Shown here piece after piece: positions 1 to 64,000 of a DNA stretch of 64,000 nucleotides. Numbering within the stretch: the stretch's first letter is position 1; each line of letters begins with the position of its first letter. Under the pieces are notes generated by a model. That model was not told the DNA's origin and made no database searches. It was given only the letters and a program-made list of their open reading frames with translations. Source of the DNA: an uncultured bacterium (GTDB lineage: Bacteria; Cyanobacteriota; Vampirovibrionia; Gastranaerophilales; Gastranaerophilaceae). The stretch lies in assembly GCA_902798645.1 (NCBI GenBank), contig CADBXV010000002.1:12600-76599 (forward strand), written 5' to 3'. Made by a program: the position numbers and the translations under genes.

Positions 1-61
1 GCGCAGGTGTTTGAGCTATCAATTCTTCCGGTAGTGTATAATCAAATTCTGAAAGTAACAT
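1..61 (-). CDS. queA: S-adenosylmethionine:tRNA ribosyltransferase-isomerase, first ~20 codons only (gene runs off the window)
   Basis: Reverse complement reads MLLSEFDYTLPEELIAQTPA, the characteristic QueA N-terminus (F/DY.LPEELIAQ.P). Confidence 0.6.
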   Translation of the reverse strand, partial: MLLSEFDYTLPEELIAQTPA

Positions 62-96
62 AATAAAATTATTATATTACAAAAATTTTTGTTTAA

Positions 97-453
97 TTAA
101 TTATAAATATGACCATTTGTTGCTATAGAAATCAAATCTTTTCTAATCTGATTATTAAGCTTTACCATAAAACTTTTTGGATGTAAAAAAACACCTGAAA
201 TAATCCCTTCTTCAAGGTGTCTGAAATGGGTTTTATCATATGTAATACAAGCATCAAGTGTATCAAATTTTGACGGGGTTCTGCGTATTGCGCCAAGAAC
301 AACATTATAACTTGTTCCTTCGTGTGTTTTTACAAATCTATCTATGAATTTGTCCAATTCACCTGCCTTAAGTCTTTTAGATAAAAGCCTTTGCCCTGCT
401 CGATCAATTTTTCCTGACTTAAAATTTAGTTGAAAATTATTTGTAATTTGCAT
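97..453 (-). CDS. hypothetical protein (118 aa)
   Basis: Clean ORF with no competing frame; no recognisable motif. Confidence 0.5.
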   Translation of the reverse strand: MQITNNFQLNFKSGKIDRAGQRLLSKRLKAGELDKFIDRFVKTHEGTSYNVVLGAIRRTPSKFDTLDACITYDKTHFRHLEEGIISGVFLHPKSFMVKLNNQIRKDLISIATNGHIYN

Positions 454-509
454 ATATAAAACTCCTTTGCAGTATTTAAAACTTGTAAAAATAAATTTTG
501 CTAAAGACT

Positions 510-551
510 AAAAATAGGTTTACAAATCTTTACATGCAAACCTATTTTTTT
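510..551. terminator. bidirectional intrinsic terminator downstream of yidC
   Basis: AAAAATAGGTTT...AAACCTATTTTTTT hairpin flanked by an A-run and a T-run. Confidence 0.55.
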
Positions 552-622
552 ATATTTTTTCAATATTTAAAACTACTGAAATCAATTTATTCAAGTTTCA
601 GTCATTACATTTATTACTTAAA

Positions 623-1708
623 TTATCCTTTTTCTTGTATTTGTTTTGCATTTGCTAAATCAACATCGCTGATGCTGCTTTCCTTTTTTTCATCTTCCAG
701 TTCCAACTGTTTGTTAATAATAATTGTTTGAACAACTTGGAAACAGTTGCTTACAACCAAATACAAAAGAACACCCGCCGGAATAGGAATTATAAAGAAT
801 GTAAATCCAAGCATTAGCGGCATAAATGTATTCATAGATTTTTGCATAGCTGCTTGTGCAGGATCCTGATTTACATTTTTGTTCATTGACATCATGGCTT
901 TTTGTGACATTACCATCGTTAACATAAATAAAACAAGAAGTGCAAAAACGTCCCAGTGGAATGCAGGTTTGACTTCTTTGGTAGGAATTGTACTTACTAA
1001 CAAACCGTCTTTTCTTACAAAAGTCATATTTTCAACTTCTTTTGTATTAATATCGGTTACTGCTATTTCTGCTTTTTCAATTTGATCAAGCTGGCTGAAT
1101 TTAAGATTTAAGCTATCTAAACTAACTTTAAAATCGGCAGGTTCTCCCGGATTTAAAGTCCCCTGAACTTCCACAGCTTTATTTGGTTTTTCAATTTTTA
1201 CATTTTCAATAGGTTCTAAATCCGTTTTAAAATAGACCTTTGCTGTTTTACCTGTCATAAAAGAGTCATATTTTGATACACCAAAAACACCATCATTAGA
1301 AACTCCTGCAGATGCCTTCATTGTTGCATCAAGTCGTTTTATAAACAAAAACTGAGAGTCACCTGCCATTGAGATAAATTGCGGACTCATCAATGTAGAA
1401 TACAAAAGTATAAATATCGGCATTTGAATAAGAAGCGGAAAACACCCTGCCATTGGATTAAACTTGTGTTCTTTATAAAATTCCATCATCTTTTGCTGCA
1501 TTACTTGAGGATTACTTTTATAGCGCTCCTGTATTGCTTTCATTTTTGGTTGAAGCATTTGCATTGTTCGCATTGAACGCTGTTGTGATACACCCAAAGG
1601 CCACATAGCAGCTCTTATGATTATTGTAAGCAATATAATACCAATTCCGTATCCACCTGCAACTGACAGCATTTTTAATACTTTTATAGTTAGTGTTGTA
1701 AAATCCAT
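623..1708 (-). CDS. yidC: membrane protein insertase YidC/Oxa1 family, carrying a ~120-aa insertion
   Basis: MWPLG..QQRSMRTMQMLQPKMKAIQERYK..EFYKEHKFNPMAGCFPLLIQMPIFILLY is the conserved YidC core; C-terminal TMs and a basic tail are present. Confidence 0.9.
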   Translation of the reverse strand: MDFTTLTIKVLKMLSVAGGYGIGIILLTIIIRAAMWPLGVSQQRSMRTMQMLQPKMKAIQERYKSNPQVMQQKMMEFYKEHKFNPMAGCFPLLIQMPIFILLYSTLMSPQFISMAGDSQFLFIKRLDATMKASAGVSNDGVFGVSKYDSFMTGKTAKVYFKTDLEPIENVKIEKPNKAVEVQGTLNPGEPADFKVSLDSLNLKFSQLDQIEKAEIAVTDINTKEVENMTFVRKDGLLVSTIPTKEVKPAFHWDVFALLVLFMLTMVMSQKAMMSMNKNVNQDPAQAAMQKSMNTFMPLMLGFTFFIIPIPAGVLLYLVVSNCFQVVQTIIINKQLELEDEKKESSISDVDLANAKQIQEKG

Positions 1709-1786
1709 ATTTTCTCTTCCCTAATAATTTCCTTGTTAATATATTGTACGACTGACGCACTATTTAAAAATACTTAAAAAATATCA

Positions 1787-2716
1787 TTAAGTCAATTCAA
1801 TTAATCTTTCAAATTGTTCTGAAAAATCTTTATCCGTTAAATTTATCATTGGTAAATTGTACTCTTGAGCAAGTTTTTCCACTTTTGGATCGTAATTAAT
1901 TGCTAATGTTTTCACCTCAGATTTTATTCCGACAACATTTGCATGAAAACGCATAGCGACTAAATATTCAAAAGAAGATAAAGTTTCAAAAACATCGTTG
2001 AGAGAAAGTCCGTTCATTACACTTACATTATATACTCTGTTATCATTCAGTATTTGAGCAAATTTTTCACAAATTTTTAAATCAATACTGTCTTGCAAAG
2101 AAACCAAATAAATTTTTTTATCAGAAAATCTTTTTGCAATTTCTTTTGCTAATTTATCCAAGAATTCATCATCTACACCTATAAATTCTCTCAACTGAAC
2201 ACCGACTGTTCCTTTCAAATGTTTTTTAGGAAGTTCCAAGTCGAAAATAGGATCTTTTACAAGAATTGAAGGTATATCCCAACTCTTTAAAAGTTCTTGA
2301 GATTTTTTATCTCTGACAGTTATTTCATTTACTCTTTTTAGTATAAATTTTGTCAACACAACACCGATTTGAGAATTAATCGGACCAATTCCCTGTGAAT
2401 ATATTTGCACTTTTTTTCTTAATAAAATTCCTGTTAATATAACCAAAAGATAATAAATCAGACTTTTAACACTCGTTGCATCTTGCAACAAACTTCCTCC
2501 CCCTGAAATCAAGATATCAGATTCAAAGATTGACGGTAAAAAACCGAACATTCCACAAGATGAAACACCATAAATGTGTGATGTTTTTGCAGGATTAGAA
2601 GATATTAGTGTTATTTTTTCAGCTCCTGCTGACTTCAAATGTTGAACTAAAACGTGAGCGATTGCTTCATCACCAAAATTATCAAAACCAATGTAGCCTG
2701 ATACTACATATTTCAT
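1787..2716 (-). CDS. csaB: polysaccharide pyruvyl transferase, CsaB family
   Basis: N-terminal SGYIGFDNFGDEAI and GGGSLLQDATSVKSLIYY motifs typical of CsaB. Confidence 0.75.
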   Translation of the reverse strand: MKYVVSGYIGFDNFGDEAIAHVLVQHLKSAGAEKITLISSNPAKTSHIYGVSSCGMFGFLPSIFESDILISGGGSLLQDATSVKSLIYYLLVILTGILLRKKVQIYSQGIGPINSQIGVVLTKFILKRVNEITVRDKKSQELLKSWDIPSILVKDPIFDLELPKKHLKGTVGVQLREFIGVDDEFLDKLAKEIAKRFSDKKIYLVSLQDSIDLKICEKFAQILNDNRVYNVSVMNGLSLNDVFETLSSFEYLVAMRFHANVVGIKSEVKTLAINYDPKVEKLAQEYNLPMINLTDKDFSEQFERLIELT

Positions 2717-3648
2717 GTTCTTAAATTCTCCATAACTGTTTTTAAATACGGTATCGGTTGTATTGCACCATAGTTTTGTGTTTGAAGTCCTGATACCACA
2801 GATGCAAATTTTGTAGCCTCAAAAGGCATATATCCGTTTGTTATTGCGTATAAAAATCCTCCGTTAAAAACATCACCTGAAGCTGTTATATCTACAGCCT
2901 TTGCAGAATTATAAAACTCTGTAAAGTTTATTGTTCCGTTATATCCTGTATAATATCCGTTATCAATATGTGACTTTATGACAACAATTTTAACCCCTTT
3001 ATCCCAAAATCGTTTCATTACCTGTTCAATGGAATCTATTTCATATAACCTTATTGCATCACTTTTCAGACTTAAAAATATTATGTCTGTATAATCTACT
3101 ATTTCTTCCAAGAATTCTCTGGTATCGTTAGAATTCATAAAACAAGATGTATAATTCGGGTCATATGCCGTTAAAACTTCATTTTCTCTTGCGGTTTTAA
3201 AACTTTCCCTTACGAGTTCACGTGAACCTGCACTAAGCGACTGCACAATACCGGTAGAATATACCAGTTTTAAATTTTTAATATATCCTTCAGGTAAATC
3301 TTCTATAGAAAGTTTTGTAGCTGCAGTTTTACGCTTATAATAAAGAAGCTCTTTTTTATTTTGAGTGTTTGCAATTATATACATTCCGTTCTGTTCATCA
3401 TTAGTTTTAATCAAGGAAGTATCAATATTTTCTTTTTGCAAACTTGACAAGATAAACTCGCTAAAACCGTCATTTCCCACCTTAGTAACATATGCAATAC
3501 TACCGCCGAGCCTTGAAACGGCAACGGCAGTAGTAACAGTATCACCGCCAAAATATTTATTTAAAGTAGAACTTTCCGCAAGACTCCCATTAGAAGTCAG
3601 TTCTATTAAGCACTCTCCTATTATTGCTATATCCGTTTTTTGGTCCAT
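2713..3648 (-). CDS. kdgK: PfkB-family sugar kinase, probably 2-dehydro-3-deoxygluconokinase
   Basis: PfkB signatures (GGDT.. near the N-terminus, DITASGDVFNGGF near the C-terminus); overlaps the KDPG aldolase gene. Confidence 0.65.
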   Translation of the reverse strand: MDQKTDIAIIGECLIELTSNGSLAESSTLNKYFGGDTVTTAVAVSRLGGSIAYVTKVGNDGFSEFILSSLQKENIDTSLIKTNDEQNGMYIIANTQNKKELLYYKRKTAATKLSIEDLPEGYIKNLKLVYSTGIVQSLSAGSRELVRESFKTARENEVLTAYDPNYTSCFMNSNDTREFLEEIVDYTDIIFLSLKSDAIRLYEIDSIEQVMKRFWDKGVKIVVIKSHIDNGYYTGYNGTINFTEFYNSAKAVDITASGDVFNGGFLYAITNGYMPFEATKFASVVSGLQTQNYGAIQPIPYLKTVMENLRT

Positions 3649-4262
3649 TTTTTATAATCTCTTATTTCTTTTAAAATATCCTTTGTTCTTGCAGTAATTA
3701 CTTTCGGCTCAAAACCCTGATAGAAATCACGCCCAACACCTACAGCAATAGCACCGGCCTTAATATATGTAACCACTTCATTAAGTTTTATATTTCCCAT
3801 CGGCAAAAGGTTTAAAAACGGCATTTGTCTTAAAATATCTTCAATATATCTTACACCGCCCATTGCTTCCGCCGGAAATACTTTTATTAAAGGAATTCTC
3901 GATTTCCAAGCATTATACGCTTCATTGGCAGTTGTTGCACCTGCCAAGAACGGAACATGTTTATTTTTTGAAATTTTTATTAAACTCATCTGAAAGATAG
4001 GTGATGAAAACATAACAGCACCACTTTCAAATGCAGCATCAGCTTGCAAAGAAGTAATTATTCCGCCTGCACATACAGGTACAAATTTAGAAACTTCTTT
4101 TATTGCTTCATACATTGAAGGATGTTCTACAGTCATTTCTATAACTCTTACACCGCCTTCTACTAACGCTTTTGCCGTTTGTATCGCAAATTCCGCATTA
4201 TCACATCTGATAATTGGATATATTTTATCTTCGGCTATCATTTGAATATAATTTTCACTCAT
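3627..4262 (-). CDS. eda: KDPG / 4-hydroxy-2-oxoglutarate aldolase
   Basis: IEMT.. / AGGI / KVFPAEAMGG / IAVGVG motifs of the Eda family. Confidence 0.7.
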   Translation of the reverse strand: MSENYIQMIAEDKIYPIIRCDNAEFAIQTAKALVEGGVRVIEMTVEHPSMYEAIKEVSKFVPVCAGGIITSLQADAAFESGAVMFSSPIFQMSLIKISKNKHVPFLAGATTANEAYNAWKSRIPLIKVFPAEAMGGVRYIEDILRQMPFLNLLPMGNIKLNEVVTYIKAGAIAVGVGRDFYQGFEPKVITARTKDILKEIRDYKKWTKKRI

Positions 4263-4327
4263 TTGTATGTATCCTTTTTCCCCAAAATATTATATCATGA
4301 AAATGTTATTATTATTTTAGGGGAATT

Positions 4328-6313
4328 ATGAAAAAACTTAAACTTGTTTTTATTAGTTTTGTTGTTATATTACTTTTATCTTTTATTGCACTGTTAACAT
4401 ATATTTTTGTTGAACCTAAAGCTTATGATTTTATGATTAAAAATGTAAGCGTGGAAAAGTTTGCTTTTGATAATACAAAAAATATCTATGGGCATGACGA
4501 CATTGTTCTTGTAATTATTGATGACAAGTCTGTTGAAAAATATATGTGGCCTTGGAAACGTGATTTACACACAAAAGTTTTGAAATATTTTCAAGAGTAT
4601 GCGAATCCGAAAGTTTTAGTGTATGATACAGTTTTTACAACATTAGATCAAGATAACCCTCAATCAGACAAAGAATATTTTAAGACTTTGAGCAAGTACA
4701 AAAATCTTGTTGAAGGTGTTATGCTTAATAACTTGCCTTATGAAGACAGAATTCAAGGCGAAGTATATGATAATATTTTTGTAAACAAATTTGCAATTTC
4801 TAACATAGAAGTTGATACATATTTACCCTATTTATATAAAAGCATATTAATGTCGCCAATGCCTTTTATAGATTCCGTTCATCATTTGGGTTCTATTACG
4901 GTTATTCCGGGATTTTTTGACGGGTATCTTTCAATATTCTTTGGGGATGAAAAATACAGAACACAAGAATTTTTAACAAACTATAAAGGAGCTGTTATTC
5001 CTTCTCTTGCAATGAAAAGTTTTTTAATTGCCAACAATAATCCAAAGATTATTATTGATAAAAACTACATAAATATCCCTGAGTTAGATTACAAGATTAA
5101 ATACATAAAAGCACCCTTTCAATCAATTGTTCCCATTAGATTTTACAAAAGACTTGGGAACGGATATTCTCATATTAAATATTCCGCAGTTGATATAATG
5201 GACTCTTATGACAATATAAAATCAGGAAAAAAGCCTAAAATTGATCCCAAAATTTTTAATGATAAATACGTTGTTTTCGGAGCAAATGTTTCTGTTGGAA
5301 ACGGACTCAACGACATTAAAAATACACCTCTTGCCATTAACTATTCCGGTGCTGATATTCAGGCAACAAGTTTAGACAATTTGGCACATAAAGACTTTTT
5401 AACATTTTTACCAAATTGGATTAATTGGGTTATCACTGTTCTAAGTATGTTATTCGTATATTACACTATAAGAACACATATCCTTGTAAAAGCAATAATT
5501 TACACTCTTTTAATAATATTGCTTTCATTTGCAATCTCTGCATGTTGTTTTTATCACAATATAATTGTAAATATAGCAATACCTCCTGTAATGTGTGTTG
5601 TTACAATGATTTTGGCATATATTCACAGGTACGTTTTAGAAGCAAAAACAAAAGAAAAAGTTGAAACTGCAATGGGCAAATTCATGTCAGAGGATGTTAT
5701 GAAAGATGTTATTAAAAACATTGATAACTTGGGACTTGGCGGGAAAAAAGCGATTGTAACAGTTCTTTTTTCTGACATAAGAGGATTTACTTCAATGTCG
5801 GAAAAAATGTCCGCTCAAGAAGTTTCAGAATTATTAAACGAATATTTTTCCGAGATGGAACCAATTGTTACAAAATACAACGGCATTATTAATAAATTTA
5901 TCGGAGATGCCGTAATGGCAATATTCGGAGAACCGATACAAGATGATAATCACCCTATTAACGCAGTCAAGTGCGGTTATGAAATGTTGCAAAGAGTAGA
6001 AGAACTGAATAAAAAATGGGCAAAAGAAGGTAAACCGGTTATAAAAATAGGTGTTGGTGTTAACACAGGAGAAGTATTTGTAGGTAACATAGGTTCTGAA
6101 AAACGTATGGAATATACAGTAATCGGAGATACGGTAAACCTTGCAAGCCGTCTTGAAAGCTACAACAAAATATATGGGACGCATATGCTTATAAGTCATT
6201 CAACCTTTGCACCGGCTAAGAATACAATTGAAGTCAATAAAATATCTGATGTGGAAATTAGAGGGAAAGCTGAAAAAATAGATATTTATGAAGTTTTAAA
6301 AATTACATGTTAA
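4328..6313 (+). CDS. membrane-bound class III adenylate/guanylate cyclase with a CHASE2 sensor domain
   Basis: N-terminal TM, CHASE2-like IIDDKSVEKYMWPWKR..YDTVF, three TMs, then the cyclase core FSDIRGFTS..GDAVMAIFG..GVNTGEVFVGNIGS..YTVIGDTVNLASRLES. Confidence 0.85.
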   Translation: MKKLKLVFISFVVILLLSFIALLTYIFVEPKAYDFMIKNVSVEKFAFDNTKNIYGHDDIVLVIIDDKSVEKYMWPWKRDLHTKVLKYFQEYANPKVLVYDTVFTTLDQDNPQSDKEYFKTLSKYKNLVEGVMLNNLPYEDRIQGEVYDNIFVNKFAISNIEVDTYLPYLYKSILMSPMPFIDSVHHLGSITVIPGFFDGYLSIFFGDEKYRTQEFLTNYKGAVIPSLAMKSFLIANNNPKIIIDKNYINIPELDYKIKYIKAPFQSIVPIRFYKRLGNGYSHIKYSAVDIMDSYDNIKSGKKPKIDPKIFNDKYVVFGANVSVGNGLNDIKNTPLAINYSGADIQATSLDNLAHKDFLTFLPNWINWVITVLSMLFVYYTIRTHILVKAIIYTLLIILLSFAISACCFYHNIIVNIAIPPVMCVVTMILAYIHRYVLEAKTKEKVETAMGKFMSEDVMKDVIKNIDNLGLGGKKAIVTVLFSDIRGFTSMSEKMSAQEVSELLNEYFSEMEPIVTKYNGIINKFIGDAVMAIFGEPIQDDNHPINAVKCGYEMLQRVEELNKKWAKEGKPVIKIGVGVNTGEVFVGNIGSEKRMEYTVIGDTVNLASRLESYNKIYGTHMLISHSTFAPAKNTIEVNKISDVEIRGKAEKIDIYEVLKITC

Positions 6314-6340
6314 TTTTTGTAACAATTTAAAGATATTTAC

Positions 6341-6367
6341 TAAAGTTTTAAAAAAATTTGCCGATAA
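6341..6367 (+). promoter_or_regulatory. sigma-28 (FliA/SigD)-type promoter
   Basis: Exact TAAA (6341-6344), 15-nt spacer, GCCGATAA (6360-6367); intergenic; 35 nt upstream of a small ORF. Confidence 0.6.
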
Positions 6368-6401
6368 ACATGTAGAGAAGAATATTAAAAAGGATTAAAA
6401 A

Positions 6402-6578
6402 ATGAACGACGCACGCTTTGAATACAGATATACACCTCTAGGATACGAATTATACGGTTCTCAAGGGAAAAAACCGGATAATGATGAGCAAAATAATCCT
6501 CAGGCTACTGTCGCAAAAGCAGAGGAATATCAAACAAACTTTTTAAATCTGCCGGAAGGATTTAAACTTGGCGGTTAG
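6402..6578 (+). CDS. small hypothetical protein (58 aa, below the ORF-track cutoff)
   Basis: AAGGA RBS 7 nt before the ATG; reads MNDARFEYRYTPLGYELYGSQGKKPDNDEQNNPQATVAKAEEYQTNFLNLPEGFKLGG; followed by a terminator. Confidence 0.5.
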   Translation: MNDARFEYRYTPLGYELYGSQGKKPDNDEQNNPQATVAKAEEYQTNFLNLPEGFKLGG

Positions 6579-6609
6579 ATTTTATAGCGTAACTAATATG
6601 AAATAAAAT

Positions 6610-6640
6610 AAAAGATTAGGTTAATCCTAATCTTTTTTAT
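6610..6640. terminator. bidirectional intrinsic terminator (overlaps the last topA codons)
   Basis: AAAAGATTAGG-ttaat-CCTAATCTTTTTT. Confidence 0.6.
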
Positions 6641-8948
6641 TATCATCTTCTGTTTGAGCAGTATCTGTCTGTTTTCTGTATGAACAAGTCCTGCTGGAAC
6701 AAACCTCAAAATTTCCGTTTTTCGTTACTTTCTTAACCAGTAGTTCTCCGCATTCAGGACAGCTGTTCCCTGTCGGTTCATCCCACAAAGCAAAACTGCA
6801 GTCAGGATATTTATTACAACCAAAAAATATTTTACCATGCTTTGATTTTTTCTCTATTATTATACCCTCACCGCATTTAGGGCATTTTACACCTGTCGAG
6901 CGAACATATTTTTTGCGATTTCCGCATTCTTTACATTCTAAATACTTTCCGTACGGACCTGTTTTTAAGTTCATTTCTCCGCCGCATTTTTCACATTTCT
7001 CATCTATAACAATCGTTTCTTCTTGCGTTTTACTATCTTCGTCATTTGCGCTGTCTAATTCATTCATGTTGTTTAGAGAAATTATTGTTTTGCATTCAGG
7101 ATATCCTGAACACCCTAAAAATTGATTTCCGAAACGACTTGTTTTTACAAGCATTACTCTTCCGCAATTAGGGCATTTTTTATCACTTTCAATATTTACC
7201 TTTTTTGTTTCTTTCATTACGGATTGAACAACTTCCATAAAAGGCGTATAAAATTCCTGCAATACAACATTCCAAATAGCTTTCTTTTCTGCAATAAGGT
7301 CAAGTTTTGCTTCCATGCCGGCAGTAAATTTATAGTCCATAATGTTTGAAAATTGTTCTACAAGCTGTTTGCAAACAGTTCTGCCTAAAAGTGTCGGCTT
7401 AAGAGCTTTATCTTTTTTCTCAACGTACTTTCTTGTTTGGATAACTGTAATAATAGTTGCATAAGTTGACGGTCTGCCGATTCCGTGTTCTTCAAGAGCC
7501 TTAACCAAAGATGCTTCATTATACCTTGGAGGAGGTTGTGTAAAGTGTTGCTTAGGAATAACCTCTTTACAAACAACTTTGTCTCCTTCATTAAGATCTG
7601 GAATTTTTGCTTCTTTTTCCTGTTCTTCATCTTCAGCATCATTATAGAGCTTCAAAAAGCCATCAAAAATAACTTTGCTCGTTCCTGCTTTTAGCCCGTA
7701 ATCACCTGCTTTTATCTCAACTGTTTTGTTTGCAATAGTTGCAGGTGCCATTTGTGAGGACATAAATTTATCCCAAATAAGCTTATACAAACGGTATTGG
7801 TCATTATCCAAATACGGTTTAAGACTTTCAGGCGTTCTTTCCGGATATGAAGGTCTTATTGCTTCGTGAGCGTCTTGTACATTTTGTTTTCCTTTTACAT
7901 AAACATTTGTTTTATCAGGGTAATATTCTTTTCCATAGTTATTAAGAATAAAATCCTTTGCCATAGCGTGAGCATCGTCTGATATACGTACGCTGTCAGT
8001 TCTCATATAAGTAATTAAACCAACAGGTGTACCGTCAATTTCCATACCTTCATAAAGTTTTTGAGCAACCTGCATTGTTTTTTGAACACCAAAACCTAAC
8101 TTTGTGCTTGCAGCTCTCTGCAGAGTTGAAGTAATAAATGGTGCAGTCGGTTTGCGTTTTGTTTCTTTTTTAGTAACTTTTTCTACTGCACACTCTGTAT
8201 TGGGATTTAAAAGAACTTCCTTTATTCTATTTGCTTCTTCTTCATTATTTATATCAAACTTCTTACCCTTGTATTTGTTAACTTCTGCCTCAAAAAGTTT
8301 ACCGTCTTTATCCATAATAGTGTGGACAGACCAGTATTCTTTAGGAACAAAAGCTTCTATTTCTTCTTCTCTTTCACAAATCATACGAAGTGCAACCGAT
8401 TGAACACGACCGGCTGATAAATGGTAGTTACCAAGCTGCTTCCAAAGTACCGGAGAAAGTTTGTAACCTACCAGTTTATCAAGAATTTGACGAGTTTGTT
8501 GAGCCTTAACTCTGTCCATATCAATCTCACGAGAATGTTCAACAGCATACTTTACAGCTTTTGGTGTAATCTCATTAAATTCTATTCTTTGGACTTTATC
8601 ATCACTTACCGGGAGTAATTCTCTAACGTGCCAAGCTATAGCCTCTCCTTCACGGTCAGGGTCTGATGCGAGTAAAACTCTGTCTGAACGCTTTGCAAGC
8701 TCGCTTAGCTTAGTTACGACTTTTTTCTTGTCAGGAATAATAACATAAGTTGGTTTAAATCCGTTATGTACATCAAAACCTAAAATATTATCAGGAAGAT
8801 TTCTAACATGACCAAAACTTGCTTCAATCTGATATCCGTCACCCAAAATCTTTTTTATAGTCTTAGATTTTGCAGGCGACTCAACTATAACTAACACTTT
8901 TTCTTTTTTAGATTTTGTTTCTTTTTTTTCAGCTAAAGCACCTGTCAT
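6627..8948 (-). CDS. topA: DNA topoisomerase I with four C-terminal zinc ribbons
   Basis: TOPRIM start (VIVESPAKSKTIKK), active-site region GLITYMRTDS, four C..C..C..C zinc-finger modules. Confidence 0.95.
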   Translation of the reverse strand: MTGALAEKKETKSKKEKVLVIVESPAKSKTIKKILGDGYQIEASFGHVRNLPDNILGFDVHNGFKPTYVIIPDKKKVVTKLSELAKRSDRVLLASDPDREGEAIAWHVRELLPVSDDKVQRIEFNEITPKAVKYAVEHSREIDMDRVKAQQTRQILDKLVGYKLSPVLWKQLGNYHLSAGRVQSVALRMICEREEEIEAFVPKEYWSVHTIMDKDGKLFEAEVNKYKGKKFDINNEEEANRIKEVLLNPNTECAVEKVTKKETKRKPTAPFITSTLQRAASTKLGFGVQKTMQVAQKLYEGMEIDGTPVGLITYMRTDSVRISDDAHAMAKDFILNNYGKEYYPDKTNVYVKGKQNVQDAHEAIRPSYPERTPESLKPYLDNDQYRLYKLIWDKFMSSQMAPATIANKTVEIKAGDYGLKAGTSKVIFDGFLKLYNDAEDEEQEKEAKIPDLNEGDKVVCKEVIPKQHFTQPPPRYNEASLVKALEEHGIGRPSTYATIITVIQTRKYVEKKDKALKPTLLGRTVCKQLVEQFSNIMDYKFTAGMEAKLDLIAEKKAIWNVVLQEFYTPFMEVVQSVMKETKKVNIESDKKCPNCGRVMLVKTSRFGNQFLGCSGYPECKTIISLNNMNELDSANDEDSKTQEETIVIDEKCEKCGGEMNLKTGPYGKYLECKECGNRKKYVRSTGVKCPKCGEGIIIEKKSKHGKIFFGCNKYPDCSFALWDEPTGNSCPECGELLVKKVTKNGNFEVCSSRTCSYRKQTDTAQTEDDNKKD

Positions 8949-9130
8949 TATTTATTATGTTTCTCCCTTTGTTAATGTTGTCTAAAAATATATAATCTAC
9001 GCAAATCAGCTTTGCCAAGCCGACAATATCTCAATAAAATATAAACTATCACAAAACATGTATATAGTCCAGAGTTAGTTATGCATGTTGAAAATTTCAG
9101 GTCAAGTTTGTATTGAGGGTGACTAAAAAA

Positions 9131-9364
9131 TTATAGACCAACAAATAAATTTTGTAATGAACAATTTAAAACACGTGATATATCATATAAAAATGCTGTA
9201 CTTGCGGCTTTTTCACCACGTTCTATGCAACCTACATAATTTCTCGTACTGGAAACTAAGAAACCTAATTCTTCTTGAGAAAGCTTCATTTCAAGTCTTT
9301 TTATTTTTATATTATTTCCAATAATTTTATAAATTTTGTAATGTTTTGATTTTCTTCTTTTCAC
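9131..9364 (-). CDS. XRE-family helix-turn-helix regulator
   Basis: IKIKRLEMKLSQEELGFLVSSTRNYVGCIERGEKAAS is a classic HTH_3 pattern; GTG start. Confidence 0.75.
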   Translation of the reverse strand: MKRRKSKHYKIYKIIGNNIKIKRLEMKLSQEELGFLVSSTRNYVGCIERGEKAASTAFLYDISRVLNCSLQNLFVGL

Positions 9365-9414
9365 ACCACCTATTTTGGTGTATAATATGGAATAACTCTA
9401 CCACCTATTTGGTA
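9364..9414. promoter_or_regulatory. two near-identical inverted-repeat operators flanking a TATAAT box
   Basis: CACCA-CCTATTT-TGGTG (9364-9380), TATAAT (9381-9386), TACCA-CCTATT-TGGTA (9399-9414). Confidence 0.55.
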
Positions 9415-9434
9415 ACAAATTAAGGAAAAATGCA

Positions 9435-9839
9435 GTGATAATAAGAAAATTTTTGATTTTTACAGTTTTATTTATGTTTCTTTTTCAACAAATTTCTTAT
9501 GGAGATGTTTTGAAAAAAACAATTATGATAGATTTAGATGGGGTATTAGATAATTATATCAACTATACAGATAAAATACCAAACATAAGAAAAGGAGCGA
9601 AAGAATTTATTAAAGAGTTATCAAAAGATTATGAATTGGTATTATTTACAACAAGAGATTCAAAACAAGCTGTTGAGTGGCTGCAATCAAATAAAATTGA
9701 TAAATATTTTAAAGATGTAACAAATGTAAAAAAACCTGCTTATATTTATATAGATGACAGGGGATTAAAATTCAATGGCGATTATAATGAAACATTGGAA
9801 GAAGTTGAAAGCTACAATGTATATTGGAAAGACTATTAA
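9435..9839 (+). CDS. HAD-superfamily phosphatase-like protein with an N-terminal hydrophobic leader
   Basis: Motif I IDLDGVL, then LFTTR and YIDDR; N-terminus FLIFTVLFMFLFQQISYG looks like a signal peptide; GTG start is uncertain. Confidence 0.5.
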   Translation: MIIRKFLIFTVLFMFLFQQISYGDVLKKTIMIDLDGVLDNYINYTDKIPNIRKGAKEFIKELSKDYELVLFTTRDSKQAVEWLQSNKIDKYFKDVTNVKKPAYIYIDDRGLKFNGDYNETLEEVESYNVYWKDY

Positions 9840-9913
9840 TATTAATCATATTAACGTATCAGCAGACTGTCGGCATTGTTATACTGACATTATCTGTAAA
9901 ATCTTATATTCAA

Positions 9914-11002
9914 TCACACTCGTTTATACCTGTCACCGTCGGTTTGTTCAATGAAACCTTCTACCTCCATCAAAGTTAAGGTTTTTAGTAATTCCTCCGT
10001 ATTAAAATTCGTTAATCCTTGAAGCTCATCAAAACTTTTCGGCTCAATGCTTATTATGTCAATAAGAGATTTATATTCGGCAGGAATTGTTGTTATTTCA
10101 ATGTCTTTATTTGCAACTTGTTTTACTTCCCAATTCAAAGCATTCAAAATATCTTCGCCTGAAGTTACCATTGTTGCACCATTTTTCAAAAGTTTATAAA
10201 CACCTTCAGTATTTTTATTATTAATAGCCCCGGGAATACACATAAGTTCCCTGCCTTGTTCCAATGTAAGATTTGCTGATATCAAAGCTCCGCTTTTTAA
10301 TGCAGCTTCTCCTACAACAGTACCGAATGAAAGCCCCGTTACAATTCTATTTCTTTGAGGGAATCTGAATTTAATCGGCTCAAAAGTCGGATAATATTCA
10401 GTAACAACTGCTCCGCATCCGTTTTCTAATTTCTCATACAAATCCTTGTTAGAAGAAGGATACTTAAAATCAAAACCGCTTGCTATTACACCGATTGTCT
10501 TTAAATTGTTTTCTATAGCACTTCTGTGTGCAGAAGCGTCAATACCTTCCGCAAGACCTGAAACTATGCAAATATCTGTATTTTTAAAATCGCTTATAAT
10601 TTTCCTTACACTATCTTTTCCGTTTGAACTTGCTTTTCTTGATCCCACAAAAGCGACAGTTCTATCTAAGTTGCAGGAAAGTAAATTACCTTTATAGTAC
10701 AAAACCGCAGGAGGATTATGTATTTCTTTAAGCATTTTAGGATAGCGTTCGTCATCAAATGTTATAACATTTATCTCACGTCTTTCCACTTCTTCATATG
10801 TTTTATCTAAATCAATTTTGTCACGCAAACGCAGAAATTCATCAAACATTTTTGAGTTAATTTCTATATTAATCCCATCCGTATCTTTCTTTGAACAATT
10901 AAATACTCGTTCAATATCTCCAAAATATTCATATAATGTTCGAATAAAATTGGAGCTTATTTGTTCAATTGAAGAAAGTGCAATCCAATATTTCTGTTTC
11001 AT
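9914..11002 (-). CDS. dprA: DNA-processing protein DprA (Smf)
   Basis: VAFVGSRKAS..IVSGLAEGIDA.AH...L....TIGV.A.G.D..YP..N..L Rossmann-like DprA core. Confidence 0.9.
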   Translation of the reverse strand: MKQKYWIALSSIEQISSNFIRTLYEYFGDIERVFNCSKKDTDGINIEINSKMFDEFLRLRDKIDLDKTYEEVERREINVITFDDERYPKMLKEIHNPPAVLYYKGNLLSCNLDRTVAFVGSRKASSNGKDSVRKIISDFKNTDICIVSGLAEGIDASAHRSAIENNLKTIGVIASGFDFKYPSSNKDLYEKLENGCGAVVTEYYPTFEPIKFRFPQRNRIVTGLSFGTVVGEAALKSGALISANLTLEQGRELMCIPGAINNKNTEGVYKLLKNGATMVTSGEDILNALNWEVKQVANKDIEITTIPAEYKSLIDIISIEPKSFDELQGLTNFNTEELLKTLTLMEVEGFIEQTDGDRYKRV

Positions 11003-11035
11003 CGTCTAATTATTTCACTAAAGCGTTTATACGTA

Positions 11036-11809
11036 TTATATCTTTGTCTTAACTCTATCAATCAACTTTTGAACACTGTCTTTTTCTTCTTGCGGAATAT
11101 CAAATTCCAAATAGTTTTCAAAGTATTCAACAGCATCATCATAGTCACCTCTTGCAAGGAATAAAATCCCGACTTTTTTATAAGCAAGAGTAAATTTATC
11201 ATTAACAGCGATTGCTTTTAAATAATTAGAAATAGCTTTGTCTATTTGATTATTGGCTTCATAAGCCTGCGCAAGCGCATAGTACAATAGTTCGTTATTT
11301 TGGTTTGCTTCATACGCAATAACATTTTCAAAGTTGTCTATAGCTGTTTCATAGTCGCCCAGTTCAAAATAAACATGCCCTAAATCATAATAAGCATCAT
11401 AATTTTCCGGTTCACCGTCCAGAACTCTTTCCAATTCAACTATTGCATCATCCCATCTTTGATCTTCAATATAAACTCTTGCCAATAAATGAGCGATAGT
11501 CAGATTGTCTTCTAATTCGTAGCTTCCCCTCTGCAATGTACCTACAGCAGATGCCAAATCACCGGCTTTGTAATATAAATCAGATAAATTAATATATGCT
11601 TGTGCAAGTTCCGGAGCCAATTCTATTGCTCTTATATAACATTTTTCCGAATGTTCAAAATCCCCGACACAAGAATAGGCAACACCCATATTATTATATA
11701 CGTCAGCATTATCTGGCTCCGTTTCTAATACGGAACTAAATGCATCAATACATTCTTTATATTTTTTTTCTTTAAAAAGGCTCATTGCCTTATCAATTTT
11801 CTCAGACAT
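11036..11809 (-). CDS. tetratricopeptide-repeat protein
   Basis: Repeated A..Y.N.G.AY...G....A...Y..A TPR units. Confidence 0.75.
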   Translation of the reverse strand: MSEKIDKAMSLFKEKKYKECIDAFSSVLETEPDNADVYNNMGVAYSCVGDFEHSEKCYIRAIELAPELAQAYINLSDLYYKAGDLASAVGTLQRGSYELEDNLTIAHLLARVYIEDQRWDDAIVELERVLDGEPENYDAYYDLGHVYFELGDYETAIDNFENVIAYEANQNNELLYYALAQAYEANNQIDKAISNYLKAIAVNDKFTLAYKKVGILFLARGDYDDAVEYFENYLEFDIPQEEKDSVQKLIDRVKTKI

Positions 11810-12768
11810 TATAAATCTCCGTCTTTCGTATCTATATTATGAATAATTGTTTTTACATTACCCTCTGCCGTAAAATCTTTTGGATTCATTGTCATTCTGA
11901 TTTTGTCTGCAATAATATCTTTTTCTTGTTGAATAATCTTAGAACGTCCTATAAAATATACCAGATTTGGTTTATTTGTCTTTGGGTCAGGGAATACACT
12001 GACTTTTGGACCTTGCGCATAATAATCATCATACCAAATTTTTACGTGACCGCTTCCTATATAAGAGTTTTGTCTTTTATGATATTGCTGATAATCAGAG
12101 TGTATTGTAAGTTTTTTACCGTCTTCTGAGATAGCGATTGTCTTAGTATTTCCTTCAACACTCATCTCATCAGTTAATGCATTGTATACAAAATGGTGTC
12201 CTTCTGATTCGTTCTGTTCTTGTTTAACCCTTGCATTTCCGAATAAATCAATCTTTTTGACACCGCCTTTTTCGTCAGCGATAATAACAGCTTTATCAGA
12301 ATAAGTATCTATATCTTTGTATTTCATTGTTACTGAACCTGTAGCAATCATTACACTGCTGTTTGTATCATATTCCTGAACATCAGCATTGATTACAATA
12401 ATAGGCGTATTACCTTCAGTAATAACAGATTGAGTTTCACCTTCCGCTCTGACAACTTTGTTTATCAAAGAAACTTGCAAAATATTTGACTTTACTTCTC
12501 TTTTCTTATTTCCGTTAATTTCAACCGCAAAAGGTTTATTGTAAAAAGTTGCTGTATCAAGTTTATTGTTACGACGTATAGATATGTCTGCAGTGTCACT
12601 TTGGATAGTCAAATTGTCAAGCTTTACTTTAACATCGCCGTCTAATTTGATTTTATGTTCTGAATCAGCAAATGCTTGTGTTTTTGATTCAATTTCCAAA
12701 TCTGAAGCAATTACACCCAGACCTGTAATTGATAACAATATTCCACATATTATTAAAAACTTTTTCAT
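11809..12768 (-). CDS. LptA/OstA-like periplasmic protein, about twice normal LptA length
   Basis: Signal peptide; beta-rich repeats with GNV/GNA..V patterns typical of OstA_N jellyrolls; adjacent to the LptC-like gene. Confidence 0.5.
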   Translation of the reverse strand: MKKFLIICGILLSITGLGVIASDLEIESKTQAFADSEHKIKLDGDVKVKLDNLTIQSDTADISIRRNNKLDTATFYNKPFAVEINGNKKREVKSNILQVSLINKVVRAEGETQSVITEGNTPIIVINADVQEYDTNSSVMIATGSVTMKYKDIDTYSDKAVIIADEKGGVKKIDLFGNARVKQEQNESEGHHFVYNALTDEMSVEGNTKTIAISEDGKKLTIHSDYQQYHKRQNSYIGSGHVKIWYDDYYAQGPKVSVFPDPKTNKPNLVYFIGRSKIIQQEKDIIADKIRMTMNPKDFTAEGNVKTIIHNIDTKDGDL

Positions 12769-12783
12769 TTTTACCCTTTCTGC

Positions 12784-13407
12784 TTATATCTTTTTATCTT
12801 TACTAAAAACTTGTGTTTTAGTTTTGCCTACAATTTTAATTTTATTGTAACCTGCGCTTATAATACATTTGTCTGCAGTAGATTTCATTTCTTCACCTTT
12901 TTGGATTGCAACATTCCCTTCTGCAATCGTTTCTTTGTCACTTCCTGACCAAACAAGCTTATCTGTTTTTAATGAGATACCGTCTTTTAAAACAATGTAT
13001 GTGTTATCAAATAAAGTTATAACACCCGTATTCTCGTTGTATGTTCCTTTTGAAGATTGAAAACTCATTGAAACTTCGTTGTCTTTATAAAAATTGCCGA
13101 TAACATTATGTAACGTAGCGATACTGTGGTCGTTACTGTAATGTCCTGTTTCTCCGTATATTTCGAAATATTTTTTTTCTTCTTTTGTTTCTGTAATAAT
13201 CACACCTATTGCATCAACTTTTTGGTCGTCTTGTTTGCCCTTGATTTGTGAACGGTTAAAATTTGATGTAATTACACCTGCCGATATAAATGCCCAAAGC
13301 ATTACAAAAACAACACCGGCAATAGCTAATGTGTACGCTTGTTTTTTTCTGTCCAGACTCTTAAATTTCTCGTATAAACTTTTTAGATATTTTTTAAGTT
13401 TTTCCAT
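12784..13407 (-). CDS. LptC-like membrane-anchored protein
   Basis: Single N-terminal TM followed by an OstA/LptC-like beta domain (..AEGNVAIQKGE..); position upstream of the lptA-like gene. Confidence 0.45.
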   Translation of the reverse strand: MEKLKKYLKSLYEKFKSLDRKKQAYTLAIAGVVFVMLWAFISAGVITSNFNRSQIKGKQDDQKVDAIGVIITETKEEKKYFEIYGETGHYSNDHSIATLHNVIGNFYKDNEVSMSFQSSKGTYNENTGVITLFDNTYIVLKDGISLKTDKLVWSGSDKETIAEGNVAIQKGEEMKSTADKCIISAGYNKIKIVGKTKTQVFSKDKKI

Positions 13408-13456
13408 AGCATTATTTTACCACATAATTTGTTTATATAACAAAATTATATTCTTC

Positions 13457-13485
13457 TTGTAAAAAAAATTTTGATATTGTATAAT
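13457..13485 (+). promoter_or_regulatory. sigma-70-type promoter
   Basis: TTGTAA, 17-nt spacer, TATAAT; 22 nt upstream of the ATG at 13508. Confidence 0.55.
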
Positions 13486-13507
13486 GTAACCGAAAAGGAT
13501 TAGGAAT

Positions 13508-13948
13508 ATGTCAGATATATCGGATTTAAGTTCTGTAATACAGAATTCACTGCTCTTAACAACTGTTAATAATACGCCTGCAAAAGAAGAAAACGGTAAC
13601 ATAAAAAATCAACTTAATGTCTTACCGTCAGTTCTTGATGAAAATACTTTAACAAAGCTAAAAAACGGCGAATATGAAATATCGTTAAAAGAGTATACAA
13701 ATATGAACACGTATAATACAATGATGACTGCATTATATGGGAATAAATCCGCTAATACATTCCAAAACACTTTAAACTTTCTGACAAATTCTCCCGAAGA
13801 CAGATTGGCAACTGCAAAGTCATTTGTAAAATCAATGAAAGATAATGGTATGTCTACGGAAAAAGCAGTCAGAACATACACTGCACTTCAGAAATATTCA
13901 TTAATGTCATCTTTTGGCAATTATAATTTTATTAAAGCAAGTGCATAG
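13508..13948 (+). CDS. hypothetical protein (146 aa)
   Basis: ORF with promoter and AAGGA RBS; no motif recognised. Confidence 0.5.
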   Translation: MSDISDLSSVIQNSLLLTTVNNTPAKEENGNIKNQLNVLPSVLDENTLTKLKNGEYEISLKEYTNMNTYNTMMTALYGNKSANTFQNTLNFLTNSPEDRLATAKSFVKSMKDNGMSTEKAVRTYTALQKYSLMSSFGNYNFIKASA

Positions 13949-14018
13949 CAAATTATTTTTTTACGTATTTTTGTGTATAATATAGATGTAAAATATAGAA
14001 AATGAGGTCTAATAAAAA

Positions 14019-15251
14019 ATGAAAAAGATTGTTATTTGTACATTCCTAATTGCAGCAGGAGCTGCTACACTGTTGAATATCAACAACAAAATTGAAACAA
14101 AAGCCCCAGAATTTGCACTTAGAAATTCTTACGCAATGACTCTTGGTTATGATAAATCAATGAGCGAAAAAACTATTAAAGCTGCTGTTATTGACAGCTA
14201 CTTTAGAAACATTGCAAAAAACGGAAAAATTATCAGATGGAATCGTTCAACATTCCCGTTAAGAGTTTATGTCCAAGATTCTGCTGATGTTCCCGAATAC
14301 TACAGAGAAGTTGTAATGAGTGCATATCAAACTTGGCAAAGAGCAAGTGAAGGTCTTGTAAGTTTTGAATTTGTTGAAAATGCTAATGATGCAGATATGA
14401 AATGCTATTTTAAAAACACTGATAACAAAAAATCTATAGGTGTACACGCATTTACAATAAACGGAAGTAAAATTACAGCATCTACAATTGTCTTTAATAA
14501 ACAAGATGCAAAAGGACACAGTTTAGACTCTAAACAACTGTATGCATCGGCTTTACAAGAGATTGGACATTCTTTAGGTTTAACCGGTGCAAGCCAAAGC
14601 ATTTATGATGTTATGTATCCGGTTGGAACAAAATTTAATACAGAGATTACTCCTCGTGACTTAAAAACGTTAGCACTAGTATACGCTGTTAAACCTGACG
14701 TTACAAATGCTGTATTAACTTCTACAGAACAATCTAAGTTATTTACTGTATCAGAGATTTTAAATACTCTAAATGTTCCAGTAACAAATGATACAAAAAA
14801 TCTTGACCAGATTGTTGCTTCTGATACATCTACTCATTTGGCTCTTGCAGAACAATACAGACGTCGTGCCGAATATGATAAAGCAGCAAGAGAATATCAA
14901 GCTGTTGCTCAAACAAAATCAGACAGAAGAAGTAAATCGGAAGTATATTATGAAATTGCCGTTATGTATTTGGATGCGGAAGAATTTGATAATGCAAAAA
15001 GTTGTGCTGAAATTGCAATGGCAACAGACGAAAATGATTTGACAGACACACTTCCTGCTCTGATTGATTATTATACAAAACGTTCTAATTCAGCTATTGA
15101 ACAGTTGGAAACCATTTTGAAACATAATCCTTATAACAAACATGCATATAAACTTCTTTGTCAAATATACAGAGATAAACACCACGAAAATCTATTAAAT
15201 GCAACAATTCGTAAATACGGAAAAACTGCAGGCGAAGAAGAAGAACTGTAA
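14019..15251 (+). CDS. secreted matrixin (M10)-like domain protein with a degenerate zinc site and C-terminal TPR region
   Basis: Signal peptide; LQEIGHSLGLTG...DVMYP aligns to HExxHxxGxxH...Met-turn, but the first and third His are Gln and Gly. Confidence 0.55.
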   Translation: MKKIVICTFLIAAGAATLLNINNKIETKAPEFALRNSYAMTLGYDKSMSEKTIKAAVIDSYFRNIAKNGKIIRWNRSTFPLRVYVQDSADVPEYYREVVMSAYQTWQRASEGLVSFEFVENANDADMKCYFKNTDNKKSIGVHAFTINGSKITASTIVFNKQDAKGHSLDSKQLYASALQEIGHSLGLTGASQSIYDVMYPVGTKFNTEITPRDLKTLALVYAVKPDVTNAVLTSTEQSKLFTVSEILNTLNVPVTNDTKNLDQIVASDTSTHLALAEQYRRRAEYDKAAREYQAVAQTKSDRRSKSEVYYEIAVMYLDAEEFDNAKSCAEIAMATDENDLTDTLPALIDYYTKRSNSAIEQLETILKHNPYNKHAYKLLCQIYRDKHHENLLNATIRKYGKTAGEEEEL

Positions 15252-15272
15252 AAAAACAGCAATATAACAAAC

Positions 15273-15308
15273 AGAAATGGCAGTTTTTGTTTAAAAACTG
15301 CCATTTCT
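15273..15308 (+). terminator. intrinsic terminator
   Basis: 16-bp stem AGAAATGGCAGTTTTT / AAAAACTGCCATTTCT. Confidence 0.6.
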
Positions 15309-15322
15309 CTGTTTATTACCAT

Positions 15323-15350
15323 ATAGATTTACCCCCATAGATTTACCCCC
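15323..15350. repeat. perfect tandem duplication of a 14-mer
   Basis: ATAGATTTACCCCC twice; 27 nt upstream of the ATG at 15378. Confidence 0.9.
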
Positions 15351-15377
15351 GAAATTTTTTAGTTTATAATTCTGAGT

Positions 15378-18134
15378 ATGAAAGAAAGAGCTAAAACGAC
15401 AATAACATATATCGCAATTTTTTGTTCCATCATACTTGCGAGTATAAGTATCATATATAAATGGGGGCTGCCTGCCATTGTAAACAGCACTAAGACTGCA
15501 AACTTTATTGAAAATCAGGCTAAAAATATACTTGGAGCAAATATTAATATAGAAGGTGCAAAACTAAAGACCGGTTTAGATATTGCATTTACAATTGATA
15601 AATTTACTATAGATAAAAATGGAATTAATTACCTTACTTTATCTGATATAGATACTCTTTTTTCTGTCAAGCAGATTTATAAAAAAACAATTGTTGTAAA
15701 AAAAATGCTGGCTAAAGATATTTATGCGGATATATACAATTTGTCAAAATTAATTCCTAGCAAAGAAAAAAAGAAAAAGAAAAAAACATCTCCTATAAAG
15801 CTTGATTTTTATAACACTCTTTTGGGTGTAAAAAATGTTACCGCAATTTATAAATCTCCGGACTTGCAATGTGATATAAATGCAAAACATGCAATATTTG
15901 ACAGGACAAATGAGAGAAAATATCTTCATTTGGATTTTGATATCAATTTGCAAAAAGACGGACATAAAATTTATATTTCCGCAAATGACCAAAACCGTAT
16001 TTTTATGGAAAATCACGTTGCGTACATAAAGGATTTTCCTATTATTATTGAAAAATCTAATATTGTTATTAATGCTTATATGACAAACAAGGGTAAATAC
16101 GAATTAGGCATTACAGCAAAAAACTTTAGCGCAAAAGATATAGCAGATATTGTTAGTTCAAATTTGATTGTTCTAAACGGAAGTAAATTACTTGAGCCGG
16201 TAAAAGATATTAATGGTTCAGTTAATTTTGACGTTAAACTAATAAAAAGTGTTTTAACCGGAAGTATAGATGTTAATGATGTTAACTTTAAAGTAAAACC
16301 TCTTCTCAATATGCCTGTAAAAATCACTAAAGGTCATGTTGATATCGGAGAAAAAGATATTACATACAAAGATTTTGAAGGATTTTATAACAACAAGAAA
16401 GTTAACACACTTTCTTTAAAAGGAACGACAAAGGATTATCAAAAAACTTGTGAAACAAAAATTGATTCTGATATTTTTGTTACAAATGACTTTTTTGTAA
16501 ATTATCTGTCAAAAATGCTCGGTTCATCAATAGAACTTGTCGGAGATTCAATGTCAAAACTGATTTTAAAATCTAAAGGTAGTTCTGTAGATGTTTTATG
16601 GTTCTTTTTGTTGAAAGAAAAACATGGTTTTAAATTCGGAAGTCAATCCATGGTATTGAACGATTATAAAACTTTCTTCAAAGTTGATTTGAGTATCATA
16701 AAAAATATACTTAAAATAAATACAATAAATTACCATATTGCAAAAGAATTACATCGGGGAATGACACCTTTGATACAAATAGACGGCAATATTGATATGG
16801 CAGATAATATGAAGATTATCAACCTAAATTTAAATATGCCTCGTCCGCTTCCGAGTGAATTTTTAAACTTTCTGACATGCCAGAAAATATTTAAAAAAGG
16901 TAATGTATCAGGAAATTTACATATTGAAAATCAAGGTAAATTCCCGATAATGCTCGGAGAGTTTACTTTAGATAAGGTTATAATACCGGCTCAAAGATTA
17001 TTCATACGTTCTGCTAAATTAAAAGCATCTGGAGATAAAATAAAACTTTTATCAGAAGGACGTTTTAGACGTGAACAGTATAAATTTGACGGCACAATTT
17101 TAAACGAACTAAGACTGCCTATTATTGTTAAAGATGTTAATTTGACTCTTGATAATATAGATGTAGAAAAAGTTTTAACATCAAATAGCGGAGATAATAC
17201 TGAAGAAAATGCAAAAAATACATTAATATCGTCCGGTGCGGAAAATGAAGAAGATTCTGATATAATACCGCCTTTCCAAAAAGGTTTAATTGTCATTGAA
17301 AAATGTTCGCTTAACTTGCTAAAAGGAATATATAAAGAGATTCTATTTGGGAATATTCATGCCGATATGACACTTGATAAGAATGGTATATTAAATTTAA
17401 AATCAAACAGATTTGATATTGCAGACGGTATATCGACCTTAAAAGTTGATGCGGATTTGGTTAACAGAAAGTTCCATTTCAGACTGGGTGTCAAAGATGT
17501 TGATTCTAATATTATGGCAACATCCATTCTGGGTTTACCACGCCAAATAAGCGGAAAAGCAAAAGGATTACTGGATTTAAACACAGACAAAACTTTAAAA
17601 TTAAACGGTGATATTAAATTTAATGTAAAGGACGGTACAATCGGTCAGGTAGGATACGTCGAATACATATTAAAAGTTGCATCTTTGTTCAGGAATCCGC
17701 TTGCAATGATTAGTCCTTCAATGCTGGCAGATTTGGTTTCGGTTCCTGACGGAAGGTTTGATGACATATCGGGAGAAATGAAACTGGAAGATAATATAAT
17801 AAAATGGATGAAAATTAAATCTACTGCACCTGAACTTGCAACATTTATTATAGGAAGATATGACCTAACGACCAATGATGCAATGCTTAGAATTTATACA
17901 AAATTTTCAGACAAGGGTAAAGGGTTTGCCGGATTTTTAAGAAATATCTCACTAAATTCTCTTGCTTCAAAATTATCTATAGGCGCAAGGAATGAAAGCA
18001 ATTATTATGCAAATGAAATTTCTATGATTCCGAAACTTGAAAGCGGAGAAGAAAGAGCACAGGTATTTTTAACAAAAATTGACGGAGATATTATTAATTA
18101 TAACTTTTTATCATCGCTAAAAAGAATTAGATAA
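15378..18134 (+). CDS. large N-terminally anchored envelope protein, AsmA/TamB-like
   Basis: Single N-terminal TM, 918 aa, beta-rich, with no other motif; assignment rests on architecture only. Confidence 0.4.
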   Translation: MKERAKTTITYIAIFCSIILASISIIYKWGLPAIVNSTKTANFIENQAKNILGANINIEGAKLKTGLDIAFTIDKFTIDKNGINYLTLSDIDTLFSVKQIYKKTIVVKKMLAKDIYADIYNLSKLIPSKEKKKKKKTSPIKLDFYNTLLGVKNVTAIYKSPDLQCDINAKHAIFDRTNERKYLHLDFDINLQKDGHKIYISANDQNRIFMENHVAYIKDFPIIIEKSNIVINAYMTNKGKYELGITAKNFSAKDIADIVSSNLIVLNGSKLLEPVKDINGSVNFDVKLIKSVLTGSIDVNDVNFKVKPLLNMPVKITKGHVDIGEKDITYKDFEGFYNNKKVNTLSLKGTTKDYQKTCETKIDSDIFVTNDFFVNYLSKMLGSSIELVGDSMSKLILKSKGSSVDVLWFFLLKEKHGFKFGSQSMVLNDYKTFFKVDLSIIKNILKINTINYHIAKELHRGMTPLIQIDGNIDMADNMKIINLNLNMPRPLPSEFLNFLTCQKIFKKGNVSGNLHIENQGKFPIMLGEFTLDKVIIPAQRLFIRSAKLKASGDKIKLLSEGRFRREQYKFDGTILNELRLPIIVKDVNLTLDNIDVEKVLTSNSGDNTEENAKNTLISSGAENEEDSDIIPPFQKGLIVIEKCSLNLLKGIYKEILFGNIHADMTLDKNGILNLKSNRFDIADGISTLKVDADLVNRKFHFRLGVKDVDSNIMATSILGLPRQISGKAKGLLDLNTDKTLKLNGDIKFNVKDGTIGQVGYVEYILKVASLFRNPLAMISPSMLADLVSVPDGRFDDISGEMKLEDNIIKWMKIKSTAPELATFIIGRYDLTTNDAMLRIYTKFSDKGKGFAGFLRNISLNSLASKLSIGARNESNYYANEISMIPKLESGEERAQVFLTKIDGDIINYNFLSSLKRIR

Positions 18135-18135
18135 A

Positions 18136-19452
18136 CTATGTTCTTATAACATACCGGTTAGTTTTTCTAATTACTGAATAAGTTTTTTTATTAATACCTG
18201 ATTCTTTTAGTATTTTTTTTATTCTGTCATATAACTTAAGAGTTATTATTATATTATCATATTCCAAACTTTTTAATTCATCCGGCTTAAAGGTTTTAAG
18301 CCCGCAGAATTCTTTTTCATCAGTTCTCTCAAATCGTTTGTCTGCAATTCCTGCTATATTGAACTTTGATAAATCATAATTTTCCAAAATCGTTTCGGAA
18401 ATAATGCCTGCACCATATAATAAAACCTTCTTACCTTTTAATTTTTTTGATAGTTTATCAAGGTATTTTTGTTCTGAAATACAGTCAAAATAATCCAGCC
18501 ATTGTTTTTTAGACCGAATCTCATAGAATTTATAATTTTTTAAAGATAAATTAACACTTAAAAATGCAAATATAAATTTTAATTTTTGCGATAAATTCAA
18601 AACTCTGAAAATTTGTGAAAAATTATATCTGTAATTATTATAATTTATTTTATTTTTAACCATTACAGTCTTAAAAAGATCTGATAAAGATTTGTGGTAA
18701 TGTCTTGCACCGTCAATAATCTCTCTGCGTTTTGTTCTATCTTTTACAAGCTCTACCGTACTAAAATACCCGACTGACCAAAAAATATTTCTTCTTGCCT
18801 CCGACAAATCATTAATATCATTACCCCTGACAAATGATGTATCGTGTTCCGGATTTATACCGGAATAAACAATATCTTTTGATGGAATATAAATAGATTT
18901 ATTATGATTTATAACCTGCGCAGTTATTGCAAGATGCGGAAAAAGAAATTTTATATAGTCATAAATATTTTCTGCTACAGTATCTGTTATCAAATCAGTT
19001 TTATAAATACAACCGGAAACTAATGTTGCCGTATAAAAAATATCCGAAACAGAATTATTGCAAGTTCTTGTATATATTAAATCATAGTTTTCATCTGCTG
19101 CTTTTTTTATCTCATTCCAAACAGACCAATCATAGCTGTCATTATCACATAATACCCATACATATTGTTTTAAAGGTACTTCAACAAGTGCTTTTGCAAT
19201 ATTGGCACAACCGCCTATATTCTTACGATTTATAATATGTTTAATATTTTGATATTTGTAACAATACTCATTTATAAGCTCTGTTGTACCGTCTGTTGAG
19301 GCATTATTTAAAATTGTTATATCAAAATCTTTTATTGGTGAATTAGGCGCAAAAACCTGCACTAAAGTTTTTTCCAATAACTCTTTACGATTATAAGTAA
19401 TTAATACAATATCAAGTTTATCTTTAAGACTCATAAGTTCATCCAATATCAT
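18136..19452 (-). CDS. family 2 glycosyltransferase with a C-terminal Rossmann-like extension
   Basis: IVLITYNRKELLEKTL...NNASTDGT GT2 signature. Confidence 0.7.
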   Translation of the reverse strand: MILDELMSLKDKLDIVLITYNRKELLEKTLVQVFAPNSPIKDFDITILNNASTDGTTELINEYCYKYQNIKHIINRKNIGGCANIAKALVEVPLKQYVWVLCDNDSYDWSVWNEIKKAADENYDLIYTRTCNNSVSDIFYTATLVSGCIYKTDLITDTVAENIYDYIKFLFPHLAITAQVINHNKSIYIPSKDIVYSGINPEHDTSFVRGNDINDLSEARRNIFWSVGYFSTVELVKDRTKRREIIDGARHYHKSLSDLFKTVMVKNKINYNNYRYNFSQIFRVLNLSQKLKFIFAFLSVNLSLKNYKFYEIRSKKQWLDYFDCISEQKYLDKLSKKLKGKKVLLYGAGIISETILENYDLSKFNIAGIADKRFERTDEKEFCGLKTFKPDELKSLEYDNIIITLKLYDRIKKILKESGINKKTYSVIRKTNRYVIRT

Positions 19453-20719
19453 TCAGTATATCATCAATTATGTTTTTAGCACTAAAACTGTTTTTTAATT
19501 TTAGTTTTGTTAATAATTCTGTTCTTTCTGATTTTTTACCGTCTTTTTTATCTAATATAACATTTTTAAGATATATATTAAGCTCCTCCAAATTGCATGC
19601 AGTATAGTATGTTTTATCTATTTCTTTAATAGTTGAATTTCCCTCAAATTTTTCTGAAACCAAATGAATAACAGGATTCTCAGATACAAAATATTCACTC
19701 AAAAACGAACCGCAATCTGTTATCATTGCACGTGATTCGGAGAATAACTTCATATAATCCCCACCCTCACTGTACAAAGCAAACGATTTCCATTCATTAT
19801 AATAATTGTCCAGCTTTTCTTTTGGTAAAAATCCTGATGCTAATGCGAATTTGTACAAAAGCGGATGCGGTCTGAATACCCAATTCAAATTTTTATGCTC
19901 TTTTGCGAATTCCAATATTCTTTCCCCACTCCAATCAAAAGTTCCGAAACGCAAATTATCACCACAAACTGTCCAATGAGGAGCGTAAATAATATATTCT
20001 TTTAAATTAACTTCTTTATCTTTATTCAAAAAATAATAATCTAAGATTGGATGTCCCACTGTCTTTAAACTCTTGCCCTTGTTTAACATATTCGCCGAAT
20101 AAAAATCTTTTACCAAATCCGTAGGTACGTAATGTCTGTACAAATATTGATGAAATCTTAAACCGTATTCATGCCATTGTTCAGATGCCGGAATAAAATA
20201 AGGAATATAATAAGTAAGCGCGAATTTTGAACAAACTACAGGACCTTGTGTTTTATAAACATACCACGGATGAGAATAAATAATAATATCTGGATTAAAT
20301 TTTTCAAATGGGATATATTGTTCATTATCTTGTCTGCTTTGAGAAGGATTGGAATGATAGATTATATCATATCCGTACTCGACATTTATCCCTTTATTCT
20401 TAAAAAATTCATAACATCTTTTTACATCTTCTTCTGTTTGATAATTTGCATTCCCTTCTAAGGCACAATTTTTTGTTACTACAACTACAGGATTAAACCT
20501 TTCATCTTTATCCATCAAATCATATACCGATTGGGATTTCCATTTTGATTCATCGTAAACATAAAAAATAACATTAATCGGGGCTTTATGCATAAGCTTT
20601 TTTAAAACCCTACTTTGATTTTTTTTAATGTAGGCTAAATTTTGTTTAACTTTAAGATTATAGAAAAACTCTTTTCCAAACCCTAATTTTTCCCCAATTT
20701 TTTCGTAATCTATGTACAA
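19439..20719 (-). CDS. CDP-glycerol/ribitol glycerophosphotransferase-like protein (TagB/TagF family)
   Basis: YAPHWT...FRPHP...ITDCGSFLSEYF resembles the Glyphos_transf catalytic region. Confidence 0.55.
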   Translation of the reverse strand: MYIDYEKIGEKLGFGKEFFYNLKVKQNLAYIKKNQSRVLKKLMHKAPINVIFYVYDESKWKSQSVYDLMDKDERFNPVVVVTKNCALEGNANYQTEEDVKRCYEFFKNKGINVEYGYDIIYHSNPSQSRQDNEQYIPFEKFNPDIIIYSHPWYVYKTQGPVVCSKFALTYYIPYFIPASEQWHEYGLRFHQYLYRHYVPTDLVKDFYSANMLNKGKSLKTVGHPILDYYFLNKDKEVNLKEYIIYAPHWTVCGDNLRFGTFDWSGERILEFAKEHKNLNWVFRPHPLLYKFALASGFLPKEKLDNYYNEWKSFALYSEGGDYMKLFSESRAMITDCGSFLSEYFVSENPVIHLVSEKFEGNSTIKEIDKTYYTACNLEELNIYLKNVILDKKDGKKSERTELLTKLKLKNSFSAKNIIDDILNDIG

Positions 20720-20741
20720 TAAAACCTCGGTTCATGTTTTA

Positions 20742-20770
20742 GTTTTTGTCAGGTAAAACCTGACCTACAT
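20742..20770 (-). repeat. REP-like palindromic element, copy 1
   Basis: GTTTTTGTCAGGTAAAACCTGACCTACAT; overlaps the stop codon of the XRE gene. Confidence 0.85.
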
Positions 20771-20995
20771 TTCTATATTCACATCATACAGTTTTTCAAA
20801 TGATACATCTAATGCACGCATTATTGCAAGCAAGGTTGTAAATTTAATATCACTTTCACCATTTTCTATTTTGCTTAAATGCTGCATTTGAATACCTGCT
20901 ATTTCTGCAAGTTTTTCTTGAGAATAATCTTTTTTTACTCTTTCAACTTTTATATTATGCCCTAATATTTTTAAACATGCACATTTCATAAACAT
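20765..20995 (-). CDS. XRE-family HTH regulator
   Basis: ILGHNIKVERVKKDYSQEKLAEIAGIQMQHLSKIENGES. Confidence 0.8.
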   Translation of the reverse strand: MFMKCACLKILGHNIKVERVKKDYSQEKLAEIAGIQMQHLSKIENGESDIKFTTLLAIMRALDVSFEKLYDVNIEM

Positions 20996-21026
20996 AATAA
21001 TAGCAATTTGACATAAATATATCTAA

Positions 21027-21059
21027 GTGTTATAACATTAATAATTAATGTTATAACAC
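21027..21059. promoter_or_regulatory. 33-bp perfect palindrome (candidate operator) in a divergent intergenic region
   Basis: GTGTTATAACATTAAT-A-ATTAATGTTATAACAC. Confidence 0.65.
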
Positions 21060-21100
21060 TAATAAAAATATGTATATCATAAATAATTAATGATTTAAAT

Positions 21101-21310
21101 ATGGAGATAAATATGAAAATAATAAAATCTAAAAGATTATACAGAATTTTAAATAATATTGAAAGTGAACTTGCCAAAGCAATTGCTTTAACAAAGATTG
21201 CAGAAGATTCATGTGAATATAACAAATATTTTAACCAGAAATTTGTTATAAGCCTTGCATTACAAAAGTATAATAATGTAGCAGAAAAAGTTAGTAATTT
21301 GTATTTATAA
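21101..21310 (+). CDS. small hypothetical protein (69 aa), divergent from the XRE gene
   Basis: ORF only. Confidence 0.4.
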   Translation: MEINMKIIKSKRLYRILNNIESELAKAIALTKIAEDSCEYNKYFNQKFVISLALQKYNNVAEKVSNLYL

Positions 21311-21318
21311 TTTTCATG

Positions 21319-22398
21319 CTATTTTAACTTATACTTATCCCATCTGCATTCGTACTCTTTTACGGCTTCTGCTGCTTCTTCTTCAGTATATTTATATTTT
21401 CCGAGACTTATCATAATTCTGCCGTTTGATTCATCCATAAGTTTTTTCTTAATCTTATAAGGATATGTTTCATTACCTTGAAGCTCTCCTTCATGAATAT
21501 TCCTTATAACGTCATCTATATATTTTTGCGTGTAAAGAGGAATATTAGGATGTCTTTTTATATATTCGGGTAAAGGCATATTTTCCCTGTATCTGTTGCC
21601 GTCAGCAGACGTTAATAAGAAATTCCCGATAGTATTCAACCCTCCGAGTGAATCCGGTGTAACGTGCTCTATTGAACCTGTTGAACCTATAAATAAACGT
21701 CTTGCCGCTTCTTCCTGTCCTCTGCGAGAATACTTTACGACAAACGCATTTTTACTGCTTCCTGATGTCGGAAGAAAGAGTGCTTTATTTTTAATATCAT
21801 TAAATATTTCTCGTTCATTTTCGTTAGGTATAATTTCTTCTAAAAAAAATAAAAATGAAATCAACTGCCTGCATCTTGTTGTTTTATGCCTTAGTTTTAG
21901 TGCTGTACTTGGTGAAAGTTTTCTTGACATAATATCAACATCATCCAGTACGTTAAATTCTTCTAATTTCAATTTTGTTAAACAATTTGTGTATAACATT
22001 TGTAAACAATTTTGTATATTATCCTTAGGATTCAGCATCGAAAAATCCTTAAAGATAGCATACATGGATTTTTCCGTCGAGAGCAGATTGTCATAATACT
22101 GTCCTAAAAGAGCTACAATTTCTTCTGAAGACTTACATTTTGCTAAATTTTTCTCAAATCCTCTGAGAGCAGTACCCGGAATAATCTTAATTCCTCTATA
22201 CGGACAGGTAATATCTTTAAGCCTTCTCAAAGGTTTACCCGCGGATGTTGAACCTTGAAATGGTATATCATAATAATAGTAGAGGTAATTTTCTTCTGTT
22301 ATTCTCGGTTTATGCGACTGCGACGGCTTTGACACAGATGAATTGCTCCTATAAAGTGTATGTGATTTATAAAAACTCGTGATTGACTGAATACGCAT
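21319..22398 (-). CDS. hypothetical protein with a C-terminal HNH (beta-beta-alpha-Me) nuclease-like motif
   Basis: GSIEHVTPDSLGG..IGNFLLTSADGNRYRENMP resembles the Cas9-type HNH pattern D.DHI.P.S....N.vLt.s..NR.K...P. Confidence 0.5.
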   Translation of the reverse strand: MRIQSITSFYKSHTLYRSNSSVSKPSQSHKPRITEENYLYYYYDIPFQGSTSAGKPLRRLKDITCPYRGIKIIPGTALRGFEKNLAKCKSSEEIVALLGQYYDNLLSTEKSMYAIFKDFSMLNPKDNIQNCLQMLYTNCLTKLKLEEFNVLDDVDIMSRKLSPSTALKLRHKTTRCRQLISFLFFLEEIIPNENEREIFNDIKNKALFLPTSGSSKNAFVVKYSRRGQEEAARRLFIGSTGSIEHVTPDSLGGLNTIGNFLLTSADGNRYRENMPLPEYIKRHPNIPLYTQKYIDDVIRNIHEGELQGNETYPYKIKKKLMDESNGRIMISLGKYKYTEEEAAEAVKEYECRWDKYKLK

Positions 22399-22487
22399 AA
22401 CAACTAATCTTAACTTTCTTTCATGATATCAAATTTTTCATTCAGGTGCAATATTTTTACTGTGGTATAATTCTATAGAGGGTAATT

Positions 22488-23117
22488 ATGTCAAGATACA
22501 TAGCAATAACAGACATTCATGGTGAACTGGAAAAGCTGGAAAGCGTATTGTCAAAGATAGATACACATCCTGATGATATTTTTGTATTTATGGGTGATTA
22601 TATTGATAGAGGAAGTAAATCTAAAGAGGTTGTAGACAGGGTTATAGAACAAGCAAATGACAACAAATGTGTTTACCTTATCGGTTCTCACGAATACGCT
22701 ATGATGAGAGCTAAATCTGATGAATATTACGGCTGGCTCTATGATAACTACGGAGGGCCTGCAACTACAAGAAGTTACGGCGGATTTGATAATATAATGA
22801 AAATCCATGGTGATTTTTATAAAAATCTTAAATTTTACTATTTAACAGACAAATACCTTTTTGTCCATGCCGGCATTAATCCTGATTACGATTTAGAAGA
22901 TCAAAATGAAGTCGATTTGGTTTATATTAGAGGCAAGTTTATTCATTCAAAACATAATTTGCCTCAAAAGATTATTTTTGGTCATACTGAATTTGATAAA
23001 CCTTATATAGATGAAGGTAAAATCGGCATTGATTTAGGGTGCGGAAAATATAAAAATGCGCATTTGTGTGCCTTAATTTTAGATGAAAACGGAAAACAAG
23101 AATTTATTTACTCCTAA
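22488..23117 (+). CDS. metallophosphoesterase, PP1/lambda-phosphatase/ApaH-like
   Basis: ITDIHGE..., GDYIDRG, GSHE, VHAG, GHT motifs. Confidence 0.8.
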   Translation: MSRYIAITDIHGELEKLESVLSKIDTHPDDIFVFMGDYIDRGSKSKEVVDRVIEQANDNKCVYLIGSHEYAMMRAKSDEYYGWLYDNYGGPATTRSYGGFDNIMKIHGDFYKNLKFYYLTDKYLFVHAGINPDYDLEDQNEVDLVYIRGKFIHSKHNLPQKIIFGHTEFDKPYIDEGKIGIDLGCGKYKNAHLCALILDENGKQEFIYS

Positions 23118-23173
23118 ATGGCAAAAATATTTTTTACACGGTTTATAAAAAATAAAGACCAGAGTAAATTTTC

Positions 23174-25978
23174 ATGAAAATAAACAGCATTAATTCATAT
23201 ACAAATATACAATGTATCCAAAATAAAAAAATACAAACAAATACGATAAGCTCTATTCAACCAAGTTTTTTAGGAACTCCGAGAGTTGATAAAAGTATGG
23301 TAAGATTTTATGAGTTTAATTTAAACAGATTTCCTTCTACAGTTAAAAATTTTTTAGAAGGTATAGCTGATAAGTTCAAATTTACACCTCTGGAAGCTCA
23401 AAAATCAGCATTTATTGCTTTATTGCAAGCTAAAAATATAAAAGATGTTAAAGAGCTATTTCCGGAAGAAAGTTTATTTGCAGATTTGAAAAATATTGAA
23501 GAAACAAAAGCTACAAACGGTATTCTCGGTATTTACAGGGAATTCAAGGATTTGTTTGATAACGGAATTTTAAAAAACGGAGAAGATTTATCTGTTTATC
23601 TTTTAAAGAAAATCTTTTTGGAAGCAAAAACATTAGATGAAATAAATTCTGATATAAAAAAAGATTTGAATGAAGATGTAAAAACAGAGTTTGAACGCAG
23701 ATATAAAGACAGTGAATATATAGTAAGTTCTACTTTAAAATCACTTGGAATAATGCGTCCTGATACAGCGTATCAAAACTCGCTTAAATTTACCAGAGAA
23801 GGGTATTCCGATGAGTTCGGACTCAAAATATCACAGGCACAGTTAAAGTATTGGAACTCATTAAACGATGAACAAAAGTTTGAAATTTTATCAAAACGAT
23901 GTGAAGGTCGTGATAATTGGTGGAACAATCTTTCTTATGATGAAAAACTTGAACTTGCTGCAGGTGTTGATTCTGAAGAAGATTTATACAAAAATTACAA
24001 AAAATTCGTACGAGCAAGAAAAAAAGAAATCAAAGACGGAACTTCTACTCAAACATTGGAAAGACCAACCGGAAAAATAAAAATTGGAACATCAGATTTA
24101 AAAGATATAGATATTTTTAATTTGTGGTTCAGAAAGAATATAGAAAAATTCTATGCGCTTTTATCTGAAGCTGATAAAGACTCTGTTCATATTAAACGTG
24201 TAAGAAAACTTGCGGTCAGATGGCAGGAAATGACTTCTGAGGAAAGAACAGAACTCATTAACAAAATGAGAGAAGGAAGAGAGCCTCTAAGATTCGCAAT
24301 GATTGATGCTTGGAATCATTCAAGAGCACTGATAAAAGAATTATCAGATTTTCTTTCCGCACAACAGATATTAAAACCTGTTGAGATGCTTTATGACACA
24401 AAAGAGTTTAGCGAGTTTCAGTCTAAAATTATGACTGAATTTTGGGAAAATCATAGAGATTTAGCGGAAGAATTCGGGCAAAATTTAAGCAAAGCAATCT
24501 CGAGAGTCGAAACTTCCATACAAAGAGGTCAGTTTGAAGATTTAAAACAAGAGATTTTTCGTGACAGAGCGTATAGAATTAAACTAATAGCAAGAGAAAA
24601 ATACATAGAAGAACAAAAATTAAAAGAAGCTGAACAACAAAAAGTTGTTGAAGAAAAAGCTATTGAAAAAGTATACGATTATAAACAAGAATTTCGTGAA
24701 GCATACAAACAGCATTTGAATAGTGATAAAATACTGCCGGCTAATTATGTTGAAGAAATGATGGAGCTTATTTTAGATGGCTATCCACAAGATATTATAG
24801 AAAAAATGACTCAAGTTTATAAAACCGGCACTAACATGCCAAGCGAAGTTATAGAGGCTATGAGTATCGTAGGAACAGAAAATAACCGTCAAAGAGGAGT
24901 AAGATTGCAAAATGCAATAACGACTGCAATCGCAAACGAACTATGTGCCAAAGGTGCCAATCCTATGTTTTACGGTATGGATTCAAATTTTTTGATAGTT
25001 GCATACGGAAATAAAATGCGTGAAAATTTACCTAAAAAACAACTTCCTGATGCTAACAGAATCCAAAGGCTTTATAATGAATACAAAAAGGAATTAACAG
25101 AAGAAGAAGTTTATAACATTGCAGATAAGTATTTTATTGCAAAAAATACAGAAGGTAATGAACCTGAAAATAATAAAAAGCTTGCTGATTATATAAAATC
25201 ATACGGCAGGAGTCTATTAATACTATTCTCTGATAAAAGTGCTTTTTCCGATGAAATAAAAATACAATTCAATGATAAATTTTTAAAATTTATGCCAAAA
25301 GAACTAAAAGAGATTTACCTTCCGTTATTTGAAAATTCTGAAGATATAATCAAAGAAAGACAAATACAACAGATCAGGGGACAATTATCAAGAAGATTTG
25401 ATTTCATGCCGGAAGATTTTTTGAGTACTTATACGCAAGAATCATCATTTGTTATAAGACTTCAGGAAAAATCAAATGCTTTTAATAATGATGCATACAA
25501 AATTAAAAACTTTAAAGAAAAAATGTGTATAAAAAGGACCGGAGCAAATTTAGAAGGAAGTTGTTTAAAAATTCCGAAATACTTAGCACCAAAAAACAGC
25601 AAAATTAAAATATTATCAGCAGAACAATCTCTTGCGGATGAATTGTACCGTGTGACCGGTAATGAAAAATTATATAGCCTTGAAGTAGAAGATTTGTGTA
25701 ATATATTCGAATTATTTTCTGCAATGAAGGGAAATAAGAATTTAGAAATTACTGACGAATACAATGATATTGTATTATGTGCAAAAATTAAACCAAACAA
25801 AAATCGCGTATTCCAAAAATATAAAGAATATGTGGCTGAACTGACAGAAAGAGCAGATGACATTTTTGAAGAAAACTATATTGAAGATGAAGAAGAACTT
25901 GTTTGTGCATTAAATTCAGAAACTGGTAATGATGTCAGAGACGAATATATAAGGACAAGAATAAAAGCATATGTATAA
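23174..25978 (+). CDS. large helical hypothetical protein (934 aa)
   Basis: Long uninterrupted ORF; no catalytic motif recognised. Confidence 0.6.
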   Translation: MKINSINSYTNIQCIQNKKIQTNTISSIQPSFLGTPRVDKSMVRFYEFNLNRFPSTVKNFLEGIADKFKFTPLEAQKSAFIALLQAKNIKDVKELFPEESLFADLKNIEETKATNGILGIYREFKDLFDNGILKNGEDLSVYLLKKIFLEAKTLDEINSDIKKDLNEDVKTEFERRYKDSEYIVSSTLKSLGIMRPDTAYQNSLKFTREGYSDEFGLKISQAQLKYWNSLNDEQKFEILSKRCEGRDNWWNNLSYDEKLELAAGVDSEEDLYKNYKKFVRARKKEIKDGTSTQTLERPTGKIKIGTSDLKDIDIFNLWFRKNIEKFYALLSEADKDSVHIKRVRKLAVRWQEMTSEERTELINKMREGREPLRFAMIDAWNHSRALIKELSDFLSAQQILKPVEMLYDTKEFSEFQSKIMTEFWENHRDLAEEFGQNLSKAISRVETSIQRGQFEDLKQEIFRDRAYRIKLIAREKYIEEQKLKEAEQQKVVEEKAIEKVYDYKQEFREAYKQHLNSDKILPANYVEEMMELILDGYPQDIIEKMTQVYKTGTNMPSEVIEAMSIVGTENNRQRGVRLQNAITTAIANELCAKGANPMFYGMDSNFLIVAYGNKMRENLPKKQLPDANRIQRLYNEYKKELTEEEVYNIADKYFIAKNTEGNEPENNKKLADYIKSYGRSLLILFSDKSAFSDEIKIQFNDKFLKFMPKELKEIYLPLFENSEDIIKERQIQQIRGQLSRRFDFMPEDFLSTYTQESSFVIRLQEKSNAFNNDAYKIKNFKEKMCIKRTGANLEGSCLKIPKYLAPKNSKIKILSAEQSLADELYRVTGNEKLYSLEVEDLCNIFELFSAMKGNKNLEITDEYNDIVLCAKIKPNKNRVFQKYKEYVAELTERADDIFEENYIEDEEELVCALNSETGNDVRDEYIRTRIKAYV

Positions 25979-26030
25979 TTGACATGATAATAGAAAAACT
26001 ATATTATTGGAATTAGCAAAGGAGAGAATT

Positions 26031-26495
26031 ATGAGAAAGTTTTTAACTATTACAACAGCTGTTGCAGCAAGTCTTTTATTAACTACAAATATAACTTTTG
26101 CTGAAATTGAAGAACAAACAACTGCTGAATCTGCTTGGGAAACTGTTTCTGTTATGTCGCAAGCGGCTGCTGAAAAAACAGCAGAGAGCGTCAAATCAGG
26201 TTCTAAAAAAGCCGGTAAAGCAATAGCCGAAGGATCAAAAAATGTTGCAGATAAAGCAAAGCCACATATAAAGAGCGGAACTGACAAAGTTAAAAAGGCG
26301 ACTGTAAGAGGTGCAAACAAAGTTTCTAATTCAACTGCTAAAGGTATGAAAAAACTTGGAAACAAAATGCAAAATTCTGCGGAAAAAACTATTGAAAAAA
26401 CAGATAAAGTTCTGGAAGAAACTGCGCCAAAATGCAAATGTCAATGTTCTTGCGGCAATAACTGCAAGTGTAATGAAAATAACGGTTGTAAATAA
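26031..26495 (+). CDS. secreted Lys/Ala-rich protein with a Cys-rich, metallothionein-like tail
   Basis: AAGGAGAG RBS before the ATG at 26031; signal peptide MRKFLTITTAVAASLLLTTNITFA; C-terminus CKCQCSCGNNCKCNENNGCK. Confidence 0.65.
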   Translation: MRKFLTITTAVAASLLLTTNITFAEIEEQTTAESAWETVSVMSQAAAEKTAESVKSGSKKAGKAIAEGSKNVADKAKPHIKSGTDKVKKATVRGANKVSNSTAKGMKKLGNKMQNSAEKTIEKTDKVLEETAPKCKCQCSCGNNCKCNENNGCK

Positions 26496-26615
26496 AAACT
26501 AAAAATCATTATGGCAGTTTTTGCGTTTTTTACAATTTAATAAGTTATGGTATAATTTTTACGGATTCCGCTTAAATTAAAACCGGAAAAAGTTTTGGAA
26601 ATTACGGCTGAAGAT

Positions 26616-27929
26616 TTATAGATTCAAAGAGTGTACAAATAATTCCGCAACTTTTTTATTGTATTCTCTACCGTCATCTTTTGTAAAAAGGTTTTCCCAA
26701 TGACTTTCAGGCGTTCCGTCTGTTGAGTATGAAGGATTGGACATCATAAGGTGGTGAGTATTTGTATCATATCTTAGCGGAAACAAATCTTCCATTTGCA
26801 TAAAACTTGCCAGTTTATCACTGGGAAATTCGTATGCAAAAATTGAATTATGAATCCTGCGCAAGCGTTCTTCGTAGCTTCTTCCGCCTGTATCATTATC
26901 ATTTGAAACTTCTATTCCGGGAGAATAATTTTTTGAATATTTATAATTTATTGCATGATCTCTTACCGTATGAAAATCATCAGGATTAATAAAACCTGTT
27001 CCTGTAGATAAACCCAAATTTTCATATCTCACAAAGTCACCTGTACTTTTCTCTCCCACAAAACTCAGGTGTGTTTTCCCGCTTTTACTTCTAATCTCAT
27101 GGATTATATACTGCATTTGTTCATAGCTTGGTAATGCACCTACACCGGTATAATTACCCATATCATATCCGCCGATATGCTTTGCAGAATCTATAAAAAT
27201 TGCTTCAAAGCCCATATTTATCAGTTCTATATGCGCATTCAAAAATAAATTAAAATGTTCGGAATTATTCCAATCAAAACCGACATCACCACCATCCGGT
27301 TGAACAAATTTTATTTGATCAGCAGAGATTACTGTCCTAAAGCCTGTTTTTAATCCATGAAAATGGGCTAAATCATTAAATGCTCTAAACTGTTCAGAAG
27401 AACTGATTTTGTTTATAATATCATAATTTATTATATTCTTGCTATATTCAGTGTTAAGTTTTATTCCGTATATAGAATTTTCTTCATCAACAGGTTTGTT
27501 ATAACCATCACCATAAATATTAGGAAATATTTGAGATAAAATTATACAATTTGCCCAACTTTTTGCACTTGGGGGAATTGCCGGAAGAAGTTTTATAGAA
27601 CTTATCAATCCGCTTTTACATTCATTACCGTCCATTTGAGCTATAGCACGGTTATTTATTTCAATATAGTTTGCACTTACACCCCAATTATCTCCATAAT
27701 TAGGGCTGTCTATAACATCAGGGAATTTATCATAAAAAATACCATCCTGACTTAATGTTACCAATGACTCAACAGCATCTTTAACACTTCTGGTTAAAAG
27801 TTCTGCAGGCACAATATTAGCAATCCATTTTCTCATACCACTTACAAATTGATGCTGTATTGTCCAATCATCCATTTTGAGTTTTGTATCATAATTTAGC
27901 GATTTTAATAGTTTATTTACAGTATTCAT
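26616..27929 (-). CDS. divergent alpha-amylase-superfamily (GH13-like) protein
   Basis: GFEAIFIDSAKHIGG resembles GH13 region II (GFR.D..KH); SFVGEKS resembles region III; FINPDDFH resembles region IV. Confidence 0.4.
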   Translation of the reverse strand: MNTVNKLLKSLNYDTKLKMDDWTIQHQFVSGMRKWIANIVPAELLTRSVKDAVESLVTLSQDGIFYDKFPDVIDSPNYGDNWGVSANYIEINNRAIAQMDGNECKSGLISSIKLLPAIPPSAKSWANCIILSQIFPNIYGDGYNKPVDEENSIYGIKLNTEYSKNIINYDIINKISSSEQFRAFNDLAHFHGLKTGFRTVISADQIKFVQPDGGDVGFDWNNSEHFNLFLNAHIELINMGFEAIFIDSAKHIGGYDMGNYTGVGALPSYEQMQYIIHEIRSKSGKTHLSFVGEKSTGDFVRYENLGLSTGTGFINPDDFHTVRDHAINYKYSKNYSPGIEVSNDNDTGGRSYEERLRRIHNSIFAYEFPSDKLASFMQMEDLFPLRYDTNTHHLMMSNPSYSTDGTPESHWENLFTKDDGREYNKKVAELFVHSLNL

Positions 27930-28034
27930 AAAATCATTTTATAAATATTTTTTGTTTTTTTAATTGCCGAAAAGGACTAAAACATCCAACAATTCTAAAT
28001 CAATATGATTATAAGTTTTACAAAAATTTTCCGC

Positions 28035-28063
28035 TTGACAATAGTTAGATATCTAACTATAAT
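28035..28063 (+). promoter_or_regulatory. consensus sigma-70 promoter with an embedded 20-bp perfect palindrome (candidate MarR operator); transcript probably leaderless
   Basis: TTGACA, 17-nt spacer, TATAAT; the palindrome ATAGTTAGATATCTAACTAT (28041-28060) fills the spacer and overlaps the first 3 nt of the -10 box; the ATG at 28070 lies 7 nt after the -10 box with no RBS. Confidence 0.7.
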
Positions 28064-28069
28064 AGTTGT

Positions 28070-28474
28070 ATGAAAGAAATTTTATCACTTATATCAAAAA
28101 TACACGAAAAGGGAAACAGATTTATTATTGATGCTCTCAAGCAAAACGGTTCAGAAGACCTTGCTCCCAGCCATGGTGACATATTAGTCTGTCTTTACAA
28201 GTACGGTAAAATGACAATGAAAGATATAGCAAATTCCATACACAGAACAAAACCTACAGTAACTGTTTTAATTAATAAACTTGAAAAATTAGGTTATATA
28301 AAAAGAGAGACATCAAAAGAAGACAGTCGTATAACGTATATTGTTTTAACAAAAAAAGGTGAAGATTTTAAACCGGTATTTGATAAAATATCTTCTGATT
28401 TAAACAATATGCTGTGTAAAAATTTATCTGAAGGTGAGGCAAATACTTTAATACATATTTTAAAAAAAATATAA
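28070..28474 (+). CDS. MarR-family transcriptional regulator
   Basis: Winged-helix pattern ..MTMKDIANSIHRTKPTVTVLINKLEKLGYIKRE.S.EDSR. Confidence 0.8.
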   Translation: MKEILSLISKIHEKGNRFIIDALKQNGSEDLAPSHGDILVCLYKYGKMTMKDIANSIHRTKPTVTVLINKLEKLGYIKRETSKEDSRITYIVLTKKGEDFKPVFDKISSDLNNMLCKNLSEGEANTLIHILKKI

Positions 28475-28493
28475 GAGAAAAGGAGATATTATT

Positions 28494-28868
28494 ATGACAA
28501 ACTTTAAAAATGCAGAAATAGGAAAAATTAGTGAAATAGGTAAAAAATATGAAAACGGAAAAGCATTTTTGCATGATTTATTGGGATTAACAAGCTGTGA
28601 GATTTCAATAAGTTCCATGCCGGCAGGAATCAAATTACCTTTTAATCATAAACACTTTCAGAATGAAGAAATTTATATTTTCTTGAAAGGTGAAGGTACT
28701 ATGACACTGGATAATGAAACAATTGGTGTTAAAGAAGGTTCTTGCATAAAAGTTTTACCGGATGCAATCAGGACTATGGAGTCAAAAACTGATTTGGAAT
28801 ACATTTGCGTTCAAGCAAAAAAAGGAAGTTTAGAGCAATTTGGCTTTGGCGATGCTGAATTATGTTAG
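28494..28868 (+). CDS. cupin-domain protein
   Basis: HKHFQNEEIYIFLKGEG...GS.I.V fits the cupin motifs. Confidence 0.6.
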   Translation: MTNFKNAEIGKISEIGKKYENGKAFLHDLLGLTSCEISISSMPAGIKLPFNHKHFQNEEIYIFLKGEGTMTLDNETIGVKEGSCIKVLPDAIRTMESKTDLEYICVQAKKGSLEQFGFGDAELC

Positions 28869-28920
28869 GATAAGAACAAATAACAAATAATCAGCTTTTT
28901 ATATAAATAAGGAACATTTT

Positions 28921-29337
28921 ATGAATTTAACAGAACAAAACAAAGAATTAATGAAAAAATTTGAAACAATGATTAATACTGCGGATGAAAAATTGGCAAA
29001 TGAACTTGTAGCACATGATGCTCCGTTCTATACACCGGCAAGCCCTGAGCCTTTATATGGAGGGAAAGGTTATTTATCTGTTGTTCATTGGATGAGAAAA
29101 GGTTTTTCTGATGTTCAATGGCATATAACTGACATGATTGCAGATAAAGATAAAGTTGCAGTAAAATGGGATTTAACCGGAACACACGACGGAGATTTTA
29201 TGGGTATTTCTCCTACCGGTAAAAAGATTTCTGTTTGTGTAATGAATTTTTATTATTTTAATAGTGAAGGTAAAGTTAAAAATGATATTGCCGCTGAAGG
29301 TATGATAGGTATTTTACGCGGAATCGGCGCTATGTAA
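28921..29337 (+). CDS. SnoaL/NTF2-like (ester cyclase-like) protein
   Basis: Size and the pattern ..V.W..TGTH.G.FMGI.PTGK......M.F typical of predicted ester cyclases. Confidence 0.55.
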   Translation: MNLTEQNKELMKKFETMINTADEKLANELVAHDAPFYTPASPEPLYGGKGYLSVVHWMRKGFSDVQWHITDMIADKDKVAVKWDLTGTHDGDFMGISPTGKKISVCVMNFYYFNSEGKVKNDIAAEGMIGILRGIGAM

Positions 29338-29354
29338 TCTTCAATACAATACTA

Positions 29355-30302
29355 CTATTGTATTGAAGATAAATCTTTTTCTTTAAATAAGATTATTGCA
29401 CAAAAGCTCAAAATTGCAGCCCCTATTAATACTTCAAATGGAAATCTTATAAGAAGTGATTTATCTAAAATCATAGGTATTAATAAAATTGCACCGGCAG
29501 GTGGAAAATATATTTTTAATTTATCTAAAGTATAAAATAAAATAATACACGCAAGTGCTGTACATATAAATAACGGTAGTCCCAAAAATTCATTTAAAAC
29601 TAGTCTTAAAGTACAGCCTATAAAAGAAGCAAATGCCATTAAGCCTACAATATATAGCGGCTTTGTTCTTGCAGGGCTTTTTGGATTAGAAAGCTCGGTA
29701 AACATAACTATTAAAGGCGGAGCAAGAAAGTATATCTGATGAGTTTTAAATGGTATCAGAGCAATTAAACAAAAGAAAATTAATAACTTTGACCATTTTA
29801 TCAATTGTGATTTTATATCAAACTCACATGGAACAAAATTATTAACCGGACGAAAATGATATTTTTCCATAAGCCATTGAGCAAAAATTATTATCAGCGA
29901 CATAAGAGAAACTGATATTGGATATATCCAACTGCTTGTACTCAGATATACAGGAAGTATACAAGCAGAAATAATCGGTACAAAGTTTGTCTTAAATAGT
30001 GTCAATATAAATCCGGTAAACGCAAAACATAAGCAAACTTGAAATATCAGAGGCAAAACACAAAATCTCACAACTAACATTCCAAACAGTGCTGCCAAAG
30101 ACATAAGTATAAAAATGCGTCGCTTATTTGTTTTCCAAGGTTGCTGTTCGCTAATCCAAGCACCGATTGTCAATGCACAAATCTCGGGAAATATAATTTC
30201 TGTTTCATGTGAAACTTCAGCAACAAAAACCATAACAAATGCCATGGTTATTCCAAATAAATATCTCTCTATTCTGACTCTCTTTAATATTTCGGCTTTC
30301 AC
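29355..30302 (-). CDS. polytopic integral membrane protein, function unknown
   Basis: Roughly 8-9 hydrophobic segments. Confidence 0.55.
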   Translation of the reverse strand: MKAEILKRVRIERYLFGITMAFVMVFVAEVSHETEIIFPEICALTIGAWISEQQPWKTNKRRIFILMSLAALFGMLVVRFCVLPLIFQVCLCFAFTGFILTLFKTNFVPIISACILPVYLSTSSWIYPISVSLMSLIIIFAQWLMEKYHFRPVNNFVPCEFDIKSQLIKWSKLLIFFCLIALIPFKTHQIYFLAPPLIVMFTELSNPKSPARTKPLYIVGLMAFASFIGCTLRLVLNEFLGLPLFICTALACIILFYTLDKLKIYFPPAGAILLIPMILDKSLLIRFPFEVLIGAAILSFCAIILFKEKDLSSIQ

Positions 30303-30507
30303 GTTAATATAATAAGATAATCAGAAAGAATATTCAAATATAAAATGGAATAATATTTATAAAAATCTGTATGAACTTAATTTTGTGTTGACATAAGAAA
30401 AATTGCGTGCTAACTTGCTATGTAATACATCATCATAAGCTGATTTTTAATACTCATCACTAAAAATATGCCAAAATTATATTCGGCTATAGCAAAGGAT
30501 TTACCAA

Positions 30508-32451
30508 ATGCAAAAAATACAAATTCTTATTATATTGCTTTTCTCACTATGCGTTTTTGCTTCTGAAGATACAAGTATTACGGGCAAATGGGCAGAAAAA
30601 GTATCAGAACGTGTTGTTATGGACATTTTTGCAAATGAAAATAATAAAGAATATCAAATCTTTATAACATGGAGAGAAAATAACCTTGCCCAAAAAGACA
30701 TATACAGATTTAGCGGTAAATCAGACGGGAATAATTGTATAAAATATACAAAAGGAATTCATATATATCGTTATTATAATGAAAATGGCAAGCAAGAAGA
30801 TAAAATTGATTATAACGACGGCTCAGGAATTATAAAAATAGATAATAACAAACTTTTGTGGATTGATAATAAAGATAAAACAACAACAGAATTTATTAGA
30901 GCAAATAAAGATTTATTAAAAGATACTACAGTAAAAAATAAACTCTTTTCAATAACTTTACCGGAAGAATTAAAAGGGTTATATGAAGCAAAAACAGAAA
31001 AAGATAAAATTTCTATCACCCATAAGGATTCTAAAAAATCCGGATTCGGCGGTTTTGCATTCGGAATAAAAGCATACAAAAATCCGGCAGATCACGCAAA
31101 TCTTCCCGGAGGAAAAAAAATCGGAGAATTAACGGATAAAAATGGAAATTTGTATGATATTGTATTAAAACATCCGACAGATGTTCAATATGATTATACA
31201 ATTAGTTCCAAACCGCCTGAAGAATTCAAACTTCTTTATGACATTGGAGATGTTATAAACATCCAAGGCAAAAACGGTACAAAATATTTCAAAAATCAAG
31301 GAATGAAAGGTGAAGATTTATATCAAAGTGTTTTAGAAAAACATTTAACCGCCATAAAAGAAAAATGGGATTCCTCAAAACTTGAAAAAGAAAATATGAG
31401 TTATATGTACAATATAATTCCAAAAAATAAAATCGGATACACATATTTTGATATTAACGCAGACGGAATAGATGAACTCTTGATAGGAGAAATCGCAGAC
31501 GGAAATTGGCAAGGTGTAATCTATGATATTTATACAATGGTAAACAGAACACCACAACATGTAATTAGTGGTGGCACCAGAGATAGGTATTACGTATGTG
31601 ACAACAGTTTCGTTTGTAATGAATATTCATCAGGTGCATTGGAAAGCGGTGTAAGAGTTTATAATTTGGTTGAAAATTCAACAGAACTTTTTCCTCAAAT
31701 AAATTTTAAATATGACGGCTACACAAATCCGACAAAACCATGGTTTTTATCATACTCAGACGAAAAATGGCAAAATTTATCCGAACAAGATTATAAAGAA
31801 AGAAAAAAAATCTTTGAAAAATATGAAAAATTTAACTTTAAACCTTTAATTAATGTTTCTTTAAATAAACCGCTTACAGACAAATATAATTCTAAAAAAG
31901 ATTATTTTGATTATTCTGTAGTATTGACAGAATTCCCTAAAGATTACTATTATACAACTGTAAAAATTGATAAATCAAAAGAACGCATTTTGATTATTAC
32001 AGACAAAGTAAACCAAAACGGCTCATCTTATCACGGTTTATTTTATTATTTTGCAAAAAACGGTTTTGTATATCCGCTTGGATATCTGAAAAGTTCAAAA
32101 CCTCTGACTCAATCAAAAAATTATCTTTATTTGAATGATGGAAACAAAGATATAAAATTTTATATATCAGATAAAAAATTAGAAATTATTAAACCTAAGT
32201 CAAATAAATACGAACAAAAACGTAATATATTATTTGATACAATAGAAAGTGCCGATAAATTTAACGGAGATTTTGGTTCTCCTGCCGGTAACGATATTAA
32301 AAAAGTAAAAATCGACGGATTTTATTTTGAATACCATAAACCTCAATACAAAAAGGAATATATAAAAGAACTAATGCAGGAATGTATAAAAGACGGTGTA
32401 AAAACACAAGTTCAAATGTATTGTTGTATGGTAAAAAAGTTACATCCATAA
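30508..32451 (+). CDS. secreted hypothetical protein (647 aa)
   Basis: Signal peptide MQKIQILIILLFSLCVFA; no motif recognised. Confidence 0.6.
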   Translation: MQKIQILIILLFSLCVFASEDTSITGKWAEKVSERVVMDIFANENNKEYQIFITWRENNLAQKDIYRFSGKSDGNNCIKYTKGIHIYRYYNENGKQEDKIDYNDGSGIIKIDNNKLLWIDNKDKTTTEFIRANKDLLKDTTVKNKLFSITLPEELKGLYEAKTEKDKISITHKDSKKSGFGGFAFGIKAYKNPADHANLPGGKKIGELTDKNGNLYDIVLKHPTDVQYDYTISSKPPEEFKLLYDIGDVINIQGKNGTKYFKNQGMKGEDLYQSVLEKHLTAIKEKWDSSKLEKENMSYMYNIIPKNKIGYTYFDINADGIDELLIGEIADGNWQGVIYDIYTMVNRTPQHVISGGTRDRYYVCDNSFVCNEYSSGALESGVRVYNLVENSTELFPQINFKYDGYTNPTKPWFLSYSDEKWQNLSEQDYKERKKIFEKYEKFNFKPLINVSLNKPLTDKYNSKKDYFDYSVVLTEFPKDYYYTTVKIDKSKERILIITDKVNQNGSSYHGLFYYFAKNGFVYPLGYLKSSKPLTQSKNYLYLNDGNKDIKFYISDKKLEIIKPKSNKYEQKRNILFDTIESADKFNGDFGSPAGNDIKKVKIDGFYFEYHKPQYKKEYIKELMQECIKDGVKTQVQMYCCMVKKLHP

Positions 32452-32465
32452 TTTAATAAAATCTA

Positions 32466-32490
32466 AGGGTGCGTCAAAATAACGCACCCT
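32466..32490. terminator. bidirectional terminator between convergent genes
   Basis: AGGGTGCGT-caaaata-ACGCACCCT. Confidence 0.65.
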
Positions 32491-32514
32491 CATAAATTTT
32501 TCAATAAAAATATA

Positions 32515-33708
32515 TTATAGTGATTCTTTATAAATTGCAGAAACAGCTTCTCTTGTTGCTTTTGTAGGTGCTATACCCAACAGTCCGTCTAGTGATGGTG
32601 TTGTAAAAGCAAGTTCTGTAAGTTTTTCTACATCAGATTCAGTAAATCCCTCATCTTTCAGCTTATTGGGAACATCTACTGATTTAAGCCATTCATATAC
32701 ACCTTGTGCTGCCTTATCTGCACTTGACATATCTTTTACGATAGGTTCCAAAATATATTTTAGAGTTTCTGCTTTTGCGGAATAAATATTCCTAATAACT
32801 GCCGGCAGTAATATTGCCAAACCTAAGCCATGTGAAAAATCAGGTTTCATTGCACTTAGAGGATGTTCAAGAGCATGAGTATAATGTAACAATCCGTTAT
32901 CAAAGCATACACCTGCTATCATTGCTGCATAGCACAAATAATATCTGGCTTCTTTATCTTGAGGATTAGCAATTGCTTTTGGTAAGTATTTCCCAACAAG
33001 TTCTACTGTTTCTCTTGCAAGAGTAACCGCATACGGTGATGCAACAACTGAAGTCGAAGCCTCAACAACATGATTAACTGCATCAATAGAAACATATCTT
33101 GTTTGTTTTGGTGAAAGACCGATCATTAAATCAGGATCGTCAATTGCAAATTCCGGATAAATACAATCATACGCAATCGCAGGTTTATAATTTTTTTCTA
33201 ATATTGTCGCAACGGCAAATCTGTTTGTTTCACTTCCTGTACCATGAGTTAAATTTATCGCAACAATAGGCACTGCGTCTGTAGGTATAAATTTAAATTC
33301 ATATAAATTACTTCCTGTTTCATTAGGATATTTAAGTAATATAGCAACCGATTTACCTGCATCCGTAGGAGAACCGCCGCCTATAGTAACAACGGCTTTG
33401 GCTCCGAACTCTCTTGCCATTTTTGTTGCTTCATCAATTGCATCGGTTGTTGGATTTGGAGTAACTTTGTCATAATTAATATAACCTATATTATTGTCTT
33501 TTAAAGCTTTTTCAACGACATCCCAAGCTCCTGTTGATTTATAAGCATTTCTGCCTGACATTACGACTATTTTATCTATGCCTCTTTCTGAATAAAGTTT
33601 TGCAATATCATTTATTTTTTGAATCGCACCGCATCCGAAATAAACAGTTGTACGAGTCCTAATCTCTTTTACTTCATTTACGTTTAAGTCTTTTTCCCAG
33701 TTAAACAT
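32515..33708 (-). CDS. iron-containing (group III) alcohol dehydrogenase
   Basis: GGGSPTDAGK, metal-binding H..EH region (HALEHPLSA). Confidence 0.85.
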   Translation of the reverse strand: MFNWEKDLNVNEVKEIRTRTTVYFGCGAIQKINDIAKLYSERGIDKIVVMSGRNAYKSTGAWDVVEKALKDNNIGYINYDKVTPNPTTDAIDEATKMAREFGAKAVVTIGGGSPTDAGKSVAILLKYPNETGSNLYEFKFIPTDAVPIVAINLTHGTGSETNRFAVATILEKNYKPAIAYDCIYPEFAIDDPDLMIGLSPKQTRYVSIDAVNHVVEASTSVVASPYAVTLARETVELVGKYLPKAIANPQDKEARYYLCYAAMIAGVCFDNGLLHYTHALEHPLSAMKPDFSHGLGLAILLPAVIRNIYSAKAETLKYILEPIVKDMSSADKAAQGVYEWLKSVDVPNKLKDEGFTESDVEKLTELAFTTPSLDGLLGIAPTKATREAVSAIYKESL

Positions 33709-33735
33709 ATAAACTCTCCTTTCACTTATAATATT

Positions 33736-34152
33736 TTATCTTATATAAAATTCTTTTTTATTATTAATTATTTTAATTAAATTCCCTGATAAATCGTGTA
33801 CAAAATCATTAATATAGTTTTTTCCTGATTTTGATTGAAAATCATCTATAAAATGTTTAAACCCATTCTCTATTTTTGTATATGATTTTCGTTTATATTC
33901 TTGCGTGGAACTTTTGAATGTTTCTATTATTCCTTCTTCATTTTCTGACTCATAATAATCTTTATGCAAATGCTCTAAAACATTACCTCGTTTATCAAAA
34001 GTTTTTGAATCGACATCACGACTAAACTCATCGTATTCTATTCTCTTAATTAAAACATCATTGTCATCAGAATGTTCGACAACAGTATTTTTACCAATTT
34101 TATACGAGTGTTGCTTTCCTAAAAAAACTATGTTTTTAAACGAAATTTTCAT
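33736..34152 (-). CDS. hypothetical protein (138 aa) inside the hydrogenase operon
   Basis: ORF only; tight spacing with the flanking genes. Confidence 0.45.
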   Translation of the reverse strand: MKISFKNIVFLGKQHSYKIGKNTVVEHSDDNDVLIKRIEYDEFSRDVDSKTFDKRGNVLEHLHKDYYESENEEGIIETFKSSTQEYKRKSYTKIENGFKHFIDDFQSKSGKNYINDFVHDLSGNLIKIINNKKEFYIR

Positions 34153-34153
34153 T

Positions 34154-35602
34154 TTAAATTTTTTCTATATCTTTACTTTCATTAGAAAGCTGTTCGATTA
34201 ATTTTTTTGCTGTTTTTTGGTTATTTATTGTTGCATTACCGCCTATACAACCGCCTTCGCAACACATTACTTCAACCATGTTACACCCGTCCTCACAAGT
34301 TCCGGACGTTGCATATTTTTTCAACTGTCTTATTGAATCCTTATTTAATCCGTTTATTATACAAGGCTTAATAGATTCTTCATCATTAAGAGCTGATTTT
34401 ACAGAATCTGCAACACCACCCGTAAATCCAAAATTACGAGCTTGTTTAGATGATTCCACAGCATATTTTGCCGGTTCACAATCCATTATCTGAATTTGCT
34501 TTGCAATAAATAATGCCCCTAGTTCTTCATAGTTCATTACATAGTCAACATTTTTATTCTCAAAACTTTCCGCACGTTTTGCAACACAAGGACTAACAAA
34601 AACAGCAACCGCTTCAGGAAATTCTTTTTTAACAAGCTCTGCTGTATAATACATAGGAGTCTTTGTATCTGATACAAAAGGTTTAATTTCCGGCAAATGT
34701 TTCTTAATCAATTGATTATATCCAGCACAGCAAGATGTTGTCATAAATGAATCACCTTTTTCCATACGTTCCACAAACTCTTTTGCCTCATTTGTTGCCG
34801 TAATATCCGCACCTTGTGCAACTTCATAAACATCATCAAATCCTGCTTTAATAATAGCAGACTTAAGCTGATAAATATTTCCTGGAAATTGTCCTGCAAT
34901 AGATGGTGCAATCATCGCAATAACTTTCTTTTCAGATTTTATTGCTTTCAATATGTCAATTATTTGGCTTTTTTCATGAACTGCACCAAACGGACAAGCT
35001 GCCGTACATCTTCCGCAGTTTATACATTTTGTGTAATCAATACTTGCAAATCCTGTTTCATCTTTCTTTATCGCACCTACAGGACAAGAATCTTCGCATG
35101 GAACGGTAATTTTTACTATTGCATTATACGGACAAGCATTCACACACATTTTGCATTTTTTGCACTTTTCATCATCTATAACAGATTTGCCGTTTACAAT
35201 AGATACCGCCCCAAATTTACAAGCAGTAGTACAAGGTCTTGCAACACAGCCTTGACACAAATCAGTTACATAAATTCTGTTTGTTGCACAACCTTTACAA
35301 GCAGCTTGTAATACAGTTAAGTTCTTATCGTCAATCTCTGTTCTTTCCAAAGCTCTTTTTGCATAAGTTCCCAGTGATACCGTTTCATCATCTTCTTCTA
35401 TAGGAAATCCCAAACCTGCTATCGTTCTGTCTTTAATAATAGCTCTCTCTTTATAAATACAACATCTGTATGGAACTTCCATTCCTTTTGGACGCATTGC
35501 AAAGGGAATTAGCCTTGTTTGTTCTTCAAAATTATCTGATAAAAATGCTTTTATAATTCTGACTAATATTTCTTTCTTTAAATGTATTGCTTGTCCTGCC
35601 AT
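34154..35602 (-). CDS. [FeFe]-hydrogenase, catalytic-type H-domain with N-terminal 4Fe-4S ferredoxin modules
   Basis: Two C..C..C...CP motifs; H-cluster motifs MTTSCCAG (L1), VSPCVAKRAE (L2), EVMCCEGGCIGG (L3). Confidence 0.8.
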   Translation of the reverse strand: MAGQAIHLKKEILVRIIKAFLSDNFEEQTRLIPFAMRPKGMEVPYRCCIYKERAIIKDRTIAGLGFPIEEDDETVSLGTYAKRALERTEIDDKNLTVLQAACKGCATNRIYVTDLCQGCVARPCTTACKFGAVSIVNGKSVIDDEKCKKCKMCVNACPYNAIVKITVPCEDSCPVGAIKKDETGFASIDYTKCINCGRCTAACPFGAVHEKSQIIDILKAIKSEKKVIAMIAPSIAGQFPGNIYQLKSAIIKAGFDDVYEVAQGADITATNEAKEFVERMEKGDSFMTTSCCAGYNQLIKKHLPEIKPFVSDTKTPMYYTAELVKKEFPEAVAVFVSPCVAKRAESFENKNVDYVMNYEELGALFIAKQIQIMDCEPAKYAVESSKQARNFGFTGGVADSVKSALNDEESIKPCIINGLNKDSIRQLKKYATSGTCEDGCNMVEVMCCEGGCIGGNATINNQKTAKKLIEQLSNESKDIEKI

Positions 35603-35606
35603 TTGT

Positions 35607-35861
35607 CTATCCTAATTTCTTATCTATTACTTCTAATACTTTTTCTACAGTAGCTTCGGTAACAACTTCATCATCTACTTTTACATATGGTGCTTTTGAA
35701 TATTCCCAATTAATTGAACATAATCCTAAACAGTTGCTTCCCATAACTTCAACCTTATCACCATATTTTTGAGGAATAATATCATTTAATTCCTGTAAGT
35801 TATTTCCGCCCATTACAAAACAAGTTGTTCCTAAACATACTTTTACTTCTACTTTTGCCAT
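35607..35861 (-). CDS. thioredoxin-like [2Fe-2S] ferredoxin (NuoE/HydC-like)
   Basis: VCLGTTCFVMGG....CLGLC four-Cys pattern, 84 aa. Confidence 0.65.
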   Translation of the reverse strand: MAKVEVKVCLGTTCFVMGGNNLQELNDIIPQKYGDKVEVMGSNCLGLCSINWEYSKAPYVKVDDEVVTEATVEKVLEVIDKKLG

Positions 35862-35872
35862 AATAAACTCCT

Positions 35873-37030
35873 TTATACAAACTGTACGTTAACCTTTTTC
35901 AAATATTTTTCTTCCAACACGGATGCCATCTGTTTTATTATATTTTTTCTAATCTCAATTTCAATAGGTAAATTTGGATCATAATGCGCTTTATTCATTT
36001 GTGCACCTACCAAGAAGTATATCACATCACTGTCAAGAAGAAAATCCATCAATGTTTTTGCTGCATTTTCTTCACTCTTTCCGCTTTCAAGGTATTCTAA
36101 TGTTTTTGTTAGTGTTAAGATACCCTCTGTTACTAAATCAACACCTTTCATTTCTGAAAGACCGGGAAGTCTTCCTGAATTCATCGATAACTTCGCTATT
36201 ACGGGAATATTTAGTTCTCTTGATATAATATTAGCGGTTGTTCCGCCGGATATGGCTTTTTTTCCTTTAAATTCCATAAAAAACTTAGCGTAATAACTAT
36301 CTTTTTCCTGATGATAAGGAGGACCGGTAAATATTAACGATTCTCGCGGATCTCTGCAATAAATTGACACAACAGAAGTGTCGTCTTTAAGTTCTCGGTT
36401 TGGTGCAATTAATTCAATCTGCTTAACCAAATAATCCGCAAGTTTTTGAGATGATATTTCAGGTTCTTGTTCTAATTTATGCAAAATAATCTTTATAAGT
36501 CCATCTCTTTCTAACCCGAGCGGATACTGCTTTGTACCCATTGCAACCTGAGTTGCTCCGTCAGAACAAAAGATTATTCTGTCATATTTCTCAAGCTTAA
36601 TATTATAAACTTTCATCTTTCTGTTCTTAAAATCTTTTGATTGAATTGTCTGACACTCAGGTTTTAAAACTTCACCTCCTCTAATCCAAATAAAGTCGGG
36701 ATTTCCTTCTTCAACTATTTTTGCTTTTCCGTTTTCAAAACAATCAATAGCCGAAAAAGTAGAATAGCTAATACCTCTGACTTTACACACAGGAAGTGAG
36801 TTCATGATAATTTCACAAGATTGTTCTATATCAGAATGATTTTCCATAAATTTGAGAAGCATTGTCGAGGTCATACAAGCAAGAATATTTGCTTTTATTC
36901 CGCTTCCAAGACCATCTGATAAAACAGCTACAACCCTGTTCATATTAGGAAAACGGTTTGATGCAAAATAATCTCCGTATGCATTTTGATTATATTTCTT
37001 TTTTTGTGAACAAGCTATATCAATAAACAT
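35873..37030 (-). CDS. SpoIIE/PP2C-family serine phosphatase with a C-terminal extension
   Basis: YGDYF...VAVLSDGLGSGIKA...IIFCSDGAT pattern of SpoIIE/RsbU-type phosphatases. Confidence 0.65.
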   Translation of the reverse strand: MFIDIACSQKKKYNQNAYGDYFASNRFPNMNRVVAVLSDGLGSGIKANILACMTSTMLLKFMENHSDIEQSCEIIMNSLPVCKVRGISYSTFSAIDCFENGKAKIVEEGNPDFIWIRGGEVLKPECQTIQSKDFKNRKMKVYNIKLEKYDRIIFCSDGATQVAMGTKQYPLGLERDGLIKIILHKLEQEPEISSQKLADYLVKQIELIAPNRELKDDTSVVSIYCRDPRESLIFTGPPYHQEKDSYYAKFFMEFKGKKAISGGTTANIISRELNIPVIAKLSMNSGRLPGLSEMKGVDLVTEGILTLTKTLEYLESGKSEENAAKTLMDFLLDSDVIYFLVGAQMNKAHYDPNLPIEIEIRKNIIKQMASVLEEKYLKKVNVQFV

Positions 37031-38760
37031 TAAACTTTTTTATCCTCATTTGTATTAGGGTCATAACCTTCTGCAATAGAATTCAATAACAGTTCCGTCT
37101 CCACCATATGTTCACCTAGCAGACTTGCAATCTCTTGAACTGTTGCAATATTTTTCGTAATAACTTCTCTTGCCTTTTGAGCAATCTTACTTCTATCCAT
37201 CTCTGATTTTGTAACATCTGATATCACAGCACCTACAAGTTCGTTATCTTCAATTGTAAATATACTTATATCAAAAACCTTGTCTTCAAGTGCGTAGTGC
37301 TCTTGGTGTATGTCTTTGCCTGTATCAAGAGCTGATTTAAATAATTCACTGAACGGTACAATTCTATCAATAGCTGCACCTGTTAATCCGTCTTGACGGG
37401 ATGCAAAGACTTCATACATATCTTCAGATAAAAACATATGTTCAAAAGAATCATTTGCTTCCACAATTTCCATATTTGAATCAACTATAACAACCGCAGA
37501 AGGCATACATCTAAGCATAGCTGCAGCCTTTCTGACGGCTATCTTTCTCATATATGAAACACACTGAGAAGGTTCTGCATCTCCGGCAATCAAAGCATTT
37601 ACAAACTCTCTGCAGCTTGCGTAACCGCAACCTGAGCAATTTAATTCATCTTCCTCTGTATGCTTGCTTATTTTTCTTAATGCTTTTGTAACCTGTTCAA
37701 TTGAGTATTCAACAGCTTCGACAGGCATTGGTGTATATTCTTTATTAACAACTTTTCTTGGTTCTTTAGGAACATTATCACGATATTGAGTATTTGCATA
37801 AATATCTGACGTAATCAAAATTCGGGATTTTTCACTTGATAAGCACGGTCCGTTTATACAACCGCCTGAACAGCCTAATGCTTCAACAAAAATTTTGTTT
37901 TCTATTTTATCAGGACTAATATTTTGCAATGATCTGTCAAAACTTTCCAAAGAACTTACACCGATAAATGTAACGTCATCCTTATCTATACCAACTCTTT
38001 TTATTGTTTCATTCATTCCGCCTTCTATAGGATATAAAGCACCTTCATAAGAAGCTTCCGGAACAAATTTGCAATTTTCATCCGTTTCTATAGTTTCAAC
38101 ATCAATAAATTCTTCTTTTATCCAGTAATTTAACTCATCAAATGTCAACGCTGCAGACATTAATTCAGGATGAGCATCTGCTTCATTTTTCTTTGCAATA
38201 CAAGGTCCTATGAATACTATCTTTATATCCTCACCAAGCATATCCTTTAATAATCCGCAATGAGTAAGAGCAGGAGATGCAATCGGTGTAATACATTTTG
38301 CAAATTCAGGCTTGTATAACCTTATATAATCATCAATTACAGGACAAGCAGAAGATATAAACAGTCCTTTATCGGCTTGATTAAGCATCTTAGCTGTTTG
38401 TATAGAAACTTCCTGCGCGCCCAGAGCCGTTTCGGAAACACCTGCAAAACCAAGTTTTTTCAATACCGCAATCATTTTTTCTTTAGAAAAATCATATACG
38501 CCTGCCCAGCTTGGCGCAAGAGATACATACACCTTTTTCCCTGTCAAAAAGAGAGCTTTTACAACATCTATATCATTTCTGACTTTTTTTGCCCCTGCAG
38601 GACATATTGTTACACAATGTCCGCAAGCTATACATTTTTCATTTATTACGGATGCACTTCCGCTCTGAATACGAATAGCTTTAATATGACAGCCTCTGAT
38701 ACATTTATAACAGTCATTACATTCGTTTTTTAAGGTGTAAACAGGATATTGCTTTTCCAT
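37030..38760 (-). CDS. sensory-type [FeFe]-hydrogenase-like protein with a C-terminal PAS domain (HydS/HfsB-like)
   Basis: N-terminal 4Fe-4S motifs; H-domain motifs ISSACP (L1, first Cys replaced by Ala), IGPCIAKKNE (L2), EALGCSGGCINGP (L3); extra CSGCGYASC...C motif; PAS-like MPSAVVIVDSNMEIVEANDSFEHMF. Confidence 0.75.
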   Translation of the reverse strand: MEKQYPVYTLKNECNDCYKCIRGCHIKAIRIQSGSASVINEKCIACGHCVTICPAGAKKVRNDIDVVKALFLTGKKVYVSLAPSWAGVYDFSKEKMIAVLKKLGFAGVSETALGAQEVSIQTAKMLNQADKGLFISSACPVIDDYIRLYKPEFAKCITPIASPALTHCGLLKDMLGEDIKIVFIGPCIAKKNEADAHPELMSAALTFDELNYWIKEEFIDVETIETDENCKFVPEASYEGALYPIEGGMNETIKRVGIDKDDVTFIGVSSLESFDRSLQNISPDKIENKIFVEALGCSGGCINGPCLSSEKSRILITSDIYANTQYRDNVPKEPRKVVNKEYTPMPVEAVEYSIEQVTKALRKISKHTEEDELNCSGCGYASCREFVNALIAGDAEPSQCVSYMRKIAVRKAAAMLRCMPSAVVIVDSNMEIVEANDSFEHMFLSEDMYEVFASRQDGLTGAAIDRIVPFSELFKSALDTGKDIHQEHYALEDKVFDISIFTIEDNELVGAVISDVTKSEMDRSKIAQKAREVITKNIATVQEIASLLGEHMVETELLLNSIAEGYDPNTNEDKKV

Positions 38761-38779
38761 ACTTTTATGCCCCTTTTTA

Positions 38780-39034
38780 TTAGCCTAAGTTCATAATTTT
38801 CCTATATGATTCTAATACTTCAAATATCTTTTCTTGCGTAACATTTGTATATTCTTTTTCATTTATAATGATTCTCGGACCTTCAGAACATTTGTTTTCA
38901 CACAATGCACCTACAATCGAGATATCTGCTTCCAATCCGTTTTCTTTAATATAATTTTTTATATAATCCAAATTGTCCAAATTGCCCTTAGCAAAACAGG
39001 CACTGCCCATGCATACTTTTATTTCAGTTGTCAT
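38780..39034 (-). CDS. thioredoxin-like [2Fe-2S] ferredoxin (NuoE/HydC-like)
   Basis: VCMGSACFAKGN....CENKCSEGP, 84 aa; paralogue of 35607..35861. Confidence 0.65.
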   Translation of the reverse strand: MTTEIKVCMGSACFAKGNLDNLDYIKNYIKENGLEADISIVGALCENKCSEGPRIIINEKEYTNVTQEKIFEVLESYRKIMNLG

Positions 39035-39674
39035 TTTTTATATCTTCTTCCTTATCATTATTAGTAAATTGTAAAAAACTTCCTATTAAATTTTCATTCC
39101 AAACCTTTACATCTTTTGGAACATCTAAGATACATGGTGTAAAATTCCATATATACTTCATTCCTGCTCCTGCCAGATAATTTGCGGCATCCCTTGCATA
39201 ATCTTTAGGAACGGTTAAAATTGCAATATCCACACCCAGCCTTGACGCAAGATTACCGACTTTTGTCAAGCTGAATACTTCTTTTCCGTTAATAGTCGTT
39301 CCTATTTTATTCTTATCTGTATCAAACATTGCTAATATATTTAAACCATAATCTTTAAAGCTGTTATATTTAGCAAGCGCCGAACCCAAATTGCCGGCTC
39401 CGATAATAAATGCATCTTTAGTCTGCTTAAACCCCAAACATTCTTCTATCTTATGTTTTAGAGTCTTTATATTATATCCTACTCTGCATTTTCCTTCAAT
39501 ACCGGTATTTCCAAAAGTTTCTAAATATTTTATATCTTTTCGTACTTGTGAATCATCTATATTCAAAAGACTTGCAATCTTTGTACTTGATATAAAAGTT
39601 TCACTTTCTCTAAGATCATCAAGTATAAAATGATATAATGTTAATCTATTAACAACTTTATAGGGAATACCCAC
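39024..39674 (-). CDS. rex: redox-sensing transcriptional repressor Rex
   Basis: R...Y...L......ISS..IA......S.QVRKD winged helix followed by the GAGNLG Rossmann motif. Confidence 0.9.
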   Translation of the reverse strand: MGIPYKVVNRLTLYHFILDDLRESETFISSTKIASLLNIDDSQVRKDIKYLETFGNTGIEGKCRVGYNIKTLKHKIEECLGFKQTKDAFIIGAGNLGSALAKYNSFKDYGLNILAMFDTDKNKIGTTINGKEVFSLTKVGNLASRLGVDIAILTVPKDYARDAANYLAGAGMKYIWNFTPCILDVPKDVKVWNENLIGSFLQFTNNDKEEDIKNDN

Positions 39675-39707
39675 TTTTTAAACCTCTACACTAAAAAATA
39701 ATAAAGC

Positions 39708-39744
39708 AACTGAGTGAGTGAATCAAGATTTCACTCACTCAGTT
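39708..39744 (-). terminator. intrinsic terminator of adhE
   Basis: Perfect 15-bp stem AACTGAGTGAGTGAA / TTCACTCACTCAGTT, followed on the minus strand by a T-rich run. Confidence 0.75.
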
Positions 39745-39756
39745 TACTGTGTACTT

Positions 39757-42402
39757 TTATACTATTCCTTCGTATGCATTTAAGAAGATTTGTTTTATCT
39801 CACTCATAAGCGGATATCTTGGGTTTGCACCTGTACATTGGTCATCGAAAGCTCTTTCAACCAATACATCAAGATTAGCCATGAATTCATCTTCTTTAAC
39901 ACCAAATTCCTTGATAGATTTTGGCAAGTTGATTTCTGTCATTAATTCATCTACAGCCTTAATCAACAATTCAACTTTTTCATCATCGTTCTTGCCGCCC
40001 AAACCAAGTTCATCTGCTACTTGACCATATTTAGTCTTAGCATTCGGATACTTGTATTGAGGGAAGATTGCTTGTTTTGTCGGTTTATCAACTGCGTTAA
40101 ATTTGATAATTTGACGGATTAATAATGCATTAGCTACACCGTGAGGAATGTTATACATAGCACCAAGTTTGTGAGCCATTGAGTGGCACAAACCTAAGAA
40201 TGCGTTTGCAAATGACATACCTGCAATAGTTGCTGCATAATGCATTTTTTCTCTTGCAATCGGGTCATTAGCACCTTCGTTGTATGAACGAGCCAAATAT
40301 TTAAATACTAATTTTGATGCTTCTAATGCATTTGAATTAGTAAAGTTAGTTGCCATACAAGATACATAAGCTTCAAGAGCGTGAACAAGTGCGTCAATAC
40401 CTGATGCTGCAGTTAAACCTTTTGGCATACCGTCAACAAAGTTAGGATCAACTATTGCCATATTTGGTGTCAATGCATAATCCGCTATTGCATATTTGTA
40501 ATGAGTTTTTTCATCCGTAATGATCGAGAAAGGTGTAACTTCACTACCTGTACCTGATGTAGTCGGAATACAAACCATAGTTGCTTTTTGTCCCAATTCA
40601 GGAATTTGACAAATACGTTTTCTTATATCCATAAATCTCATTGAAATATCTGCAAAGTTTGTATCAGGTTGTTCATATAATAACCAAATAATCTTACCTG
40701 CATCCATAGGAGAACCGCCGCCTAATGCGATAATTACATCCGGCTCATAAGGTTTAACTATTTCCATTGCTTGTTTTACTGTTGCAATCGTAGGATCAGG
40801 TTTAACATCAAAGAATACTTGGTGATCGATTCCGATTTCATCAAGAACCTTAGTAATATTGTCAACTGCACCTGAATTAAATAAGAAACGGTCAGTTACG
40901 ATAAATGCACGTTTTTTACCTTTAAGTTCTTTAAGAGCAAGGTCAATACAACCTCTCTTGAAGTAAACTTTAGGCGGAACTTTAAACCATAACATATTTT
41001 CTCTCCTTTCAGCTACAGTTTTGTAATTTAATAAATGTTCTACACCAATATTTCCTGATACTGCGTTGCCGCCCCAAGAACCACAACCTAATGACAATGA
41101 TGGTTCAAGCTTAAAGTTGAATAAGTCACCGATACCACCTTGTGAAGAAGGTGAGTTAATCAGAATTCTGCAAGAAGGCATTTTTTCTGCATAAGCATTA
41201 ATTCTGTCTGATTTTCTTTCATCAGTATAAAGAACTGACGTATGACCTGCTCCGCCTCTTAATACCAATTCGTGTGCCATATCTGCAGCTTGTTCAAAAG
41301 ATTTAGCTTTGTACATAGTTAAAATTGGCGACAATTTTTCTCTTGAGAACGGATCGCTCCAATCTAATTTTGTTCTTTCGCAAAGAAGAATTTTTGAATC
41401 TTCAGGAATTTCGAAACCGGAAAGTTCTGCGATTCTGTGAGCGCTTTGACCAACAATAAGAGGATGAGCCGTTCCTCTTTGAGGATCTATGAACGGAAGT
41501 TCTATCATCTTCTTTTCATCTTCTTTTTTAACCAGGTACGCACCTCGATAAACAAATTCTTTTTTAACTTCTTCATATATATCTTCTACAACGATTACTG
41601 ATTGTTCAGAAGCACAAATCATACCGTTATCAAAAGTCTTTGACATAAGAATTGATGATACAGCCATTTTAATATCCGCTGTTTCATCAATTACTGCTGC
41701 AGTGTTACCGGGACCTACACCTAATGCCGGTTTACCTGATGAATAAGCAGCTTTTACCATGCCAGGACCACCTGTTGCTAAAATGCAAGCTATATTAGGA
41801 TGGTGTAATAAAGCATCTGATAATTCCATAGAAGGAACATCAATCCAGCCTATAATATCTTTTGGTGCGCCTGCTTCAACAGCAGCTTCAAGAACAACTT
41901 TTGCTGCTTCTATCGTTGATTTTGTTGCACGTGGGTGTGGTGAAAATACAATCGCATTTCTTGTCTTTAATGCTATTAATGATTTGAAAATAGCAGTTGA
42001 AGTCGGGTTTGTTGTAGGAATGATACCGGCTAAAATCCCGAGAGGCTCAGCTACAATCTTAATCCCGTTTTCTTTATCAACACTTATAACTCCGCAAGTT
42101 TTTGCATTTTTGTGTTTGTTGTAAATGTATTCAGAAGCGAAGTGATTTTTAATAATTTTATCTTCCAAAACGCCCATGCCTGTATCTTCTACAGCCATTC
42201 TTGCAAGAGGAATTCTCATTTTGTCAGCCGCTGTTGCTGCTGCTTTGAATATTCTGTCAACATCTTCTTGAGAGAATTTTGAATATTCTTCCTGAGCTTT
42301 TTTTACTCTGTTAAGTAAATCATTTAAAGCCTCTACATTATCAACAAGACCTGTTGATTTTACAGCTTTCTTTTCTTCTTTTTTTTCTAATACTTTCGGC
42401 AT
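39757..42402 (-). CDS. adhE: bifunctional acetaldehyde-CoA / alcohol dehydrogenase
   Basis: 881 aa; N-terminal ALDH domain (catalytic ICASEQS) fused to an Fe-ADH domain (GGGSPMDAGK). Confidence 0.95.
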   Translation of the reverse strand: MPKVLEKKEEKKAVKSTGLVDNVEALNDLLNRVKKAQEEYSKFSQEDVDRIFKAAATAADKMRIPLARMAVEDTGMGVLEDKIIKNHFASEYIYNKHKNAKTCGVISVDKENGIKIVAEPLGILAGIIPTTNPTSTAIFKSLIALKTRNAIVFSPHPRATKSTIEAAKVVLEAAVEAGAPKDIIGWIDVPSMELSDALLHHPNIACILATGGPGMVKAAYSSGKPALGVGPGNTAAVIDETADIKMAVSSILMSKTFDNGMICASEQSVIVVEDIYEEVKKEFVYRGAYLVKKEDEKKMIELPFIDPQRGTAHPLIVGQSAHRIAELSGFEIPEDSKILLCERTKLDWSDPFSREKLSPILTMYKAKSFEQAADMAHELVLRGGAGHTSVLYTDERKSDRINAYAEKMPSCRILINSPSSQGGIGDLFNFKLEPSLSLGCGSWGGNAVSGNIGVEHLLNYKTVAERRENMLWFKVPPKVYFKRGCIDLALKELKGKKRAFIVTDRFLFNSGAVDNITKVLDEIGIDHQVFFDVKPDPTIATVKQAMEIVKPYEPDVIIALGGGSPMDAGKIIWLLYEQPDTNFADISMRFMDIRKRICQIPELGQKATMVCIPTTSGTGSEVTPFSIITDEKTHYKYAIADYALTPNMAIVDPNFVDGMPKGLTAASGIDALVHALEAYVSCMATNFTNSNALEASKLVFKYLARSYNEGANDPIAREKMHYAATIAGMSFANAFLGLCHSMAHKLGAMYNIPHGVANALLIRQIIKFNAVDKPTKQAIFPQYKYPNAKTKYGQVADELGLGGKNDDEKVELLIKAVDELMTEINLPKSIKEFGVKEDEFMANLDVLVERAFDDQCTGANPRYPLMSEIKQIFLNAYEGIV

Positions 42403-42705
42403 TTGTATATCTCCTTTTTAAATTGTGATTAAATTCCTTAATTAAAATTTTATTACGCAAATAATTGCATGTCAACAATATTGAAAAATATAGCATATTA
42501 AGATTATATAAATAATGGCAGTTTATCACTATTGTGTGGTCAATTGTGATTTTCTGCTCGATTAAAACCTTTTTTGGGTTATATACTAAATTTAGAATAA
42601 ATATGCCAATTAAAGGTTTCAGAGTGTTTACTAAATTATAAATCAATATATATTATGTTTATGTTAAAATCTATACTATATTAGATTTATAAAGAGGATA
42701 TCAAA

Positions 42706-44262
42706 ATGGAAAAGTTTTATACAACTACTGCTATTGATTATGTGAATGGTGCACCGCATATAGGTCATGCTTATGAAAAAATCTTAACGGATGTTATATA
42801 CAGACACTTTACACAAAGATGTGATGAAACATTCTTTTTAACAGGTACTGATGAACATGGTATCAAAATCCAAAAAACTTCAGCAGAAAAAGGAATTTCA
42901 CCAAAAGATTTTTGCGACATGAATGCACAAAAATTTAAAGACTCTTGGAAAGCTCTTAATATAGGATATTCAAAGTTTATCAGAACAACAGACGAATATC
43001 ATGAAAAAGTTGTACAAAAGATTTTTGATAAACTTTTAAAACAAGGCGACATTTATAAACACGCTTATACAGGTTTGTACTGTTCCGGCTGTGAAGCATT
43101 TTTAAGTGAAAAAGACCTTACGGAAGACGGACTTTGTCCTGACCACCAAAAAAAACCGGAAGTTGTGTCGGAAGAAAATTATTTCTTTAAACTTACGAAA
43201 TACAAAGATGATATTATTAAACATATTAAAACACATCCTGATTTTATAATGCCTTCTTGGAGAGCAACTGAAGTTCTTAATCAACTTGAACACATTGAAG
43301 ATATTTCCGTTTCACGATCAAAAACAAACGTAAGCTGGAATATTCCGGTACTTGGTGATGATGAACAAGGTATTTATGTTTGGATTGATGCTCTTTCAAA
43401 CTACATTACTGCAATAGGTTACGATCCTGACGGAAGCAGCGAGCTGTTTGAAAAACTTTGGCCTTGCGATGTTCACGTTATTGGTAAAGATATTCTGAAA
43501 TTCCATAGCATTTATTGGATTGGAATTCTTATGGCTCTGGACTTACCGCTTCCTAAACATATTTTTGCACATGGTTGGATTACAATAGACCAAACTAAGA
43601 TGTCTAAATCTTTAGGTAATGTAATTTCTCCGACATCCATTTTAGAAGCGTTTAATCTTGAAATTCCGGATCCTTTGAGATACTACATGGCAACATCTGC
43701 CCCTTGCGGTAAAGACGGAAATTATTCAGACGACGATTTTAAAGAAAAAGTTAACGCTCATCTGGCAAACTCTATGGGCAACCTTTTAAACAGAACATTA
43801 TCAATGCTTGTAAAATATTTTGACGGTGATATTAAGCCCGAATTTCTGGGTAAAAATGAGCTTGCTGAAAAAGCTATAGAAACAATCAAAGCTGTTAAAC
43901 ATCATTTCGACTATTTTGAAATTGCTGAAGCAGGGCAAAAAATCATTGAGTTGGTAGATGTTACTAATAAATACGTTACCGACAATGCGCCTTGGACACT
44001 TGCAAAAGAGGGCAATATGGAAAAATGCGGTATTGTTCTCACAAATGTTTTAGAGGTAATGTGTGTTATTACTTCACTCATTTACCCATTCTGTCCGAAT
44101 ATTGCTAAATCTATGTCAGAACAGTTAAGCTTTGATTTGGGTACCAAGTTAGATGATTTAACTTGTTCAAACTTAAAATCCGGACACTTAATAGACAAAG
44201 AAAACATAAAACCCGTATTTTTAAGAATGGATAGCGAGCTTGCAGATAAGAGCAAAAAGTAA
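42706..44262 (+). CDS. metG: methionine--tRNA ligase
   Basis: HIGH (PHIGHAYE) and KMSKS motifs; C..C/C..H knuckle region. Confidence 0.95.
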   Translation: MEKFYTTTAIDYVNGAPHIGHAYEKILTDVIYRHFTQRCDETFFLTGTDEHGIKIQKTSAEKGISPKDFCDMNAQKFKDSWKALNIGYSKFIRTTDEYHEKVVQKIFDKLLKQGDIYKHAYTGLYCSGCEAFLSEKDLTEDGLCPDHQKKPEVVSEENYFFKLTKYKDDIIKHIKTHPDFIMPSWRATEVLNQLEHIEDISVSRSKTNVSWNIPVLGDDEQGIYVWIDALSNYITAIGYDPDGSSELFEKLWPCDVHVIGKDILKFHSIYWIGILMALDLPLPKHIFAHGWITIDQTKMSKSLGNVISPTSILEAFNLEIPDPLRYYMATSAPCGKDGNYSDDDFKEKVNAHLANSMGNLLNRTLSMLVKYFDGDIKPEFLGKNELAEKAIETIKAVKHHFDYFEIAEAGQKIIELVDVTNKYVTDNAPWTLAKEGNMEKCGIVLTNVLEVMCVITSLIYPFCPNIAKSMSEQLSFDLGTKLDDLTCSNLKSGHLIDKENIKPVFLRMDSELADKSKK

Positions 44263-44277
44263 CTCTATGTGTAAATA

Positions 44278-44325
44278 AATGAGCGGCATTAAATCTTCTC
44301 TAGGGAAGATTTAATGCCGCTCATT
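44278..44325. terminator. long perfect hairpin (21-bp stem) between convergent genes
   Basis: AATGAGCGGCATTAAATCTTC-tctagg-GAAGATTTAATGCCGCTCATT. Confidence 0.7.
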
Positions 44326-44501
44326 CAAATGTTTAAAAACAACCTGTCGATGATTTCATTTTGAATATTAATTGCATATTCAAGCGTTATTGTTTCAGGA
44401 ATATAATCTTGCTTTTCACATGAATTTTTTGCTGTTTGAATTAAGCCGCATACGTCAACTGCCATCTTTTCAAGTTCTTCTATATCTTCTTGTGTAAGCA
44501 T
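44325..44501 (-). CDS. small hypothetical protein (58 aa, below the ORF-track cutoff)
   Basis: GAGGGGG RBS 4 nt before the ATG; reads MLTQEDIEELEKMAVDVCGLIQTAKNSCEKQDYIPETITLEYAINIQNEIIDRLFLNI. Confidence 0.4.
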   Translation of the reverse strand: MLTQEDIEELEKMAVDVCGLIQTAKNSCEKQDYIPETITLEYAINIQNEIIDRLFLNI

Positions 44502-44505
44502 ATTG

Positions 44506-44545
44506 CCCCCTCACCCTAACCCTCTCCCTATGGGAGAGGGGATAG
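44506..44545. repeat. GC-rich palindromic element, copy 1
   Basis: CCCCTCACCCTAACCCTCTCCC-tat-GGGAGAGGGGATAG; 9-bp G/C stem in an AT-rich genome. Confidence 0.7.
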
Positions 44546-44692
44546 TCTCTAAATTTTTTTTGTAAATATTTGTTTATTATTAGACACCAAATAGTGTATA
44601 AAGAAATTATATCGTTTCTTAAATCATACATATTTGACACGAAAATGTCAACAATGCAACAATATAGTTGCGAATAAAATAGAGAATATTGT

Positions 44693-44908
44693 ATGAGTGC
44701 AAAAGAAACAATAAAAATACTTTTAGTAAAAAGAAATATGACAGTTAAAGCATTAGCAGAAAAGTTAAGTATTGAAAAAAATAAAACTTATTCCAGACAA
44801 AATTTATCAAATAAAATCAATCGTAGTACAATTAATTATGATGAGATGGAAGAAATAGCAAAAATTCTCGGATATAGGATAGTTTTTGAAGATATAGAGG
44901 GCAAATAG
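44693..44908 (+). CDS. small XRE-like HTH protein, translationally adjacent to mraY
   Basis: MTVKALAEKLSIEKNKTYSRQNLSNKINR..INYDEMEEIAKILGY pattern of short HTH proteins. Confidence 0.6.
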   Translation: MSAKETIKILLVKRNMTVKALAEKLSIEKNKTYSRQNLSNKINRSTINYDEMEEIAKILGYRIVFEDIEGK

Positions 44909-44910
44909 TT

Positions 44911-45870
44911 ATGATAATGCTTGCAGTAGGATTGCTTTTAAGTTTGGTATTATGCCTATTATTTGGTGTACCGTATATAGATTTTTTGAAAAAGAAAACA
45001 ATAGGGCAATATGTTCTTGATCTTGCACCTGAAGCACACGCAAAAAAACAAGGTACGCCAACAACAGGTGGAGTTTTTATTGTTACGGCAATTATATTAT
45101 CTTCTGTTGTGACTCTTTTTATGGATCAACAAATGGGGAATTCTGCGTGGATTATATTGATAACACTTGTTTTTATGACACTTGCAGGATTACAAGACGA
45201 TTATCTTAAAATAAAAGGTAAAGAAAATAAAGGATTAAGCCCGAGAGGGAAATTGATTAGACAAATACTTATTGCACTTATTCCGACAATTTATGCTATG
45301 CAGCACTTTGGAACAGTAATAACTCTCGGTTCAAAAAGCTTTGATGTCGGAATTTTTTATCCGGCATTAGCGGTATTTATTATTACAGGGGCATCGAATG
45401 CTTATAACTTAACGGATGGATTAGACGGGCTTGCTGCATCAACGGGAATTCCTGCATTTTTAGCTTGTGGGTTTTTAGCAATGATTAACGGACATAATGA
45501 TATAGCAATTGTTTCCGCAACCGTTGTCGGAGCGTTAATAGGTTTTTTAAGATATAACAAACCTAAAGCACAAGTCTTTATGGGTGATACAGGTTCTCTT
45601 GCTCTGGGAGGACTTTTAGGAACTTTGTCTATTATGGGTAGGTTTGAGTTATTACTTGCTATATTTGGCGGTGTCTTTGTAATGGAAACCTTATCAGTCA
45701 TTATTCAAGTTACAAGTTTTAAACTTACAGGCAAAAGAGTGTTTAAAATGTCACCTATTCACCATCATTTTGAACTTTGTGGGCATAGCGAAAAGCAGAT
45801 AGTTGTTGAATTTGCAATTGTTTCACTTATTCTTTCGATTATAGCTGTGGGATTGAATTTTATACTATAA
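44911..45870 (+). CDS. mraY: phospho-N-acetylmuramoyl-pentapeptide transferase
   Basis: K.GTPTTGG, NAYNLTDGLDGLA, FMGDTGSLALGG, PIHHHFE motifs. Confidence 0.95.
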   Translation: MIMLAVGLLLSLVLCLLFGVPYIDFLKKKTIGQYVLDLAPEAHAKKQGTPTTGGVFIVTAIILSSVVTLFMDQQMGNSAWIILITLVFMTLAGLQDDYLKIKGKENKGLSPRGKLIRQILIALIPTIYAMQHFGTVITLGSKSFDVGIFYPALAVFIITGASNAYNLTDGLDGLAASTGIPAFLACGFLAMINGHNDIAIVSATVVGALIGFLRYNKPKAQVFMGDTGSLALGGLLGTLSIMGRFELLLAIFGGVFVMETLSVIIQVTSFKLTGKRVFKMSPIHHHFELCGHSEKQIVVEFAIVSLILSIIAVGLNFIL

Positions 45871-45871
45871 A

Positions 45872-46642
45872 TTACACAAGAGTTAGTCTGTTTTCTTTGG
45901 AAAAATGTTCTGCCCTGAGTTCATTTAATCTTTCACGAGCAAAAGCTGCATCTTCAGAGAATTTTTTAATTTGCAAAAATTTCTTATAATAACGTACTGC
46001 ATCTTTATACTTTGCCATTTTATCAAAACTCATTGCAATTCCCAAATATGCTTTATAGTAATCAGGATTACGTTTGGTAAGTTGGAAGAAAGTTCTGGAT
46101 GCTTCCATATAATTACCCATTCCCATCAGCATGGCAGCTTTATTATAATAAGCTTTTAAAAATTCAGGGTTTGTTTCAATAAGTTTGTTATATATCATCA
46201 AAGATAAATCTGTTTCATCAACAAGTTCATGGGCAATTGCAAGCTGAATTTGTGCTTCAAGATTTTCTCTGTTTATTAAAATTGCCTTTATTAAATACTG
46301 AATTGCACTCTCAGGATGACCATCCAATAAATGACACACGCCTAATTCAAAAAAGTAATTATCATTTGAGTCATCCAAATTTATAAGTTTTTCAAGAGTT
46401 TTGATTGCTTTTTTGTATTCTTTCAAGTATTTATATGCACTTGCAAGTCCAAAATAAGCTTTTGCTTCGTTTCTATCGAGCATAATTGCCTGTAAATATG
46501 TTTGAATTGAATCCTGATAAAGTTTAGCAAACCTTAGCGCATCTGCTTTCACGCATAAATTATATGCACGTGAACGCTGAGGCATAGTAACCTTTGACGA
46601 TGCTTTTGCTAAATTTTTATCCGTAGACACTTCAAGCTGCAT
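45872..46642 (-). CDS. tetratricopeptide-repeat protein
   Basis: Repeated TPR units (A.AYF.LA.AY...K.Y..AI..). Confidence 0.75.
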   Translation of the reverse strand: MQLEVSTDKNLAKASSKVTMPQRSRAYNLCVKADALRFAKLYQDSIQTYLQAIMLDRNEAKAYFGLASAYKYLKEYKKAIKTLEKLINLDDSNDNYFFELGVCHLLDGHPESAIQYLIKAILINRENLEAQIQLAIAHELVDETDLSLMIYNKLIETNPEFLKAYYNKAAMLMGMGNYMEASRTFFQLTKRNPDYYKAYLGIAMSFDKMAKYKDAVRYYKKFLQIKKFSEDAAFARERLNELRAEHFSKENRLTLV

Positions 46643-46811
46643 ACTCTTCTCCCTATTCTATGTTAATAAATAATGTTTGATGCAGTAACCGCCAAAGGAT
46701 TTAAATTTATAGACCACATGGTCTAAATGCCATCCTCAAAATTAAAACCTGCTAAAATAAAGGATTTTGTCCGTTTTGTGTAACGATTTGTAACAATCAT
46801 TTTAAAAATCC

Positions 46812-46838
46812 TAAAGTTTTTCAAAAATATGCCGATAA
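46812..46838 (+). promoter_or_regulatory. sigma-28 (FliA/SigD)-type promoter
   Basis: Exact TAAA (46812-46815), 15-nt spacer, GCCGATAA (46831-46838); shares the extended CTAAAGTTTT -35 region with the site at 6340. Confidence 0.6.
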
Positions 46839-46934
46839 CATATTTGTAAGGAAAAAAGAATAAATGAATTAATTATCAGATAGTTGTTTTTTAGGGAATT
46901 GTTGAATCACACAGTTAAACAGAAGGAGTATGTT

Positions 46935-47117
46935 ATGGAACACTTAGACGAACACGAAATGCTTATTCAATATTCGGAGATGGCAGCATTCGATTTTAAT
47001 TCTGAGGAGTTTCAAAAGGTGAGAAAAGATTACTTAGAATGTAAAGATTTTATTTCGGATTTTATATGGAATATCAATCAGTTCATAAGTAAATTCAAAC
47101 CTGCAAGAGATTTTTAG
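46935..47117 (+). CDS. small acidic hypothetical protein (60 aa)
   Basis: GAAGGAG RBS 7 nt before the ATG at 46935; the track's longer 46884 start lacks an RBS. Confidence 0.5.
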   Translation: MEHLDEHEMLIQYSEMAAFDFNSEEFQKVRKDYLECKDFISDFIWNINQFISKFKPARDF

Positions 47118-47153
47118 TCAGTATAAGTATTAATAATTTTGAGGATATAGTGT

Positions 47154-47402
47154 ATGTCAAACAAAGAATTTAAGAATAATTGCTTTTCGCCAAATTGGAT
47201 TGAAGTTGACTTAGAACAATTGACGGTAAGCGACGAGGCCACAGTTAATAAGGAGGTAAGCCCAGAGAGCAAACAACGTAAAGACTTAAAAACATTATTA
47301 CAAGAACTTGATGAAATCAAGAAAAACATTGAAAGAGCTGTGGAAAAACAGCATCGTTTGGCAAATCTTGTCGGATTCTATACCGGTGAACTTGCGCAAT
47401 AA
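47154..47402 (+). CDS. small hypothetical protein (82 aa), coiled-coil C-terminus
   Basis: GAGGA RBS; follows the previous small ORF in the same orientation. Confidence 0.5.
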   Translation: MSNKEFKNNCFSPNWIEVDLEQLTVSDEATVNKEVSPESKQRKDLKTLLQELDEIKKNIERAVEKQHRLANLVGFYTGELAQ

Positions 47403-47514
47403 CCGATAAATGCCGTAACGAATATTTTGAACAGAAGCAGACGGAAGTTATGAGATTCCGCCTGCTTTTGGTTTGTGGTATTATTAAAGGCACTAGGGCT
47501 CTAAGATACTTAAA

Positions 47515-47543
47515 ATGTAGGTCAGGTTTCACCTGACAAAAAC
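47515..47543 (+). repeat. REP-like palindromic element, copy 2
   Basis: ATGTAGGTCAGGTTTCACCTGACAAAAAC. Confidence 0.85.
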
Positions 47544-47558
47544 AAAGAATTGTAAGAA

Positions 47559-47588
47559 ATGTAGGTCAGACAATACCTGACAAATAAC
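47559..47588 (+). repeat. REP-like palindromic element, copy 3 (tandem with copy 2)
   Basis: ATGTAGGTCAGACAATACCTGACAAATAAC. Confidence 0.8.
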
Positions 47589-47594
47589 AGAGGT

Positions 47595-56276: not shown

Positions 56277-57602
56277 TTTTGTACACTCTAAAGCAACATC
56301 TGTTACAAAATCCATGTCATCTTTTTCGATAATTAAAGGCGGATTAAAGTAAATGACATCACCCAACGGTCTTAAGATAACCCCTTTTTCTAATGCTTTT
56401 TTATAAATCTGGTATCCCGTTCGCTTTGTATAGTCCAAAGGTTCTTTTGTACTCTTATCTTTTACAAGTTCTATTGCATTAACTAAACCGATTGAACGAA
56501 CTTCCCCAACATTTTCAAGCGGTAAAAATTTTTCTTTGATTATTTTATTAAAATATTTTGCCTTCTCTACTGCACGAGGGATTATTTCTTCTTCTTTCAA
56601 AATATTCAAAACCTCAATTCCGGCTGAACATGCAAGCGGATTTCCTGCGTATGTATGAGAGTGCATGAAAGCTTTACCCTTTAGATAATCATCATAAAAA
56701 GCATCATAAATTTCTTGAGTTGTTACGCAAACCGACATCGGCATATATCCACCGGTTAAACCTTTTGAAAGACACATTATATCAGGACTAACACCTGCAT
56801 GGTCAAAGGCAAAAAACTTACCCGTTCTTCCGTATCCTGTTGCAATTTCATCAGCTATCAAATGTACGTTATACTTGTCGCACAATTCTCTTAATTTCTT
56901 CAAATAAAGAGGCGGATAGACTTTCATTCCTGCGGAGCCTTGAAGCAAAGGTTCAACAATAATAGCTGCAGTTTCATCAGCATATTTTTTGAATGCTTCT
57001 TCTGCTTTTACAAAACATTCACAGTTACAGCAATCCTTGCACTTTCCCCACTGACAACGATAACAGTCAATTCCTTCTATTCTTATTACATCTAAAAGCA
57101 ATGGTTTATAAAGCTCGGAGTACAAATCAACTCCGCCGACTGCTAATGCTCCAAGCGTTTCCCCATGATAAGCATCAGCAAGCGCCATAAATCTTTTCTT
57201 TTGAGGATTCCCTGTTTGATAATGATATTGAAAACTCATCTTTAAAGCCATTTCAATTGCAGCGGAGCCGTTATCTGCAAAATTAAATTTGCATAAACCT
57301 TTAGGCAAAACCTCCATTAATTTTTGGCAGAGAGTTATTGCAGTTTTATGGGTAAAATTAGCAAAAATAACATGTTCTAATGTATCAACCTGCTTTTTTA
57401 TTGCTTGATTAATTCTTGGATGACAATGACCGAGAAGATTGCACCACCAAGAGCTTATTACATCTTTATAGCATTTACCGTTTATGTCATACAAATTAAT
57501 ACCCTTGCCGCTTTCAATTACAATTGGCGGAAGTGTTTCGTAATCTTTCATCTGTGAACAAGGATGCCATATATATTTCAAATCTTCTTTTTGCCAGTCC
57601 AT
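56262..57602 (-). CDS. bioA: adenosylmethionine--8-amino-7-oxononanoate transaminase
   Basis: Class III aminotransferase; W.PC.Q, SGSAAIE-like, DEIATGYGRTGK.FA, and the PLP lysine in LSKGLTGGY. Confidence 0.85.
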   Translation of the reverse strand: MDWQKEDLKYIWHPCSQMKDYETLPPIVIESGKGINLYDINGKCYKDVISSWWCNLLGHCHPRINQAIKKQVDTLEHVIFANFTHKTAITLCQKLMEVLPKGLCKFNFADNGSAAIEMALKMSFQYHYQTGNPQKKRFMALADAYHGETLGALAVGGVDLYSELYKPLLLDVIRIEGIDCYRCQWGKCKDCCNCECFVKAEEAFKKYADETAAIIVEPLLQGSAGMKVYPPLYLKKLRELCDKYNVHLIADEIATGYGRTGKFFAFDHAGVSPDIMCLSKGLTGGYMPMSVCVTTQEIYDAFYDDYLKGKAFMHSHTYAGNPLACSAGIEVLNILKEEEIIPRAVEKAKYFNKIIKEKFLPLENVGEVRSIGLVNAIELVKDKSTKEPLDYTKRTGYQIYKKALEKGVILRPLGDVIYFNPPLIIEKDDMDFVTDVALECTKVFVR

Positions 57603-57631
57603 AAAATCTCCTCATAATGTTTACTCAAATA

Positions 57632-58462
57632 TCAACCTAACATGGCGACATTTGTTTTTCCGAATTTTGCAGAAAGATCATCTATATGGTGAACCAGATA
57701 CAAAATCGGCTCAATATCTTTTTCGTTAAGATCAATAATTGCTCCCCAATCGGCTCTTGCGTGATGAGCGGCTATCATTCTTGCCACACGTTTAAACCCT
57801 GCATTCATACATACACTAAAACCGTATTGAGAATGAGTTATCCATTCTTTTCTAAATTCTTCGTTATAGTCAATCAAACCTGATTCAAGATTAACAGTAT
57901 ATTCAAAAACCTTACCTATATCGTGTAAAAGACACGCAGCATATACTTCATCCTTATTAACTCTTTGAAAAAACATTTCAAACATTGTATCTGCATATCT
58001 TAAGCACTCGTGAGTATGCACCATCAATCCTCCGATATAATTATGATGCATTAATTTTGCAGCCGGAGCTGTTAGGATTTTTTCTTTATTTTCCGCATAA
58101 ATATCTGAAACAAATTTTTTAAGCTTTTCATCTTTAATTTTATTTATATATTGAACTAAAGCTTGATACTCTTCTTCTCTTTCACTTTCTTCCAAGCCGG
58201 TTTTAGCTTCTTTAATAAGTTCAAGAGCTTGTATTAGACAATTATTATATTTTTCATTAAAAGACCCCGATACTATCCTGAGTTGATTTCCTGAACGGAA
58301 TAATTTTGAATCCATTCTGTTTAAAGCTTCTTCCCACAGAATACAATTCAAAAATTCATCATTTTCCAAGTCTTTTAACTGAAGTTTACCCATTTTCGTT
58401 CCTGATTTTGTATCCCCGATAGAAAATGTTACAACTTCATAAATAATATCCGTACTAAACAT
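57632..58462 (-). CDS. OB-fold plus HD-domain protein, YhaM-like 3'-5' exoribonuclease family
   Basis: N-terminal OB-like region, HHNYIGGLMVHTHE and LLHDIGK HD motifs. Confidence 0.55.
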   Translation of the reverse strand: MFSTDIIYEVVTFSIGDTKSGTKMGKLQLKDLENDEFLNCILWEEALNRMDSKLFRSGNQLRIVSGSFNEKYNNCLIQALELIKEAKTGLEESEREEEYQALVQYINKIKDEKLKKFVSDIYAENKEKILTAPAAKLMHHNYIGGLMVHTHECLRYADTMFEMFFQRVNKDEVYAACLLHDIGKVFEYTVNLESGLIDYNEEFRKEWITHSQYGFSVCMNAGFKRVARMIAAHHARADWGAIIDLNEKDIEPILYLVHHIDDLSAKFGKTNVAMLG

Positions 58463-58493
58463 TTAAACTCCTTATTTTTATTAAATTATATCA

Positions 58494-58529
58494 TAAAAAA
58501 GAATTGAATCTTTATTTGATCCAATTCTT
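58494..58529 (-). terminator. intrinsic terminator about 20 nt upstream of the yhaM-like RBS
   Basis: Minus strand reads AAGAATTGGATC-aaataaa-GATTCAATTCTTTTTT; the RBS AAGGAG and the ATG follow. Confidence 0.6.
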
Positions 58530-58741
58530 TCTTCCTCTCTCCTAACAGCTATTGTCTATACTCATCTCTTTTCAATAGCATTTCCCTATTAATCTCTGCC
58601 GCTATGACAAATGCCATTTCCGTATGGCACCGCATAACCTTATACACCGTTTAACAGACATTTCCTTATGCCTTTTAAGAAGATTCATACTTTCGGATAG
58701 TTGTTGTTTCAATCAAATAACCCTTACGTTATAAACACATG
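58530..58741 (-). ncRNA. candidate cis-regulatory leader or sRNA of unknown class
   Basis: Minus-strand promoter TTTACA (58771-58776), 17-nt spacer, TATAAA (58748-58753); purine-rich transcript with three ATA-N-GGAAATG repeats, two of them in hairpin loops; ends at the terminator 58494..58529. Confidence 0.35.
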
Positions 58742-58765
58742 AGTATATTTATACTCTAAATAACT

Positions 58766-58825
58766 GCAATTGTAAATATAATGGTCAACTATCTTTACAA
58801 TTGCTTACAATTATTACCTTGTAAG
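58766..58825. promoter_or_regulatory. two inverted repeats built from TTGTAA/TTACAA half-sites in a divergent promoter region
   Basis: GCAATTGTAAA-N17-TTTACAATTGC (58766-58804) encloses a TATAAT box (58777-58782); CTTACAA-N8-TTGTAAG (58804-58825). Confidence 0.5.
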
Positions 58826-58866
58826 AGAATTTTAATTTTGTCAGCTTGTTTTATTATGCTTATACT

Positions 58867-60435
58867 ATGACTAACGAATTCCATACAGAATACCAATATG
58901 ACCGCTGTACTTCAAGAGGAATATGTTCTATTAATCCTACAACTTCTTCATTACTGGAGGTTATTCTTTTATATCTTAGGCACGCTGCTTATTACGGACT
59001 GCAATTTGAAAAAAAAGGGATTAAAAATAAAATCATCAGAAATTTAATTTTAAACACGCTCTCAATTTTAAGTTCTAATTATGAGATTTCTGAAAGAAAT
59101 TTTGAAATAATAAATTCCGCATTTCAAAAGGAATTACCTGTAATATTAAAAGAATACAAAGAGTCCTTCGATAATAAGCAATTGCTTGAAACAGAAAAAC
59201 TGTTAAATTCAGCTAAAACAATAAACGAGTATATACGTTTTGGGGAAAAAGAATTCAACAAAAGAATTCGAAATATGGAAGCAAAAGACAGAAACCTGTA
59301 CAGAATATTGTTTATACTGACGAAAAGTTTGTGTGTAAACATTTTGACTTATGAAAGTTTCGGGCAAGATGCCGAAGAAGAAATTCTTTCTGCATTTGAA
59401 GTTTTAGACTTGTTAAATTCTGTACAAAAAAACAGAGAAAACATAAAAGAGTTTATTTCTAATATTGCAAAAAAAGATTGTGAGTTAATGAAAAATATTC
59501 GTTTAATTCAAGAAAAAGAATACGGAAAACAAGAAGAATGTGAAGTATCGTTTTCAACCCAAAAAAGTAAAGCTGTTTTAGTTGTCGGTACAAATTTAAA
59601 AGAACTTGAAAAAATATTAGACGAATTTCAAGAAAAAGACATAGATATTTATACTCATGATAATATGATTCTGGCTCACACTTTTCCGAAATTAAGAAAA
59701 TATAAAAATTTAAAAGGACAATTCGGTCAAGGAATGGAAAATTGCCTCTTAGACTTTTCAACATTTCCCGGTCCTATTATTCTTACAAGAAATTCACTGT
59801 TTAATATAGAAAATTTATACCGAGGACGTCTGTTCACAACTGATTTTGCATATTCAAAAGGTGTAATTCCAATAAAAAATAATGATTATTCCGGTGTAAT
59901 TATTTCAGCAGAAGAATCAAAAGGATTTAAAACCGGAAAAACCTGCCCTAAAGAAAAGATAGGTTTTTCTTTAGAATCTGCATTAAATACAATTAACAAA
60001 AAACTGGAAAATAAAAACTTTGAACAAATTATTCTTATAGGAATTGACGGATATTCAATAGAAGAAAAAGAATACTTCAAAACTTTATTGCAGCGAATTC
60101 CGCAAAATATATTGATAATATCTCTTTCCTGCTGCCAATCAAAAGATAACATTATTTGTTTGAATGCGTCTTTTGACAATACAAGTATGATTAGACTAAC
60201 AGAGGAGATTACAAAAATTACGAAGAAAAAGATGACACTGTTCTTTCCGTACTCTGACAGACATACGCTGTCTTCCATACTGTATTTGAGTAGAATTAAT
60301 ACAAATAAAACATTTGTGGGAAAATGGAATCAAACAATTATAAATCCTAATATTATGAAAGGACTCAAAGAAGATTTTAACATTTTAGAACTTTCTACAC
60401 CAAAAAATGACCTTGATTGCATAACAAACAGTTAA
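58867..60435 (+). CDS. hybrid-cluster protein (Hcp/prismane) homologue lacking most cluster ligands
   Basis: KAVLVVGTNLKELEKIL..IDIYTHDNMILAH..KYKNLKGQFG....FPGPIILTRNS aligns residue-for-residue with the Hcp core K.ILISGHDLKDL..VYTHGEMLPAH..KFKHLVGNYG....FPGPIVMTSNC; start taken as the ATG at 58867 (the track uses the TTG at 58846). Confidence 0.7.
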   Translation: MTNEFHTEYQYDRCTSRGICSINPTTSSLLEVILLYLRHAAYYGLQFEKKGIKNKIIRNLILNTLSILSSNYEISERNFEIINSAFQKELPVILKEYKESFDNKQLLETEKLLNSAKTINEYIRFGEKEFNKRIRNMEAKDRNLYRILFILTKSLCVNILTYESFGQDAEEEILSAFEVLDLLNSVQKNRENIKEFISNIAKKDCELMKNIRLIQEKEYGKQEECEVSFSTQKSKAVLVVGTNLKELEKILDEFQEKDIDIYTHDNMILAHTFPKLRKYKNLKGQFGQGMENCLLDFSTFPGPIILTRNSLFNIENLYRGRLFTTDFAYSKGVIPIKNNDYSGVIISAEESKGFKTGKTCPKEKIGFSLESALNTINKKLENKNFEQIILIGIDGYSIEEKEYFKTLLQRIPQNILIISLSCCQSKDNIICLNASFDNTSMIRLTEEITKITKKKMTLFFPYSDRHTLSSILYLSRINTNKTFVGKWNQTIINPNIMKGLKEDFNILELSTPKNDLDCITNS

Positions 60436-60501
60436 TAAATTGCCCTGTTTTAAGATTTGATGTATATTTAAATAATAATTTTCAAAATTTTAGGAGCAAA
60501 A

Positions 60502-61320
60502 ATGTTTAAAGTTATAAAAGAGAGTTTTAAATTGACAAATGAAAATATAATTATTGCAACACCTTTGATTTTATTTTCTTTAATATCCACTTTATATTTA
60601 ATTTTTTCATCAGGCGGAAATAAAATAGGATTATTGTTCTCTGTAATCTTATTTTTTCTTATGTTGGGAGCTTTCCTTTCAGGTTGGTTTTATATGATTG
60701 CAAGAGTTATCAAAAATCCTGATAACAATGGTAATAAATTAATTACAGAATTTCCATCCGGTGTAGGAGAATACTTTGTTGTAACATTAGTAATGATTTT
60801 TAAGATATTACTGATATCTGCAATTATTATTATAATAGCCTTTCTTGCCGGTAAAAAGTTTATAGGAGGAATCGGCATTCCGTATTCACAGCTTTCATCA
60901 TCAATTAGTAATGTTGAAGATATGAAAGCTCTTATTGATTCCATGAGCAGAGAACAACTTATTAAAATAAATGCATGGAATTTGTTAATCTTCTTTAGTA
61001 TGTTATTTAATTATTTTATTTTGTTATTTTATCCGGCTGTAATTTTCTTCAAAAGAAAAAATCCTTTCATTGCCTTTTGGATTTCTCTTAAAGATACTTT
61101 TGGCAGAAAATTCTTTAAAAATGTCGGCTTGTTTTTATTAATCATGATTTTATACATGATTATTTCTTCATTAATGGCACTTTTTGGGAAAAATATGTTT
61201 ATTCACTTTACATTAACATTGATAAACTTCTATTATGCAACATTTGTCGGAATTTTAGTATTTAACTATTATTATACCAACTTTGCAAAAATAGGTTCTG
61301 CAATCGACACAAGAGTATAA
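60502..61320 (+). CDS. polytopic membrane protein, function unknown
   Basis: About six hydrophobic segments. Confidence 0.55.
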   Translation: MFKVIKESFKLTNENIIIATPLILFSLISTLYLIFSSGGNKIGLLFSVILFFLMLGAFLSGWFYMIARVIKNPDNNGNKLITEFPSGVGEYFVVTLVMIFKILLISAIIIIIAFLAGKKFIGGIGIPYSQLSSSISNVEDMKALIDSMSREQLIKINAWNLLIFFSMLFNYFILLFYPAVIFFKRKNPFIAFWISLKDTFGRKFFKNVGLFLLIMILYMIISSLMALFGKNMFIHFTLTLINFYYATFVGILVFNYYYTNFAKIGSAIDTRV

Positions 61321-61460
61321 ATCAGACAAATTAATTAATGCTTTTGTCTAATGAAAACTTTTCACAAAAAAGTTATATTAATAATGTAAATATTCCGCAG
61401 TAAAACCCACTTGTGCTTACAGGTTTATGAGAGAGTGTTTCTCTCGGAGGTTGCGGTTGA

Positions 61461-61493
61461 AAAGGCAGGTTTGTTGAGTTACCTGCCTTTTTT
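61461..61493. terminator. bidirectional intrinsic terminator
   Basis: AAAGGCAGGT-ttgttgagtt-ACCTGCCTTTTTT. Confidence 0.7.
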
Positions 61494-61495
61494 AA

Positions 61496-62275
61496 TTATT
61501 TAACATCTTTAACTTCCGCCCAGAAAGTAGGCTTTGCGGATGTACAATCTAACATATCAATTACTCTATAGTTAGGCGCCGGTGCAGTTGATATATGAAC
61601 AACACCATTAACGGTTTCTTCTTTGTTAACACCGAAATGACCTGCAATAACAGCTTTTACATTGCTGTGTTTTTTTATTACGTCTAAATATTTTTGCGCT
61701 TTAAATGTAAAATAACTCTCATTATTTTCCGGAGCTACAAGAGGGAAATGTTGTAATATAACAACATTCTTCTTCGGATACAAATCCAAATTTGCATCTA
61801 CCCACTCAACAACATCATCTTTATAATACCCGTTGGTACTTGGAATAACATCCTTTGCTCCGTCTGCGACCATAAAAACTACACCGCTTTTTTCAAATGT
61901 GTAATTCAAATCAGCAGTTTTATAATTTGACAGTTTTTTCTTTAAATAAGTCTGATATTCTTTTTTACTAAGATCCTTGTATTTATTAACATCTTTATCA
62001 CCAATTACAACATAAAACGGCATGTGAAGTTTTTTTGCTTCCGATATAAAATCTTCTAAATCCTGTTTGCTCGGTTTTTCTAAACAATCTCCTGTAAATA
62101 CCGTAAAACTAACTTTCTTTTGCTTATTTACATCTTTAATAACTTTCTTTAATGTTGATGAGTTATTACTTTTTGAATACCTTACATCCGTAATTTGAAC
62201 AAATCGCAAATCTTTTGCTAAAACATTTGTCGTTAATAAAGTGTAAATTAAAAGCAATCCCAATATTTTTTTCAT
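61496..62275 (-). CDS. secreted calcineurin-like metallophosphoesterase
   Basis: Signal peptide; ITDVRY, TGDC, GDKD, LQHFP, GHFG motifs. Confidence 0.75.
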   Translation of the reverse strand: MKKILGLLLIYTLLTTNVLAKDLRFVQITDVRYSKSNNSSTLKKVIKDVNKQKKVSFTVFTGDCLEKPSKQDLEDFISEAKKLHMPFYVVIGDKDVNKYKDLSKKEYQTYLKKKLSNYKTADLNYTFEKSGVVFMVADGAKDVIPSTNGYYKDDVVEWVDANLDLYPKKNVVILQHFPLVAPENNESYFTFKAQKYLDVIKKHSNVKAVIAGHFGVNKEETVNGVVHISTAPAPNYRVIDMLDCTSAKPTFWAEVKDVK

Positions 62276-62392
62276 TTTTACCCCTTTAGTAAATAACAGA
62301 ACTTTCTAATGCACATTTTATCATAAAATAGTGAAAATTTTTCAAACATGAGTTATAATATACATGCAATGTATAAATCATAGGCAAGGATT

Positions 62393-62650
62393 ATGTCTTT
62401 TGATTTCTCATCAAATATCAACCCACCAATGAGAGCAGGCGCATCATACAAGGATGGAAGCGGTATGGGCGGCGGCGGAATGTATTTTCAGCAAGGTAAA
62501 AAACGTAAAGATCAGCCTGAAGAAGATATGTTTGAACGCAAACCTGACGAAAGCGATGATATTACTTTTACGGATATTTCCGAAGACGAGATTCCGCAAG
62601 ATAATATTGTTAACAAATTCGTAAATTGGTTTAGGTTAAAAAAAGAATAA
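62393..62650 (+). CDS. small acidic, Gly-rich hypothetical protein (85 aa)
   Basis: ORF only. Confidence 0.4.
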   Translation: MSFDFSSNINPPMRAGASYKDGSGMGGGGMYFQQGKKRKDQPEEDMFERKPDESDDITFTDISEDEIPQDNIVNKFVNWFRLKKE

Positions 62651-62753
62651 AGTTTTTTAAACAACTGAAGGCAACTAAAAAATCTTAACTTTTTAATCAC
62701 CCTCTGCTTTTCAAAGGCTCTTGAATATAATTTAGGCACAGTTTTACCAATTA

Positions 62754-62784
62754 TAAAAGAGGTTGACCAAGTTTTTGGACAACC
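62754..62784 (-). terminator. intrinsic terminator of the ECF sigma operon
   Basis: GGTTGACCAA-gttt-TTGGACAACC with one mismatch; a T-run follows on the minus strand. Confidence 0.5.
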
Positions 62785-62814
62785 CCCATTGTTTTTTCTC
62801 TTATTTCCGTTTTA

Positions 62815-63348
62815 TTATTCTTTGCAAGGCGGAGGCGGAAGTTCTCGTCTTTTTTTGTCAAAGTTTTTTCTGCCTTCTTTTTTCATATTTTTTAAAGTCT
62901 TTTTTTGATTTTTTGTTAAGATTGTTTCAAAATCTTTCATATTTTGTTTTCTGATTGTTTGAGCTTCCTTTTCTAAAACAGCTAAGTCTTTATCAATTTG
63001 AGTTAATTTTTCCTCTTGAGCCTGAACACTAAGTTTAGAATTTCTTACCATTTCCGCTTCCTGTTTTTTAATCTTGATTTGCTCCATAACAGGTTTCATT
63101 TTTTCATGCCCTGACTTTCTGAGTTCTCTGGCTTTTAATTTTTGAACTTCCGTCAAGTTTAACTTTTTTTCAAAAGCGGCTTCATGAGCTTTTCTAATTT
63201 GTTTTATTTGTTCCGGATTCGGGAATTTTCTTTCAATATTCGGTCGTTGACCTATTTTTTCTATGTTCCCTTTTGCGCCTTCATCAGCAGCATTTGCGGC
63301 ACCTGCCAAAATACACATTGCACATGTCATTATTAATAGCTTTTTCAT
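62815..63348 (-). CDS. periplasmic LTXXQ-motif (Spy/CpxP/ZraP-like) protein
   Basis: Signal peptide; LTEVQKLKARELRK LTXXQ motif; Lys/Glu-rich helices. Confidence 0.55.
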   Translation of the reverse strand: MKKLLIMTCAMCILAGAANAADEGAKGNIEKIGQRPNIERKFPNPEQIKQIRKAHEAAFEKKLNLTEVQKLKARELRKSGHEKMKPVMEQIKIKKQEAEMVRNSKLSVQAQEEKLTQIDKDLAVLEKEAQTIRKQNMKDFETILTKNQKKTLKNMKKEGRKNFDKKRRELPPPPCKE

Positions 63349-63367
63349 ATTTTATTACCTTTCTTTT

Positions 63368-63865
63368 TTAAATTAAGTCACTCAATACCACAGCAAGTTC
63401 TTTTTTTGCATTAAAAATTCTTGATTTTATCGTTCCTGTCGGACAGTTGAGTTTTTTTGAAGCTTCTTCATATGTGTATCCGTATATTTCACACATCATA
63501 ATTACTTCTTTAAATTTTGGTTTTAAATGTTCAACTGCATCAATAATCTTTTTTTGTCTTTCTGTAGTTATAATTGTTTCTTCCGGACTTTTTTTTCTGT
63601 CACGAATGTTAACAAGAACATCTTCGTCTGCAGTACAATTTTGTTCGTTCTTAACAACCGCCGATTTTAAATAGTCTTTGGAAGCGTTTTTTGCAACAGT
63701 ATTAACCCAGCTTTTTAAAGAGCCTCGTTCTTCATACTTATCCGAGTTTTTCCATAACTTGATATAAACTTCTTGTTCTATATCTTCGTTTTCTTGATTA
63801 GTTATCAATCTGATAATATTTTTGATATTTTGTTTATTTGTTTTTATTAGTTCGTTAAAATTCAT
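63368..63865 (-). CDS. ECF-type RNA polymerase sigma factor
   Basis: Region 2 (EQEVYIKLWKN..) and region 4 HTH (YGYTYEEASKKLNCPTGTIKSRIFNAKKEL). Confidence 0.85.
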   Translation of the reverse strand: MNFNELIKTNKQNIKNIIRLITNQENEDIEQEVYIKLWKNSDKYEERGSLKSWVNTVAKNASKDYLKSAVVKNEQNCTADEDVLVNIRDRKKSPEETIITTERQKKIIDAVEHLKPKFKEVIMMCEIYGYTYEEASKKLNCPTGTIKSRIFNAKKELAVVLSDLI

Positions 63866-64000
63866 TCATCTACCGTTAACAATCCGTATGAATCTACAGG
63901 AAAGCCTAAATCTTCCGCGGAAAGTGTATCACCATACTTTAAAGTATCCATCAAGTCATCATCTGTTAAAGCAAAGCCTCCGACAGATGCAAGCGAAAAC
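63862..64000 (-). CDS. C-terminal fragment of an unknown protein, overlapping the sigma-factor gene start by 3 nt (ATGA)
   Basis: Open frame ..FSLASVGGFALTDDDLMDTLKYGDTLSAEDLGFPVDSYGLLTVDE, stop codon; runs off the window. Confidence 0.45.
   Translation of the reverse strand, partial: FSLASVGGFALTDDDLMDTLKYGDTLSAEDLGFPVDSYGLLTVDE

Follow-up and report, generated by a model that had tools for sequence, protein, structure and literature searches.

A structured RNA of no described class in a clade of Gastranaerophilales, probably a stand-alone small RNA gene derived from a small-protein mRNA

We found that the minus strand at 58495..58741 of the window (the whole 64-kb stretch of DNA that was analysed) carries a real structured RNA that fits no class described so far. 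The RNA, about 247 nt from its putative start to the end of a U-tract, was found only in one clade of rumen and gut Gastranaerophilales. The explanation that we favour is a small non-coding RNA gene that stands alone, has a promoter and a terminator to itself and derives from the mRNA of a small protein. A sequence-only reading of this region had described it as a riboswitch- or attenuator-like leader of an operon made of a yhaM-like gene (here the HD gene) and bioA. That proposal was not supported, as the HD gene has a putative promoter of its own, the terminator is inherited, and no conserved antiterminator was found. That the RNA serves HD and bioA as a leader or riboswitch is improbable.

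Conservation and folded parts of the RNA

We aligned 14 RNA sequences, namely the window copy and 13 orthologues from rumen and gut Gastranaerophilales. Pairs within the RNA clade were 67.5% identical in the RNA, whereas the four-fold sites of HD, next to it, gave 45% (31% expected at random). The alignment has 242 columns, 67 of them invariant and 92 at least 90% conserved, and the invariant columns include former third-codon positions. This pattern indicates that the RNA is under purifying selection. A search of the window with a profile built from these 14 sequences (nhmmer) matched 58741-58495 with E = 4.5e-55 and nothing else. The transcript is purine-rich (60%), as the sequence-only reading had noted, and its MFE fold is more stable than those of shuffled sequences (z = −3.3).

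For the whole predicted structure, 94.5% of the cells were paired, versus 41–59% when the partner was slid, and the observed covariation was reached by none of 500 shuffles. The covariation was seen for helix P3 and, to a lesser extent, for P4; P1 and P2 never vary. The strand of the RNA is fixed because of the G.U pairs and the U-tract. The sequence-only reading had also proposed a structured transcript that fits no known class. In the relatives that we collected, the sequence is conserved and P3 covaries strongly, and no Rfam family matched the RNA of the window or of the 13 relatives. Rfam 15 gave no match on the whole window at the gathering score, and at E ≤ 10 the best scores within 58300-59000 were 15–19 bits versus thresholds of 42–186. 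On the 13 orthologous loci the only match was a tRNA elsewhere, and on positions 2140-2500 of locus L005 nothing came near threshold at E ≤ 10. We found no relevant description in the literature on Melainabacteria riboswitches, Gastranaerophilales small RNAs or CsrA.

The folded parts, all on the minus strand, are given here from the 5′ end. The block CUAUCCGAAA (58691..58700) is invariant in 14 of 14 RNAs, and its CUAUCC is the proposed 5′ strand of a long-range helix, P1. The proposed 3′ strand of P1 is GGAGAG (58542-58537); the pairing is predicted, and both strands are invariant. P2, in which AAUCUUCU pairs with AUAAG, encloses the variable hairpin P2a, and together they occupy 58639..58685 (RNAalifold helix 2). 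In the window copy, P2 contains a C.U mismatch from a private G-to-U change. P2a (58673-58656, AGGCAU-AAGGAA-AUGUCU) varies in stem sequence between species and is retained as a hairpin. The long hairpin P3 (58601..58638, GUUAUG...UGCCAU-ACGGAA-AUGGCA...CAUAGC) shows compensatory changes at 12 of its 14 pairs.

The junction J3/4 (58580..58600), defined from the alignment, has the consensus AGCAGGGAGUAUAAAAGGGAAAA, and several relatives have an additional hairpin in it. Hairpin P4 (58548..58579, RNAalifold helix 5) pairs GCUAUUG with CAAUAGC around an 18-nt purine-rich loop, and a G-C pair in it is replaced by A-U in L013 and L130. The invariant SD-like purine tract UAGGAGAGAGGAAGAAAG (58527..58544) contains the GGAGAG of P1. 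Nearly all members retain AGGAGAGAG, including a truncated variant (L012) without CUAUCC. Because P1 and P2 are invariant, the multi-way junction is a prediction only. The energy of the consensus-constrained fold reached the MFE in L007 and was 6–19 kcal/mol worse in the four other sequences tested.

Some other pairings were considered and rejected. A closing helix between the 5′ end and the P4 loop (GUUUAU/AUAAAC), noticed by eye, shifts in register between species and is not supported by RNAalifold. A pseudoknot between J3/4 and the 5′ region (GUAUAA/UUAUAC) is lost in L007, L011, L013 and the window, and pairing of a relic SD (AAGGG) with UAUCC gives only 2–4 bp and is not conserved.

The sequence-only reading had drawn attention to three copies of ATA-N-GGAAATG. 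All three exist: the window contains ATANGGAAATG at 58579, 58615 and 58659 and has no further copy (expected count, 0.31), and three copies were reached in none of 100 shuffles. However, a search for the exact 11-nt motif in 80 other species found it in none of them, and the triple motif is private to the window species. Placement of two of the copies in hairpin loops, also claimed earlier, agrees with the MFE fold, which has all three in loops. The first copy lies in P2a and the second in the loop of P3. The third results from the divergence of J3/4, which in the window copy reads GGCAGAGAUUAAUAGGGAAAU. Substitutions private to this copy give both the third motif copy and a third hairpin (AAUAG/CUAUU), which was seen only in the window species and competes with the conserved pairing GCUAUUG/CAAUAGC. 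The window copy has seven private substitutions at otherwise invariant positions, the most of any member, and four of the seven are in J3/4. The RNA in this particular genome could be drifting.

The small-protein gene in the same slot

In sister species, the slot of the RNA holds a gene for a Gly-rich membrane protein of about 110 aa, and this gene has the promoter geometry, the 5′ end and the terminator in common with the RNA. A small ORF was found in the slot in 28 of 80 species. A tblastn search with the L020 protein matched 28 species and gave no match in the RNA clade or the window, and no Pfam family matched the ancestral small protein. In the tree of the HD protein, the RNA bearers form one clade and protein bearers stand on both sides of it. 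Because the RNA clade is nested between protein bearers, we infer that the RNA was derived from the protein gene.

The RNA promoter appears to be of sigma-70 type (58748..58776, minus strand), with the −35 box TTTACA at 58776-58771, a 17-nt spacer and the −10 box TATAAA at 58753-58748. It had been reported earlier in this form, and we read it directly from the sequence; transcription would start near 58741. Consensus scanners for promoters and terminators missed both the promoter and the terminator of the RNA for technical reasons. The promoter scan demands a T as the sixth letter of the second hexamer, which TATAAA does not have, and the terminator scan gave no site for the AT-rich region of the RNA. 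In the orthologues, the promoter is conserved as ATATATTTACA-N17-TATAAG/A, and its geometry is that of the sister-species small-protein gene (TTGACA-17-TAATGT). The distance from the −35 box to CTATCCGAAA is 72–81 nt versus 69–76 nt when the small-protein gene and the RNA are compared.

An operator-like element overlaps the −35 box of the RNA promoter (58766..58810). It consists of direct TGTAA repeats and an inverted repeat, TTGTAAAGATA...TATATTTACAA (TGTAAA-N17-TTTACA), of 15 nt with 93% complementarity. The element is kept across the RNA clade, and the protein clade shares the upstream AATGTAAA, at an equal distance from the −35 box. A BirA operator was considered here and rejected. The bioO type needs an inverted repeat of the TGTAAACC/GGTTTACA kind with about 14–16 bp between the 8-mers, ahead of biotin genes; the window has TGTAAAGA-N13-TATTTACA (again TGTAAA-N17-TTTACA). 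Species without bioA nearby also have this element, ahead of either the RNA or the small-protein gene. The spacing in E. coli bioO is about N20.

At the other end, the intrinsic terminator that had been described before the HD gene is present (58495..58533, minus strand). It has an AT-rich stem of about 12–16 bp, the loop AAAUAAA and a U6 tract at 58500-58495, where the transcript would end. The hairpin itself (58533-58501) has 16-nt arms that are 88% complementary, a 7-nt loop and a stability of −15.8 kcal/mol. Its core, GAAUUGA/UCAAUUC, is invariant across the RNA clade, and the small-protein gene of sister species ends with the same terminator.

Between the two ends, CUAUCCGAAA is homologous to codons 5-8 of the protein clade, GCT ATC CGA AAT (A-I-R-N), where some synonymous variation remains (GCUAUCC(G/A)A). 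The former start codon reads AUU in most RNA members or is otherwise disrupted. We found no conserved ORF in the RNA; in 6 of 14 members no canonical start is left in the ancestral frame, and the stop positions vary.

These observations are best explained if, in one clade, the transcription unit for the small Gly-rich membrane protein gave rise to the RNA. Its promoter geometry, a 5′ stretch of about 60 nt with the invariant block, and its terminator would have been retained. The start codon and the coding sequence would have been lost, with a folded core in their place. In this core, the proposed P1 (CUAUCC/GGAGAG) would close a junction of P2/P2a, P3 and P4, the nucleotides of which are highly conserved.

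Relation to the HD gene and bioA

The HD gene has the RBS AAGGAG at 58473-58468 and its ATG at 58462, and its product belongs to PF01966. The HD/OB protein is conserved and housekeeping-like, and it occurs with or without the RNA. A putative extended −10 promoter, TGATATAAT (TGnTATAAT; 58485..58493, minus strand), lies outside the RNA and begins 2 nt after the U-tract. In 68 of 81 species, TGnTAnAAT stands 15–50 nt ahead of the HD start codon, versus 0.9% of background windows. The box also occurs in species without the RNA, is common to protein-bearing and RNA-bearing loci, and was found even where only about 100 nt separates HD from a divergent Prismane gene. The best reading is that the HD gene would be transcribed from this promoter. 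On this reading, the RNA is a neighbour of the HD gene and not its leader.

The order HD-then-bioA given by the sequence-only reading is correct, as bioA (TIGR00508, 551 bits versus a cut-off of 405) starts 29 nt past the HD stop. However, bioA lies downstream of HD in none of 88 other loci. The two genes are adjacent only in the window genome, and bioA is best read as a recent, genome-specific addition behind HD. The suggested link of the RNA to biotin is thus not supported by comparison. In general, the downstream neighbours of HD vary, are unrelated and are often convergent; further contigs with the HD protein gave only close variants of L013, again with variable neighbours.

In 13 of 14 distinct members, HD is the gene that directly follows the RNA, on the same strand. 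Its own upstream neighbour differs (Prismane, UDG or others), with HD still downstream. The exception is L184, one metagenomic contig, in which the RNA and its terminator are present, HD is absent and a convergent pheS stands instead. We also searched for a conserved antiterminator by comparing the terminator halves with the upstream sequence in 14 species (RNAduplex), and none was found. The best partners of the terminator 5′ half were species-dependent and reached −3 to −9 kcal/mol versus −10 to −18 kcal/mol for the terminator.

A further-reaching and rather unlikely reading is that the mRNA, after losing its ORF in one clade, gained a conserved core of several helices around a junction and works as an RNA of a new class that binds a ligand or a protein. 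It would then act either in trans, as an aptamer or decoy, or in a riboswitch-like manner by regulated read-through into the YhaM-like HD/OB nuclease gene. In the riboswitch-like variant, the read-through would come on top of the constitutive promoter of HD.

It is unlikely that the RNA is a cis-regulatory leader of the HD/OB gene, in which a ligand or protein at the junction core would set termination at 58495 against read-through, here into bioA too. An aptamer-like architecture (helices that covary and differ in length, junction nucleotides that never change, and an intrinsic terminator) speaks for this explanation. So does the constant position upstream of HD despite the differing upstream neighbour, which leaves some room for a cis relationship between the two. 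However, the conserved HD promoter lies downstream of the terminator, and the terminator is older than the RNA in that it ends the protein gene in sister species. An alternative pairing that competes with the terminator is not conserved, and there is no overlap between the terminator and the proposed 3′ strand of P1. HD is missing in L184, and bioA stands outside the conserved context, so that a biotin ligand has no comparative support. Because HD has its own promoter, bioA is genome-specific, a conserved antiterminator was not found, L184 lacks HD and a protein gene occupies the slot in sister species, the stand-alone gene is preferred to the leader.

Possible roles and comparison with known systems

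As a stand-alone gene product, the RNA would presumably act in trans. Its exposed ANGGA-type loops and the invariant SD-like UAGGAGAGAGGAAG might be bound by a protein that recognises GGA or SD sequences, or by a pyrimidine-rich RNA. That the RNA serves in this way as a decoy or binding platform is a suggestion that we make tentatively. A trans target of CUAUCCGAAA (complement TTTCGGATAG) was sought in the window, and only chance-level matches were found.

A specific version of the stand-alone gene, namely a sponge sRNA for CsrA/RsmA or another GGA-binding protein, seems improbable to us. The ANGGAN hexaloop is the site type of RsmE/CsrA, and the window loops AAGGAA and ACGGAA fit it. Loops of the ANGGA type occur in P3 in about 9 of 14 members and loops of the AAGGA type in P2a in 4–5 of 14; the block UAGGAGAGAGGA is invariant. 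Over the 14 RNAs, the sequences of which are not independent, 87 GGA were observed versus about 62 expected. However, the loops are not conserved in at least 5 of 14 members (for example AUUAAA, AGUAUG and UUUUUAU). Each RNA has 3–10 GGA (2.7–6.2 expected), mostly within about 1–2 sd of composition-matched shuffles, and the 11-nt motif is species-specific. Six-frame translations of the 64-kb window and about 90 related loci, which are a small part of any genome, showed no CsrA signature. The sponge idea of the sequence-only reading is weakly supported: ANGGA-type loops recur, but the exact motif is not conserved and GGA is only mildly enriched.

It is highly improbable that the RNA is a non-functional remnant, a pseudogene in decay that was once the small membrane-protein gene and has incidental hairpins. 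Such a remnant could account for a slot orthologous to a protein gene, for the AUU or disruption at the start codon position, for the truncated version in L012 and for the private substitutions, most numerous in the window copy. However, the RNA is far more conserved than the synonymous sites of the gene beside it, which are near saturation, and this largely refutes the explanation; the 67 invariant columns, with former third-codon positions among them, also argue against it. Because the interior is conserved, P3 is maintained by compensatory changes and residual protein similarity to the ancestral CDS is absent, we regard the interior as new constrained sequence and not as eroded coding sequence.

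That the RNA encodes a micro-peptide is hardly credible. The candidates are MNLLKRHKEMSVKRCIRLCGAIRKWHLS, with 28 aa, and a product of the TIRKYESS frame, as a leader peptide or as a shorter descendant of the ancestral protein. An ATG-started MNLL ORF of 26–39 aa is present in the window, L005, L006, L009 and L010, and the ancestral frame reads TIR(K/N)x(E/K)SS in 14 of 14, but L007, L011 and L013 have no MNLL start (MNLLKR ORF), the frames diverge after about 10 codons, the ancestral frame has in-frame stops just upstream besides its missing starts, and the variation falls in a contiguous 5-nt linker and not at third-codon positions.

If the stand-alone gene is the true explanation, a candidate structured non-coding RNA is added for the Melainabacteria, the non-photosynthetic relatives of cyanobacteria. 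The orthologous loci would then document a small-protein unit recycled into an RNA gene, with the promoter, the 5′ end and the terminator kept. A false lead would also be removed, as a biotin-responsive riboswitch at this place is without comparative support. More generally, the geometry of promoter, structured RNA, terminator and gene could come from two adjacent, independent transcription units.

Several known systems resemble parts of this locus. EutX/Rli55-type sRNAs carry ANTAR decoy hairpins, the hexaloops of which begin with A and have G as their fourth nucleotide. The window hexaloops AAGGAA and ACGGAA and 7 of 14 P2a loops fit AxxGxx, within a terminated sRNA. However, about 26 nt lie between the hairpins here, which form no tight tandem pair, and the terminator is more than 100 nt away from them. 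Rfam ANTAR gave no match at E ≤ 10 in 58300-59000, nor was an ANTAR protein seen. Type III toxin-antitoxin systems such as ToxI/ToxN have the order promoter, RNA repeats, terminator and gene, and the locus likewise shows a promoter, a repeated RNA motif (36- and 44-nt spacing), a terminator and a protein gene. We rejected this assignment: the repeat cores are only 12–16 nt, without whole units of about 34–37 nt, and are not conserved, and the downstream gene encodes an HD-domain protein, not one of the ToxN/AbiQ type. A T-box reading of the RNA was also rejected, as a defining feature fails.

The RNA shares GGA in small hairpin loops, a purine-rich transcript and its own promoter and terminator with CsrB/RsmZ. 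Unlike these, it has few sites, semi-conserved loops and weak enrichment, and no csrA was found in the window and related loci. A terminator riboswitch of low-GC bacteria has similar covarying stems of variable length, invariant nucleotides in the junction, optional hairpins and a terminator before a gene. In contrast, our RNA has no Rfam class, no antiterminator that could be found, an independent promoter downstream, and a downstream context that is neither metabolic nor consistent.

The dual-function sRNAs and sRNAs from protein-coding transcripts, such as SgrS/SgrT, RNAIII/hld and SR1/SR1P, offer a further comparison. In dual-function sRNAs, the small-protein mRNA and the regulatory RNA are one or an orthologous molecule, and the ORF is lost in some lineages. 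As in these systems, the RNA described here has its own promoter and intrinsic terminator, and mRNA and RNA are orthologous. A base-pairing role of the RNA, and a function of the ancestral mRNA at the RNA level, would be hypothetical here. Unlike in the dual-function sRNAs, the whole CDS has not just been inactivated; it is replaced by a multi-helix core.

Locus layout and relation to HD and bioA

The gap between HD, the yhaM-like HD/OB-fold gene (57632-58462), and the divergent Prismane/hybrid-cluster-like gene (start ~58867) is 404 nt, read here on the minus strand. It holds a predicted promoter (−35 TTTACA, 58776-58771; 17-nt spacer; −10 TATAAA, 58753-58748) and a predicted terminator at 58533-58495 (−15.8 kcal/mol), in which U6 comes after an AT-rich hairpin whose 16-nt arms enclose a 7-nt loop. 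The stretch from the inferred start to the end of the U-tract, hereafter the RNA (58741-58495), is about 247 nt long, with 60% purine and 34% GC. AAGGAG lies 21 nt past the U-tract and is followed by the start codon of HD, and the aminotransferase downstream is a bona fide BioA (TIGR00508, 551 bits versus a cut-off of 405). The RNA region holds three copies of ATANGGAAATG, the only ones in the 64 kb (expected 0.31). In the minimum-free-energy (MFE) fold, whose stability exceeds that of shuffled sequences (z = −3.3), each copy lies in a hairpin loop. The promoter, terminator, RBS, bioA and three motif copies described in a sequence-only reading are all present on the minus strand. Its failure to match a known RNA class was borne out by an Rfam scan, in which nothing reached a gathering score or came near a family threshold at E ≤ 10.

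Gene callers give the Prismane-like gene 522 aa from an ATG at 58867 without a Shine-Dalgarno sequence, and a good promoter-like site, TTGTCA-17-TATACT (10/12), reaches up to the base just before that ATG; site and ATG together span 58838-58869. The start codon or else the promoter assignment is doubtful.

Direct TGTAA repeats with 11-nt spacing and an inverted TTTACA (TGTAAA-N17-TTTACA) overlie the RNA −35 at 58766-58810, between the RNA promoter and the Prismane-like gene. The element is conserved in the RNA-bearing species (RNA clade) and partly, as AATGTAAA-N17-TTGACA, in sister species bearing a small-protein gene (protein clade). A regulator probably uses it as an operator, and the element suggests that a DNA-binding protein controls transcription of the RNA. 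A BirA operator is unlikely: the element is also kept where bioA is not close by, and its spacing differs from that of bioO.

The sequence-only reading took the RNA for a leader of the yhaM-like/bioA operon, with the geometry of a riboswitch or attenuator. However, a putative extended −10 promoter, TGATATAAT (58493-58485, minus strand), begins 2 nt past the U-tract. In 68 of 81 species, versus 0.9% of background windows, a TGnTAnAAT box precedes the HD start by 15-50 nt, also where HD and the divergent Prismane gene are only ~100 nt apart with nothing between. This conserved box indicates that HD is transcribed from a separate promoter past the terminator. At none of 88 other loci does bioA directly follow HD; the genes found there are convergent or unrelated (LTxxQ-motif protein, deoC-like, recN, ribD, PHP-domain protein, Aminotran_4 protein). 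No antiterminator is conserved: the best upstream partners of the terminator 5' half were weak and inconsistent between species. At the metagenomic locus L184 the RNA and terminator precede a convergent pheS, and HD is absent from the 13-kb locus. The terminator is also older than the RNA, being the same in small-protein loci. Together, these comparisons make it probable that the RNA does not serve HD/bioA as a leader; action in cis on HD is unlikely, and a biotin-related riboswitch finds no comparative support. As judged from gene order, the biotin link is an accident of the window genome.

bioA (56262-57602) is solitary, with no other bio genes nearby, and adjoins HD only in the window genome and its strain-level relatives L001 and L004, which looks like a recent insertion or rearrangement. 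At L184, the sole case found without HD next, the RNA copy lies at 544-792 and a flagellin gene is 3.4 kb off. The TGATATAAT promoter implies a very short HD 5' UTR (~16 nt), and the box is independent of upstream content. One locus with proS upstream (L206, ~1120-1185) has five tandem GGGGTAAAT repeats just before the HD promoter. Four others (L006, ~2400-2490; L008; L153; L109) carry hairpin-prone insertions of 40-90 nt between HD promoter and RBS, for example GTCATTGCGAGACGCGG...CGTCGTAGCAATCTCAC, which may be small repeat elements.

Conservation, structure and coding potential

By its HD protein, the window belongs with rumen and gut Gastranaerophilales/Melainabacteria MAGs. The exact triple motif was found upstream of HD in none of 80 other species, but the region as a whole is alignable in the closest ones. 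Further copies were collected by a metagenome scan with CTATCCGAAA-N5-AATCTTC and then an nhmmer profile, giving an alignment of 14 distinct sequences. Of its 242 columns, 67 never vary and 92 reach at least 90% conservation. Pairs of sequences are on average 67.5% identical, versus 45% at 4-fold degenerate sites of the adjoining HD gene in the same species (random expectation 31%). This difference indicates purifying selection on the element, which makes a decaying pseudogene very unlikely; a functionless remnant is highly improbable.

RNAalifold predicts a long-range helix P1 (CUAUCC/GGAGAG), a helix P2 (CUUCU/AGAAG) enclosing a variable hairpin P2a, a long hairpin P3, a hairpin P4 (GCUAUUG/CAAUAGC) and the terminator hairpin. 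Covariation, named as a check by the sequence-only reading, was found: in P3, compensatory changes occur at 12 of the 14 pairs, and the score of the whole structure was reached by 0 of 500 shuffles. Paired cells make up 94.5%, versus 41-59% with partners slid by 1-3 columns. P2a is maintained with differing stem sequences, and two species have A-U in place of G-C in P4. The strands of P1 and P2 never vary, so that the alignment speaks neither for nor against their predicted pairing; there is no overlap between the terminator and the predicted 3' strand of P1. Of the five sequences tested, only L007 has a consensus-constrained fold equal to its MFE. That the RNA is made from the minus strand follows from G·U pairs and the U-tract. 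In several relatives J3/4, the junction between P3 and P4, holds an extra hairpin.

Region and structure are kept in relatives, but the triple motif is private to the window species. The most derived copy is that of the window: seven columns that are constant in all other copies carry substitutions private to it, among them a C·U mismatch in P2 and changes to the J3/4 block. Those in J3/4 gave rise to the third motif copy with its AAUAG/CUAUU hairpin, a competitor of the conserved P4.

A micro-peptide gene is hardly credible: the 28-aa MNLLKR... ORF of the window is gone in L007, L011 and L013 and shifts frame among the remaining relatives, and the ancestral frame (ACU AUC CGA...) has no canonical start in 6 of 14 sequences and variable stops. 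Variation clusters in a contiguous 5-nt linker, not at third-codon positions. On this sequence evidence, we judge the element not to be protein-coding.

Proposed origin from a small-protein gene

In 28 of 80 Gastranaerophilales species the same slot upstream of HD holds a small gene of ~105-120 aa (28 loci in all, such as L020, ~1940-2270, and L014, L026, L040, L057, L077). Its product has an N-terminus M(K/R)(I/V)xAI(R/Q)NY and two Gly-rich hydrophobic segments, and matched no family in a Pfam search. The promoter (TTGACA-17-TAATGT, with AATGTAAA 17 nt further upstream) has the same geometry as the RNA promoter, and the −35 to CTATCCGAAA distance agrees (72-81 nt in the protein clade, 69-76 nt in the RNA clade). 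Gene and RNA also have in common the 5' sequence GUGUGUU...AGAGGG... and the terminator GAAGAAUUGAA...UUCAAUUCUUUUUU, and in both the HD promoter comes next. The most striking invariant RNA block, CUAUCCGAAA, corresponds to codons 5-8 (A-I-R-N) of the small protein. The ancestral AUG has become AUU in most of the RNA clade, the window among them, or is disrupted in another way, and no protein similarity is left in the RNA clade or window. The protein clade keeps GCT ATC C(G/A)A unusually constant in its nucleotides; synonymous variants are few.

A neighbour-joining tree of HD proteins unites all RNA-bearing species and L012, which has a shortened variant, in one clade with protein-bearing species on both sides (L043 and L047 nearby). 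Conversion of a small-protein transcription unit into an RNA gene in one lineage is the parsimonious reading, and this origin is the most interesting aspect of the RNA. From the L012 variant (~2290-2470; ~170 nt), CUAUCCGAAA, P2 and P3 are missing. The promoter, the 5' end GUGUGUUUAUUA, AAUCAGGAGAGAG, a hairpin resembling P4 (ACUUUUG/CAAAAGU) and a terminator that covaries (GAGAAUUAAAC/GUUUAAUUCUC) remain, as does AGGAGAGAG.

Possible function and known systems

The sequences show a conserved non-coding unit, shaped like a transcript and in part covarying, that has promoter-like and terminator signals of its own and lies beside an independently promoted gene. We consider it probable that it is a stand-alone structured sRNA; it would be expressed as a discrete molecule of ~250 nt and act in trans. 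Candidates for the features that matter most are the junction strands that never vary (GAAA...AAU and AGCAGGGAGUAUAAAAGGGAAAA), the equally invariant SD-like purine tract UAGGAGAGAGGAAG, present even in the L012 variant, and the A-N-G-G-A loops of P3 and P2a.

Such an sRNA could bind, as a decoy or platform, a factor that recognises GGA or SD sequences; a pyrimidine-rich RNA and proteins of the CsrA or ANTAR type are examples. The junction strands, the UAGGAGAGAGGAAG tract and the A-N-G-G-A loops would fit, and these loops are semi-conserved (P3 ~9/14, P2a 4-5/14); A-x-x-G-x-x hexaloops occur in P2a of 7/14. However, GGA enrichment is mild, several members have G-less loops, and csrA was not found in the limited DNA examined. 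Within the stand-alone sRNA reading, the decoy mechanism is doubtful.

The RNA is real, new and of narrow distribution, probably a lineage-specific structured sRNA, and our Rfam and literature search found no family or paper covering it. Riboswitch aptamers are similar in appearance, but the RNA lacks the features of a leader. GGA loops are common to the RNA, CsrB/RsmZ and ANTAR decoys, but the RNA as analysed does not show the defining features of either system. Closest in working are the terminated bacterial sRNAs derived from coding transcripts, which may be compared with dual-function sRNAs.
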